This document shows, piece after piece, positions 1 through 48,589 of a stretch of DNA of 48,589 nt. The notes beneath the pieces are model-generated. The model had not been told where the DNA came from and ran no database searches. It was given only the letters and a program-made list of their open reading frames with translations. Position 1 is the stretch's first letter; each line of letters starts with the position of its first letter. A program made the translations under genes and the position numbers. This DNA comes from Patescibacteria group bacterium (GTDB lineage: Bacteria > Patescibacteriota > Minisyncoccia > Minisyncoccales > PEYH01), in the NCBI GenBank assembly GCA_018817645.1, contig JAHITK010000006.1, forward strand, positions 1 to 48,589, read 5' to 3'.

Positions 1-1095
1 AAGGGCTGTTGTGCCGGTAACAGCTAATGTATCTGCTAAACCAGTAGCGCCCGTAACATCTAAAGTGCCGCCTAAAACTGTCGCTCCAGTTCCTACGGTA
101 AGGGTGCTGGTTCCATTAATAGCCACAGAGGTCTGGGTTGGAACAATAAGACCGCCAGTCAGAGTTGTTGCGCCTGTGACTGCCAAAGTGCCAGATAAAG
201 AAGTTATAGCCGGGCTGAAAGTGCCACTAACAGTTAAATCGCCAAAAGTAGCCGCGCCCGTGACATCTAATGTACCAGTAATACTAGTATCGGGTGTAAT
301 AGTTACTGATGTAGAAGTACTTGCACCAATTGCCAAATCACCAGCTGCTAAAAGGTCAATACCGCCATTAGCATAAAGAACGCCTGTTAAGGTGCTTGCT
401 CCGGTGACGGCCAAAGTGCCGCCTAAAACTGTTGCTCCGGTTCCCACAGTAAGGGTGCTGGTTCCGTTAATAGCAACTGATGTCTGAGTTGGAACAACAA
501 TGCCTCCGGTGGCTGTTAGTGCGCCTGTTATGCCTGTCGCTCCGGTAACAGCCAATGTTCCGCCTAAAACTGTTGCTCCGGTTCCCACCGTAAGGGTGCT
601 GGTTCCGTTAATAGCCACTGATGTCTGAGTTGGAACAACAATGCCTCCGGTGGCTGTTAGTGCGCCTGTTATGCCTGTCGCTCCGGTAACAGCCAATGTT
701 CCGCCCAAAACCGTTGCTCCAGTTCCCACCGTAAGGGTGCTGGTTCCATTAATAGCCACTGATGTCTGGGTTGGGACTATAAGACCACCAGTCAGGGTTG
801 TTGCGCCTGTTACAGCTAAAGTGCTGGCAGTAGAAACCGCGCCTGTGGTTCCGCTTACAGTAAAATTAGATGTGTCAACAGCGATGCCGCCATTAGCATT
901 AAGCAGACCAGTCAAAGTGCTTATGCCGGTTACGGCTAATGTAGAACTTAAGGTTGTTGCGCCTGTTACTCCAAGCGCGTCTCCGACCGAAACATCGTCT
1001 CCGACAGTCGTGGTAGCGTTTACAACTGCTCCTACCATCAACGTCGCGAGCAGGACAGTCAATCCTGTTTTAAGAATAGAATATTTTTTACTCAT
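1..1095 (-). CDS. Secreted Thr/Gly-rich repetitive surface/fibre protein, 5' part only (runs off the window edge)
   Basis: Not in the ORF track. ATG at 1095, open to position 1: MSKKYSILKTGLTVLLATLMVGAVVNA (signal peptide) followed by repeats such as GTLAVTGATTLTGGLIVPTQTSVAINGTSTLTVGTGATVLG. Confidence 0.85.
   Translation of the reverse strand, partial: MSKKYSILKTGLTVLLATLMVGAVVNATTTVGDDVSVGDALGVTGATTLSSTLAVTGISTLTGLLNANGGIAVDTSNFTVSGTTGAVSTASTLAVTGATTLTGGLIVPTQTSVAINGTSTLTVGTGATVLGGTLAVTGATGITGALTATGGIVVPTQTSVAINGTSTLTVGTGATVLGGTLAVTGATGITGALTATGGIVVPTQTSVAINGTSTLTVGTGATVLGGTLAVTGASTLTGVLYANGGIDLLAAGDLAIGASTSTSVTITPDTSITGTLDVTGAATFGDLTVSGTFSPAITSLSGTLAVTGATTLTGGLIVPTQTSVAINGTSTLTVGTGATVLGGTLDVTGATGLADTLAVTGTTAL
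421..820. repeat. 141-bp (47-aa) intragenic tandem repeat, about 3 copies, plus a dispersed copy near 70
   Basis: gcc(t/c)aaaac(t/c)gttgctcc starts at 421, 562 and 703 (period 141); a related copy starts at 70, in frame. Confidence 0.9.
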
Positions 1096-1186
1096 TGTAA
1101 TTCTAAATTAATTGTTAATTATTTTTTGTGCTCGTCTTATTAACCGTGCACCAGTGAATAAGGCGAACGAATTTAAGACGACCTTT

Positions 1187-1254
1187 TCCCCCACCAATCC
1201 TATGCCTGACTTCGTTAGAATTTGCGCGAAGCGCAGCATAGGATTGGTGGGGGA
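1187..1254. other. 19-bp perfect inverted repeat (hairpin) in the leader of the fibre gene
   Basis: tcccccaccaatcctatgc (1187-1205) / gcataggattggtggggga (1236-1254). Confidence 0.7.
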
Positions 1255-1325
1255 TTTCATCCCCTACGAAATAAGGAGAAATCCCGACCTTTATTATTTT
1301 TTTATCTCTTCTTTATCACTCTATA

Positions 1326-1577
1326 TTACTTTATTCCTAATTTTTCTTCTACTGCCTTGACTCGCTTTTCTAAATCTTGAACTTCAAATCTGTATGCCAC
1401 TTGGCTTACTTTCTTGGCAATCTCTTCATGGTCACCGCGTAAATCAAATAAGGACTGGAGCATCTTTTTATTATCTTGACGCATTTCTTGATGCTCTTTG
1501 GTGTTTTCATCAAAACCCCTTTTTATCATTCCAGCCAAATCTTCCAAAGTAACATTTTGTTGAACATTGTCAGCCAT
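1326..1577 (-). CDS. Small coiled-coil hypothetical protein
   Basis: 83-aa ORF with TLEDLAGMIKRGFDE and a heptad-like C-terminus; own upstream TATAAT boxes. Confidence 0.75.
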   Translation of the reverse strand: MADNVQQNVTLEDLAGMIKRGFDENTKEHQEMRQDNKKMLQSLFDLRGDHEEIAKKVSQVAYRFEVQDLEKRVKAVEEKLGIK

Positions 1578-1726
1578 TTTGTTTATTGTATTTTATTATA
1601 CCATTATACTACCAAAACAAAAGAATAAAACTATAAGTCAAGATGTGGAAAACTTTTCGCCCGCAGGGCGGGCTCAAATTAAAAACGAAAAATGAAAAAA
1701 TCAAAATGACAGATTAAAATCAAAAA

Positions 1727-2119
1727 TTATTTCTTCCCTTTCAATGTCAATATGCTTGAGGCAAGGATATTCGCTATTTCCGTCAATATGTCTAATAATT
1801 TCTCCGCATCTCGCGGATTCGCTTTTTTCGAATCTTTTAATAACGCCAGCCAAAACTTAGTTTCATTTGCTGATTTAAGAGAATGGTGAAAGAAATTAAT
1901 AAAATCCTTTTTGGAACTTGCTGCCTGTGCCTCAATATAGTTCGCCCCAATACTGGTTCCGCTTCTCAATATTTGTTTCGCAAATATCTGTGAACTGGTA
2001 TCTTTCGGCAATTTGTCTATAAACCTTATCAATTCAAGGATAAAACAATATACTTTCTTCTTAAAATCATTTTTAAACTTTTCTTTGTCATTTTTCATTT
2101 TTAGTTTTACATTTTTCAT
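1727..2119 (-). CDS. Four-helix-bundle protein (23S rRNA IVP / TIGR02436-like)
   Basis: Family signature QILRSGTSIGANYIEAQAASSKKDFINFFHHSLKSANETKFWL. Confidence 0.9.
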   Translation of the reverse strand: MKNVKLKMKNDKEKFKNDFKKKVYCFILELIRFIDKLPKDTSSQIFAKQILRSGTSIGANYIEAQAASSKKDFINFFHHSLKSANETKFWLALLKDSKKANPRDAEKLLDILTEIANILASSILTLKGKK

Positions 2120-4332
2120 TGTTTGAGCGCTTCTATCCTTGCCTTGACGTCCGCATAATTCGAAACATACTGCAAAATCAGCGAATACGCCTGTAAAGCA
2201 AGATTCTTGTCGTTCTTAAACTCATAAAGCTGCCCTAATGAATACAAGGCCGGAACATAATTCCCCTTGAGTTCAATTGCTTTCAGTAAAGATTCTTCTG
2301 TTTGCGCAATCAATTGCTCTTGCAATGTTTTTAATTTACTAATCTGCTCCAGGTCTCTCTCGTCGGCTTGCTCTAATTCATCTATCTGCGCTAAATTTGC
2401 CTTTGCCGACTTTAAGTATATGTTCCCTAAAACAAGCGGCAATTGCGGGTCCCGGGGAGCAAACTCATACGCTTTTTGAAAACTCGCCAGCGCTAATTGC
2501 TCAGCATTTTGTACCCCAAAACCATCAAGCGTCTGGTAAAAACTGCCCTGTTGGAACCAATTTTCGCTGTTTTTCGGATTAAGGCGCGTCACCTCCATTA
2601 CTATGCTCTCTCCGTTTGAAATATATTGCTGGAAAAGTTTTTGCTTATCCTCTTGGCTCAATTCTTGATTGCCGACTAATTCATTAAGCTGAAGCGCAAA
2701 TGCCTGGGACAGATTTCTCAAATAATCGTCTTTATTTTGGTCCAAATTGGAAGCAGAAACAATCGCTTTAATTCCGTTTTCCAAATCAGGATTTTCTGAA
2801 TTGATAAGATTGACGCCATTGGCAAAAATTACTGCTCCCGCATATCTCTGGCTGACTTTATAGGCCCCGATGCCCGCGCCAGCCATCACCACAACTGCCA
2901 ACATCATAATAGCAAAGGCCTTTTGGGGCGATTGATAGAACAAAATCTCCTTTATATTCCCCTTCCTTTCAAGACCGACGAACAGGCCGAGCATTAAAAA
3001 CGCTAAAAATAATAATGTGATGTTGGCTGGGTAGAAAAACCAGGTAAAAAACAGATACAAACAGGCGATAAAAATGCTTGACGATAATTTTGCCTCCATA
3101 GAGTCGTCATTTTTCGCCCTAAACAACGGCCTAATCCCCTGCCATAAAGCCACGCCTATCAACAACAGGACTGACAAAATACCCAGAATGCCGACTGTGG
3201 ATAACAAAGTGGTTAAGATAGAAAAACCCTGATTAAACCGCGTTTGCCAGAAAGCCCCGAGATTTATTGCCAAGGGCTTAAAAAGGTCAAACTGCTCGGG
3301 AAAAGTGGCTGGTCCGGAACCAATAATCAGGTTTTTTACAGAACTTTTCATTGTATCAGCCCCTATCTGAATAGTGGATTTGAAAGTGAGCCCGATTTCC
3401 GGAGAATAACTATATAACTTATCAGTAGGAATGCGCACAAAAACAAATATCAGGGAAACAGCCAGAATCAAAAGAGGTAGGATAAATTGCCTGATTTCCT
3501 TTTGGGTCAAAATCGGGCCCATATTTTTGCTCATCTGGGCAAGGACAAAAATAATGCCCAAGATAATACCAAGCCATACCAGCCAGTAATTGATTAAGAT
3601 AATGGATGCGAAAAATAGGATTCCGGTAATAGCGGACAGTCCAAAGATAATTTTTGATTGCCTGACCGCCTTGTCCTTGACCGCAATAACTTTACTCCCA
3701 AACAAAGACATTAACAACACGAAGGCGCAGCCGATAAATACGCCCAATGCTTCAGTGCTTCCAATAGTGTTGAAAATAAAATTCTTAGTAAGGAATAACG
3801 GGAAGATTGCTTTTCTGAGCGCTGCTTGAAACAGGAAAATAATACTCAAAACAAATGCGCTTACCAAAAACCCGAAAACGAATTTATGAGCGCCGAGTTC
3901 TGATTTTTTTGTCTCTTTTGAGCCCCTTTTTTCAATGGCTTCCTTTTTGCTAAATAAATTCGCTGACAGGAAATAAACTAAACCGCAAAGCAGTATGTTT
4001 AAAAATGTATCGGGCGTGTCGGCCACTGCGAAACTCTGACTCCGGGAAACGGAAAAAATGGTGGATATCCCTATCACAATCAGAAACAGAATCATTGCTT
4101 TGCTGATTTTCCCAAAATCCAAAGTAAATTTTCCCAAACTGATGACTTTCACGGCCCAAAGAATCAGCAATAGAAAAACAGCGATTGATAAGAACAATTG
4201 CTTATTCAGGAAAAGCGGCGAAGCGGTGAAGGGAAGAGCGAAAAGGGGCAGAAGAAAAACCAGCATCAGCGCAAGGGAATTGATTTTGAAATCTAATAGA
4301 TTTTGAAAACTAAAAAAATTCTTTTTAGGCAT
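2116..4332 (-). CDS. Polytopic membrane protein, O-antigen-ligase-like region plus C-terminal TPRs
   Basis: About 12 hydrophobic segments; IIGSGPATF...FNQGFS..TTLLSTVGILG motif typical of Wzy_C/ligase-like proteins; TPR-like C-terminus (ALYSLGQLYE). Confidence 0.7.
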   Translation of the reverse strand: MPKKNFFSFQNLLDFKINSLALMLVFLLPLFALPFTASPLFLNKQLFLSIAVFLLLILWAVKVISLGKFTLDFGKISKAMILFLIVIGISTIFSVSRSQSFAVADTPDTFLNILLCGLVYFLSANLFSKKEAIEKRGSKETKKSELGAHKFVFGFLVSAFVLSIIFLFQAALRKAIFPLFLTKNFIFNTIGSTEALGVFIGCAFVLLMSLFGSKVIAVKDKAVRQSKIIFGLSAITGILFFASIILINYWLVWLGIILGIIFVLAQMSKNMGPILTQKEIRQFILPLLILAVSLIFVFVRIPTDKLYSYSPEIGLTFKSTIQIGADTMKSSVKNLIIGSGPATFPEQFDLFKPLAINLGAFWQTRFNQGFSILTTLLSTVGILGILSVLLLIGVALWQGIRPLFRAKNDDSMEAKLSSSIFIACLYLFFTWFFYPANITLLFLAFLMLGLFVGLERKGNIKEILFYQSPQKAFAIMMLAVVVMAGAGIGAYKVSQRYAGAVIFANGVNLINSENPDLENGIKAIVSASNLDQNKDDYLRNLSQAFALQLNELVGNQELSQEDKQKLFQQYISNGESIVMEVTRLNPKNSENWFQQGSFYQTLDGFGVQNAEQLALASFQKAYEFAPRDPQLPLVLGNIYLKSAKANLAQIDELEQADERDLEQISKLKTLQEQLIAQTEESLLKAIELKGNYVPALYSLGQLYEFKNDKNLALQAYSLILQYVSNYADVKARIEALKQ

Positions 4333-4382
4333 AGTTTTAATTACTAATAATCGTTATTTGGTATTCGGATATTGTAGCACGG

Positions 4383-4506
4383 AAAAAATAAAAATGAAAA
4401 GTGAAAAAATAAAAATGACAATTTAAAATCTAAAATGTCAAAAAAATAATTTAAAATTTTTAATTTTTATCTGTTATTTTTCATTTTTAGTTTTTAATTT
4501 TTCATT
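4383..4506. repeat. AT-rich inverted element built from 7-mers, related to the arms flanking the four-helix-bundle gene
   Basis: Left arm aaaatgaaaagtgaaaaaataaaaatgaca; right arm ctgttatttttcatttttagtttttaatttttcatt. These match 1680-1726 and 2085-2119. Confidence 0.65.
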
Positions 4507-4517
4507 TCTCTTAGAAA

Positions 4518-4545
4518 CCAAAAACCCGCGGAAGCGGGTTTTTGG
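4518..4545 (-). terminator. Intrinsic terminator of the S-layer-like gene
   Basis: ccaaaaacccgc-ggaa-gcgggtttttgg hairpin about 30 nt past the stop at 4574. Confidence 0.8.
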
Positions 4546-4573
4546 GAACTTAACTAATCCTACAAGGAAAAGA

Positions 4574-7500
4574 TTAGTAAGTCAGGGAATACTTTCCATA
4601 CACTGGGAATTCGCTGTCAGAAATGCTCGCTGGGAGGGAAGCCGTTGGCGCGGTTCCCGGTCCTGAACTGGAATAGAACCAGTCAAGTCCAGAAGCCATT
4701 TGGCCTTTGGTTCCATTAACTTTTACTCTCAAACTCATACCAACCTCTGTGGATGTCCAGGTGCCGGTAGTATCAAGTTTGATTGTAAAGGTCTTGGTCT
4801 GTCCAGAAGCGATTTCTTCAGGAGTAGTCAAATCAAGAGTATATGTCGCCGCAGCAGTGGCTTCAAGGTCAGTACCACTCTGGATTCTTTCTCCCCCTTC
4901 CCATACTTCCCATGCATCAGCAGTAGTTGGTAGTTGTCCAGTCCCGGAACCCTCAAGGGTCACGGCTAAACTTTCAACCGACAATGCTCCGCCAACTGCT
5001 GTAATATCATACATGGCAATGGTCTGCATTGCGCCAGCGATACTAGCGTCGTAAGTAGTAGCAGACGCGGTTATAATCGGCTCAACATCATGCATTGTCA
5101 TATTGTTGGACGCGATAACTCCCGGGCTGACTCTTACAATCCTGTCGTTCGCAGCAGCAGTGGCAACACTGGTTACCAAGTTTGCCATTGTTTCGCCTGC
5201 GTCAATACCAGTTTTAACTACGGCCCATCCGCTGTTTGAGGCAGCTGAAGCGTCATAGTGGTAGACAACATCACCAACCCCATATTGATAGGTGGATGCA
5301 GTGCTGTATGCCTCCTGGCTGACATCAGAATCAAAAGCGAAATAACTATCGCTCGTATCTACTGTTGTGCTGGTGCCATTAACTACAAATGTATCAAGGG
5401 TGCTGAAGGTGCCGCCACTGGCATTATCTGTCATAGTGGTGACTATTCCTGTGTAGGTCATTCCAGCAGAAGCCTCGTAGAAACCAACCAAGTCGCCAAC
5501 CACTGGCAACGCGCCCGTGAGGGCAACATTGCTTCCGGTCAGTTCAACATTGATATCGCCGGTAGTTAATGTTACTGCTTTTGAACCTGTTACATCAGCA
5601 ACAGTAATGCTGGTGTCGGCAGTAACCGCTGTTACTAATCCAGCATAGACATCATTGGCTGAAGCATCATGCAGAACAACATAATCATTGACGGCAATTC
5701 CGGTTGTTGAAGTTGCGGTAGCGGTTGCGATATTGGCTGCCTGCGCTATCGCTCCGAACTTGGAAACTTCTTCAGTTGCGGCAAAGGTTTCAGCAGCTGA
5801 ACCACCGATATCTATACCAGTCGAAACCAAGTCAACTGCTTCGTTGTTGGCGGCAACCACAGGCCTTAACTCATAGTTGTCAATACTGACAACTAAATCG
5901 CCTGCCATATAGTGTCCGACACTGGAAGCTGAACCCGGTTCGGTTGTTATTGCTCCGCAATAACCGGTATCGTGGCTCGCCATAATGGCAGAGTTTGACC
6001 AATCGCCCAAGGCCTCAACAGAAGCATATTTGGCTCTGGCTTTATCACCTGAACCCATTGTCAGGGCATCAGAAGTATCAATCCATAAACTGTAACTTTC
6101 TGAACCATAATAAGGAATGGTTTCAGACAGCCCAGAGAAGGTGATTACTCCTGAAACAGCTGATTTGCCGGAGCCGAGAGTAGCGCTTCCGTGCTTTAAG
6201 GTGTAATTGGTGAAGTCCCTGTCTTGGCTACCTCCGGTCTCAACAGTGAATCTAAAGGTATCAATGGTAATCGGCTCATATAATGTACCGAAAGTCATAT
6301 CTAATACCTTTACTCCTGTTTCATTAGCGTGCAAAACAGCAGCATTCGGATTTGAACCATTCTTAAGGGTCAAAATTCCGGATGTCTGAATAGTCATTGT
6401 CTGTCCGCCTGCAGCTGCGCTGTTTGTCACTGCCTCTCCAGAGGTTGAGCCCGTGCCGGAAATGTCATCAGCGTCAAAGTCAGCGATATATGTGCCGCTG
6501 GCTGTGCTCTGGTCAAAATTGGCGCAAACAATAACCACTTGAGAACTGGAAGCAGGGATAGTAAAGACCCCGCCTGTTGAGAAACTGTCGTTGGCGCCGG
6601 CCACTGAAGAGTCAACTGAACCGATTAAGGTTGAGCTGGTCTCACTGCAGGTTCCGGCTCCTTTCTGCATCCAGAGTTCGTTAACAGCAGAAATAAGACT
6701 AGCGCTGCTTACAACATCAATATTGAAGGTGGAAATATACACGCCTTCGCTTGACCCGGTCTGAAGAACAAATTGTCCGATTTGCTTTGCCGCCCCGGCA
6801 ATTATGCTCTTATTACCCCAACTGGCATCCTTAACAACTGTTAAGGTTCCGGCTGCGCCGGTCAAAGTATTGGCGTTCAACGCTGATGTCTGATATTCCA
6901 CGAAGTCACCAGTTGTCAATCGTTTTACATAAACATCCTCAATGGCAAATCTAAAGGAATCAGCGCTGGACAAATCACTCCTTAAATTACCAACAATACT
7001 TATGGTCTCTGTTGTTCCAGAAGGAATAGTGAAATAACTGGACAGAGTATAATTAGTTCCGGTGGTAGAAGGAGCGTCGCTGGCAACGGTCAAGGCATAA
7101 TGGCTTGCGCCATCAGAGGTCTTTACATTGACAGTTCCGGTAAAGATATCATCTGACTCGTTGTCGGTAGTGCCGCTGTCTCCATTGTCAGGAGCAACTC
7201 TGGTCACTAAATAGAATTTAAGTCGTCTCACTTCAATATCTTCGCCTTTTGCCTTCAGGTCAAACTTAGCAAATACCACTTCGTTTCCGCCTGCTGGCAC
7301 TGTTCCGGTTGGAGAAGTATTTGACAGGACTACTGTCAAAGAACCTGCGGTAGCGGTTATATGGTTATAACCACTAACATTGACGGCAATATCTCCGATT
7401 GGGAAAGATGTGTCAACAGTGTTTCCAGTGGCGGTTGCCAAAATTCTGGTTCCAGTATCCTTGCCAAGAACAACGACATCATAGTCGTTCAAAATAACGG

Positions 7501-8902
7501 CCTGGGTGGTTCTGGAGGCCCCGTCAACCAAATCAACATACAATGAAAGCGTCTTGGAAGAGCCGTTAGGAACTAAATATCCCGGGCTGCTGGTCAAATC
7601 AAAGGTGACATACTTGTCATCGCTTTGCGCCACAGTTGCCAGGGTATTGCCATTAGCATCTTTCAATATCCAATTGGCAATGTCCCCGTCAGCCGCGCTG
7701 CCGTTGTTATAAACGGTCAACTCTTCAAGATAGACATCTTCATTAGAAGTTGTCTCGGTGAACTTGAACCTTGTCAGAAGTTGGTCTGTATTGCCAATGT
7801 CAACTGATGCAGTGGTTGTTCTTAAACTCACTACGTCAACATCAACAGCGCCCAATACGCTCGCTCCGGTAGCCAAAGAGAAAGTATTGCCAACCAAGGA
7901 CAACCCGCTCGGGTCGCCAGAAATGGCTGTAACTTTTACTCCAAAAGTTCCGGAAGTGGCAGTAGAACCAAGGTGGGTCAAAATAGAAATCTTCTGCGTA
8001 GTTCCTTTGGCAATAGTAATCGGCTTGCTGGTGAAAGTAATAGCAGCCAATTTGCTGGAGAAGGTATAGACATTGCCATGTCTTACACCATCCTTGTCTT
8101 GAACCAAAACACCGCTTATCATGCTGTCTACGGAAATACCAAATCTTTCAACAGTGATAGAAGTGATATCCCAATCAGTACTACCTGCTGTTGCATCAAA
8201 CACCAACATCGTGTTGTATGCTGAATTTGACATCAAGGTAGCCGCCGCGGGATTAGTGCTGGCCAAAGCCACTGAATGGTCGCCAGCTACCACCGGAGGC
8301 GTTACACCCTCGGCTAAAGTGTTGCAAACATCGCTATACCAATAAAATCCGGCTGCTACGCAGTCAGCTTCAGTGGTATAATCGCTGGCAACTGGGGTAA
8401 CTGGAGGGGTCACTACGCTTGCAGATAACAAGCTGTTCAGTTTGGCTCTGGTTGTCTGGCCCACATAACCAGTGCCTTTTGTTAAGCCCCAAGAAGCAAG
8501 AATTGCTGAAGCAAACTTCTCCTGGAAAGCAATAACAGAGGCCTTGGTGATGGAGCCGAAATAACCAGTAGCTCCAACAGTGGTTGGATAGGTCGGCGCT
8601 CCAATCTCTGCTTTCAATATAATCTGTAAGTACTTTACCTCATCATTTGTCATGCCGTATTTCAGGGCATTCTGGAAGGTAAAGCCATCGGGAATTCCTG
8701 TGTAAGCTGCAGGGGTAGCGGTTGTGCCGCCTTCAAGGGTGGCCAATTGAGCCTGGTATTGAAGAAGCAGAGCTTGTAAATCCGCAATTTGGGCTTCAAG
8801 CTCAGCCATAGTCAAACCATAGACCGGCGCGATTGAACCGCCGAGCATCATCACAGCACAAGTCACTGTAGATACTCCTGCAACGATTCTTTTAATACTC
8901 AT
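4574..8902 (-). CDS. Large S-layer-like surface protein with N-terminal peptidoglycan-binding domain
   Basis: Signal peptide, coiled coil, PG-binding-like motif (LKYGMTNDEVKYLQIIL...TGYFGSITKASVIAFQ...GYVGQTTRAKLN), then Thr/Ser/Asp-rich beta-sandwich repeats; ends in LTY. Confidence 0.8.
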   Translation of the reverse strand: MSIKRIVAGVSTVTCAVMMLGGSIAPVYGLTMAELEAQIADLQALLLQYQAQLATLEGGTTATPAAYTGIPDGFTFQNALKYGMTNDEVKYLQIILKAEIGAPTYPTTVGATGYFGSITKASVIAFQEKFASAILASWGLTKGTGYVGQTTRAKLNSLLSASVVTPPVTPVASDYTTEADCVAAGFYWYSDVCNTLAEGVTPPVVAGDHSVALASTNPAAATLMSNSAYNTMLVFDATAGSTDWDITSITVERFGISVDSMISGVLVQDKDGVRHGNVYTFSSKLAAITFTSKPITIAKGTTQKISILTHLGSTATSGTFGVKVTAISGDPSGLSLVGNTFSLATGASVLGAVDVDVVSLRTTTASVDIGNTDQLLTRFKFTETTSNEDVYLEELTVYNNGSAADGDIANWILKDANGNTLATVAQSDDKYVTFDLTSSPGYLVPNGSSKTLSLYVDLVDGASRTTQAVILNDYDVVVLGKDTGTRILATATGNTVDTSFPIGDIAVNVSGYNHITATAGSLTVVLSNTSPTGTVPAGGNEVVFAKFDLKAKGEDIEVRRLKFYLVTRVAPDNGDSGTTDNESDDIFTGTVNVKTSDGASHYALTVASDAPSTTGTNYTLSSYFTIPSGTTETISIVGNLRSDLSSADSFRFAIEDVYVKRLTTGDFVEYQTSALNANTLTGAAGTLTVVKDASWGNKSIIAGAAKQIGQFVLQTGSSEGVYISTFNIDVVSSASLISAVNELWMQKGAGTCSETSSTLIGSVDSSVAGANDSFSTGGVFTIPASSSQVVIVCANFDQSTASGTYIADFDADDISGTGSTSGEAVTNSAAAGGQTMTIQTSGILTLKNGSNPNAAVLHANETGVKVLDMTFGTLYEPITIDTFRFTVETGGSQDRDFTNYTLKHGSATLGSGKSAVSGVITFSGLSETIPYYGSESYSLWIDTSDALTMGSGDKARAKYASVEALGDWSNSAIMASHDTGYCGAITTEPGSASSVGHYMAGDLVVSIDNYELRPVVAANNEAVDLVSTGIDIGGSAAETFAATEEVSKFGAIAQAANIATATATSTTGIAVNDYVVLHDASANDVYAGLVTAVTADTSITVADVTGSKAVTLTTGDINVELTGSNVALTGALPVVGDLVGFYEASAGMTYTGIVTTMTDNASGGTFSTLDTFVVNGTSTTVDTSDSYFAFDSDVSQEAYSTASTYQYGVGDVVYHYDASAASNSGWAVVKTGIDAGETMANLVTSVATAAANDRIVRVSPGVIASNNMTMHDVEPIITASATTYDASIAGAMQTIAMYDITAVGGALSVESLAVTLEGSGTGQLPTTADAWEVWEGGERIQSGTDLEATAAATYTLDLTTPEEIASGQTKTFTIKLDTTGTWTSTEVGMSLRVKVNGTKGQMASGLDWFYSSSGPGTAPTASLPASISDSEFPVYGKYSLTY

Positions 8903-9119
8903 TTTAGATTATCTTTCCTTTTATTTCTCGTAATAGCCGTTTTAGGTTATCAACGATCGTAAAAGGATTCATTTATACATTTAATTTTTTTGTTTCGACC
9001 TTTACCCTTCCGCCATCCTTTGCTAAAGCTACGGAATGGCATCGGGCTGACTTCTCTTGGACCGCTTCTACAAGACAAACGCCGCTGGTGATCCAAACAA
9101 CGGCTCGTCAGATTTCAAA

Positions 9120-9845
9120 TTATTTGCTGTTCGTAAGCATTAAAATCTTTTCTAACGCTTGGCTGTAATTTCCATTATTATAATCGGCTTTCGCCTGGCT
9201 GAACAGGTGTGCCTGCTCATCGCTCAAGGTCTGGCTTTCTGTTATGTTTATGAGGTTTTTAACCAATTCTTTGGTGGTATTCTGGATATTCTCTTCAAGC
9301 GCTTCCGCTGTTTTGCTGGAGAGAACGCTCGCCTTGTCTTTTAATTCAGCCATTTCTTCCACATTTTCCTCGTTCGCGCTCAAGGCCCCTACTTTCTTAT
9401 TAATATCTGCGACTGATTCCACAATTTTGGCGGTTTCCGCCGGGTCTTTAGACGCGGAAGGAATAGCGCTCGCCGCCTTGTCTAACATATCTGCCACTTC
9501 CTTTATATCCGCTGGCTTTTTCAAACTATCAAGCTTGGTCTGGGCTAACACCAAATAAGTGGCTGGCGTGTCGTTGGCCGGGATAACTCCCACCTTATTT
9601 CCATTCAATGTCTGTAGATATAAATATGCGGTTATGCCGGCCGCCACGAGCATTACTATAAAAGCAGGGATAGCGATCGGGATTAAGCGGGCTGGCTGGA
9701 AAGAAAACAAAAAGCCACGGCTATGCGCGGTTTCTTCTGGCTGAAAGCTATCCAAAATAAAGGACTTGGTGTCCTCGACCCATTCTCTCTCCGGCTTTAC
9801 TCCTCCTAATGCCTTTAATTGTGCGATAATCTGCTTGTTTTCCAT
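9120..9845 (-). CDS. Single-pass membrane protein, probable anti-sigma factor
   Basis: Likely start MENKQIIAQLKAL (9845). N-terminal cytoplasmic helix (VKPEREWVEDTKSFIL), one TM segment, helical outer domain; lies directly downstream of an ECF sigma gene. Confidence 0.6.
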   Translation of the reverse strand: MENKQIIAQLKALGGVKPEREWVEDTKSFILDSFQPEETAHSRGFLFSFQPARLIPIAIPAFIVMLVAAGITAYLYLQTLNGNKVGVIPANDTPATYLVLAQTKLDSLKKPADIKEVADMLDKAASAIPSASKDPAETAKIVESVADINKKVGALSANEENVEEMAELKDKASVLSSKTAEALEENIQNTTKELVKNLINITESQTLSDEQAHLFSQAKADYNNGNYSQALEKILMLTNSK

Positions 9846-9951
9846 TTTTCTTTTCTTTTTTATTTTGCCTTTTGCGTTTTTCGCTTTGCGCTTTACACGA
9901 TATGTATCGGATGATGGATTCTGCGGTATCGGATTTCGGCTTTCTATATAG

Positions 9952-9979
9952 TAGACGAAGAAACCCGCCAAACGTTACA
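9952..9979 (-). promoter_or_regulatory. ECF-sigma-type promoter (TGTAAC-N16-CGTCTA)
   Basis: Minus strand reads tgtaac gtttggcgggtttctt cgtcta, matching the AAC / CGT pattern of SigW/SigX-like ECF promoters. Confidence 0.7.
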
Positions 9980-10030
9980 GTTGAAAGTCAGAACTTGACC
10001 TTATCGCCTGTGGATAACTTTCCCCAAAAA

Positions 10031-10118
10031 ATTACGAGGCCGGGCCTCGTAGTGAGAATCCTTATATCTGGCGTGGGTTCCGACGTTTTACGAAAATTAC
10101 GAGGCCCGGCCTCGTAGT
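10031..10118. repeat. REP doublet, copy 1
   Basis: attacgaggccgggcctcgt-agtgagaatcc...-attacgaggcccggcctcgtag; unit period 65. Confidence 0.9.
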
Positions 10119-10129
10119 GACCTTGTCAG

Positions 10130-10627
10130 CTACCTCGCGCCTTCTTTCAGCTGTTCCATCGCTCTGTGAAGCAATACTCTTGTTGCTCCCTTGGACTTTC
10201 CGAGTATTTTGGCAATCTCGCCAATAGACAACCCGTCCACATAGCGCCAAACAACCACATTCTGATAATCCTCTTTAAGGGCGTTGAGCCCTTGTTTTAC
10301 GATTTCCAAAGCAGCGTCCTGTTTCTCCTGCGCCTCAATAGGCGCGGTCATATCCTCTATTTCTTTAGTGTCCTCAATCGATATTGTCCTCATCTCTTTA
10401 TTGGTCCGGTAAAAATCAATGACTAAATGCCGGGCCGTAGTATAAAGATAAGCTCTTGGATTTTTTATTTTATCTTCCTGCTGAAAACTCTTCCAGGTTT
10501 TCAAAAAGACCTCGGAAGTCAAATCCTCGGCAATCTCCTGGGAACTGACTTTAATAGAAATAAAACGATAGATGCTCTCCACATAGTTATCGTATATCTT
10601 ACTGAATTTTTTTTGCTTTTTATCCAT
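10130..10627 (-). CDS. ECF RNA polymerase sigma-70 factor
   Basis: Region 2 (AEDLTSEVFLKTW...YLYTTARHLVIDFYR) and region 4 (GLSIGEIAKILGKSKGATRVLLHRA). Confidence 0.95.
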   Translation of the reverse strand: MDKKQKKFSKIYDNYVESIYRFISIKVSSQEIAEDLTSEVFLKTWKSFQQEDKIKNPRAYLYTTARHLVIDFYRTNKEMRTISIEDTKEIEDMTAPIEAQEKQDAALEIVKQGLNALKEDYQNVVVWRYVDGLSIGEIAKILGKSKGATRVLLHRAMEQLKEGAR

Positions 10628-10735
10628 TATTTATTTAAACAATAATGTCCGGATTCTTTTCTGGACAGGTGGATAACTTGTGGACATATTGTGGACAATA
10701 ATATTTTATGTCCGACATCTGTCCGCAATCCAATT

Positions 10736-11341
10736 TTATTTTAAAACATATAAAACATCATCTCTGCCCTCCCTGATTCTGTCTATCGCCCCTTTATTAA
10801 TCAATGCGCTTAGGTCTCGACGCAAAGTTCTGGAACTTAAAGAAGCAAACATGCTTTTGATTTCTGACAAGGAAAGCTGATTTTTCGCCTTTAACAATTC
10901 TAAAACCTGTTTTTGCCTTACAAAAGGATTGGAGGAGGCCCTGTTAACAGTCCTATTTTCCTCCGGTTTTTTATCCACCGCAACCGAGGGAAAACTGATT
11001 TTCCCCAATATTTCTGCCTCTTTTTTCACTGCTTTTACCGGATTTTCCGGCAAACTCCTTATAAAATCCATTATTTTACCATATTCCCTCCTTAAAACCA
11101 AAAAATTCTTGCTGTTCACCCAGTTTTGTTTTTCGGCTATGGAAAGATAAGCGAAAAGAACTTCAATCCCCTTGCTGATATTCTTTTTATTGCCCGGGTT
11201 TATCCCCGAACAGATAAAATCAGCTAAAATATTATTAGCTTTTTGCCTGATTTGAGCTTGCAGGGGCTCGTTTTCAGGGAAATTCCCAGTCACCTGATAC
11301 ACGGCAACTGTTAATCTTATAGCGTCCTCCTTGCAGAACAT
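10736..11341 (-). CDS. Four-helix-bundle-like N-domain fused to a C-terminal DeoR-type HTH
   Basis: Likely start MFCKED. AVYQVTGNFPENEPL resembles 4HB N-termini; RQKQVLELLK...SSRTLRRDLSALINKG is a DeoR-like HTH. Confidence 0.75.
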   Translation of the reverse strand: MFCKEDAIRLTVAVYQVTGNFPENEPLQAQIRQKANNILADFICSGINPGNKKNISKGIEVLFAYLSIAEKQNWVNSKNFLVLRREYGKIMDFIRSLPENPVKAVKKEAEILGKISFPSVAVDKKPEENRTVNRASSNPFVRQKQVLELLKAKNQLSLSEIKSMFASLSSRTLRRDLSALINKGAIDRIREGRDDVLYVLK

Positions 11342-11369
11342 AGTTAAAGAGTAAAAGCGCTCAACAACT

Positions 11370-11951
11370 TCAGAAATCGGCATCCCAGACCAATTCGGTA
11401 AAATTCTTCAGGTTTTCAAGCTGGCTCGCGTTGAGGTTTAATGATTTATTCACCGCTTCTGCTATCAAATCCTCTGAAATGGCAATGCTTTCCCCTGTTT
11501 TAATCTCTCTCTCGCCAATGCGATTCTGAATATAGTCCTCGCAAAAAATCTTTTGCTCGGCGCTAAGAGTGACCGAACTTCCGCTCAAATACTCTCTTAA
11601 AGCCCGGCGGGCAAGATGGGTAATGCCGTCTCCGTTTTCAGCAACTTCCTCATATTTCTTTCCAGCAGAGATAATAAGGGAATTATCATTATTACTCTCG
11701 GCGCTGCTGATTTCTTCCGTCTCGCTGTCAGTAATGCCTATGGACAACGCCCCTTCTTTCTCGGCTGCTTGCTCGCTTTCGTTAAAAGCAAGATTGTCTG
11801 TGCCTATACTGGAGAACATATTTATCTTGTATTCTGCCAGTTTTCCCGAAAACTTGAGAAAAACAAAAGTAGAGGCCACTGCTAATACAAATACTGCTAC
11901 CAGGACCATAGTAAAAATTCCCCTCCGATGTTGAAACATAGTAAGCTCCAT
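11370..11951 (-). CDS. Membrane-anchored hypothetical protein
   Basis: N-terminal TM segment, acidic linker, AENGDGITHLARRAL (LysM-like start). Confidence 0.7.
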   Translation of the reverse strand: MELTMFQHRRGIFTMVLVAVFVLAVASTFVFLKFSGKLAEYKINMFSSIGTDNLAFNESEQAAEKEGALSIGITDSETEEISSAESNNDNSLIISAGKKYEEVAENGDGITHLARRALREYLSGSSVTLSAEQKIFCEDYIQNRIGEREIKTGESIAISEDLIAEAVNKSLNLNASQLENLKNFTELVWDADF

Positions 11952-12056
11952 ATTTTTATTATTAAATTATCTTTCTTTACTTTAATCAATTTTAGATTTT
12001 TGTAAAGCCCTTTTGTCCTCTTTGGCGAGTCGGACAATATGCGGACAAAAAGTCAA

Positions 12057-12081
12057 AGTTCCCAACTGGAAGTCGGGAACT
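12057..12081. repeat. Short palindrome with 3-nt loop (REP-like)
   Basis: agttcccaact-gga-agtcgggaact. Confidence 0.55.
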
Positions 12082-12093
12082 ACTATTTAAGGG

Positions 12094-12410
12094 GGCAGAA
12101 AATCTCTGCCAAAGAACTGCTTAGCAAAGAACAATAGAATGGCATGCGGGGAGGGCGGCTTATACGGACTTCCCTCCCCTGACTCTTTTTGAGAATCTTT
12201 GTTGCGAACTTAGCCTGTTGCGTTACTCGAGAAAGCCTACTTAAAGCCCTCGCTCGCAGCCGACTCTCTTGCCTGTGGAGTAGCCACTACTTACCGCTCG
12301 AGGGGGAGAAAGCGACTAGCAGAACTCCCGCCTTTAGTCCGTCAACCACGGAGGTTGGAGGTATGCCGTCCCCCCGAAAAAAGGAGGACTGACACAGTTC
12401 TCTTGCTATT
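12094..12410 (-). ncRNA. Candidate structured ncRNA, paralog A
   Basis: GC-rich intergenic region with its own promoter; several hairpins containing G-U pairs on the minus strand; collinear motifs shared with 13200-13522. Confidence 0.6.
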
Positions 12411-12414
12411 TTCA

Positions 12415-12442
12415 ATTGTACATTCAAATTAACTCCTGTCAA
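12415..12442 (-). promoter_or_regulatory. Sigma-70 promoter TTGACA-N16-TACAAT
   Basis: Minus strand ttgaca ggagttaatttgaatg tacaat; points into ncRNA A. Confidence 0.7.
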
Positions 12443-12484
12443 ATGAATCAACAGATAGGCCCTGTGGAAAACTCCCCCTCAAAA

Positions 12485-12571
12485 ATTACGAGGCCGGGCC
12501 TCGTAGTGAGAATCCATTGATTTGACGCGGTTTCCGCCAAATGCAAAAATTACGAGGCCCGGCCTCGTAAT
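12485..12571. repeat. REP doublet, copy 2
   Basis: Same 23-bp palindromes, period 64, spacer type aatccattgatttgacgcggtttccgcc. Confidence 0.9.
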
Positions 12572-12666
12572 TACCCCTCATAATTTCCTTAAAATTTCAA
12601 TTTATAAAAAGGTCCGCCTCGCGACTCGCGAACGAAGCGGACACCCAGACACAACGCCCAAAAGAA

Positions 12667-13080
12667 CTAATTCCTGACAGAATTTTCAGCCCCATCAATA
12701 TACTCCACATATATTCTCCGCCTCTCTGCCTCTTTGACCAATCTCTCGTCAAACACTCCGTTAGGAGTGTTGACTATTGAGATGCCTCCTTCTCGGTTTA
12801 AGGCCGCGACCCTGGTAACCAACTGGCCTGGCTCCTCAACCCCGTCAAGCCAAGTTATGGTTGGATAGGGGCGCCAGAGGCCACCATCGCCAACACTTAC
12901 CTCTGCCGTCCTAAGCACCCTTAATCTCCCTATGTTGTCACAAACCACTGAAACCCCCATGGGATAGTTGCAAGCGCAGGGAAGATCTACAGTATCACTT
13001 CTATCAAACCGGAGCGTGATGATTTTATCCGACCTTCCTCTCATTTCGTCCGGCATTGAAAAAATTCTCTTTCCTGGCAT
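12667..13080 (-). CDS. Hypothetical protein
   Basis: ATG at 13080 preceded by SD AGGAGG; lies between the two candidate ncRNAs; hairpin downstream at 12613-12641. Confidence 0.6.
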   Translation of the reverse strand: MPGKRIFSMPDEMRGRSDKIITLRFDRSDTVDLPCACNYPMGVSVVCDNIGRLRVLRTAEVSVGDGGLWRPYPTITWLDGVEEPGQLVTRVAALNREGGISIVNTPNGVFDERLVKEAERRRIYVEYIDGAENSVRN

Positions 13081-13199
13081 TTTCCCTCCTTTATTTTTAC
13101 GCGGCAAAGATTTAAATAAATCCTGTTTCTAATTTCATCTTACTCACCTATAATTTAAAGTCAACTTTTTGATAAATATATTGCTCTAAGAAAGAAACA

Positions 13200-13522
13200 A
13201 GTCCTCGGCATTGCCAAGGACTCTTCGGGTTAACGGCGAGCGATAATGAATAACGCTCGAAAGGTGCTGGAAAGAACAAACAAAGAACACTGAAAGTGGT
13301 ATGCGGGAGGGGCGGCTTAATAACGGACCACCTCCCTTGCTCTGAGAAGGAGAGCGCAGTGTTTGTCAGTCACTACGCCGGGCTCTTGTCAACGCGTATT
13401 AGCGTTGAGCCCTCAAAGAGCAACCACCGCTCGCGCTTGCCGCTCAGGTGTAAGGAGGTTACCTTGAACCACCTTAGTCCGCAAACCCGTCTGCCAAGGA
13501 GGATAAACAGAACGGTGTCTTA
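13200..13522 (-). ncRNA. Candidate structured ncRNA, paralog B (includes 3' terminator hairpin 13200-13222)
   Basis: Motifs CGGACTAA, GAGCGGCAAG, GGTCCGTTATTAAGCCGCCCCTCCCGCATACCA and tandem GTTCTTT, collinear with paralog A; ends in agtccttgg-caatg-ccgaggact plus a U-rich tract. Confidence 0.6.
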
Positions 13523-13527
13523 TTTTT

Positions 13528-13555
13528 ATTATGCATCTAATTAAAACTTTGTCAA
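13528..13555 (-). promoter_or_regulatory. Sigma-70 promoter TTGACA-N16-CATAAT
   Basis: Minus strand ttgaca aagttttaattagatg cataat; points into ncRNA B. Confidence 0.7.
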
Positions 13556-13609
13556 GACAAAATCCGCTATTCTTGGCGGATTTAGCGGACCGGTGGAAAA
13601 CTTTCCCCA

Positions 13610-13640
13610 AAAAATTACCCGCCCCAGGCGGGTAATTTTT
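13610..13640. repeat. REP-like palindrome, family 2
   Basis: aaaaattacccgcc-cca-ggcgggtaattttt; relatives at 1659, 22031, 42037 and 45249. Confidence 0.75.
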
Positions 13641-13686
13641 ACTGCAATGATTATTTATAATATAAACCAACTAATTTAAGAACTTA

Positions 13687-16600
13687 TTAGGGACTTAAAA
13701 ACACGGTTCCATCCTTGCCGCTATATGATGCGTTGTCTGAATTCGCTCCGCCAAGTGCTGCTATCACTCCTGTGAATCCGCCCATATTCCCATAAATAGC
13801 AATTCTTCCTCCACCGCCTCCACCGCTGATAGAAGACGCTGATCCTCCATTCGCCGATATGGTCCCCGCTCCCTCAATAGCGCCGGCCGAGAGATAAATG
13901 GTCCCACCACTCCCGGCGCCACTTGCAGGATAACCACTGGTGTGCGGGATACCATTATCGCCATTAGATGAAATTACTCCGTTAATAATAATCTCGCCCG
14001 CAATAGTTATCTTAATTTTCCCACCGCCGTTTCCTCCTTTCCTTGTCTCGGTTGAATTGCCTCCGCCAGAACCGAAATCATCCGGCATTTGCTCGTCTCC
14101 ATACGGCTGACCGAATCCGGATGAAGGATAATTCCTCCCGCCCAAACCGCCATAACTTCCGCCATATGCGATAATGCCGGCTCCCGGCCCTTCTTCGGCA
14201 AGATAGCCAAGTCCTGCAGACGAAATTGCAGAACCGCTGTCTATCGCCAAAGAGTTGCTTTGAATCAAAATATTTGCCGTGATTTCACTATCTTCCAAAG
14301 TAATATTATTCCCTTCCATAGTCACAATCTTTTGATTCTGGCCGACAAGTTGAGATTGACTTAAACCAAACGTATCGCCAATATTTATTGCCGTATCGTC
14401 TGATGCTATTAAAGTCACGCTATCTTGAACATCAAGATTCGCGCAACTCAATTGATTAGGCAAATAAAAATTCGCGCCTCCCTTAATGGCTATATCGCTG
14501 AAAATATAACTATCATTGCTCAAAATTATTGCGCCATTGCGCCCGTTATTATCAATAACCAAATTTCCTGTTTCCCCTTGGCTCATAAAGACGGTTCCCG
14601 GACCTCCGTTAACAACATTGTCCGCGTCCTCTCCGCCGAATGCTTGAATATTCCCAGTAAAATTATTTGCATCATAATAAATCGCGACTCTTCCTCCTCC
14701 GCCAGCCCCAGAACCGGACGAAGATCCTCCTCCATTTGCCCTGATGATGCCTGTTCCTGATAAGACGCTTGTTGTTATATAGACAGACCCGCCGCTCCCA
14801 GCGCCAGTGGAAGCAGGCCCGCCAAAACTATGCAGGAGTCCGTCCTCCCCATTGGCCGAGATAAGGCCGTTATTTAATAATTCTCCTTGCACATCTAAAA
14901 TAATCGCTCCTCCGCCAGCTCCTCCTCGCCGATACGTGCTGAAGCCCGGGACTTCGGGATTCCCTAAGGCGCCTGACCCAAGATCTGCAGGGAATTCTAA
15001 ATCGCCGTAAATAAATAATCTCGGATCCCCTCCATTTCTTCCACCAATGCCCCCATGGCTTGCGCCTGTCTGGCTCGCAAAACTTACGCCCGGTCCCTGA
15101 TCAGACAAATAACCGTTCCCGTCAGCCAGAATCCCTGCGCTATTATCAATAGTGATGTTGTCCGCTATTATCTTAACTCCCTTAAAGGGTTCTAAAGAAA
15201 TATCAGAGTTAACAAATAAATTAATTCCTTCAAGAATCACCAAATCTTTAAAAACATATTCGCCTGCGCTAAGAGCTATGTCTTGAGAAATCTCTGTAAG
15301 GGGGTCGTATTCATCTATTATCCCATCGTTGTCCAAATCAGAATACAAAGAAAAATTTCTTTGCTTCGGAGAGGGTTCCTGCTCTTCAAAATCGTTACTA
15401 TTATCGTTTGTGTCTATATATCGCAAATAACCATCTCTGTCCGGGGACAATTTCCGTGCCAAACTTTTATCACTTGAACTCGTTGCTGCCTGTGTCTCAA
15501 AAACAAGCGGTTCGCCCCAACCAAGAGCGTCAATCTTGCAATCTATCGCTGCCTGCGTGGTGGTTGCTTGGCCTGGATTGCAAGAAAAAACCGCGGCCGC
15601 TCCTGCCTCGTCGCTTAAATGAGTTTGATACGGCTTCCAATCCGATTCTTCTTCTGAATAATCGCCCATTCCTACAAGAAAATATTCCTTTGCTTGAATT
15701 ATGGAGGTGCTCGTGGGAAATTCTTTGTTTAAAAATGGATTATTCCAATCACGGCCCGCTGAAAAATAACTGAAATAAAACCCGGATAAGGAAAACTCCT
15801 GTTCAAGGGGGTTATAGAGCTCAACAAATTCTTCACTGCCAGCAGACCGCACTTCAGAAATTATTAAATCTTGGGCAAAAACATTTTCCTCAAGTGATTC
15901 TGTTAATGTCAAAATAATTGTCACTAAGCCCGACTGATCGCCATCGGCATCCTGCGCCCGAATATTGATAGTGTTTTGACCGGACACCAGGGTGACCGTA
16001 ATCTGCCACTCATTATTTTCGTCAACCAAGATTTCTTGACTGTCCAAAATAATAATATCGCCTGACCGGGCTGTACCCTCAATAAGTATCTGCACTCCTC
16101 CGGCCTCACTGTCAACATCATCGCTCGGACTAAATGAATCCCCGTCGTTGGGAGAAATAATTTCCGGCAAAGGGGGTCCGCTTAAATTAACATAACTAAA
16201 AGTATCTCCTTCCTCTGCCTCGGACCATGCCTCAATATTGCCTGCCAAATCAACGGCTCGCGACCTAAAATAATAAGCATGACTGTCAGCTCCGCTAAAA
16301 TCCGCGCTTGTCCCTTGGACAGCGATTTGCCAGTCCTGCCAAGAACCTGCCAGGCCATCCTTAAATTGGATATCATAATCGGCAATGCCCGACTCATCAC
16401 TGCCCGACCAAGTCACGATGAAATTAGCCGAGGATTGGGAGACGTCTAACTCCAATACTTGAGAAAGAGGGGCTAAAGTATCTAATATAATTGAAGATGA
16501 GTTGCCGAGAGGACTGATGTTCCCAGCCATATCTTTGCTCCAGACATAAACAGTTTTCGAACCATCAGCCTCTGATAAAGCAAATATCTCTGGTTTTTCG

Positions 16601-19527
16601 TTTTGCCAATCAGGATCATCTACGCTGGGTTTTCCAGGGTCTTCTGACAAAAACCATTCTGATCCCTCTTCGGTGCTAGAGGCCGAGACAGTCACTCCTA
16701 CAATTCTTTGATTGGTGTAAAATTCTGAATATGTGTCTATGTCAAACAAAGAAATATTCGGGCTTTCAATTGCAGTGTCAATAGCCCAAGCGTATTCAGC
16801 AGGAGTGAGATCGGTATTTAAAAATAAATCTGTTGCTTTGGATAAAAATTTATGTTGACCGTTATATAAACCCGGATACACTTTTGGAGACTCGCAGGAT
16901 TCCCAATCTTGACTATCTAATTTACATTCAAAACTACAATTTTCCTCATTCGCATGGAAGATAAAAATAGCTTGGGTCTGATTGGTTAAAAGGGGTGGGC
17001 CGGAAGTGATCTCGGTTTCAGGGGAGGTGTCGTCAATTTCTTTCAGAATATCCTCCAAAACCGGCTCTATAAAACTCTTGTTTTTTGATTTAGACGTAGG
17101 CTCCTGAATCTCAAAATCCTCACTATTGTTATCAGTGTCTTGATAGCCCCCCGAACCAATCGCCTTTCTTCCTAAGGATTGATAGAAGATAGAATGGGGA
17201 TAAGGCGTTCTTGCGCCAGTAAAACCAAGCCCGTCAAGCCATTCCCCAACCATATCTCTGCTTTTCGGATTATCGCCAAAGGCCTGGCCCTCAACAAACG
17301 GACTGTTATGACCTGTGCCCCAAGCTACAGCGTCAATGATGTTTTGACCCTGGTCAAGCAAGGCAACACTTTCGTCCTGGATGAGATAAGAAGTACTGAA
17401 AGTATCGGCCCCGACTGAAGAGGGATAATTCTCATCTTTGGAACCGGCCCATAAGAAATAACCTTCCCCAGGGATAGCACTTCCTCCGGGGAAAATCCGG
17501 ATTGAGGACTCTGCCCCATTTTGATTCCTCTTTCTTAAACGCCAACCACTAATATCTACGCTACTGCTTGAAGGGTTATAGAGTTCAATAAAGTCCTGAC
17601 CTTTTGTTTCTCCCTCAATCTGAACCTCGCTAATTAGAATCTTTGGAGAAGGGATTGATGAATGTCCGCCACTGCCGGAACCTCCACTTCCTCCGCTGCT
17701 TCCGCTTGCGCTGCCAGCTCCAGTATCCCCGATGGCGCCAGAATTTAAAAAGCTGCCTGTTTGCTCTTGCGCAAACAATCCTATCTCCCCCTTAGAATTC
17801 GTGGGCGAAGGCGACTCGTTGAGCGAAAAATCCGCGGCATTATTATTAGTGTCAATATGATTAGAACGCTCTAAACTCTTATTGGTTTCAAGTCCTTTTT
17901 GTAATATCTTTCCCTGCGCCTCTACGGCCGATTGAGGCGCGGACTGCTCCGGTTTTCCCCAACTCACTTTATCTAAAATATTTCCCTCATTGTCTGAAAC
18001 AATAACCCCGCTCACGCTGCTTAATTGAGCGCTGAAAACCGCGTCCCCTTGAACTTTTTTATTATCAATTATTAATTCTCCGCCGATTAAAAGAAAATAC
18101 CCTTTGGCAGGGATGATATTTTTATTCCAAGTAATTTTCTTTTTTGTTATATTATTGCTTGAATTGACCAACTGAAGTTGAAAATTGGCGTCGCTTAATT
18201 CAATCGGCGCATTGTTAGGGTTATAAATTTCAATAAATTCATTTTGGGCTTTATTAAGACCGGCGCAAACCTCGTTTATCAAAATATTCTGCCCGGTTTG
18301 TTGGTCTTGTCCGGGATCAAATTCTGCTGTTCCCGAAGATATCCCTCCTCCGACCTGTAAAAGATTTATTCTCTCTCCCAACGCATCTAATTGTTCCTGC
18401 AAGGACTCTATTTTTTCCATAAAAGCCAACAAATCATCCTCTGTAACTATGTCTTGCGCCTGTTCTTCCAATGCATTGTATTCGGCTTGACTAAGAAATG
18501 ATTTAAATGCGCGAAATTGTTCTAAGATATTGGCAATAAATTGGCCTAAGGCGCTGTCCGCGGACATGTCCAATGTCCCATCTTGATTATTTTCTATATC
18601 AGGAACATCTACCACTGAAGCTCCCGAGAAAAAATCGCCTATTCTTCCGAAAAAATTCTTTATTGTATCCCCGAGTTTTTCAAAAAATCCTTTTTCGTGA
18701 AAATCAAAATAAGGGACATTGTCCGGAAATTCAAGTTGAATATTGGGCTGAGATTTCCAAGAATAACTGTGGGTAATTTCACTCTGCCAGTAGCCAGCGC
18801 GCTCTCTATCCATTTCTCCGCGTATTGTCAAAACAAAAGGGGCGATCTTTTTGCCCTGCGCATAATCAGTAGAGTAATTCCAGCCAGTTCCCAATAAAGA
18901 TCCCCAGGAGCCTCGCGACTCCGGCGCTCCTATTGGCTCGGAAGAAAAAATTTTGATTACTGCCTCGCCTTGATTATCTGTTTCTGGATAATAAAAAATA
19001 ATATATTGAAACTGCTGTTTTTCTTTTTTGCCCTGAAAATTATTATAAGAAAAATCCAAATTCCCGGTGGCTACCTTGACCTCGTTCTCTTTTAACCACT
19101 GGCCAAGATAATTGACCGCTTGTTCAACGGTCAATTTTTCAATTTCTTTTATAACCTCTCCAATACTCTGGGTAAAAAATACTTTGCCAACCTTATATCC
19201 TAATTTGGCAATCTCTATTCCTACTTCTTTCGGACCCTCTATTAATAAATAATCTCTTATATTGTCCCTAACTGACTTTCGGACAATCATAGAGGCCGCT
19301 TCCTTTTCTGCACTGGCTACTGAAACCACTGATTCTATCCAAGTATCGGTTAATACTTGTGGAATGGTCCGTAAAATATTCTTTGCGTCTGTATTATTAA
19401 TATATATAAATTTATCTAAATCTTCGACGCTAAAATCATTATTACTTACCGCACTAACAGAGCCGACTCCTAATGTAAAAAGCCGTAACAGAATTAGTAA
19501 AAACAATAAAAAGATGGGCCTTCTCAT
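13687..19527 (-). CDS. Giant secreted surface protein: three lamin-tail domains, Ig/FN3-like domains, C-terminal Gly-rich repeats
   Basis: Signal peptide; three ILI(N/S)EV...(E/D)F(I/V)E(I/L)YNP...DT(N/D)NNxxDF blocks (LTD); DTSPETEITSGP and DESGIADYDIQ Ig-like modules; repeated GGGAI..ISANG..GAGSGG. Confidence 0.85.
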   Translation of the reverse strand: MRRPIFLLFLLILLRLFTLGVGSVSAVSNNDFSVEDLDKFIYINNTDAKNILRTIPQVLTDTWIESVVSVASAEKEAASMIVRKSVRDNIRDYLLIEGPKEVGIEIAKLGYKVGKVFFTQSIGEVIKEIEKLTVEQAVNYLGQWLKENEVKVATGNLDFSYNNFQGKKEKQQFQYIIFYYPETDNQGEAVIKIFSSEPIGAPESRGSWGSLLGTGWNYSTDYAQGKKIAPFVLTIRGEMDRERAGYWQSEITHSYSWKSQPNIQLEFPDNVPYFDFHEKGFFEKLGDTIKNFFGRIGDFFSGASVVDVPDIENNQDGTLDMSADSALGQFIANILEQFRAFKSFLSQAEYNALEEQAQDIVTEDDLLAFMEKIESLQEQLDALGERINLLQVGGGISSGTAEFDPGQDQQTGQNILINEVCAGLNKAQNEFIEIYNPNNAPIELSDANFQLQLVNSSNNITKKKITWNKNIIPAKGYFLLIGGELIIDNKKVQGDAVFSAQLSSVSGVIVSDNEGNILDKVSWGKPEQSAPQSAVEAQGKILQKGLETNKSLERSNHIDTNNNAADFSLNESPSPTNSKGEIGLFAQEQTGSFLNSGAIGDTGAGSASGSSGGSGGSGSGGHSSIPSPKILISEVQIEGETKGQDFIELYNPSSSSVDISGWRLRKRNQNGAESSIRIFPGGSAIPGEGYFLWAGSKDENYPSSVGADTFSTSYLIQDESVALLDQGQNIIDAVAWGTGHNSPFVEGQAFGDNPKSRDMVGEWLDGLGFTGARTPYPHSIFYQSLGRKAIGSGGYQDTDNNSEDFEIQEPTSKSKNKSFIEPVLEDILKEIDDTSPETEITSGPPLLTNQTQAIFIFHANEENCSFECKLDSQDWESCESPKVYPGLYNGQHKFLSKATDLFLNTDLTPAEYAWAIDTAIESPNISLFDIDTYSEFYTNQRIVGVTVSASSTEEGSEWFLSEDPGKPSVDDPDWQNEKPEIFALSEADGSKTVYVWSKDMAGNISPLGNSSSIILDTLAPLSQVLELDVSQSSANFIVTWSGSDESGIADYDIQFKDGLAGSWQDWQIAVQGTSADFSGADSHAYYFRSRAVDLAGNIEAWSEAEEGDTFSYVNLSGPPLPEIISPNDGDSFSPSDDVDSEAGGVQILIEGTARSGDIIILDSQEILVDENNEWQITVTLVSGQNTINIRAQDADGDQSGLVTIILTLTESLEENVFAQDLIISEVRSAGSEEFVELYNPLEQEFSLSGFYFSYFSAGRDWNNPFLNKEFPTSTSIIQAKEYFLVGMGDYSEEESDWKPYQTHLSDEAGAAAVFSCNPGQATTTQAAIDCKIDALGWGEPLVFETQAATSSSDKSLARKLSPDRDGYLRYIDTNDNSNDFEEQEPSPKQRNFSLYSDLDNDGIIDEYDPLTEISQDIALSAGEYVFKDLVILEGINLFVNSDISLEPFKGVKIIADNITIDNSAGILADGNGYLSDQGPGVSFASQTGASHGGIGGRNGGDPRLFIYGDLEFPADLGSGALGNPEVPGFSTYRRGGAGGGAIILDVQGELLNNGLISANGEDGLLHSFGGPASTGAGSGGSVYITTSVLSGTGIIRANGGGSSSGSGAGGGGRVAIYYDANNFTGNIQAFGGEDADNVVNGGPGTVFMSQGETGNLVIDNNGRNGAIILSNDSYIFSDIAIKGGANFYLPNQLSCANLDVQDSVTLIASDDTAINIGDTFGLSQSQLVGQNQKIVTMEGNNITLEDSEITANILIQSNSLAIDSGSAISSAGLGYLAEEGPGAGIIAYGGSYGGLGGRNYPSSGFGQPYGDEQMPDDFGSGGGNSTETRKGGNGGGKIKITIAGEIIINGVISSNGDNGIPHTSGYPASGAGSGGTIYLSAGAIEGAGTISANGGSASSISGGGGGGRIAIYGNMGGFTGVIAALGGANSDNASYSGKDGTVFLSP

Positions 19528-19537
19528 GCTCTCTTTT

Positions 19538-20146
19538 TTAATATATAAAAATGTTATCTAAAAATTTATCAAAAAACTCTGAGCATTTTCCCTCTTCATC
19601 TGGCAAAAATACAGTATCCAATCTATATATCATTTCACCTTTGGGGATTTCTATACCAACTATCTTGCCCCAGCCCTTCTTATCAAAAATTGTTCTTAGA
19701 GATTGATGCCCGCTTATCCCCAAAACATCATATCTCCCAGATATTGAAGCAGAATATTTCTCAGGATCTTGGATACTATTTCTTACTATATCTGCTGTGG
19801 TTTTATCATATTCTATCCAAATACTAAATCCACAACCTGTAGCGAGAAATCCAGCCTCATCAGTCGTGAGGTCTGGACTATTAAAATTCACAATCCACTC
19901 GTCAGGACCTATTTCCCTTTTTTCTACTTCCCATCCTGCCGGCGCTTTGAGATTTATTCCGGCATGCTTGTTTTCCACGATCTTTCCGTCTGGCCCGTCT
20001 TTTATGACATAATATTTGGGCGCTTCAAATTTAACGCCCGGCGTCACTCTTTCGGTGTCCTCGCTTAATCCTAACCATAATAAAACACCTACTATTACCA
20101 AAACAAAAAAACCTAACACGAGAAAGAAATAAAATTTCTTCTTCAT
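19538..20146 (-). CDS. Membrane-anchored exported protein (possibly PsbP-like fold)
   Basis: Likely start MKKKFYF (20146), one TM segment, then GINLKAPAGWEV; translationally adjacent to the giant surface protein. Confidence 0.65.
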   Translation of the reverse strand: MKKKFYFFLVLGFFVLVIVGVLLWLGLSEDTERVTPGVKFEAPKYYVIKDGPDGKIVENKHAGINLKAPAGWEVEKREIGPDEWIVNFNSPDLTTDEAGFLATGCGFSIWIEYDKTTADIVRNSIQDPEKYSASISGRYDVLGISGHQSLRTIFDKKGWGKIVGIEIPKGEMIYRLDTVFLPDEEGKCSEFFDKFLDNIFIY

Positions 20147-20245
20147 AATTTTAGTAAAAATAAAAATATTTGAAGATTGTAGAACATTTTTAAAATTAAA
20201 CCAAACAAAAATAACAAAATACCTGTGGAAAACTTTCCCCAAAAA

Positions 20246-20333
20246 ATTACGAGGCCGGGCCTCGTAGTGAGAATCCTTATATCTGGCGTGGGTTCCGACG
20301 TTTTACGAAAATTACGAGGCCCGGCCTCGTAAT
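20246..20333. repeat. REP doublet, copy 3 (downstream flank of RAYT)
   Basis: Essentially identical to copy 1. Confidence 0.9.
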
Positions 20334-20361
20334 TCTGAAAATCGACTAAATTTTGGACTCA

Positions 20362-20393
20362 AAACTGCTCTAAACTGCTCTAAACTGCTCTAA
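20362..20393. repeat. 10-bp tandem repeat x3
   Basis: aaactgctct repeated three times. Confidence 0.7.
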
Positions 20394-20421
20394 AAAATAT
20401 TAAAAAATAAATCATTCCAAA

Positions 20422-21129
20422 TCATTCTAAAAAATCTGTTTTATCTATTCCTTTAGAATAAATGCTTGATTTGGATAATATCCAAGAGTTTATTTCGTTC
20501 TTAATTTCTTGTTTTCCGTTAAATAACTTCGCAAAAAAATCTTTTTTAATCAATGAAGGAAAATTATCTTTCCCTAAATAATCCTGATAACTGGACCAGC
20601 GATATTCGCTCCCTAAAAATTGAATGGCCTTCTGGGGATTAAGAACTTTCCATTCTTTCCACTGCGGCTCAACGAGTTCTATCGGATTTGTGTTTATATA
20701 AACAAAATTATTTTTAAGCTGCGTTTCTGTCTGGATAAGTTTAGCTCTAAACCGTCCCTCAAAAAGAGATCCTGTTCTTTGATATTTTTTATTAAAAAAA
20801 TACGCATATCCGCCGAGTTTCCTTGTATATTTCGTAATGCCATTTTCTGTGATTTGCCGAATAAGAAGATGAAAATGGTTGCCCATTAAAGCAAATGCGT
20901 GAATTTCGACCAAGGGATTCTTGGGCTGATAAGACATCACCAGCTCTTTTTGTCGCTTCCAAAAAGCGCGGGATTGCCACGGCGAAGGCGCTGTATCGTT
21001 AAAAACTAACAAACTATTAATAAAACGAAGGCGATCTTCATCGTCTAAGAATATTTTACGCTTATCATTTCCGCGCTCTATAATATGGTAGAATTCACCA
21101 TTGATTAATTCGGTTTTTCTTTTTGGCAC
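20422..21129 (-). mobile_element. REP-associated tyrosine transposase (RAYT, Y1/IS200-like HUH nuclease)
   Basis: YHIIERGN..KIF, HUH motif LMGNHFHLL, RTGSLFEGRF, YINTNP and YRWSSY; REP doublets on both sides. Confidence 0.9.
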
Positions 21130-21220
21130 ATATTTATAATAACTTATAACAAAAACTTTTTAAGGGTTAACACCCTGTGGAAAACTTTTATCTATATCCG
21201 TCTCGAGCGGCCCCCAAAAA

Positions 21221-21308
21221 ATTACGAGGCCGGGCCTCGTAGTGAGAATCCTTATATCTGACATGGGTTTTCGGCGATAGCAGAAATTACGAGGCCGGGC
21301 CTCGTAAT
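21221..21308. repeat. REP doublet, copy 4 (upstream flank of RAYT)
   Basis: Two attacgaggccgggcctcgt units, period 65. Confidence 0.9.
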
Positions 21309-21362
21309 TTCTGTCTCTTAATTCTGTTTATTGCAATCTGAATAAAATAGGGTTATAAAAAA

Positions 21363-21603
21363 TAACGGGGCGTTTTGGCTCCAAAACTTGCAAGGAGGTG
21401 ATCGCCGCAATGAAGCGAGCGCTATAGTTCTGTAGTGCCTCGTTACGGTGTACATCGTTATCCTCTCGGGACGCAAAAGAGGATAGCGTCCCTTTTGTCC
21501 AAGGGACCCCTTTGGTCGGACAACACAGGACAACCGCACAAACATAGCACTCTCGGGTAAAACCCAGACATCAACAAGGCGGACCTTTCCAAGGCCCGCC
21601 TTT
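21363..21603 (+). ncRNA. Candidate structured RNA / leader with a perfect SD and a 5-codon ORF
   Basis: Upstream TTGCAA-N17-TATAAA (21331-21359); multibranch stems with G-U pairs on the plus strand; closing hairpin 21575-21603. Strand not certain. Confidence 0.35.
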
Positions 21604-21695
21604 CCCGTTTCAAGATAATATAACCGAGATTGCCATTGACACGGATTAAATATAGTGTTATCATATTATTACTTTGCTGAAGTTAAGGAGGGCAT

Positions 21696-21929
21696 ATGAA
21701 TACTCTACGCGAAGTCCTAAAAAAGGACTGGCCTATGATCGGATGGAAGAGGGCAGCCAAGATTTCTGTCCTCTGTGTCGTGATGGCGTGCGGGATAATC
21801 CTGGGCGGATTCCCGGGAACCAAACTCTTGGAAGTTCTGGGTTTGGGCTGCGGTTTAGGCGCTGGATTTACTTTGATTGCTTTTGCTACTGCCATCTGGC
21901 GCATCCACCGCCAAACAGAATCGCCATAA
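21696..21929 (+). CDS. Small two-TM membrane protein
   Basis: Promoter TTGACA-N17-TATCAT (21636-21664), SD AAGGAGG, two hydrophobic segments, terminator hairpin 21939-21977. Confidence 0.7.
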   Translation: MNTLREVLKKDWPMIGWKRAAKISVLCVVMACGIILGGFPGTKLLEVLGLGCGLGAGFTLIAFATAIWRIHRQTESP

Positions 21930-22054
21930 AGACGAGGCAAAGGAAAAGGAGAAACACAACTTCTCCTTTTTCCTTTTCTGGATTAAAAACCAAACGGAGT
22001 ATCAAAAACCCTCTGGATAACTTTTATTTATACCCGCCCCGGTCGGGCCAAAAA

Positions 22055-22141
22055 ATTACGAGGCCGGGCCTCGTAGTGAGAATCCGTTGATTTGACGCGG
22101 TTTCCGCCAAATGCAAAAATTACGAGGCCCGGCCTCGTAAT
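22055..22141. repeat. REP doublet, copy 5
   Basis: Spacer nearly identical to copy 2; period 64. Confidence 0.9.
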
Positions 22142-22185
22142 GACCTCATAATAATAAAAGCCAAAGGGTTAGGAGATAGATTGCT

Positions 22186-23124
22186 CTACCCAACCCTCTG
22201 GCTCTCAATTTTCTCAAGCCATTTTTGAATGGCTTTTATTGCTGTTTGAGTATGCTCCCTGCTCTCAAAAATTATATGAGGAGCGCCGCTTAAAGAAACT
22301 ATTGTCTTGTCGCAGGGATGCCGCTCAAGAAACGCTTCTGCTTGCTGATTGGCTGGAATCAAGTCATTTTCCGACTTGAGAAGCAAAACAGGCACGTTCG
22401 GCGGAAGAATTATTGCTGGAGCATTGATTAAGGATTCTAAACTCTCGATGGTAAAAGATATCACTGTATCCGGGTCTTTCAGGAATCTTGTGATTAGTTT
22501 TCTTGTTTCTTTGAACTGGGTGGTAACGGCCTCGGTGGAAGGAATGCTCCAGTTAACAAAGACAAAAACAGGGATTGGCGGCTTAAATCTGCGCTTCAAT
22601 TCCTCATAATAGCGCCATTGAGGAATCTTTAAAATTCTCGGCTTCACATATTGTCCGATCTCGGCTCCAGAACTGGCAAAACCAGCCTGGAAAATAGCGC
22701 CGTCTAAGACATCACCTTTGTCCTCGGCCAGAAGATAACTGGTGACAATGCCTCCGATAGAGGAACCCAAACCATAAACAATTTCTGGTCGGAATTCCTG
22801 TTTTAACCAGTAAACTGCTCTCTGAAGCTGCTGACAAAGAGTTGTCAGTTCAAAATCGCAGCAACTGCGAAGTTTGTTAAACAGGCCCTTACGATTGCCA
22901 ACTGTGACTCCTCCCCGGCTCTGCCCTATTCCCGGCAAGTCAATAGCGATAAGAGTTGCTTCAAGTTGAACAGCAATTTCTTTCAGTGCCTCTTTGAACC
23001 ATCCTCCGTGGAGGCAAATAGGAGAAAGATAAACAATCAATCTCTTCCCTGCCCCTTGATACAGCCAAGCGCCCAGAGCATCCTGCTCTCCGTCAGTTCT
23101 TATCAAAATCTCTTTTGGCTCCAT
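22186..23124 (-). CDS. Alpha/beta-fold hydrolase (lysophospholipase/esterase-like)
   Basis: IDLPGIGQS, nucleophile elbow GSSIGG, ENDLI (Asp), GAPH (His); SD AGGAGGTG before the ATG at 23124. Confidence 0.85.
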   Translation of the reverse strand: MEPKEILIRTDGEQDALGAWLYQGAGKRLIVYLSPICLHGGWFKEALKEIAVQLEATLIAIDLPGIGQSRGGVTVGNRKGLFNKLRSCCDFELTTLCQQLQRAVYWLKQEFRPEIVYGLGSSIGGIVTSYLLAEDKGDVLDGAIFQAGFASSGAEIGQYVKPRILKIPQWRYYEELKRRFKPPIPVFVFVNWSIPSTEAVTTQFKETRKLITRFLKDPDTVISFTIESLESLINAPAIILPPNVPVLLLKSENDLIPANQQAEAFLERHPCDKTIVSLSGAPHIIFESREHTQTAIKAIQKWLEKIESQRVG

Positions 23125-23183
23125 TCTCTTCACCTCCTTTTCAAAGAACCACTTTTATATTACCGCTTTTACCTTTTTTTTGT

Positions 23184-23218
23184 AAAGAAAAAGAGAGCGC
23201 CGGAAAGCCAGCGCTCTC
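23184..23218 (-). terminator. Intrinsic terminator after plsY
   Basis: gagagcgc...gcgctctc stem followed by a U-tract on the minus strand. Confidence 0.65.
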
Positions 23219-23237
23219 GCATCTCATTTTCCATAAT

Positions 23238-23951
23238 TCAAACTCCAACTGCCAAATCTGACAGATATCTTCTGACTCTGCCCACATGCTTGAGCAGGGC
23301 GATGATAGTGGCTCCAAGGGCTATCCAGAAAAGTTGATGCCCAAAACAGAACCATATTATAGGAAGAGTGCCAGCGATACCGATTATCCTTCCCAAGACC
23401 TGCGAACCAAGCACAGAAAAGGCCTTCTTAAACAATCCTTTGAATCCTGCCTTTCTGGGCATCGGCTCCTTGAACTCCATAGTGGTCATCACAAATTCAG
23501 TGAGCCAAACAGTGGCAATGACAACACCCACTGCCGCGAAACCAGCTCCGGGATTCAAAAACAAGACAGCGCCGAGAAGACAGGCCAGGCCTTTTCCACC
23601 TTTAAAACCGAGAGAAACTGGCCAGTTGTGACCAATGACCACAAAGGCGGCGGCCAAAGCAAACAGCCAAAGGGTCAGAGAGGGGGAGAAGTGTTGAATC
23701 CTGGAAACCCCGAAGGCAATTGCCATAACAACTACTCCTTTCCCGACATCTCCGATTAAGGCCGTAAGCAGAGGCCCAATCTTTTTTGTCGCCCGCCAGA
23801 CATTCATTGCTCCAATGTTGCCGGAGCCCTCTTTGGATAAGTCCTTCCCATGCCTTTTGGCCACCAAATGACTAAAAGGGATGGATCCTATTAGATAGCT
23901 GATACACATAATCGCAACCAAATACACTCCTTCCAAATCTGCCCCTTCCAT
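23238..23951 (-). CDS. plsY: Acyl-phosphate:glycerol-3-phosphate acyltransferase
   Basis: SYLIGSIPFS, GSGNIGAMNVWR, DVGKG, GHNWPVSLGFKGGKGLA; SD AAGGAGG before ATG 23951. Confidence 0.92.
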   Translation of the reverse strand: MEGADLEGVYLVAIMCISYLIGSIPFSHLVAKRHGKDLSKEGSGNIGAMNVWRATKKIGPLLTALIGDVGKGVVVMAIAFGVSRIQHFSPSLTLWLFALAAAFVVIGHNWPVSLGFKGGKGLACLLGAVLFLNPGAGFAAVGVVIATVWLTEFVMTTMEFKEPMPRKAGFKGLFKKAFSVLGSQVLGRIIGIAGTLPIIWFCFGHQLFWIALGATIIALLKHVGRVRRYLSDLAVGV

Positions 23952-24091
23952 TTCGGCCTCCTTATAAGTTGACAAATATTGCTATTTTCATATTATATCT
24001 TAGTTTGACTTTGTCAATCAATTATGGTAAAAAATGACAATCACACAGGTAATGTTGTTCATTGACAAAACCCATAGAGGAGGTGAACAAA

Positions 24092-24802
24092 GTGCCAAAG
24101 CAGAGAAAGAAGGGGCTTCGTATTCAGGTTTTAAAGAGAGCAACTCTTTCAGTAGAGTTCCTGAAAACCATGCTCCACAATATGAGCCGGGCGGTTGCTG
24201 ACAAGATAGACGAAATCAACAAAAGGAATTATTATCCAGTGCCTGATAAAGACACAGGCAGCAATTTAGCCAAAACCATTGGTGAGGCCGCTGAAATTGT
24301 AGGCAGCAAGGAATATCCTTCTGCGAGAGAACTCATTGAAGACCTCACCGAGGAGATCCTGCTGGATAGTGCGCGGGGAAACATCGGTCTTATTGTGACA
24401 GCCTGGCTTTCGGCATTCCTCGTCCGATTGTCAGAAGGAGAAGAGCTGAACTCAAAAACCTTGGCTCATGCCTTTAAGGAAGGAGAAAAGGCGGCCTATG
24501 AGGTCTTGGACAATCCCCGCAAAGGCACTGTCTTGGATCCCATCACGAGTTCAAGCAAAGCCGCTCTTGCAGCCTCAGAAAACCAAGCAGATCTTAGAGA
24601 ACTGGTAAAAGCAGTGCGCGCAAAAGCGCAGACAGCTCTTGAGAAAACCACAGAAGAACTGGAGGCATTGCTAAAGGGAGATTTCAGTCCAGAAGAAATC
24701 CAGCGATTGAAAAAGGAAAAAGTCGTTGACGCCGGGGCCTTTGGCTTCGTGATAATGCTCGGCCGCTTCTTAGACCTGCTTCAATCAGCGGCAAGAGAGT
24801 AA
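24092..24802 (+). CDS. fakA: DAK2-domain protein, fatty acid kinase A catalytic part
   Basis: NYYPVPDKDTGSNL, ARGNIG, PRKGTVLD, VVDAGAFG; GTG start at 24092 after SD GGAGGTG. Confidence 0.85.
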   Translation: MPKQRKKGLRIQVLKRATLSVEFLKTMLHNMSRAVADKIDEINKRNYYPVPDKDTGSNLAKTIGEAAEIVGSKEYPSARELIEDLTEEILLDSARGNIGLIVTAWLSAFLVRLSEGEELNSKTLAHAFKEGEKAAYEVLDNPRKGTVLDPITSSSKAALAASENQADLRELVKAVRAKAQTALEKTTEELEALLKGDFSPEEIQRLKKEKVVDAGAFGFVIMLGRFLDLLQSAARE

Positions 24803-24812
24803 GGAGACAAAA

Positions 24813-25109
24813 GTGAAGAAGAAAAAAAAGAAAGCAAGACCTCGCTATGAAATCGTGGCAAGAATCTTCAGGAATACAACAATGCCGTTAAGGGACTGGA
24901 AAGAGCAGATTGCAACAGAGCTTCGTGAATTGGGCAACAGTTTAGATATCCACGTCAACCATTCGGGCAAAAAAGCCGTCATTCACATCCACACCAATGC
25001 GCCTGAAGAGGTGAAAATCATCATTACTGCCTTCAGTAAGGCCGATACAACTCCTCGATTTGAGGAACAAGACCTGGAAGAACAGGTAAGGGAGGTGCAG
25101 AATGTCTGA
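24813..25109 (+). CDS. FakA middle-domain-like protein (split from the DAK2 part)
   Basis: LRELGNSLD...VIHIHTNAPEEV...EQDLEEQ resembles the GDS...KVHVHT..P...M..Q region of FakA/YloV. Confidence 0.7.
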   Translation: MKKKKKKARPRYEIVARIFRNTTMPLRDWKEQIATELRELGNSLDIHVNHSGKKAVIHIHTNAPEEVKIIITAFSKADTTPRFEEQDLEEQVREVQNV

Positions 25110-26028
25110 CAAGAAACCATTGGGACTGGTTGTTGGCGAGACCGCGGATCTGCCTCAATCCTTTACACAAAAAAACGGGATTGAAGTAGTGCAGTTTGAA
25201 GTGAATTTCCCTGAAGACATTTCCGACCGGAATCCCAGAAAGAACTTCTACGCAAGAATGAGGCAGGGAGAGATACCAAAAACCGCCCAGCCGCCTGTTG
25301 GGCAATACCTAAAGGCCTTCCGCGCGGCGCTGGACAAGTTTGACCAAATCCTGGTCATTATTATGACCGGTGATCTTTCGGGAGCCCTCCAGTCATCTCA
25401 ACAGGCCAAGAGAAGAATGCCTGAAGAAGAACAAGCAAAGGTCCATATCATTGACTCGCGCCTGGCAAGCGTTGCCGAAGGCCTGGTGTGCTGGAAAGCC
25501 CAAGAACTCATCAAGGCGGGCAAGGATACCATCGAAATTGTTGGATATCTTGAGTCGATAAAAAAGGCCGAGGAGCTCATTGCCGAAGGCAAAAACCCTG
25601 AGCAAATTCTTGGATTTGAACCGCTGGAAATCGGTTCCTTGGGCCTTCTGGAAAGCGCGAAGTGGCTAGAAATCGGAGGAAGAATCTCACACGCAGACGC
25701 TGTCAAGGCAGAAATCGCCAAGAAGATTGGCATGCGGGCCGCGATCACCCTGAAACACGGCAAAGTGGAAGGAGTAGGAAAAAAGGGCGTGAAATTCTCT
25801 CCAAGAGGAGTAGTCGCCTCTCTCTTAGGGGAAATAAAGAGGGCTCGGCAACAGCTCGGTCCAGATATGAAAATTGCCATTGCTCATGCTGATGTTTCAA
25901 AAAAGCAGCTGCAAAAGCTTATAATGGGCATAAGGGATATGAGGGTTGAACTCCTCTTTGTTTCAGAGATAACCCCAGTCCTTGGAACCTATAGCGGTCC
26001 AGGCACCATCTTGATTGCCTGGATATAG
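25102..26028 (+). CDS. degV: DegV-family fatty-acid-binding protein (FakB)
   Basis: TADLP, PKTAQP, LSGALQS, IIDSR, GGRI, IAHAD, TPVLGTYSGPG. Confidence 0.92.
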   Translation: MSDKKPLGLVVGETADLPQSFTQKNGIEVVQFEVNFPEDISDRNPRKNFYARMRQGEIPKTAQPPVGQYLKAFRAALDKFDQILVIIMTGDLSGALQSSQQAKRRMPEEEQAKVHIIDSRLASVAEGLVCWKAQELIKAGKDTIEIVGYLESIKKAEELIAEGKNPEQILGFEPLEIGSLGLLESAKWLEIGGRISHADAVKAEIAKKIGMRAAITLKHGKVEGVGKKGVKFSPRGVVASLLGEIKRARQQLGPDMKIAIAHADVSKKQLQKLIMGIRDMRVELLFVSEITPVLGTYSGPGTILIAWI

Positions 26029-26162
26029 CAACACCCTGACGGGAACAAACTTTCTTTGGATGAAAGTGATCTCGTTGGGGTTTTCTTTTTAAATTTCGCA
26101 TATTTTAAAATTTCACATATTTTAAAGTAAAATAATCCTCTGTGGATAACTTTTCCCAAAAA

Positions 26163-26250
26163 ATTACGAGGCCGGGCCTCGTTGCGACAATCCCTAATAC
26201 TGGCGTGGGTTTCGACGTTTAGCATAAATTACGAGGCCGGGCCTCGTACT
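26163..26250. repeat. REP doublet, copy 6
   Basis: Two palindromic units, diverged spacer, period 65. Confidence 0.9.
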
Positions 26251-26265
26251 GTTGTTTTGCGTTGA

Positions 26266-26293
26266 AAAAAAACAGAGGCAGGGGTCTGCCTCT
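26266..26293 (-). terminator. Intrinsic terminator
   Basis: agaggcag...ctgcctct stem with a U-tract on the minus strand. Confidence 0.6.
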
Positions 26294-26359
26294 TGGCGTT
26301 GGCGCGCTTTCTCAAAGAGAAAGCGCGCAGATAAGGTTGTCAAAGTGCGGTTGAGTTTT

Positions 26360-26392
26360 CCCGGTCGGGGCGCCACAGGCGCCCCGACCGGG
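26360..26392. repeat. Perfect 15-bp GC hairpin with 3-nt loop
   Basis: cccggtcggggcgcc-aca-ggcgccccgaccggg. Confidence 0.7.
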
Positions 26393-26538
26393 TGTGAAAA
26401 AGCGAAAAAGAAAGTGCGGAGAAAAAGATGGTCAAATCTCCGTCTGTGTACTACTACGTAAATCCTGAAAGCGCCACAACGATCATTGTGCGTCACCCCT
26501 TACCTGTGTTCTTGCCACTAGTCATCGAAGAAGTACTT

Positions 26539-26619
26539 CTAGAAGACCACGACAGCCAAAGCCACAGCGGAGATAACGAGCGACAACACGGCCAACGAAA
26601 GGACCAACGCCCTCTTCAT
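26539..26619 (-). CDS. 26-aa hydrophobic microprotein MKRALVLSLAVLSLVISAVALAVVVF
   Basis: SD AAGGAG upstream of ATG 26619; a single TM helix. Confidence 0.45.
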   Translation of the reverse strand: MKRALVLSLAVLSLVISAVALAVVVF

Positions 26620-26783
26620 CTCTGACTCTCCTTTTCCGAACCTGCAATAGCAGGGCTTCGATCGCTCACCACAACAGTTTGGCGCGAACCATTCACCTCC
26701 TTTTACAGAGATTCCCTCACTCAAAAATCTTGAGTTCAGACCAAAAAATCCGAGTCCTGACAGATCCTCTGGTCCAAACTCAA

Positions 26784-29477
26784 TTATTTTATTTTAACCC
26801 CTTCTCTTTTCTTAGACAAGGTTTTCAAAAAATTGAAAATGATTTCCCCTGCTTTAACGCTCAAATTAACCGTTTCTCCTTGTTTGATTTCCCCAATCAC
26901 AATTTTCAAGGAAAGCGGGTCAAGAATGAATTTCTGGATGACCCTTTTCAACGGCCGGGCGCCCAAATTCATATCAAAACCTTTTTCCGCCAGCAATTCT
27001 TTGGCTTCCTTGTCAGCCCGCAATTTTATCCCCTTCCTTTCCAGCCGCTTAGAGACCTTGACAAGCTCAAGCTCAACAATCTGCTGAATTTGTTTTTTGG
27101 CCAAATAATTGAAGATTATAATCTCATCAACCCGGTTCAAAAACTCCGGCCGAAAATTTTCTTTCAACGCCTCGTTCACCCTGTCTTTCAATGTCTGAAA
27201 TTCTTCTTTATCATTGTCTATAAATCCCATTGTGCCCATTTTGGCAATAAATTCCGAGCCAAGATTGGAAGTCATAATAATAATGGTGTTTTTGAATGAA
27301 ACCGGCCGGCCTTTGGCATCAGTGAGCCGTCCGTCATCTAAAATCTGAAGCAGGATGTTAAAGACCTCGGGATGGGCTTTTTCTATTTCATCCAAAAGCA
27401 CAACGTTGTAAGGCCTTCTCCTGATTTTCTCGGTAAGCTGTCCAGCTTCCTCATAGCCCACATAGCCCGGAGGCGAACCAATCATCTTGGACACGCTGTG
27501 GGACTCCATATACTCTGACATATCTAAGCGAATCAAAGCATTCTCGTCATTAAACAGAAATTCTGCCAAGGCCTTGGCGGTTTCGGTTTTACCAACGCCG
27601 GTGGGACCTAAAAATATAAAGGAACCGAGAGGTTTGTTTTCCTCGGCAATCCCGGCCCGGCTGCGCCTGATAGCATTGGAAATGGCTTCTATCGCCTGTT
27701 CTTGGCCTACGACCCGGCGGGAAATGGAATTTTCCATTCTTACCAATTTTTTTGTTTCCTCTTCCAATAAATTAGTGGCGGGAATTCCGGTCCAATGCGA
27801 AACCACCCGGGCAATGTCTTCCTCCCCGACTTCCTCTTTCAAAACCTGATGTTTTTTTCTAAAATTAGTAAGCTCCTGCTCTTTTTTCTGAACGTCTTTC
27901 AATATATTCGGAACTAATCCGTATTTGATACGCGCTACTTTTTCCAAATCGCCTTCGCGCTCAGCCACTTCGGCCTCAAAACTTAATCTTTCATTGTCTG
28001 TTTTCAAAACCTTAAGCGCCTGAATTAAGTCCTTCTCTGTTTTCCATTTCATCTCCAAACCTTTTGCTTTTTCTTTCAAATCAGCCAATGTTCTTAAGCA
28101 GGCAGACAACCTCTTTTTTGAAGCAGGATCCTGCTCGTTTTTTAGCGCCTCCCTTTCAATGGTCAGCCGCTGTATTTCTTTCTTCACTTCCTCCACTTCC
28201 GCTGGTTCTGATTCCATTTCCAAACGCAATCCGGAAGCCGCTTCATCCATCAAGTCCACGGCCTTATCAGGCAGAAATCTGTCTGCGATATATCTGGCAG
28301 AAAGCTCGGCAGCAGCGATTAAAGCCGAATCCCTTATTTTTACGCCATGATGAAGTTCGTATTTTTGCTTAATGCCCCTTAAAATCGCAATCGTATCTTC
28401 TATGCTCGGCTCAACAACATATACCGGCATAAATCTTCTCTCCAAAGCCGGGTCTCTTTCAATGTATTTTTGGTATTCTTTCAGAGTGGTGGCTCCGATG
28501 GCTCTCAATTGTCCGCGGGCCAGGGCCGGTTTTAATAAATTAGAGGCATCAATCGCGCCCTCGGCCGCGCCGGCGCCCATCACGGTATGGAGCTCGTCAA
28601 TAAGAAGAAAATAGTGGTCTTTGGCGCGCTCAATTTCCTTTAAGAGCGCTTTTATCCTCTGCTCAAACTCTCCGCGGAATTTTGTTCCGGCAATCAAAAG
28701 ACCCAAATCAAGGGCAATAATCTCCTTATTCTTCAAGCTCTCCGGCGCATCCCCTTTGATAATCCTCTGGGCCAATCCCTCAACAATGGCGGTCTTGCCA
28801 ACACCGGCCTCGCCGATTAAAACCGGGTTGTTTTTCGTCCGCCGGGAAAGAATCTGAACCACCCTTCTTATCTCATTCTCCCGGCCAATCACCGGGTCAA
28901 GTTTTCCTTCCTCAGCCAACTTGGTGAGGTTCTTGCAATATTTTTCAATCACTTGATACTTGGACTCTGGATCCGGATCGGTAATGTTCTCTCCGCCCCT
29001 CATCTCTGACAAAAGTTTCAAAACATTTTCATAATCAAGACCAACGGAACCGTAAGGGAATAAAATCTTCTTGGCTTCAGAAGGCACTTCAAGCAGAGCC
29101 AGGAAAAGATGCTCCACGGAAATAAACTGGTCTTTCATCCTGATTGATTCTTTTCTCGCCCGATCAAGAACGCCTGCCAAATCTTGGGTTAGATAAAATT
29201 GAAGTCCCATCGGCTGATCTTCAAAATCATCAAGATTAGAAATATGCTCCCTTGATTTAATCGCCTTAACCATTTTGTTTTTCAATTCCGGCACCACAAT
29301 CTTTAACTTGCGCAAGATAGCGGAGACAATCGTGTCTTCCTGGCTGACCAAAGAATACAAAAGATGCAGCGCGTCAATCTGCTGCTGATTTTGTTTCCGC
29401 GCCAGCGACTGGGACATCAAAATGGCTTGCTGGGCTTTTTGAGTAAAATCTCCGCCAGGATTTGCAAACATAAACAA
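26784..29477 (-). CDS. clpB: ATP-dependent chaperone ClpB
   Basis: Clp N-domain, GEAGVGKT, long coiled-coil M-domain, [22 protein letters not shown]. Confidence 0.95.
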
Positions 29478-29604
29478 TTTAACAAATTAACAATTAAACA
29501 AGCGCTTCGCTTTAACAATGAAACAATTCTCCCTATTCTTATTTAAACCCAAAAGACACCGAAAGTCAACCTCAAAAAGGCCAACTCTTGAATATTTTTT
29601 TGTT

Positions 29605-30987
29605 TTACTTTTTCCTTTCACCGAGAACGACTATAAGAGTTATCTCCTTCCCCTCTCTTAAAATTTTGAGATTTACCGAATCATTGGGATTATAATCCAA
29701 GATAATCTTGGCCAAGGGATTCTCGGAGGTAATTTTAACGCCATTGAATTCCAAAATAATATCATTCTTCTTAATCCCGGCTTTGGCCGCCGGACTGTCG
29801 GCCACAACGGCTGTCTCCGTGTCTTTTCCCAAAGAATCCTTGCCAATCCAGGCCCCATAATCAACAGACAAATTATTGGCTTCGCTGATTTCTTCGGTGA
29901 TTAGCGTGTAAGACACACCCAACCACGGATAAACAATGGTTCCCGTCTTTTTTACCTGGTCAATGTCTCTCTTCGCCATATTAATAGGCAAGCTAAAGCC
30001 GATATTCTCTCCGCTGGAAGAGCGGGCGGCATTAATCCCGATTACTTCCCCGGCCAGATTTAAAAGCGGACCGCCGGAATTGCCCGGATTAATGGCGGCG
30101 TCTGTTTGAATAATGCCTTCCAAATTCTCGCTAAAGCCCGCTTCGCCCGTCGCCGTAATGTTCCGGCCTAATCCGGAAATAACGCCCACTGACACGGTAT
30201 TCTGGAATTCTCCCAAAGCGTAACCGATGGCTATCACTGTTTGGCCGATCTGCAAACTGGAAGAATCGCCCAACTTCACGGTGGGAAATGTTTTTCTTTC
30301 CCCTTCAGGGGCATCTGACTGGTCAACTTTGAGAACAGCTAAATCATAGAACGGATCCTTGGCCAAGATTTTAGCCGGGTATTTCGAGCCGTCGCCGAAA
30401 AAAACCGTGTATTCCGCGCCCTCTTCCAAAGTGACATGTTTGTTTGTTAAAATTATGCCGTCTGAAGAAATAATGAATCCGGTTCCCCCGCCCACTTGCT
30501 GTTTTTCTGTTCCGTTTTCGCGGTATTGGGGAATAAGAAAATCGCTTCCAAAGGGCCAATTCAAACCGCCGAAAGGGTCAATATAGTATTTCTCCAAAAT
30601 CGGGACATCTTTGCTGATAACAATGCTTACCACGGCCGGCGAATAATCCTTAACCGCCTGAATAATCCTCTGCTCCTGGGTTGTCTGGGGAATGTAGTTA
30701 TTTTGGATGGTCGTGTCTTTTCTAATAATAGGGACTCCCTGTTGCTCCAGAATATCAATAACCTGATTCTGCCAATAATAGTTGGTGAGAATCGCGCCGG
30801 CTGCGCCGGCTGTGATGGATACCAAAATTATCAACACTGCCAAAAGTCCCGGCCGATGTTTTATTCTGCCCCTATTCTTAGCAATGACCTTAAGTTTGCC
30901 TAAGTCTATCTTTGGAAAGCGGAAACTATTTTTTATTGAACTGCTGTTTTGCCAAAAATTACTACTTTCCTCCATTTTGTTAGTCAA
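29605..30987 (-). CDS. htrA: HtrA/DegP-family serine protease with one PDZ domain
   Basis: TM anchor, LTNKHV, DLAVLK, DAAINPGNSGGPL, PDZ (SPAAKAGIKKND). Confidence 0.93.
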   Translation of the reverse strand: MTNKMEESSNFWQNSSSIKNSFRFPKIDLGKLKVIAKNRGRIKHRPGLLAVLIILVSITAGAAGAILTNYYWQNQVIDILEQQGVPIIRKDTTIQNNYIPQTTQEQRIIQAVKDYSPAVVSIVISKDVPILEKYYIDPFGGLNWPFGSDFLIPQYRENGTEKQQVGGGTGFIISSDGIILTNKHVTLEEGAEYTVFFGDGSKYPAKILAKDPFYDLAVLKVDQSDAPEGERKTFPTVKLGDSSSLQIGQTVIAIGYALGEFQNTVSVGVISGLGRNITATGEAGFSENLEGIIQTDAAINPGNSGGPLLNLAGEVIGINAARSSSGENIGFSLPINMAKRDIDQVKKTGTIVYPWLGVSYTLITEEISEANNLSVDYGAWIGKDSLGKDTETAVVADSPAAKAGIKKNDIILEFNGVKITSENPLAKIILDYNPNDSVNLKILREGKEITLIVVLGERKK

Positions 30988-31025
30988 CCATTTCGGCTGG
31001 CAATTGCCTTCAATGGCTAATTTTA

Positions 31026-31412
31026 TTAACGATTAAATAAATATGATATGCCTCTGATGATGTGGGGCAGGAAAATAAATCCGGCCACAGCAGCCGCGCC
31101 GATAACAGCCATTAAGACCGCGCCAGCCGCCAAATCCTTTATTTTCCTGATTTCCTGGTTGTGATTGCTGTCTATCAAATTAGTAACCCTTTCCACTTGG
31201 GTATTCATCAGCTCAATGCCCAAAACCAAAAAAATACACAGGGTTATTATCGCTCTTTCCTGCAAATCAAGGGGGAAATAAAGCATAAAAAAGACCACGA
31301 TCAGAGCGATAATTACCCCGATTCTTACGGTATTTTCCTCCTTAATGCCTATGCGCAGGCCGTTAAAAGCAACCTGAAAGCTCTTTAATAATTTCTTAGG
31401 GTTGATAATCAT
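31026..31412 (-). CDS. dgkA: Prokaryotic diacylglycerol/undecaprenol kinase
   Basis: SFQVAFNGL, ELMNTQVE, IKDLAAGAV; likely start MIINPKK at 31412. Confidence 0.88.
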   Translation of the reverse strand: MIINPKKLLKSFQVAFNGLRIGIKEENTVRIGVIIALIVVFFMLYFPLDLQERAIITLCIFLVLGIELMNTQVERVTNLIDSNHNQEIRKIKDLAAGAVLMAVIGAAAVAGFIFLPHIIRGISYLFNR

Positions 31413-31517
31413 AATTTTTAGAGTATCTACTATTTTGATACTTTCTAAAATTGTTGTCAAATAAAAGCCGCGGGCCTGGCTCGCAAGAAAAATTTACGAT
31501 GAAAAATGCCAAGGATT

Positions 31518-32519
31518 TTACTGCATCAGCAAATTTTTTATTTCGTTCCAGATTTCGGGTTGGTTTTGTTTTTCTTTCATCCAATACCACCACTCCGACC
31601 CCCAAAGATAAAAAGTGTCTGTTCCGGTATCCTTGGCATATTGGATTATTTTTCTTATTTTCTGAAGATCCATAGTTTTTTCCTGTTCTTCTAAAGGAGA
31701 ATCAGATAACAAGGTCTGACCCCACGGTTCCGCCTGGAGCTCAACGCAAATAACCTTTTTATTAAATAACTTACCTATTAACCAGGCCTTTCTATGATAG
31801 AAAACGGGGGGAAACGGCGGCCTAAAGTAAAATTTAAAATCACTGGACCAAACCACCCGGTATAGAGTATGCCCGACCATATCGCCATATTTCGCCGCTT
31901 TGAACCAGAAAGGAAACTCTCCGCTCTCGCTCACCACCACTGGTCTTTTTTCAGGGTCAAGGGATTTAACCAAATCTATTTCTTTTTTTATGTCCTTTCC
32001 GGAAATAAGGGGGCAATTGTCTCCAAAAGGAAAAAAGGGTTCGTTTTCCACTTGCCACATTTTAATCGCGGAATAATCTCTATACCTCAAAACCACCTGT
32101 TCCAGATAATTTAAAAGTTTCTTGTTGAAATCTTCTTGACTTAAATTTTTTGCCCAATCCGGGATATGGCATTCCGGCCAGCGCGGGACTTTTCTGCCGA
32201 TGACCAAAAGGACTTCCGCACCTCTTTTTTCCGCCTGCTCAATCTGCCAATCCAAATCAGCAAAATCAAACACTCCCGGCTCTTTTTCTATTGAATCCCA
32301 GTAGGCGACCAGTTTTAAATTTTTAACCTGCAAATCGTCTAAAATCGCCAGGTAGTTGGCTCTCCAATCCAGCCCTAAGAGCTCGGCTTGTTTTTGGGAA
32401 AACACCGCTCCCCAGGTGATGTTCTCGGCGGGAGTGGCTTTACCAATAAATAAAAAAACAAGGAGGCCGATGATGAAAATCAAGAAAAGGAAAAGTATAA
32501 TTTTAAAAACTTTAGGCAT
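31518..32519 (-). CDS. Membrane-anchored clan-A glycoside hydrolase (GH42/GH5-like)
   Basis: YWDSIEKEPGVFDFADLD, WQVENEP (acid/base), VELQAEPW (nucleophile). Confidence 0.75.
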   Translation of the reverse strand: MPKVFKIILFLFLIFIIGLLVFLFIGKATPAENITWGAVFSQKQAELLGLDWRANYLAILDDLQVKNLKLVAYWDSIEKEPGVFDFADLDWQIEQAEKRGAEVLLVIGRKVPRWPECHIPDWAKNLSQEDFNKKLLNYLEQVVLRYRDYSAIKMWQVENEPFFPFGDNCPLISGKDIKKEIDLVKSLDPEKRPVVVSESGEFPFWFKAAKYGDMVGHTLYRVVWSSDFKFYFRPPFPPVFYHRKAWLIGKLFNKKVICVELQAEPWGQTLLSDSPLEEQEKTMDLQKIRKIIQYAKDTGTDTFYLWGSEWWYWMKEKQNQPEIWNEIKNLLMQ

Positions 32520-32520
32520 T

Positions 32521-33453
32521 TCAAACGGCTAATAATACTAATCCTGCGATTATAAATAAGATCGCGAAAATTTTCTGGATGATAATTTTTTTGGAAACCT
32601 CGTCAGCCAAGAATTTCGGAAATTTATAAGACAAAATAATGGTAAAAATCAAAAGGAAGACATATCTCGTTCCTTCCAGCGCGTTGATGAAAGCAAGATA
32701 GGATAAGGGCGCAAGGAAAATCGCAAGGTTCTGCAAAATGCCGGCGCCGGCGCCGATAATTTGATTGGAAATAAACAATAAAGCGATTTTGGGCTTCTTT
32801 AAAAAAGACGACCATGGCGCTTTCTTTTTCTTAAAAATCTCTCCCTTCACTTCTTTGGAGAATAAAAACAAAAGAGCAATTAAAAAGCCGCCAACTTTAA
32901 TCCAGATTAAGCCGGAAATAAACGGCTGGGAAATATAAACCAGCTTTGCGGTTAAAAAACTTAGGGCAAATAAAAAAGCGGTCAAAGAGGATAAGATAAA
33001 ACTTTTTTGGGTTACTCCCCGCTTCTTCTCTGAACTAATAAACACACTCCCTACTATCAATAATAAAAATGCTAAAATTTTTGCCGAACTAAGCGGTTCA
33101 AACGTATCTTTGGATTGCCAGGCGAAAATATAACTCAAAATTAAAGTGAAAATCGGCAGAATCCCGCCGATAGCCGGAATCACCCTGGAGGCCTCAAATA
33201 ATCGCAGCGATTCAAATAGGCCCAGAAGCGCAAAAAACCAAAGAGCGCCGGAAAGCAAGGCAATCAATAAGGTTAATGAATCGGGGATGGTAAAACCAAA
33301 CGGAGCCAAAACAAAAACAAGAATGCCAAGCACACTCACATAAAAAGCGTAAAGTTTCGGTTTGGCAAGAGGGCCGGTCAATAAAAAGTCGTCAATAACC
33401 GCTGATATTGCCAAAAGAAAATAAGCGATGATGGCAAAAATTATCCAAAGCAT
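32521..33453 (-). CDS. EamA/DMT-like transporter
   Basis: About 10 TM segments in two repeats; EASRVIPAIGG motif. Confidence 0.75.
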   Translation of the reverse strand: MLWIIFAIIAYFLLAISAVIDDFLLTGPLAKPKLYAFYVSVLGILVFVLAPFGFTIPDSLTLLIALLSGALWFFALLGLFESLRLFEASRVIPAIGGILPIFTLILSYIFAWQSKDTFEPLSSAKILAFLLLIVGSVFISSEKKRGVTQKSFILSSLTAFLFALSFLTAKLVYISQPFISGLIWIKVGGFLIALLFLFSKEVKGEIFKKKKAPWSSFLKKPKIALLFISNQIIGAGAGILQNLAIFLAPLSYLAFINALEGTRYVFLLIFTIILSYKFPKFLADEVSKKIIIQKIFAILFIIAGLVLLAV

Positions 33454-33466
33454 ATTTTATTATTTT

Positions 33467-33617
33467 ACAGCGAGGATATTTTATTTGAAATGCGTCTCGA
33501 GGCCGAGCGGGCAGGGTTTCCCCCGCTCAAGCGGGGGAAGAACGAAGCCGAGAGTCGAGTAATAATTTCCTCGCTGAGGAAATTGTTGCGTCAGTTCAAA
33601 TGAAATATCCGAGCTGT
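33467..33617. repeat. 150-bp MITE-like fold-back element
   Basis: Terminal IR acagcgaggatattttatttgaa / ttcaaatgaaatatccgagctgt; internal hairpins ttcccccgct-ca-agcgggggaa and aatttcctc-gct-gaggaaatt. Confidence 0.6.
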
Positions 33618-33619
33618 TG

Positions 33620-34795
33620 CTAACCTTCTACAAACAACTGATTGTTTTTACAGATTTCAGAATAAAAATAGGCGCTCGGACGGGGTTTTCTTTCAAGGGT
33701 GCTATAATCAATTTCAATCAATCCGAATCTGGGACCAAAACCATCGGCCCATTCAAAATTGTCCATCAAAGACCAATAAAAATATCCTCTGACATCAATT
33801 CCTTCTTGAGTTGCCCAGTGGACATTTCTCAAGACCTCTCTTATATACCACTCTCTATTCTTATCCCCTGCATCAGCCAATCCATTTTCTGTGATATAAA
33901 CCGGCTTATTGTATCTTTTAAGCTCCTTTAATAAATAATAAATTCCCTCTGGATATAATTCCCAGCCCATATCAGAGACCTTTTTGTTTTCGTTCCGGAT
34001 TAAACCCGGAAATTTAATTTTGAAATGGAAATAATAATTCAACCCAATAAAATCGCAATGATTTTTAATCTTATTCAAAAAATATCTGTTTTGCCACCAA
34101 TCAGGAAGCCCTACGATAAATCTATCCAATAAATTCTTAGATGGCTCAAAATAAGTATTATGTTTCACTATCCCTACTAAAACTTTGTCTCGGCCGAATG
34201 TTTTAAATAATCTGTAAACACTCTGGTGAGCTCTGATTAAATTATTGACCACGCGGATATATAAAAAGATATTCCTTTTTTGAGGCAGCCATCTTTTGGC
34301 AAGATAGCCCTGCCCAGCGAAAACCATCGGCTCATTAATCGTTGCCCAAAAATCAATCAAATCCTGATATTCTCCGAATAATTTGGCGGCGTACCTGGTG
34401 AAATATTCTATTGACTTGTTATTGGCAAACCCGCCGATTTCGGCCAGCCATTGGGGCAGAGTAAAATGATGCAAAGTGACCATTGTCTTGATTCCTCTCT
34501 GCTTCAGGGCTGACAACACTCTCCGGTAATGCTCAATTTCTATTTTATCAAATTCTCCCTGCCTCGGTTCTATTTTCGCCCATTCAATTGAAAAACGGTG
34601 GGCGTTTTGGTTCAGTTTTTTTAACAAATCAAAATCCGGCTCAAAGCGGTTGTAATGGTCGCAGGCAAGGCCGGCGGGACCGTGTCCTCTTTTGGGCGGA
34701 TTGATCTCCCAATCAGAAAGCTTATTTCCGCCTTCCACCTGATAAGCGGAAGTGGCGCTTCCCCATAAAAAATTGTCTGGAAACTTCAGAACCAT
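33620..34795 (-). CDS. GH1 beta-glucosidase
   Basis: FPDNFLWGSATSAYQVEG, RFSIEW, TINEP, YITENG, DNFEWADG. Confidence 0.95.
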   Translation of the reverse strand: MVLKFPDNFLWGSATSAYQVEGGNKLSDWEINPPKRGHGPAGLACDHYNRFEPDFDLLKKLNQNAHRFSIEWAKIEPRQGEFDKIEIEHYRRVLSALKQRGIKTMVTLHHFTLPQWLAEIGGFANNKSIEYFTRYAAKLFGEYQDLIDFWATINEPMVFAGQGYLAKRWLPQKRNIFLYIRVVNNLIRAHQSVYRLFKTFGRDKVLVGIVKHNTYFEPSKNLLDRFIVGLPDWWQNRYFLNKIKNHCDFIGLNYYFHFKIKFPGLIRNENKKVSDMGWELYPEGIYYLLKELKRYNKPVYITENGLADAGDKNREWYIREVLRNVHWATQEGIDVRGYFYWSLMDNFEWADGFGPRFGLIEIDYSTLERKPRPSAYFYSEICKNNQLFVEG

Positions 34796-35865
34796 TAAAT
34801 CCCTAATTTTAATCTGATAATTTTTGACACTGATTGATTTATCCTTTCTTCGCTTATTCTACCATTTTCCACTGCTTTAATAAGTGCCTCTACCCCAGCG
34901 CTGGCCGGCAAACGCCAACCGGAAAAAATCAAAATATCAATGCCCGCTTCTACGGGTAAAGAAACAATGTCTTCTAATTCATACTTATTTAATAAAGAAT
35001 TTTGGTCCAAATCATCAGAAATTACCAAAACTTCATTTCCTAATTCTGATTTCAAAAAATCAATTCCTTTTGGGGAAAAAGTAAAAGGCACATCCTCGTC
35101 TATGTTTTTATAGATAACATTAACAATCATCACCATCTCCGGCTTAGCAGACATCGCTTCTTTAAACAGACCTATGTCCGGAACCTCCTCCTTTATCGCC
35201 AATTTTTCTTCTGGATTAAAATCAATGTTCCCATAACCGGGAAAATGTTTGATTGCGGTAAAAATTTCTGCGGTCTTCTGGCCTGAAATTAAATTTCTTG
35301 CCAAATCTCCTGCGTTTGACTGCTTCTCTCGGAAGGAACGGCTGTAAATAAAATCGTCTGGCTCGACTTTATCCAAAACCGGCGCAAGATTGAGCGTAAC
35401 CCCGAATTGCTTCAGTTCCTGTCCTCTTTTAAGGCCGATTTCAAAAGCGATTTCCGGATCATTAATAACGCTTTGGCCTATTTGCTCCTGAAGAAAACCA
35501 ATCCTGTTGATTTCTCCTCCTTCCTGGTCAACGGCTATGAATAATGGGATGCCAGTGTCCTGCAGGGCTATTTGCTGAAGCCCGTCTACTAATTTCAGCA
35601 ACTGGAGCTCGTTTCCTATATTCCAACCCAAGAGCAAAATTCCTCCCGGATGAAGTTCTTTTATCATTGACTTTATCTCTTCAGTAAGTTCTTGGCCGTC
35701 AAAGCCAATAATAAAAATTTGGCCTATTTTTTGCTTTAAGCTTAAGTTACCCCATAAAAAATTATCGGATAATTTTGTGATATCATCGGACTGGCCGGAA
35801 AGACCAATCAGCAATATCGTCATTGCCAAAATCGTCATTATGATAATGAGAAAGGCGAGTTTCAT
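34795..35865 (-). CDS. GH3 N-terminal-domain protein (NagZ-like), membrane-anchored
   Basis: IAVDQEGG, NLAPVLD, KHFPGYG, ISDDL. Confidence 0.88.
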   Translation of the reverse strand: MKLAFLIIIMTILAMTILLIGLSGQSDDITKLSDNFLWGNLSLKQKIGQIFIIGFDGQELTEEIKSMIKELHPGGILLLGWNIGNELQLLKLVDGLQQIALQDTGIPLFIAVDQEGGEINRIGFLQEQIGQSVINDPEIAFEIGLKRGQELKQFGVTLNLAPVLDKVEPDDFIYSRSFREKQSNAGDLARNLISGQKTAEIFTAIKHFPGYGNIDFNPEEKLAIKEEVPDIGLFKEAMSAKPEMVMIVNVIYKNIDEDVPFTFSPKGIDFLKSELGNEVLVISDDLDQNSLLNKYELEDIVSLPVEAGIDILIFSGWRLPASAGVEALIKAVENGRISEERINQSVSKIIRLKLGI

Positions 35866-35878
35866 TTCTTTATTATCT

Positions 35879-36036
35879 CATTTTTTCCGACTTTCTAAAA
35901 CCCTGACATTTCTAAATCCTTTTGATAAGTAATAAAAATAGAGTTGACCCCATTTTGACCATTTTTTCCGACTTTCTAAAACCCTGACATTTCTAAATCC
36001 TTTTGATAAGTAATAAAAATAGAGTTGACCCCATTT
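35879..36036. repeat. 77-bp direct duplication (period 81)
   Basis: cattttttccgactttc...gagttgaccccattt at 35879 and 35960. Confidence 0.9.
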
Positions 36037-36238
36037 GTCCTTGTCTATCAGATAATGAGTGATGCCCAGCTTTTCACATTCCATATCCAAAGGATGCAAT
36101 CTGGGTTTCATCGGGTTAGAACTCTTCGGATATCCGGTATATCTATTGGTGAATGTGGCGTGATTATCTGTCTGCAACCCTGAAACGATAAAGGGGTAGA
36201 ATCTAACCAGGGAATCAAGGAATAATATGCTTTCTAAT
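36037..36238 (-). pseudogene. Fragment of an integrase-core (IS481-like DDE) transposase
   Basis: ESILFLDSLVRFYPF..LQTDNHATFTNRYTG..HPLDMECEKLGITHYLI resembles the rve core; truncated on both sides. Confidence 0.7.
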
Positions 36239-36411
36239 GGAAAAATGATGGAAAAATGATGGAAAAATGGGGTCAACTCTATTTTCCCCTCTTCGAGCAA
36301 CAACCGAAAACCCATCACTGGGTTTTTGAATTCAGGGAATTAAGGTAATGTAAACCAATATATCAAAAGAATTCAAAAATGCTTAAAATCTATCTTCAAA
36401 AATTATTCTTT

Positions 36412-37920
36412 CTAAAACCCTGCGATCCGGAATCGGTGGTCTTTTTTCCAGCGGATGATTAAATAACTCAAAAAGAGATAATAAAAGATAATCCAGACCC
36501 AAGAAATTTTCAAACTTATTGACGAAAAAGCCAAAGAAGCGAAAAAATTAGAAATAATCTGGAGATAAGAAAGAATCAGCCAGCAAGGGAAAATAAATAT
36601 TAGGGCGAAAATCCCGGCAAAGAGTCCAAAAAGAGCGGAAAGAAAACCAAAAACAAGAATGAACGGCAATAATGGAAGAATTAAAACATTGGTTATCGGG
36701 GCCACTAAAGAAATATATCCGAAATTAGAGATTAAAATCGGCAAAGTGAAAATCTGGGCAGCCAAGCTCATGGCCAAAACATTTCTCAATTCCAAAAAAT
36801 TTGGAATTCTCCTGAGCCATCGCGAAAATATGGGAAATAAATAATTTATGCCCAGCACCGCCAGAAAAGAAAGCTGAAATCCAATGTTGTTTAAGAGAAA
36901 CGGGTTAAAGGCAAGCATTACCGCAGCCCCGAAAACAATGGCCCTTGAAGAATCGCTTTGCCTCCCCAAAATCTGGCCGAATAGATATAAAAAGCCCATA
37001 ATTCCGGCCCTGATGGTTGAGGCCTGAAAGCCCGTAAAAATAATGAAAAATAAAATGAAAATTATGGTCAGAAAAAAAGCTTGCTTTCTCCAAAGCCCCA
37101 GTCCCAGAAACCCCAACATCAGGATATTCATCAGAATCATTACGTGCATGCCGGAAATGGCGGTAAGATGGCGGATTCCCGCTTTATTCAGTGTTTCCTC
37201 TAATTCCGGACTCAATCGCGACTTGTCGCCTAAAATTATCGCTCCCAAAAGCAAACTGCTGTTAACGGAAAAATTGCGATAAATGCTTTCCCTGAGTTTA
37301 TTTTTCATTGCCAAAATCCCCTGAAAAAATCTTTGGCTTAAAGAAAGATGATTTCCATTGCCAATTATCTTGATTTCCGGCGAAAAACTGACGGCAAAAA
37401 TCCCCTGCCGGAATAAATATTCCCGGTAATCAAATCCCTCAAATTCCGGCGGCTTTTCAATCTTTCCGGAAATTTCAACGCTCTGCCCGTATTCGTATCG
37501 CGGATAAAAGGGGACAAAAGCCAAAATCCTCTCCTGGGTCGCGATTTTCTGGTTGTTTATTTCTTCCAATTTTACGATTATCTTTTGGCTTCCTTGATTT
37601 ATGTCCGGCTCTTTAATAATTATCCCGGATATTTCCACCTCCGCACCAAAAAATTTTTCAACCTCTTTTTCAAAATTATCCTTCTGGAAACATTCCGCCC
37701 TCATAAATCCCATAGAGAAGAAAATCAAAGAAATAATAAAAACCCATTTTGATTTCTTGAGCAAGAAAAATGAAACCAAGACCAGGAAAAGAAAAACGCT
37801 TCCAATAAGCCAGAAAGCGTTTCGCAGAATCAGTCCAAAGAAAATTCCGATTACAAAAGAGAGACCGGAGCAGAAAATAATTTTAGCGGCAAAGGCATTA
37901 CCTGATTTGACAAACATCAA
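36412..37920 (-). CDS. comEC: ComEC/Rec2 DNA-uptake channel (no metallo-beta-lactamase domain)
   Basis: GFDYREYL, GIRHLTAISGMHV, STIRAGIMG, GFQLSFLA. Confidence 0.93.
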   Translation of the reverse strand: MMFVKSGNAFAAKIIFCSGLSFVIGIFFGLILRNAFWLIGSVFLFLVLVSFFLLKKSKWVFIISLIFFSMGFMRAECFQKDNFEKEVEKFFGAEVEISGIIIKEPDINQGSQKIIVKLEEINNQKIATQERILAFVPFYPRYEYGQSVEISGKIEKPPEFEGFDYREYLFRQGIFAVSFSPEIKIIGNGNHLSLSQRFFQGILAMKNKLRESIYRNFSVNSSLLLGAIILGDKSRLSPELEETLNKAGIRHLTAISGMHVMILMNILMLGFLGLGLWRKQAFFLTIIFILFFIIFTGFQASTIRAGIMGFLYLFGQILGRQSDSSRAIVFGAAVMLAFNPFLLNNIGFQLSFLAVLGINYLFPIFSRWLRRIPNFLELRNVLAMSLAAQIFTLPILISNFGYISLVAPITNVLILPLLPFILVFGFLSALFGLFAGIFALIFIFPCWLILSYLQIISNFFASLAFSSISLKISWVWIIFYYLFLSYLIIRWKKDHRFRIAGF

Positions 37921-38596
37921 AATGAGGCGTTATTTCTTCCTTCAGTTTTTCCAGATATTCGTCCGGGAAGGACTTGGCTTTTGCAAGTTTGGGGTTCAGG
38001 AGTTTGCCTTGCGACTGGAAATTTTGCAAAAAATATTTGGGCGCAGGCGAAATCCATTTTACGATTTCCAAGATATCTTTCTTTTCCACCAACCCCGGGA
38101 CAAGAGTGGTCCTGAATTCAAAATCAATCACTCCTTTTTTTAACAATTTTATGCTTTTGTCTATCTGTCCAACATCAATATCCGCGCCAACCACTGTCTT
38201 ATATCTCTTTTTGGGCGCCTTAACATCCATTGCCGCATAATCAAGCAAGTTCAATTCAATCAGCTGCCGCAGCATTTCCGGACGGCTCCCGTTGGTGTCC
38301 AGTTTTATCAAAAACCCCATCTCCTGAATCTTTTCTATAAAATCCGGGAGGTCGTCATAGATGGTCGGCTCGCCTCCGCAAATTACCACTCCGTCTAAGA
38401 ATCCTTTCCTTTCTTCAAGGAATTCCCAAATCTTTTCTTCGGGAATCAATGGATGTTTTTTAATCTCCTCTGCCAAAACAAGCTCGGGATTATAGCAGAA
38501 CGGACATTTAAAATTACAACCGCTGACAAATATGGTAGCGGCAACCTTCCCCGGATAATCAATAAGGGTAGATTTTTGAATGCCTCCTATCCTCAT
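37898..38596 (-). CDS. nrdG: Anaerobic RNR activating radical-SAM protein
   Basis: GCNFKCPFCYNP, GGEPT, KLDTNG; follows nrdD. Confidence 0.92.
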   Translation of the reverse strand: MRIGGIQKSTLIDYPGKVAATIFVSGCNFKCPFCYNPELVLAEEIKKHPLIPEEKIWEFLEERKGFLDGVVICGGEPTIYDDLPDFIEKIQEMGFLIKLDTNGSRPEMLRQLIELNLLDYAAMDVKAPKKRYKTVVGADIDVGQIDKSIKLLKKGVIDFEFRTTLVPGLVEKKDILEIVKWISPAPKYFLQNFQSQGKLLNPKLAKAKSFPDEYLEKLKEEITPHFDVCQIR

Positions 38597-41500
38597 ATCT
38601 TGAGATTAAACACTTTCCTGTCCTTGAATTCCTGCTGTTTCCCCGCATTCCATTGTTTCACGGGGCGGATGTAGCCGACAACCCTTGAATAAACTTCGCA
38701 GGGTTGCTCCACCACGCATTTCGGACACTTAAAATGTTCGCCGGCGATATATCCATGAACCGGGCAGATGGAAAAAGTCGGAGTCAAGGTAATATAGGGA
38801 AGCTTAAATTTAGTAAAAATATTTTTTACCAGCGCTTTAACCGCTTCCGCCCCGGACAGCCGCTCCCCGGCAAAAATATGCAAGACCGTGCCGCCGGTAT
38901 AACGGCACTGCAATTCGTCTTGAAGTTTCAGCGCTTCAAAAACATCGTCAGTATAATTGACTGGCAATTGGCTGGAATTGGTATAATAGGGAACTTCCGG
39001 AGTGCCGGCGGCAACGATGTCCGGATATTTTTCTTTGTCTTTTTGAGCCAGGCGGTATCCAGTGCTCTCACCGGGCGTCGCTTCCAAATTATACATATGG
39101 TCTGTTTCTTTCTGATATCGCAATAGCCGTTCTCTCATAAAATCCATTATCTCCAGTGAGAATTTCCTTCCATTATTTGACGCCACTCCCTCTCCCAGAA
39201 AGTTAACAAGCGCCTCGTTCATTCCAATTAAACCAATAGTGGAAAAATGATTGGCATAATATGCTCCCCTGGCTTGTTTAACCCCACTCAAGTAATACTT
39301 TGAATAAGGATAAAGCCCTTTTTCAATATAGTTTTCTATGGTTTTTCTTTTAATCTCCAAACTTTCTTTGGCTAAATCCATGGCTTTGCCAAGTTGTTCA
39401 AGAAAATCTTTTTTGGTTTTGGAAAGATAACCGATTTTCGGAAGATTAATAGTGACTACTCCGATGCTGCCCGTGAGCGCGCCGGCGCCAAACAACCCCC
39501 CGCCCCCGCGGTTATGAAGTTCTTTCATGTTCAACCGAAGCCGGCAACAATTAAAAGAAATTTGCCCCAAAGAATGCAGAAAAAGATGGTTTTTTTGAAG
39601 TTCTATATCGTAAAACTCTATTGGTTTTTTATATTTTTTAATTTTAATTTCCTGCGCTCTAGTCAAATAAATATTGCTATTCTTGATTTTTAAACTCTCT
39701 TGAGTATGAGCTCTGTATTTTTCTAATGTATTAGACCCGGTCGTTCTAGACTTAGTCAGTCCTGGCACCTTGGTGGTAGAGACTGCCATCCACCCCGGTA
39801 GTCTTTCGGCCAAAATCGGATTATTAATGCATCCGTTCCCTTGTTTGATTTTTGACTTAGCATGCTGCAAATAAATTATCTGGCTCTTTTTCCTTAATTT
39901 ATAGGTAACGGGCTTCCCGATTAAAGAATAAAGCAACACAAGGTCGCGAGATAATTCTAAATCATTTATATGGATTTCTTGCCTTCTATCATAGCCGTCA
40001 CCCTTAAAGTGAAATTCTAAAAAACTTTTGATAACATCGGGGGGAGAATTAAATAAAATCTGGGGCAATCTTCCATATTTTTTAAATCCTGCATTATAAA
40101 ATTTTCTGGCTAATTTGGTGTTATAAACATAAAGATAGTAAGTATTATATTTTGGGTCTTGCTTCTCTTTACAATCCAAATTAAAAACTTTTTTAATTAG
40201 TCCTCTTATTAAATTCAGATTTTCCAAATCCCCTGTCTTAAAAGTAAATTGTAGGCCTCTCGGCTCTCCAAAATGAACATAATTTTTCCTATTTTTAAAC
40301 AAATAATTTCCATCTGCCACAAAATATCCTAATATTTTAGCCAAATCTTCATTGAAACTGAATTCCTCAATGCTCTGATATTTTTTAGATAAAACTCCCT
40401 CGTCTGCTCTCTTAATAACCAAGAGATAATCTCCTTTTTTAATATCTTTGGCGAACTTCATCACAATTCCTTGTTGGCAATAAACCGCCACCGGGTGGTT
40501 TAATGAGAATATTGCTTTTCTGCCGTCTACGCTACTAATTTCTACTACTCGGGTATCGCTAATCTTTAAGAATCTCTTTATCGGAGCCCATTCTAACTTT
40601 AAGGTTTTTGGATTCAAGGACAGTCCTTCTATTCTCCCTTCTTTTTTACATTCTGACCACCCTTCTTTGTCAAACTCTCCGTCTTTATAATTCTCCGCTA
40701 CTTCTTTAACGGAAAGTCTTTTAATTTTTCTTGAATTCCTAACTAAAATTTCCTGACTTCCCTCTAAACACATACTTCTGACATCTTCTGGACTCATATC
40801 GGAATTAATATAGTTGGCGAAATAATTGATTCCGTATTTTGCCGAGGCCTCAAAGATTAAATCAAAAACCGTACCGTCCCAGGGAAAATCTTTAGTGATA
40901 TTTATGGTTGGAATCGGAAAATGGAAAGGCCGGCCGTATTTGTCCCCCTCAATCATCGTTTCATACAGCGCTTTATCAAAGATTCTCATCTCTTCCTCAA
41001 ATTCGCCGTATGTTTCCTCTTGGGGCTTCCCTCCCCAGATAACGGGTTGTCTGGAAAAGACCGGCGACGGTTTTAAATCCAATGTTATATTTGAAAACGG
41101 ATTCTGAAATCCCACTCTCGTCGGCACCGCCATATTAAACAAGAATTCCTGCAAGGATTGCTTGACCTGCTCATAATTTAAATTGTCATAACGGATAAAA
41201 GGCGCCAAGAGGGTGTCAAAATTAGAAAAAGCCACCGCTCCAGCGATTTCTCCTTGAACAGTGTATAGAAAATTTACCACCTGTCCCAAGACAGCCCGGA
41301 AATGTTTGGGCGGTTTTGATTCCACTTTTCCCGGCGCGCCGCCGAATCCGCGCAGTAAAAGATCATAGAGGTCCCATCCGGCGCAATAAAGCCCTAAGGT
41401 ATCCAGGTTGTGGATATGAAAATCATTATGCTCTACTGCCTGTCTGATTTCTTTCGGGTAAATTTTATTGAGCCAATACTTTTTGACAATATATGAAACG

Positions 41501-41916
41501 CCGTAATGATTAAGGCCCTGCAAAGAAAAGGTCATATTGGCATTTTCCCGAACTTCCCAATCCAATTTTCCGAGATATTGGTCAACCCTGTCAACCGCTT
41601 CTTCGCTGGCCGCCACCGCTTCCCTTGTTATTCTCCTTTGCTCCCGGTAAAGGATATAGGCCCGGGCTGTTTCAGTAAGATTTTCCGCGATTAAAACCTC
41701 CTCCACGATATCCTGAACCTGCTCAACATTCGGAATTTCGCCTTCCTTAAAGCGCCGGCCCAAAATATCCGACACTTTTTTGGAAAGTTTTTTAGATAAA
41801 ACGCCATCCGCCTGGCCGGTCGCAGTGATGGCTTTATAAATGGCTTTGGCTATCTTTTCCTGTTCAAAATCAACAATACTCCCGTCCCTTTTTTTAACTT
41901 TAACAATCTTTGTCAT
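38593..41916 (-). CDS. nrdD: Class III anaerobic ribonucleoside-triphosphate reductase with ATP cone and an intein
   Basis: VKKRDG ATP cone, FPIPTIN, RSM|CCRL, NLEATPGES, Zn motifs CPVHG/CPKC, glycyl-radical motif YSRVVGYIRPV. Confidence 0.95.
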   Translation of the reverse strand: MTKIVKVKKRDGSIVDFEQEKIAKAIYKAITATGQADGVLSKKLSKKVSDILGRRFKEGEIPNVEQVQDIVEEVLIAENLTETARAYILYREQRRITREAVAASEEAVDRVDQYLGKLDWEVRENANMTFSLQGLNHYGVSYIVKKYWLNKIYPKEIRQAVEHNDFHIHNLDTLGLYCAGWDLYDLLLRGFGGAPGKVESKPPKHFRAVLGQVVNFLYTVQGEIAGAVAFSNFDTLLAPFIRYDNLNYEQVKQSLQEFLFNMAVPTRVGFQNPFSNITLDLKPSPVFSRQPVIWGGKPQEETYGEFEEEMRIFDKALYETMIEGDKYGRPFHFPIPTINITKDFPWDGTVFDLIFEASAKYGINYFANYINSDMSPEDVRSMCLEGSQEILVRNSRKIKRLSVKEVAENYKDGEFDKEGWSECKKEGRIEGLSLNPKTLKLEWAPIKRFLKISDTRVVEISSVDGRKAIFSLNHPVAVYCQQGIVMKFAKDIKKGDYLLVIKRADEGVLSKKYQSIEEFSFNEDLAKILGYFVADGNYLFKNRKNYVHFGEPRGLQFTFKTGDLENLNLIRGLIKKVFNLDCKEKQDPKYNTYYLYVYNTKLARKFYNAGFKKYGRLPQILFNSPPDVIKSFLEFHFKGDGYDRRQEIHINDLELSRDLVLLYSLIGKPVTYKLRKKSQIIYLQHAKSKIKQGNGCINNPILAERLPGWMAVSTTKVPGLTKSRTTGSNTLEKYRAHTQESLKIKNSNIYLTRAQEIKIKKYKKPIEFYDIELQKNHLFLHSLGQISFNCCRLRLNMKELHNRGGGGLFGAGALTGSIGVVTINLPKIGYLSKTKKDFLEQLGKAMDLAKESLEIKRKTIENYIEKGLYPYSKYYLSGVKQARGAYYANHFSTIGLIGMNEALVNFLGEGVASNNGRKFSLEIMDFMRERLLRYQKETDHMYNLEATPGESTGYRLAQKDKEKYPDIVAAGTPEVPYYTNSSQLPVNYTDDVFEALKLQDELQCRYTGGTVLHIFAGERLSGAEAVKALVKNIFTKFKLPYITLTPTFSICPVHGYIAGEHFKCPKCVVEQPCEVYSRVVGYIRPVKQWNAGKQQEFKDRKVFNLKI
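39550..40770 (-). mobile_element. 407-aa intein with LAGLIDADG homing endonuclease
   Basis: Begins CLEGSQE, has block B FSLNHP, LAKILGYFVADG and FLEFHFKGDG, ends FYDIEL...GQISFN followed by extein Cys; removal restores VRSMCCRLRL. Confidence 0.92.
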
Positions 41917-41973
41917 TGGCTTGATAGGATAAACTTGCCCGGTGAAGGAGCAAGTATTGTGTTTAATGTCTTT

Positions 41974-42002
41974 ATATTACCTTAACTCCTGATTTCGGTC
42001 AA
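41974..42002 (-). promoter_or_regulatory. Sigma-70 promoter of nrdD (TTGACC-N17-TAATAT)
   Basis: Consensus-like hexamers about 60 nt upstream of the ATG. Confidence 0.55.
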
Positions 42003-42091
42003 AAAGGGGTCTCTTGTGGAAAACTTTTACTTAACCCGCCCAAGGCGGGCTTGCCCGCCTTGGGCGAACCACTAAAAAATTACCAGGAAAA

Positions 42092-42179
42092 ATTACGAGG
42101 CCGGGCCTCGTAGTGAGAATCCTCAATACTGGTGTGGCTTCCGACGTTTAACAGAAATTACGAGGCCGGGCCTCGTAAT
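42092..42179. repeat. REP doublet, copy 7 (overlaps the end of the GT4 gene)
   Basis: Two units, period 65; preceded by a family-2 inverted doublet at 42037-42066. Confidence 0.9.
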
Positions 42180-43279
42180 GGCAGATACATTTGGAAAAGT
42201 TTGTTAAAAACTTTTTCCCAGGCAAAATTTTTGGAAAATTCCAAAGATGCACTCCTTATTCTTTCCCTAATCTCCGCCTCGTCTAACAAGATATTCACTT
42301 TCTGAAAAATATCCGGCGCCTCTTTTGGCCTGGTCAAAAAGCCGTTTTCTCCGTCTTTTACCAGCGATTTTGAACCGCCGGCATCAGCCACCACTGGAAC
42401 AAGCCCGGAGGCCATGGCTTCAATGGTGACATTCCCGAATGTCTCTGTGGTTGACGGAAAAACGAATATATCTGAAGAAGCGTATGCCTGCGAAAGTTCA
42501 ATTCCTTCAATATGGCCAAGGAAGATGACACCGGGCATAAGTTGCTCTAATTCTTTGCGCACCGGCCCTTCGCCCGCAACGACCATTACAAAATCATTCC
42601 TTTTTGCCTTTAATAATTTGTATGCTTCCGCTAAAGTACGCAGGTCTTTCTCCCAAGTAAGGCGACAAACGCACAATAAAATTAATTTATTTTCATTTTG
42701 AATAATTTTTTGTCTCCAATCTGGCGAACGGAAAGAAATGTCAAAATTGACAAAATCCACTCCCCAAGGAATGGTTAGGACATTTGGTATCCGATGGTCA
42801 ATAAGTTCCTGCGCCATAACTTGCGAAGGGGTGGTGGTAAAACTCATCTGTTTATACAACCTCCTCAACAAAAACCAAGCGAATGGTCTAAGAAAACCGA
42901 GATTATAGTAGACGAAATATTTACAAAAATCGGTATTATGAGTGGCGACAATCGGAATACGGCGTCTCTTGGCGTATTTTAAAGCGGACCAGGCAATAGT
43001 ATCCGGACTGTGAAGGTGGATGATGTCCGGCTTAAATTCGTCCAGTTGCTTTTGAAACTTCCTGGTGCCGGGCAAAGAAAGACGATAAGCCCTATAAAGC
43101 GGGAATACTATTGAAGGAATCTTGATAACCGGGACCGGAGACAGAGAAACATCCTCTGCCCAGCCAGTAATAATAATGGATTGGACGCCTTTTTTAAGGC
43201 CTTCATTTATAAGAGATAAAAGCACGCGGGTCACGCCGTCTTCTTTTTTGAGAGTGCCGATAAAATAAGCGATTTTCAT
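42158..43279 (-). CDS. GT4 (GT-B fold) glycosyltransferase
   Basis: PDIIHLHSP, THNTDF, RLTWEK, FPSTTETFGNVTIEAMASG; likely start MKIAYF at 43279. Confidence 0.92.
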   Translation of the reverse strand: MKIAYFIGTLKKEDGVTRVLLSLINEGLKKGVQSIIITGWAEDVSLSPVPVIKIPSIVFPLYRAYRLSLPGTRKFQKQLDEFKPDIIHLHSPDTIAWSALKYAKRRRIPIVATHNTDFCKYFVYYNLGFLRPFAWFLLRRLYKQMSFTTTPSQVMAQELIDHRIPNVLTIPWGVDFVNFDISFRSPDWRQKIIQNENKLILLCVCRLTWEKDLRTLAEAYKLLKAKRNDFVMVVAGEGPVRKELEQLMPGVIFLGHIEGIELSQAYASSDIFVFPSTTETFGNVTIEAMASGLVPVVADAGGSKSLVKDGENGFLTRPKEAPDIFQKVNILLDEAEIRERIRSASLEFSKNFAWEKVFNKLFQMYLPLRGPAS

Positions 43280-43390
43280 ACAAAAATTTTTTAATTCTGC
43301 TGCCATAACTCTTTTTTCCCCGGTTCTTTACCAAAAAATCGCCTCTTTATTCCAATCTTATTCCAAAAATCGGCGATTTTTGCTATCTCG

Positions 43391-43477
43391 CTATTTTTTC
43401 TTCCTCTTCTTTTTAATAATGCCTCTTTTCTTTAATTTTCTAATAAGTCGTTTTTGATTTCTCCATCCGATTCCCAT
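43391..43477 (-). CDS. 28-aa basic microprotein MGIGWRNQKRLIRKLKKRGIIKKKRKKK
   Basis: Paralog at 45154-45240 differs only synonymously in codons 1-20. Confidence 0.7.
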   Translation of the reverse strand: MGIGWRNQKRLIRKLKKRGIIKKKRKKK

Positions 43478-43593
43478 ATTGTAAAAATTAATAATTATTT
43501 ATCCGAACTAAAGCCCGATATCCTGTCAAGGAGTTAACCTTTGGCAAATTTAACCTTTGATAAAAACTGGCAACCAAAAAACTTTAAGGTAAA

Positions 43594-43860
43594 TTATCTT
43601 TTTTTATAAGTATTGGTAGAGCGTCTCTCAACCCTAAAAACCTCAACAGATTTTTCACTCGGAAATACTTCATAAAGAATCCTGTATGTGCCAACTCTTA
43701 TTCGCCAGACATTATCTTCTCCTTTAATCTTCTCAATGTCTCCCTGATAGGGGTTTGTTTGAAATTCTTCCAAAACAAACAAAAGACGGTTTGCGTCTTG
43801 TTTGGGGAATCGCTTCATTGATTTTAAGGCACTGTGGGCAATTTTAACCTTCCATCTCAT
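43594..43860 (-). CDS. RelE/ParE-family toxin
   Basis: 88 aa, NPYQGDIEKIKG..WRIRVGTYRILY; overlaps the upstream antitoxin gene. Confidence 0.88.
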   Translation of the reverse strand: MRWKVKIAHSALKSMKRFPKQDANRLLFVLEEFQTNPYQGDIEKIKGEDNVWRIRVGTYRILYEVFPSEKSVEVFRVERRSTNTYKKR

Positions 43861-44062
43861 TCTTTAATTGAGAGAGAGTTAAATATTTTCCTTCTCGAAT
43901 TTCTTTTCGTCCGGCTTTGATCGCTTTCTTTTCAGATAAAGTCGACTCCACCAAAGAAATAATTTTTTTCAAGCGCAAAAACTCCTCGTATTCATCTCGG
44001 GGCATTACCACTAAATCTCCTGTCTTTGATAAATCTCTTGGAATAGCAATGACTTTGTTCAT
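43844..44062 (-). CDS. Putative antitoxin
   Basis: GDLVVMPRDEYEE...AIKAGRKEIREGK; directly upstream of and overlapping the toxin. Confidence 0.75.
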   Translation of the reverse strand: MNKVIAIPRDLSKTGDLVVMPRDEYEEFLRLKKIISLVESTLSEKKAIKAGRKEIREGKYLTLSQLKNEMEG

Positions 44063-44145
44063 TATTCTTAATATTAACAAATCCAAATAAAGTGGTCAAT
44101 GTCTGAGCTCCCGTTATAGGCCGCTTTTAATTTCTGTGTCAAATC

Positions 44146-44168
44146 TGTCAAAGGTTAAACCTTTGACA
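44146..44168. repeat. Perfect 23-bp palindrome, family 3
   Basis: tgtcaaaggt-taa-acctttgaca; degenerate copies at about 43524-43561. Confidence 0.7.
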
Positions 44169-44256
44169 AAAGTCCTGCCATAAAAAATACTAACATCGCA
44201 ATCTATCTCCCAGCAAAATCTTCATAGTCGAGGAAGGATCTTTTTTGAAACCTTCT

Positions 44257-45114
44257 TTAATTTGTATCCGATCTTTCGCCAGGCAAAATGCTTTCTATCT
44301 CTATTTTTTTCAAATCTTCATAAAGTAAAAACAGAAAGGTTAATATAAAGAAAAGCAGAAAAATGTTTAAAATCCCATCAGGGATATAGCCATAAGGCAC
44401 TAAACCAAACGCTGCGCCTCCTAACCAAGCGATTCCTCCGATAAATATGCTCATCACAAATAACCGCCAAAAAACGCTTCCCCAATTTCCTTTTAATAAT
44501 TGTTTGCTTCTCACAAGGGCCACCGTGCCCTTCAAATTTTCTGCTACTAAAATAGGTATGGCTAATACAAACCATGTCCAAACTATAAGAGACCATACTG
44601 CGGCGGCGATAAGAAGAGGGATAAAAAGCAATGTTGGCGCAGAAACAATGCTCATTAATAAAACTATTATGAAGCCCAATTCAGCAAGGATGCTCTGTAA
44701 TAAAAGAATCCAAAATAGAGAGTGGATTTTCTTCCATCCCTTTTTTAATGATTCTTTAACCCCTCTTCTCTGCTTTCTTCCTTCTACGGCATAAACTATT
44801 GCAAGTAGAGGCCAAAGCTCAACAAATACAAGCACCAGTAAAAGGATAATTGCTATAAGGATTGGTATAAACCATTTTCCTAATGATAGAGCGAACGCTA
44901 AAGACAAAAAGCCGGCTATAGACATAAAAGCGATAACAATATAACCCAAGATTGAAATAACCGCTACGCCTAAAAAGGTCCTTATCCTATCTTTACAAAC
45001 CCTAAAACTTTCCTTAAAAAGTTCCCCAACCCCAGATAGTTTTCGTGTTTCCCGTGGCCGAAAAGGGGTTGAAGGCGTTGTGATTTGATTATTAGAAAAT
45101 CCTTGTTCATCCAT
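44257..45114 (-). CDS. Multi-TM membrane protein (GDPD membrane-domain/DUF975-like)
   Basis: About 6 TM segments; ALVRSKQLLKGNWGSVFWR motif. Confidence 0.7.
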   Translation of the reverse strand: MDEQGFSNNQITTPSTPFRPRETRKLSGVGELFKESFRVCKDRIRTFLGVAVISILGYIVIAFMSIAGFLSLAFALSLGKWFIPILIAIILLLVLVFVELWPLLAIVYAVEGRKQRRGVKESLKKGWKKIHSLFWILLLQSILAELGFIIVLLMSIVSAPTLLFIPLLIAAAVWSLIVWTWFVLAIPILVAENLKGTVALVRSKQLLKGNWGSVFWRLFVMSIFIGGIAWLGGAAFGLVPYGYIPDGILNIFLLFFILTFLFLLYEDLKKIEIESILPGERSDTN

Positions 45115-45153
45115 AATAATTGTTATAATTAATTATTTTTATAAGTTTAACAT

Positions 45154-45240
45154 TTATTTCTTCTTCGGCCGTCTTTTCACGATGCCTCTTTTCTTTAATT
45201 TTCTAATAAGCCGTTTTTGATTTCTCCATCCAATACCCAT
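45154..45240 (-). CDS. 28-aa basic microprotein MGIGWRNQKRLIRKLKKRGIVKRRPKKK
   Basis: Paralog of 43391-43477, same length, intact start and stop. Confidence 0.7.
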   Translation of the reverse strand: MGIGWRNQKRLIRKLKKRGIVKRRPKKK

Positions 45241-45268
45241 ATTGATTAACCCGCCCGAGGCGGGCAAG

Positions 45269-45310
45269 TGATTAATGATTATTGATTATTGATTATTGAT
45301 TATTGATTAT
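45269..45310. repeat. Heptamer tandem repeat (TGATTAT) x6
   Basis: One variant plus five exact copies; overlaps the ftsZ stop codon. Confidence 0.85.
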
Positions 45311-46236
45311 TCCACTCCGGCCGCAATCAAGGTGATTTTCACTTCATTGGGTTTGAGTTTTCGGTCTTCTATGGCGCCGAAAATAACGCGGGTGGCAGAA
45401 GAATTTTTGGTGATAATCTTAGCGGCCTGCTGGACTTCTGTTAAAGATAAATTCTTCCCGCCGGTAATATTGAACAAAACTTTTCTTGCGCCTTGAATGC
45501 CGAAATCCAAAAAAGAAGAGTGAATTGCCATATCAGCGGCTTTCACAATCTTATCGTCTCCCTCTGCCTTGCCTACTCCGAAAAGGGCATTGCCCGAATT
45601 GCTCATTATTGCCTTAACATCCGCAAAATCCACATTGATAATGCCCGGCCTGACTATCAAGTCGGAGATACCCTGCACCGCCTGCCTTAAAACCTCGTCG
45701 CAAATCCAGAAAGCGGAAAGAAGCGTGGTCTTCTCGTCTATTTGGGCGAGAAGTTTGTCATTAGGTATGACGAAAAGGGTATCCACCCTGCTTTTTATTC
45801 TCCCCTGACCCATTTTGGCAATCGCTCTTCTTTGGGCTCCTTCAAAAGAAAAGGGCAAAGTGACCGCCCCGATTGTCAAAGCACCAAGTCCTTTGGCAAT
45901 TTCTGCCACCAAGGGAGCCGCTCCGGTTCCGGTCCCGCCTCCCAGACCGCAGACAACAAAAACAATATCGCTCCCTTTCAGCGCCCCCTCTATCAGTCCC
46001 CGGCTTTCCTCTGCCGCCTCCTTCCCTATCCTTGGGTTCATTCCGGCCCCGAGCCCCCGGGTCAATTTTTCCCCGATTTGAATTTTCTTATGGGCTTTTG
46101 TTTTCTTTATATCCTGCGCATCGCAATTAAGGGCGATCAATTCCACGCCCTGAACTTTGCATTTAGCCATCCGGGAGATGGCATTTCCTCCCGAACCGCC
46201 CACGCCCACTACTTTTATTCTCGCGCCTGTTTTCAT
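45307..46236 (-). CDS. ftsZ: Cell division GTPase FtsZ (short, no C-terminal tail)
   Basis: IKVVGVGGSGGNA, GLGAG, GGGTGTG, INVDFAD. Confidence 0.95.
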   Translation of the reverse strand: MKTGARIKVVGVGGSGGNAISRMAKCKVQGVELIALNCDAQDIKKTKAHKKIQIGEKLTRGLGAGMNPRIGKEAAEESRGLIEGALKGSDIVFVVCGLGGGTGTGAAPLVAEIAKGLGALTIGAVTLPFSFEGAQRRAIAKMGQGRIKSRVDTLFVIPNDKLLAQIDEKTTLLSAFWICDEVLRQAVQGISDLIVRPGIINVDFADVKAIMSNSGNALFGVGKAEGDDKIVKAADMAIHSSFLDFGIQGARKVLFNITGGKNLSLTEVQQAAKIITKNSSATRVIFGAIEDRKLKPNEVKITLIAAGVE

Positions 46237-46246
46237 TATTCAGCAA

Positions 46247-47470
46247 TCAGGGGATAAAAACCCTGAAAAGCTTTTTAATTTTCGAACCAAATCCATTGCT
46301 AAAGAAAGAATTATCTCCTCCCCCTTCTCCCAATCCGCTTAATATCAGCCCGCATAAAACACTGTAACTAAGATTTTCTTCCAAGCCGAAGAAATTTTTG
46401 ATAACGCCCTTCCGCACCGGCAATTCCAATTCGCTTTTCGCGAAATTAACGATTCCCGGCAATTTAGCGCCGCCGCCGGCCAAAATCACGCCAGCCGGAA
46501 GCGCCTTTTGTTTGCCTATCTTTTTCAATTCTTTGTTTATTAAATCAAAAATTTCTGTCACTCTGGCCCGACCGGCTTTAATCATTTTTTTAGTATCAAA
46601 AACAAACTCTTCCTCTTTATTTATGCTGATTTTCTCCTTTTTCGTCTTATTTTGGAAAATATATGAACCAAACTTGCTCTTAATCTCTTCGGCGACGTTT
46701 ATATCCGCCTGCAGGGCAATCGCTATATCCCGGGTAATATGAGCGGACCCGACCGGCAAAACAGCCAAATGAATCAGGTTTCTATCCTCAAACACCGCCA
46801 ATCCCGTTGTCTCGGCTCCAATATCTATAAGGGCTGTGCCTAACTCCTTCTGCTGGGGAGTCAAAAGCGCCCTGGCAGACGCCAAAGGAGAGGGAATAAC
46901 TTCAGCGATTCTCTCGACTCCGGCTGCCATTACGGCCTCAACGAGCTTATTCAAATAGGGGGAGAAGGCGCACACTGCCAAAGCATTTACTTCCAGCTTG
47001 ATTCCTTTCATCCCGACAACATCTTTAAGTCCGGCTTCGCTGTCCACGATAAACTCCTTGGGAAAAGTGTCCAGAATCTCCTGATTGGAAGTGAGATTGG
47101 CCAGAATATTTGTTTTCGCCTCTTCCGTCACCCTATCCATATCGTCTGGCGAAACCCTTTGGTCCGCTCTGGAAATTGCCACTGCGCCATGCCCGTGTTC
47201 GGAGATAATATGAGCGCCTCCGATATTAATAAAAACATCTTTGATGCGATGGGGCCTGACCTCGTTATTGAGTTTCGTTAAAACATGATTGATTTTGTCA
47301 GAAACCACATCAGCGTCTATCACCACTCCTCTTTTCATGCCGTCGGACAGCACGCTCGCAATCGAAAGCACCGCCACCTTTTCCCCCTCTCTTTTTCTCT
47401 GGGCAACCATTCCTTTGATATACCCAGAACCAATGTCAAGCGCGCTTACTATGTTATGAGTCCGAGCCAT
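46247..47470 (-). CDS. ftsA: Cell division protein FtsA
   Basis: LDIGS, IDIGAETT, GSAHITRDIA, ILAGGGAKLPG; upstream of ftsZ. Confidence 0.95.
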   Translation of the reverse strand: MARTHNIVSALDIGSGYIKGMVAQRKREGEKVAVLSIASVLSDGMKRGVVIDADVVSDKINHVLTKLNNEVRPHRIKDVFINIGGAHIISEHGHGAVAISRADQRVSPDDMDRVTEEAKTNILANLTSNQEILDTFPKEFIVDSEAGLKDVVGMKGIKLEVNALAVCAFSPYLNKLVEAVMAAGVERIAEVIPSPLASARALLTPQQKELGTALIDIGAETTGLAVFEDRNLIHLAVLPVGSAHITRDIAIALQADINVAEEIKSKFGSYIFQNKTKKEKISINKEEEFVFDTKKMIKAGRARVTEIFDLINKELKKIGKQKALPAGVILAGGGAKLPGIVNFAKSELELPVRKGVIKNFFGLEENLSYSVLCGLILSGLGEGGGDNSFFSNGFGSKIKKLFRVFIP

Positions 47471-47474
47471 GTTG

Positions 47475-47891
47475 TTATTTTTTAAAAAAAGTTAAATATT
47501 CTTGCTCTTTGGCCTGCATAATTTTTGCCTCTTTTTGGTCTTTATGGTCATAGCCCAAAAGATGCAAAAGGCCGTGGATGAAAATATGCGGCAAACCGGT
47601 TTTTTTATCAAAACGGATTTCCGAAGGGCAAATTATTATTTCTCCCAAGCTCCTTGGCAGACCGGCCAGTTCCTCCGGATAATTGTCGCTCGCAAAAGAC
47701 AACACATCTGTGGACTCATCTTTCCCCCGATAAATGCGGTTTAATTCCGCCATCCTGGCTTTATTTGCAAAAACCACAGAAACATTCCATTCCTCTGCCG
47801 GTCTTTCTGTTTTCAAAACCTTTTCTCCTATTCTTCTTAATAACCTTTTATCTATGATAGAAGATTTGGTAAGGTTATTAATTTCAATCAT
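47475..47891 (-). CDS. ybeY: rRNA maturation endoribonuclease YbeY
   Basis: LNRIYRGKDESTDVLSF, LGEIII, HGLLHLLGYDH. Confidence 0.95.
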   Translation of the reverse strand: MIEINNLTKSSIIDKRLLRRIGEKVLKTERPAEEWNVSVVFANKARMAELNRIYRGKDESTDVLSFASDNYPEELAGLPRSLGEIIICPSEIRFDKKTGLPHIFIHGLLHLLGYDHKDQKEAKIMQAKEQEYLTFFKK

Positions 47892-47900
47892 ATAATAGAA

Positions 47901-48392
47901 CTATTTGGTCAATAACTCTTTCACCATCGCGCTCACAATTGCCCCGTCTGCCCGGCCCTGGATTTTCGGCATCAAAACACTCATTATTTTGCCCATATCT
48001 TTCAGCGACTCCGCTTTAACTTCCTTTATCGCTTCTTCGGCTAATCTCCTGATTTCCTCTGCCGGCATCTGTTCAGGCAAATATTGATTCAGAATTTCCA
48101 TTTCTTGTTTTTCCTTATCAGCTGACTCCGGCCTCCCGCCGGCCTCAAATTGCTCAATCGCTTCTTTGGACTTTTTGACCAAAGAAGAAATCACTGGAAG
48201 AACTTCCTGGTCTGTAAGCCGGCTCTTTTCAATAAGTTCCGCTTCGTCTTTGGCCTCTTTTAGCCCGGCTCTTTTTTCTTTCTCCTTTTTGATAATGCCG
48301 TCTAAAAGAAGGCGCAGGATAGAAAGCTTCCTCTCTTGCTTGTTCTTGAGAGATTCCTGCAAGTCCTTTTGAACTTTTTCTCTTAAGTCCAT
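47901..48392 (-). CDS. yqeY: GatB/YqeY domain protein
   Basis: EAIEQFEAGGR, YLPEQM, KDMGKIM, GRADG. Confidence 0.9.
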   Translation of the reverse strand: MDLREKVQKDLQESLKNKQERKLSILRLLLDGIIKKEKEKRAGLKEAKDEAELIEKSRLTDQEVLPVISSLVKKSKEAIEQFEAGGRPESADKEKQEMEILNQYLPEQMPAEEIRRLAEEAIKEVKAESLKDMGKIMSVLMPKIQGRADGAIVSAMVKELLTK

Positions 48393-48395
48393 AAG

Positions 48396-48589
48396 ATAAG
48401 AACCCGCCTCGCTAACGCTCGGCAGAACCTTGAAATTGAATTTGTCATATATTTAAATTAACGTAATTCAATTATAAGAACCTTTCGCTTCGCTCAAGAA
48501 CGCTTGAAATTAAAATCATCATATATAATTTTTTAAGGTAATTTAATTATAAGAACCTTTCGCTTCGCTCAAGAACGCTTGAAATTAAA
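48396..48589. repeat. About 75-bp tandem units with a 45-bp conserved core (truncated by the window edge)
   Basis: aattataagaacctttcgcttcgctcaagaacgcttgaaattaaa at 48470 and 48545; degenerate copy at 48396. Confidence 0.8.

Follow-up and report, generated by a model that had tools for sequence, protein, structure and literature searches.

Two paralogous genes of a candidate lineage-restricted structured RNA in a small CPR genome from groundwater

Two separately promoted and terminated genes lie side by side on the minus strand of a tiny (665 kb) genome of a groundwater bacterium, and their products very probably belong to a real family of structured non-coding RNA. Taking all results together, the explanation that we favour, and that we hold to be probable, is that the two are paralogous genes of one undescribed, lineage-restricted non-coding RNA with a knotted core, acting in trans. 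CPR genomes are very small, and to our knowledge the described non-coding RNAs of these bacteria are few. That a knotted RNA with strong promoters is duplicated and kept under selection in so small a genome (665 kb) suggests a function that repays its cost, and if the RNA were catalytic or ligand-binding, a new RNA fold would be added. We regard it as a genuine structured RNA that matches no described family and is narrowly distributed, with a function that is proposed from its sequence; as a candidate family it is well delimited, is represented by the models R1 and R2 and a proposed structure, and comes so far from one genus.

Promoters, terminators and predicted transcripts

The preliminary description of this DNA had claimed two paralogous RNA units, each with its own promoter, and in both copies a near-consensus sigma-70 promoter was indeed accompanied by an intrinsic terminator. 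The promoters of copy A (TTGACA-16-TACAAT, 12415-12442, minus strand as all features below) and copy B (TTGACA-16-CATAAT, 13528-13555) each agree with the consensus at 11 of 12 positions. Seven promoter-like sites were counted in the region against 2.2 +/- 1.1 in shuffled sequences, and both RNA promoters are among the 59 near-consensus promoters of the whole 665-kb genome. The terminator of copy A is an 11-pair hairpin (12057-12081), that of copy B an 11-pair stem followed by a U-run (13199-13223). The same promoter type stands ahead of all four homologues that were found, and the terminator is likewise present in all four. With ends placed by promoter and terminator, the transcripts would extend over 12050-12408 (copy A) and 13190-13521 (copy B), i.e. 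each unit would give an RNA of about 330-360 nt transcribed from its own promoter. In neither copy was any of 100 shuffled sequences as stable as the native one (MFE z -3.88 for copy A and -4.63 for copy B).

It had also been claimed that no convincing open reading frame lies inside these blocks, and no reading frame was found to be conserved across the homologues. A coding reading was rejected, the peptide similarities being scattered over several frames and both strands; a 2-base indel within the conserved loop of copy B also counts against coding.

Paralogy of the two copies

All the motifs listed earlier for the two blocks were recovered on the minus strand: CGGACUAA (12341-12334 in copy A, 13481-13474 in copy B), GAGCGG(U/C)AAG (12299-12290; 13445-13436), a GGGAGG/CCUCCC stem with the loop GUCCGU..UAAGCCG (12179-12148; 13336-13305), GCAU(G/A)CCA (12147-12140; 13304-13297) and two GUUCUUU boxes per copy (starting at 12132 and 12117; 13288 and 13277). 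They constitute one collinear set common to copies A and B, and a single ordered pattern of 20 segments fits all four sequences. The 5' motif resembling an anti-Shine-Dalgarno sequence is present as well, but its position in copy A had to be corrected: the UCCUCCUU at 12388-12383 that had been taken for it is one strand of the 5' hairpin of this copy, and the counterpart of the UACCUCCUU of the other copies is probably at 12362-12357. Two adjacent ACCUCC motifs occupy 12350-12362 in copy A, and those of copy B are found at 13503-13498 and 13459-13454.

Copies A and B are true paralogues. A covariance model was made without copy B, from copy A plus two orthologues, and this model recovered copy B full-length (36.4 bits, E approx. 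8e-8) as its sole other match in the window, i.e. the whole 48,589-nucleotide stretch of DNA that was analysed. Since a BLAST search with copy A against its own genome did not recover copy B, the similarity of the two is confined to motifs and architecture.

Architecture of the RNA

In each RNA a hairpin region at the 5' end, which varies, would be followed by a conserved core and by two hairpins at the 3' end. The core as delimited by the 20-segment pattern is 186-217 nt long. It lies at 12126-12342 in copy A and at 13282-13482 in copy B, where it comprises the PK1 strand, P2, GAGC, P3, the variable domain, P4, GCAU, RCCAY and the first GUUCUUU box. The 5' strand of PK1, ACGGACU (12336-12342 in copy A, 13482-13476 in copy B), has its predicted partners at 12170-12164 and 13329-13323, respectively, in the P4 loop. 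Hairpin P2 (12302-12332; 13473-13447) is variable in length and folds as a GG...CC hairpin in all four sequences; its pair types, as read by eye, differ among the copies. The GAGC at 12299-12296 in copy A is able to pair with the GUUC of the first box, and this pairing forms in all four sequences with invariant bases. Hairpin P3 (GGUA...UACU, 12279-12295; 13441-13419) has four pairs which form in all four sequences, one of them changed on both sides, and in copy A the last five bases of its loop are GUGGC (12287-12283). The variable domain that follows (12180-12278; 13418-13337) measures 82-99 bases in the four sequences, is unalignable and can form hairpins. P4, which is the GGGAGG/CCUCCC stem-loop located above, has seven pairs, three of them changed on both sides, and carries a conserved 16-base loop (AAGUCCGU-A-UAAGCCG). 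The RCCAY strand of PK3 lies within GCAURCCA (12139-12143; 13300-13296) and is predicted to pair with the P3 loop. In the 3' part of copy A (12094-12132), the two GUUCUUU boxes (12132-12126 and 12117-12111) are followed by hairpin P6 (12110-12094).

Comparative support for helices and pseudoknots

Four sequences were compared, namely copy A, copy B and the orthologues from the genome G004 and from a metagenome lineage, M1. MAFFT alone misaligned copy B, and the structure counts were made on a model-based alignment (A7); as P3 and P4 had guided its fitting, the pair counts on it favour these two helices. For 27 pairs in five helices, 98.1% of the 107 cells were paired, compared with 47-55% when the partners were slid by 1-3 columns, and six pairs changed on both sides, compared with 0-1 when slid. 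None of 500 shuffles matched the observed pairing value. RNAalifold on its own proposes P4, RUGGY/RCCAY and GAGC/GUUC, and the covarying hairpins are P2, P3 and P4. In the conserved blocks, 50 of the 62 core columns are invariant across the four sequences; the 12 variable ones give 14 column pairs which look compensatory through chance association, so that with four sequences the covariation is statistically weak. The comparative support is modest because of this small number of sequences.

A double pseudoknot had been proposed in the preliminary description, and it was supported in part. The pairing ACGGACU/AGUCCGU (PK1) forms in all four sequences, with 7, 7, 7 and 6 pairs; of its seven pairs five are constant, one varies one-sidedly and another is disrupted in a single sequence, and no two-sided change occurs, i.e. 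it always pairs and does not covary. The other half, GCGGU/GCCGC, could also form in all four sequences, with a one-sided change only. As the sequences read, this pairing competes with GAGC:GUUC and with the better-supported P3, in which position 3 and the base paired to it covary (U-A, C-G, U-G). In its place a different second pseudoknot, overlooked before, has compensatory changes at its two ends: PK3, between RUGGY of the P3 loop and RCCAY, has five pairs in all four sequences, two of them changed on both sides (C-G/U-A; A-U/G-C/G-U). Two further helices were considered and rejected. The extended 7-pair helix GAGCGGU/AUUGUUC suggested by RNAalifold has two pairs broken in copy B, and the AARGRG:UUCUUU helix forms in most cells but with one-sided changes only and overlaps GAGC:GUUC.

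If the pseudoknots exist as physical structures, as these pairings suggest, P2, P3, P4 and the freely varying insert would be held in a compact knotted core by two loop-to-strand pairings. In PK1 the upstream ACGGAC would pair with GUCCGU of the P4 loop, and in PK3 the RCCAY just 3' of P4 would pair with RUGGY of the P3 loop; the core would probably be closed through GAGC and the GUUC of the first box. Unpaired or junction bases (UAAGCCGC, GCAU) do not vary, and the peripheral helices next to them vary freely; this pattern, unlike that expected of an antisense RNA depending on a single seed, suggests that the tertiary fold would be the functional unit.

Distribution and neighbouring genes

In everything that was searched, four distinct sequences were found, all of them from one genus-level lineage. 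Searches with model R1, BLAST and the pattern detected the RNA in two of the five genomes of the genus, and the orthologues of copy A hold the same place in G004 and M1. In the congener G001 both copies are absent at the syntenic site. Thus the RNA is dispensable, and its role would be accessory and not essential. Phage and plasmid collections gave no blastn match, and in viral contigs none of the 236 loci among the matches listed from two motif scans had the other motifs in place. The model match in G043 proved to be the start of a coding region and that in G521 a stretch of 65 bases with only UGCGGACUAAGG in common, neither of them a homologue; every other motif was absent from the three genome-contig matches outside Saccharibacteria and from four of eight metagenome matches. 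Four groundwater DNA runs contained no variant within either RNA. In the same runs the segment 12449-12575 is a multicopy repeat. A 249-base contig of run X2, which matches 13284-13320 with three differences, may be another variant.

Copy B is followed by a 137-aa gene (12667-13080) and copy A by a 193-aa gene; the two genes are unrelated, and neither belongs to a Pfam family. The suggestion that the enclosed 137-aa gene is a partner of the RNA was not supported: G001 has the gene and neither RNA, G004 and M1 have the RNA without the adjoining gene, and in G004 the gene was not found anywhere. It is regarded as context. In Pfam searches of 14 neighbouring ORFs nothing pointed to a partner protein or to a ligand. 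Directly upstream there are REP-like hairpins, which are multicopy, and a GTTWTCCACA box, which is repeated; at a distance of about 7 kb a weak match to an IS200-like Y1 transposase was seen (20422-21129, E 1.6e-4, below the cut-off).

Known RNA families

That the RNA might be undescribed had been suggested earlier, and this was borne out: in the whole window none of the 4227 families of Rfam 15 was matched at the gathering score. At E values up to 10 only unrelated weak matches appeared, with no family recurring among copy A, G004 and M1, and a literature search found no paper on an RNA of such kind.

The common stable RNAs were rejected as identities. In the case of RNase P RNA (RF00010), 14 candidates were scored in G000, the genome that holds the two copies, where the sole match with E<=1 is at C10:21582-21906 (121.8 bits), away from the present loci, and none is on contig C16. 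The tmRNA (RF00023) gene is at C1:67674-68052, and C16 carries none of the 14 matches listed. There is no match to 6S RNA (RF00013) in G000, and the predicted folds are multi-branched with 5' and 3' ends that are not consistently paired. Neither small nor large SRP RNA (RF00169, RF01854) is matched in G000, and RF00169 is matched in none of five relatives; the absence of the RNA from G001 argues here against an essential role. Guide or scaffold RNAs of mobile elements (omega RNA of IscB/TnpB, IS110 bridge RNA, retron ncRNA) were rejected since Pfam revealed no partner enzyme on the 14 neighbouring ORFs, and the idea of a guide RNA was rejected since comparison of the RNA with its own genome gave no match longer than 14 nt.

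Possible modes of action

Expression and mode of action are what we infer from sequence features. The mode that we tentatively prefer is a stable folded RNA which would bind a protein or a small ligand in trans, as a scaffold or by sequestering it.

A base-pairing sRNA is the next candidate, which we consider unlikely. Its ACCUCC(UU) motifs, the canonical anti-Shine-Dalgarno core, would block or alter translation at GGAGG-type sites near start codons, and the knotted core would serve for stability only. ACCUCC occurs 2, 1, 2 and 2 times per RNA, compared with a genomic frequency of 0.174 per kb per strand, the extra copies not being at homologous positions (in copy B the P2 loop, in G004 and M1 the variable domain), and a minority of genes, the 137-aa gene included, have a strong GGAGG before the start. 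Although some copies of the motif are predicted to be largely unpaired (0.98, 0.88), the predicted accessibility is inconsistent (0.0-0.98), and in copy A and its orthologues from G004 and M1 the conserved motif belongs partly to the stem of a small hairpin, as one of its strands. GGAGG is only mildly enriched ahead of ATG-ORFs (4.2% versus 1.8-3.3% for control 5-mers), and the counts of AAGGAGGUG are similar in genomes with and without the RNA (in G000, 13 versus 13 for the reversed control). Furthermore, complementarity to the own genome never exceeds 14 nt, and the bases with the highest conservation are in the core and not in the ACCUCC motifs.

It is doubtful that the RNA is self-cleaving or otherwise catalytic, or a free-standing ligand-sensing fold, with the invariant junction bases as active site or pocket within the double pseudoknot. 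Invariant junction and loop bases, covarying helices, a freely varying insert and the two-pseudoknot architecture would agree with this, and the P4 loop motif resembles one strand of RNase P P4, with eight bases complementary to the other. However, no ribozyme or riboswitch family in Rfam matches even at E values up to 10, no conserved cleavage-site context is known, and by our own estimate complementarity over eight bases would arise by chance in about 1 of 10 trials at such lengths. Just as doubtful is the wider claim of a new functional fold in a CPR lineage, be it a ribozyme or a free-standing RNA interacting with a ligand or with RNase P. In a bolder variant, which is not favoured, the RNA would act in trans and provide ACCUCCUU for the minority of mRNAs that retain a perfect AAGGAGGUG site, the 16S rRNA tail of the lineage being devoid of an anti-Shine-Dalgarno sequence. 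This variant was rejected because genomes without the RNA, such as G002 and G006, have the same 16S tail, and the AAGGAGGUG counts are the same as well.

A decaying or selfish cassette with no cellular function, spread locally with the flanking repeated terminator and box elements, is improbable. Its presence or absence does vary inside one genus, and the REP-like hairpins, the GTTWTCCACA box and the weak transposase match described above would suit such an origin. Against it, paralogues that BLAST cannot see retain the 50 invariant columns of the 62 in the core and have all helices paired, which requires purifying selection; moreover, the copy number is just two per genome, and terminal repeats are absent.

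The least credible role is that of a riboswitch- or attenuator-like leader in which terminator read-through would control the 137-aa gene (copy B) and the 193-aa gene (copy A), since, although each terminator-ended copy precedes a same-strand gene and copy A retains its place before the 193-aa gene in three lineages, another promoter-like site stands between each terminator and the downstream gene (13164-13137 and 12006-11979), G001 keeps both genes with the same upstream signals and no RNA, and the genes themselves are unrelated and without Pfam family.

Comparison with known RNAs

The C-rich seed sRNAs of Gram-positive bacteria (RsaE/RoxS type) are similar to the present RNA in having several short C/U-rich motifs complementary to sequences of Shine-Dalgarno type in one molecule. 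However, the present RNA is three times longer, has a conserved knotted core, does not keep these motifs consistently in loops and has no family match. With 6S RNA it shares the form of a stand-alone gene of a stable RNA with its own promoter and terminator, and 6S RNA can exist as two paralogues; but 6S RNA is a long rod with a central bubble, whereas the present RNA is predicted to be pseudoknotted with several hairpins and is absent from congeners.

The resemblance to RNase P RNA concerns the P4 loop, where AAGUCCG and then AAGCCG are similar to the 5' strand of P4 in the genome's own RNase P (..GGAAAGUCCGAA..), and eight bases are complementary to the 3' strand of that P4 (..CGGCUUAU..), a likeness without statistical support. 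The motif would form a long-range pseudoknot in the present RNA too. RNase P pairs with the 3' RCCA end of tRNA, and here the UGG loop would pair with RCCA. In contrast to RNase P RNA, the two strands come in the opposite order, the RCCA lies within the RNA itself, and no other conserved region of RNase P is seen.

A further parallel is offered by the orphan structured RNAs of bacteria found by comparative genomics, such as the raiA motif, ROOL, GOLLD, OLE and HEARO. The present RNA differs from them in matching none of these families in Rfam and in its far narrower distribution, with four sequences from one genus; it is smaller than ROOL, GOLLD and OLE, and unlike HEARO it has no adjoining IscB-type gene. 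In common with all of these, it would be an independent fold of a few hundred nucleotides with conserved junctions, covarying helices and pseudoknots, sporadic in its spread and flanked by uninformative neighbours.

Two diverged copies of a structured RNA

The two RNA genes of contig C16, copy A (about 12408-12050) and copy B (about 13521-13190), are diverged paralogues on the minus strand that encode a real structured RNA, undescribed and of narrow distribution. The source genome, G000, in which the window makes up contig C16, consists of 665,325 bases in 28 contigs with a completeness score of 100%, and the sequencing runs containing the window sequence are groundwater metagenomes. All motifs listed in the preliminary description were found in their places on the minus strand, and the independent promotion of the two units was borne out. 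Copy A has the promoter TTGACA-16-TACAAT (12442-12415, minus strand) and an 11-pair terminator (12081-12057, minus strand), copy B the promoter TTGACA-16-CATAAT (13555-13528, minus strand) and likewise an 11-pair terminator (13223-13199, minus strand), as detected by promoter and terminator scans. Between 11800 and 13800 there are 7 promoter-like and 8 terminator-like sites, compared with 2.2 +/- 1.1 and 2.1 +/- 1.6 in shuffles. The folding stability of copies A and B exceeded that of 100/100 dinucleotide shuffles each (z -3.88 and -4.63).

When copy A was compared with its own genome by BLAST, only itself was recovered and the next matches had E >= 0.7; copy B was missed, thus the paralogy proposed earlier had motifs as its sole basis. 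It was upheld by a non-circular test, in which copy A and its two orthologues alone went into a covariance model (R2), copy B being left out. At E<=1 the 48.6-kb window gave this model two matches and no more, copy A and copy B, and the alignment to copy B was full-length (36.4 bits, E about 8e-8 by a rough calibration). A single ordered pattern of 20 segments fitted 4/4 known sequences. Judged from these comparisons of sequence, the paralogy of the two copies is real.

In agreement with the claim that no known family is involved, the window gave no Rfam match at gathering scores, and scans by E-value, run on the region and singly on copy A, the copy of the relative G004 and the metagenomic copy M1, returned unrelated weak matches only, none of them recurring. 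RNase P RNA and tmRNA were rejected as identities, the genome having its own at C10:21582-21906 and C1:67674-68052, respectively. The 6S model (RF00013) and the SRP models RF00169 and RF01854 did not match G000; RF01854 was run on this genome only, while RF00169 found SRP RNA in 0/6 genomes (G000 and the relatives G001-G004 and G006). Since SRP RNA was undetected in the five relatives too, the blank is a family trait and gives no clue to the present RNA. The SRP RNAs of these genomes and the 6S RNA of G000 are either very divergent or located in assembly gaps. A coding role was also rejected: in line with the earlier claim that no convincing ORF lies inside, no frame is conserved among the copies, peptide similarities are spread over four frames, two sense and two antisense, and a 2-base indel lies inside the conserved loop of copy B.

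Predicted structure

Each RNA is predicted to comprise three parts: 39-67 nt at the 5' end, folded into one or two hairpins, then the core (186-217 nt), and a tail of 82-102 nt that includes hairpin P6 and the terminator. The structure evaluated on a model-based alignment of the four sequences (A7) has five helices and 27 pairs. In this structure 98.1% of 107 cells pair, compared with 47-55% when the partners are slid by 1-3 columns, and both-sided changes occur at 6 pairs, compared with 0-1 after sliding; the observed values were reached by 0/500 shuffles.

PK3, the pairing of the P3 loop (RUGGY) with RCCAY inside GCAURCCA, has five pairs in 4/4 sequences and both-sided changes at two of them (C-G/U-A in a 2:2 split; A-U, G-C and G-U). 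The four pairs of P3 are present in 4/4 sequences with one both-sided change (U-A, C-G, U-G), P4 shows both-sided changes in 3/7 pairs, and GAGC:GUUC is invariant. From another alignment, RNAalifold arrived independently at P4, PK3 and GAGC:GUUC. The double pseudoknot suggested earlier survived in part. Its first pairing, PK1 (ACGGACU with AGUCCGU in the P4 loop), forms with five invariant pairs, one one-sided change, one pair broken in M1 and no both-sided change. The second, GCGGU/GCCGC, pairs in 4/4 sequences with a one-sided change only, and clashes with P3 and GAGC:GUUC, the bases of which it overlaps. Because there are four sequences, A7 was fitted to P3 and P4, and 14 column pairs among 12 variable conserved-block columns look compensatory in a control, the covariation backing the helices is suggestive and not proof. 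Its strongest single item, equally suggestive, is PK3, in which three invariant pairs are enclosed by covarying pairs at the two ends.

Distribution

The searches yielded only four distinct sequences of the RNA: copies A and B, the copy of G004 (a genome of the same genus as G000) and M1 on metagenome contigs L030 and L033. The G004-type sequence is also present on L027, L034 and L035. BLAST detected the RNA in 2/41 genomes (G000 and G004) and the 5' motif pattern in 2/401 genomes of the order. With the covariance model R1 it was found in 2/26 genomes of the whole family. In the order sample (E<=0.1) 2/151 genomes matched, the second of which, G043, was rejected as a homologue, its match being in a coding region; in the class sample there were again 2/151, the second (G521) with a 65-base partial match, and in the phylum sample 1/151, G000 itself. 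The exact loop-tail pattern gave four stretches in the genome contig collection, one of them true (L027, annotated as an uncultured Candidatus Saccharibacteria MAG, with a G004-type copy), and eight in metagenome contigs, four of them true. Since the searches covered genome samples and exact patterns, these counts mean that the RNA was not found in those searched, and not that it is absent. Such an RNA was not found in the literature searched at record level. A 249-base contig (run X2, record 16) matches 13284-13320, the conserved P4-tail of copy B, with three differences, and may be a further variant from the same habitat.

Gene neighbourhood

G000 (copy A), G004 and M1 share the order giant lamin-tail surface protein gene, RNA, 193-aa gene and DeoR-type HTH gene; in G000, copy B and the 137-aa gene (12667-13080, minus strand) are inserted between the giant gene and copy A. 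The lamin-tail gene (13687-19527, minus strand) encodes a 1946-aa protein with three lamin-tail domains and, C-terminally, a glycine-rich repeat region, and is always directly upstream of the RNA (G000, M1 and L035). The congener G001 has a 193-aa protein of 85% identity and the order giant gene, dehydrogenase-like gene, 137-aa gene, 193-aa gene, without either RNA; a filter-free model search of its syntenic region gave nothing above 5 bits. That G001 has both small genes without the RNA means that the RNA can be dispensed with and has no fixed link to the 137-aa gene. This gene was looked for in G004 and not found, and the partnership proposed in the preliminary description is not supported.

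At the place of copy B, G001 has a short tandem repeat (L024:1290-1420) with AUUCUUUC twice and then a terminator-like hairpin; it has neither promoter nor RNA core, and may be a remnant of the RNA or unrelated. The inverted repeat UUGUCCGCAUUGUCC ... GGACAAAAGG (window 12050-11990, minus strand) immediately precedes the 193-aa gene's promoter-like site, is conserved in four lineages (G000, G004, M1 and the RNA-less G001) and probably serves a local regulator as its operator.

At window 12449-12575 and 13600-13650 there is a GC-rich, REP-like hairpin (..CGAGGCCGGGCCUCG.. and a U-run), and after it comes the box AAAGTTWTCCACAG, similar in appearance to a DnaA box. The combination has 25 sites genome-wide and recurs just upstream of many promoters, both RNA promoters included. 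Read depth rises to about 10 times the flanking level over 12449-12570. On C27 the boxes form a cluster around 44220-44320, possibly at the replication origin. The 235-aa ORF at 20422-21129 (minus strand) weakly resembles IS200-like Y1 transposases (E 1.6e-4, a match below the Pfam cut-off) and may be a REP-associated tyrosine transposase tied to the repeated hairpins.

Possible mode of action

Next to the invariant junction bases of the RNA lie peripheral helices and an inserted domain of 82-99 nt, both freely varying; this pattern of conservation fits the fold as the functional unit. Among the modes of action considered, that of a trans-acting, stably folded RNA which binds a protein or a ligand is the likeliest.

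The next reading in order is a base-pairing sRNA. The RNAs carry 2, 1, 2 and 2 copies of ACCUCC, some at non-homologous places, the genome-wide density being 0.174 per kb per strand. This excess is notable because the 16S rRNA has no CCUCC tail and few ORFs have GGAGG: the 16S rRNA gene of G000 (C22, minus strand, around 9489-9430) ends ...GUAGAUCAC-ACAAUCUUUAUC (as RNA ...GAUCAC-ACAAUCUUU) without the CCUCC anti-Shine-Dalgarno (anti-SD), and GGAGG stands upstream of only about 4% of 492 long ORFs, where AT-rich words, ATTAA among them, show an enrichment of about 6-fold. That part of the CPR has lost the anti-SD has already been published (PMC9297842). A link of ACCUCC to this loss is argued against by G002, with the same 16S tail, and G006, from a different genus of the family, with a similarly anti-SD-less one, both without the RNA, by the small GGAGG excess before start codons, and by the AAGGAGGUG counts, which are alike whether or not a genome has the RNA. 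About 1.1 kb of inserted sequence splits the C22 16S gene after the conserved ..GTACTCACA; read by eye, the insertion contains an ORF resembling a homing endonuclease, which points to a probable group I intron.

A ribozyme or sensor ranks below the sRNA, followed by a leader, a role rejected since both units end in a terminator, behind which the following gene is provided with a promoter-like site of its own. Last in this order comes a selfish cassette. No reverse transcriptase, IscB/TnpB or recombinase gene was found among the neighbouring genes examined.

The P4 loop offers a further lead on function, though a lead only, because 8 bases are not significant at these lengths. Its sequence, AAGUCCG-UAU-AAGCCG, resembles the 5' strand of P4 in the RNase P RNA of the same genome; with the 3' strand of that P4 the loop shares a complementarity of 8 bases.
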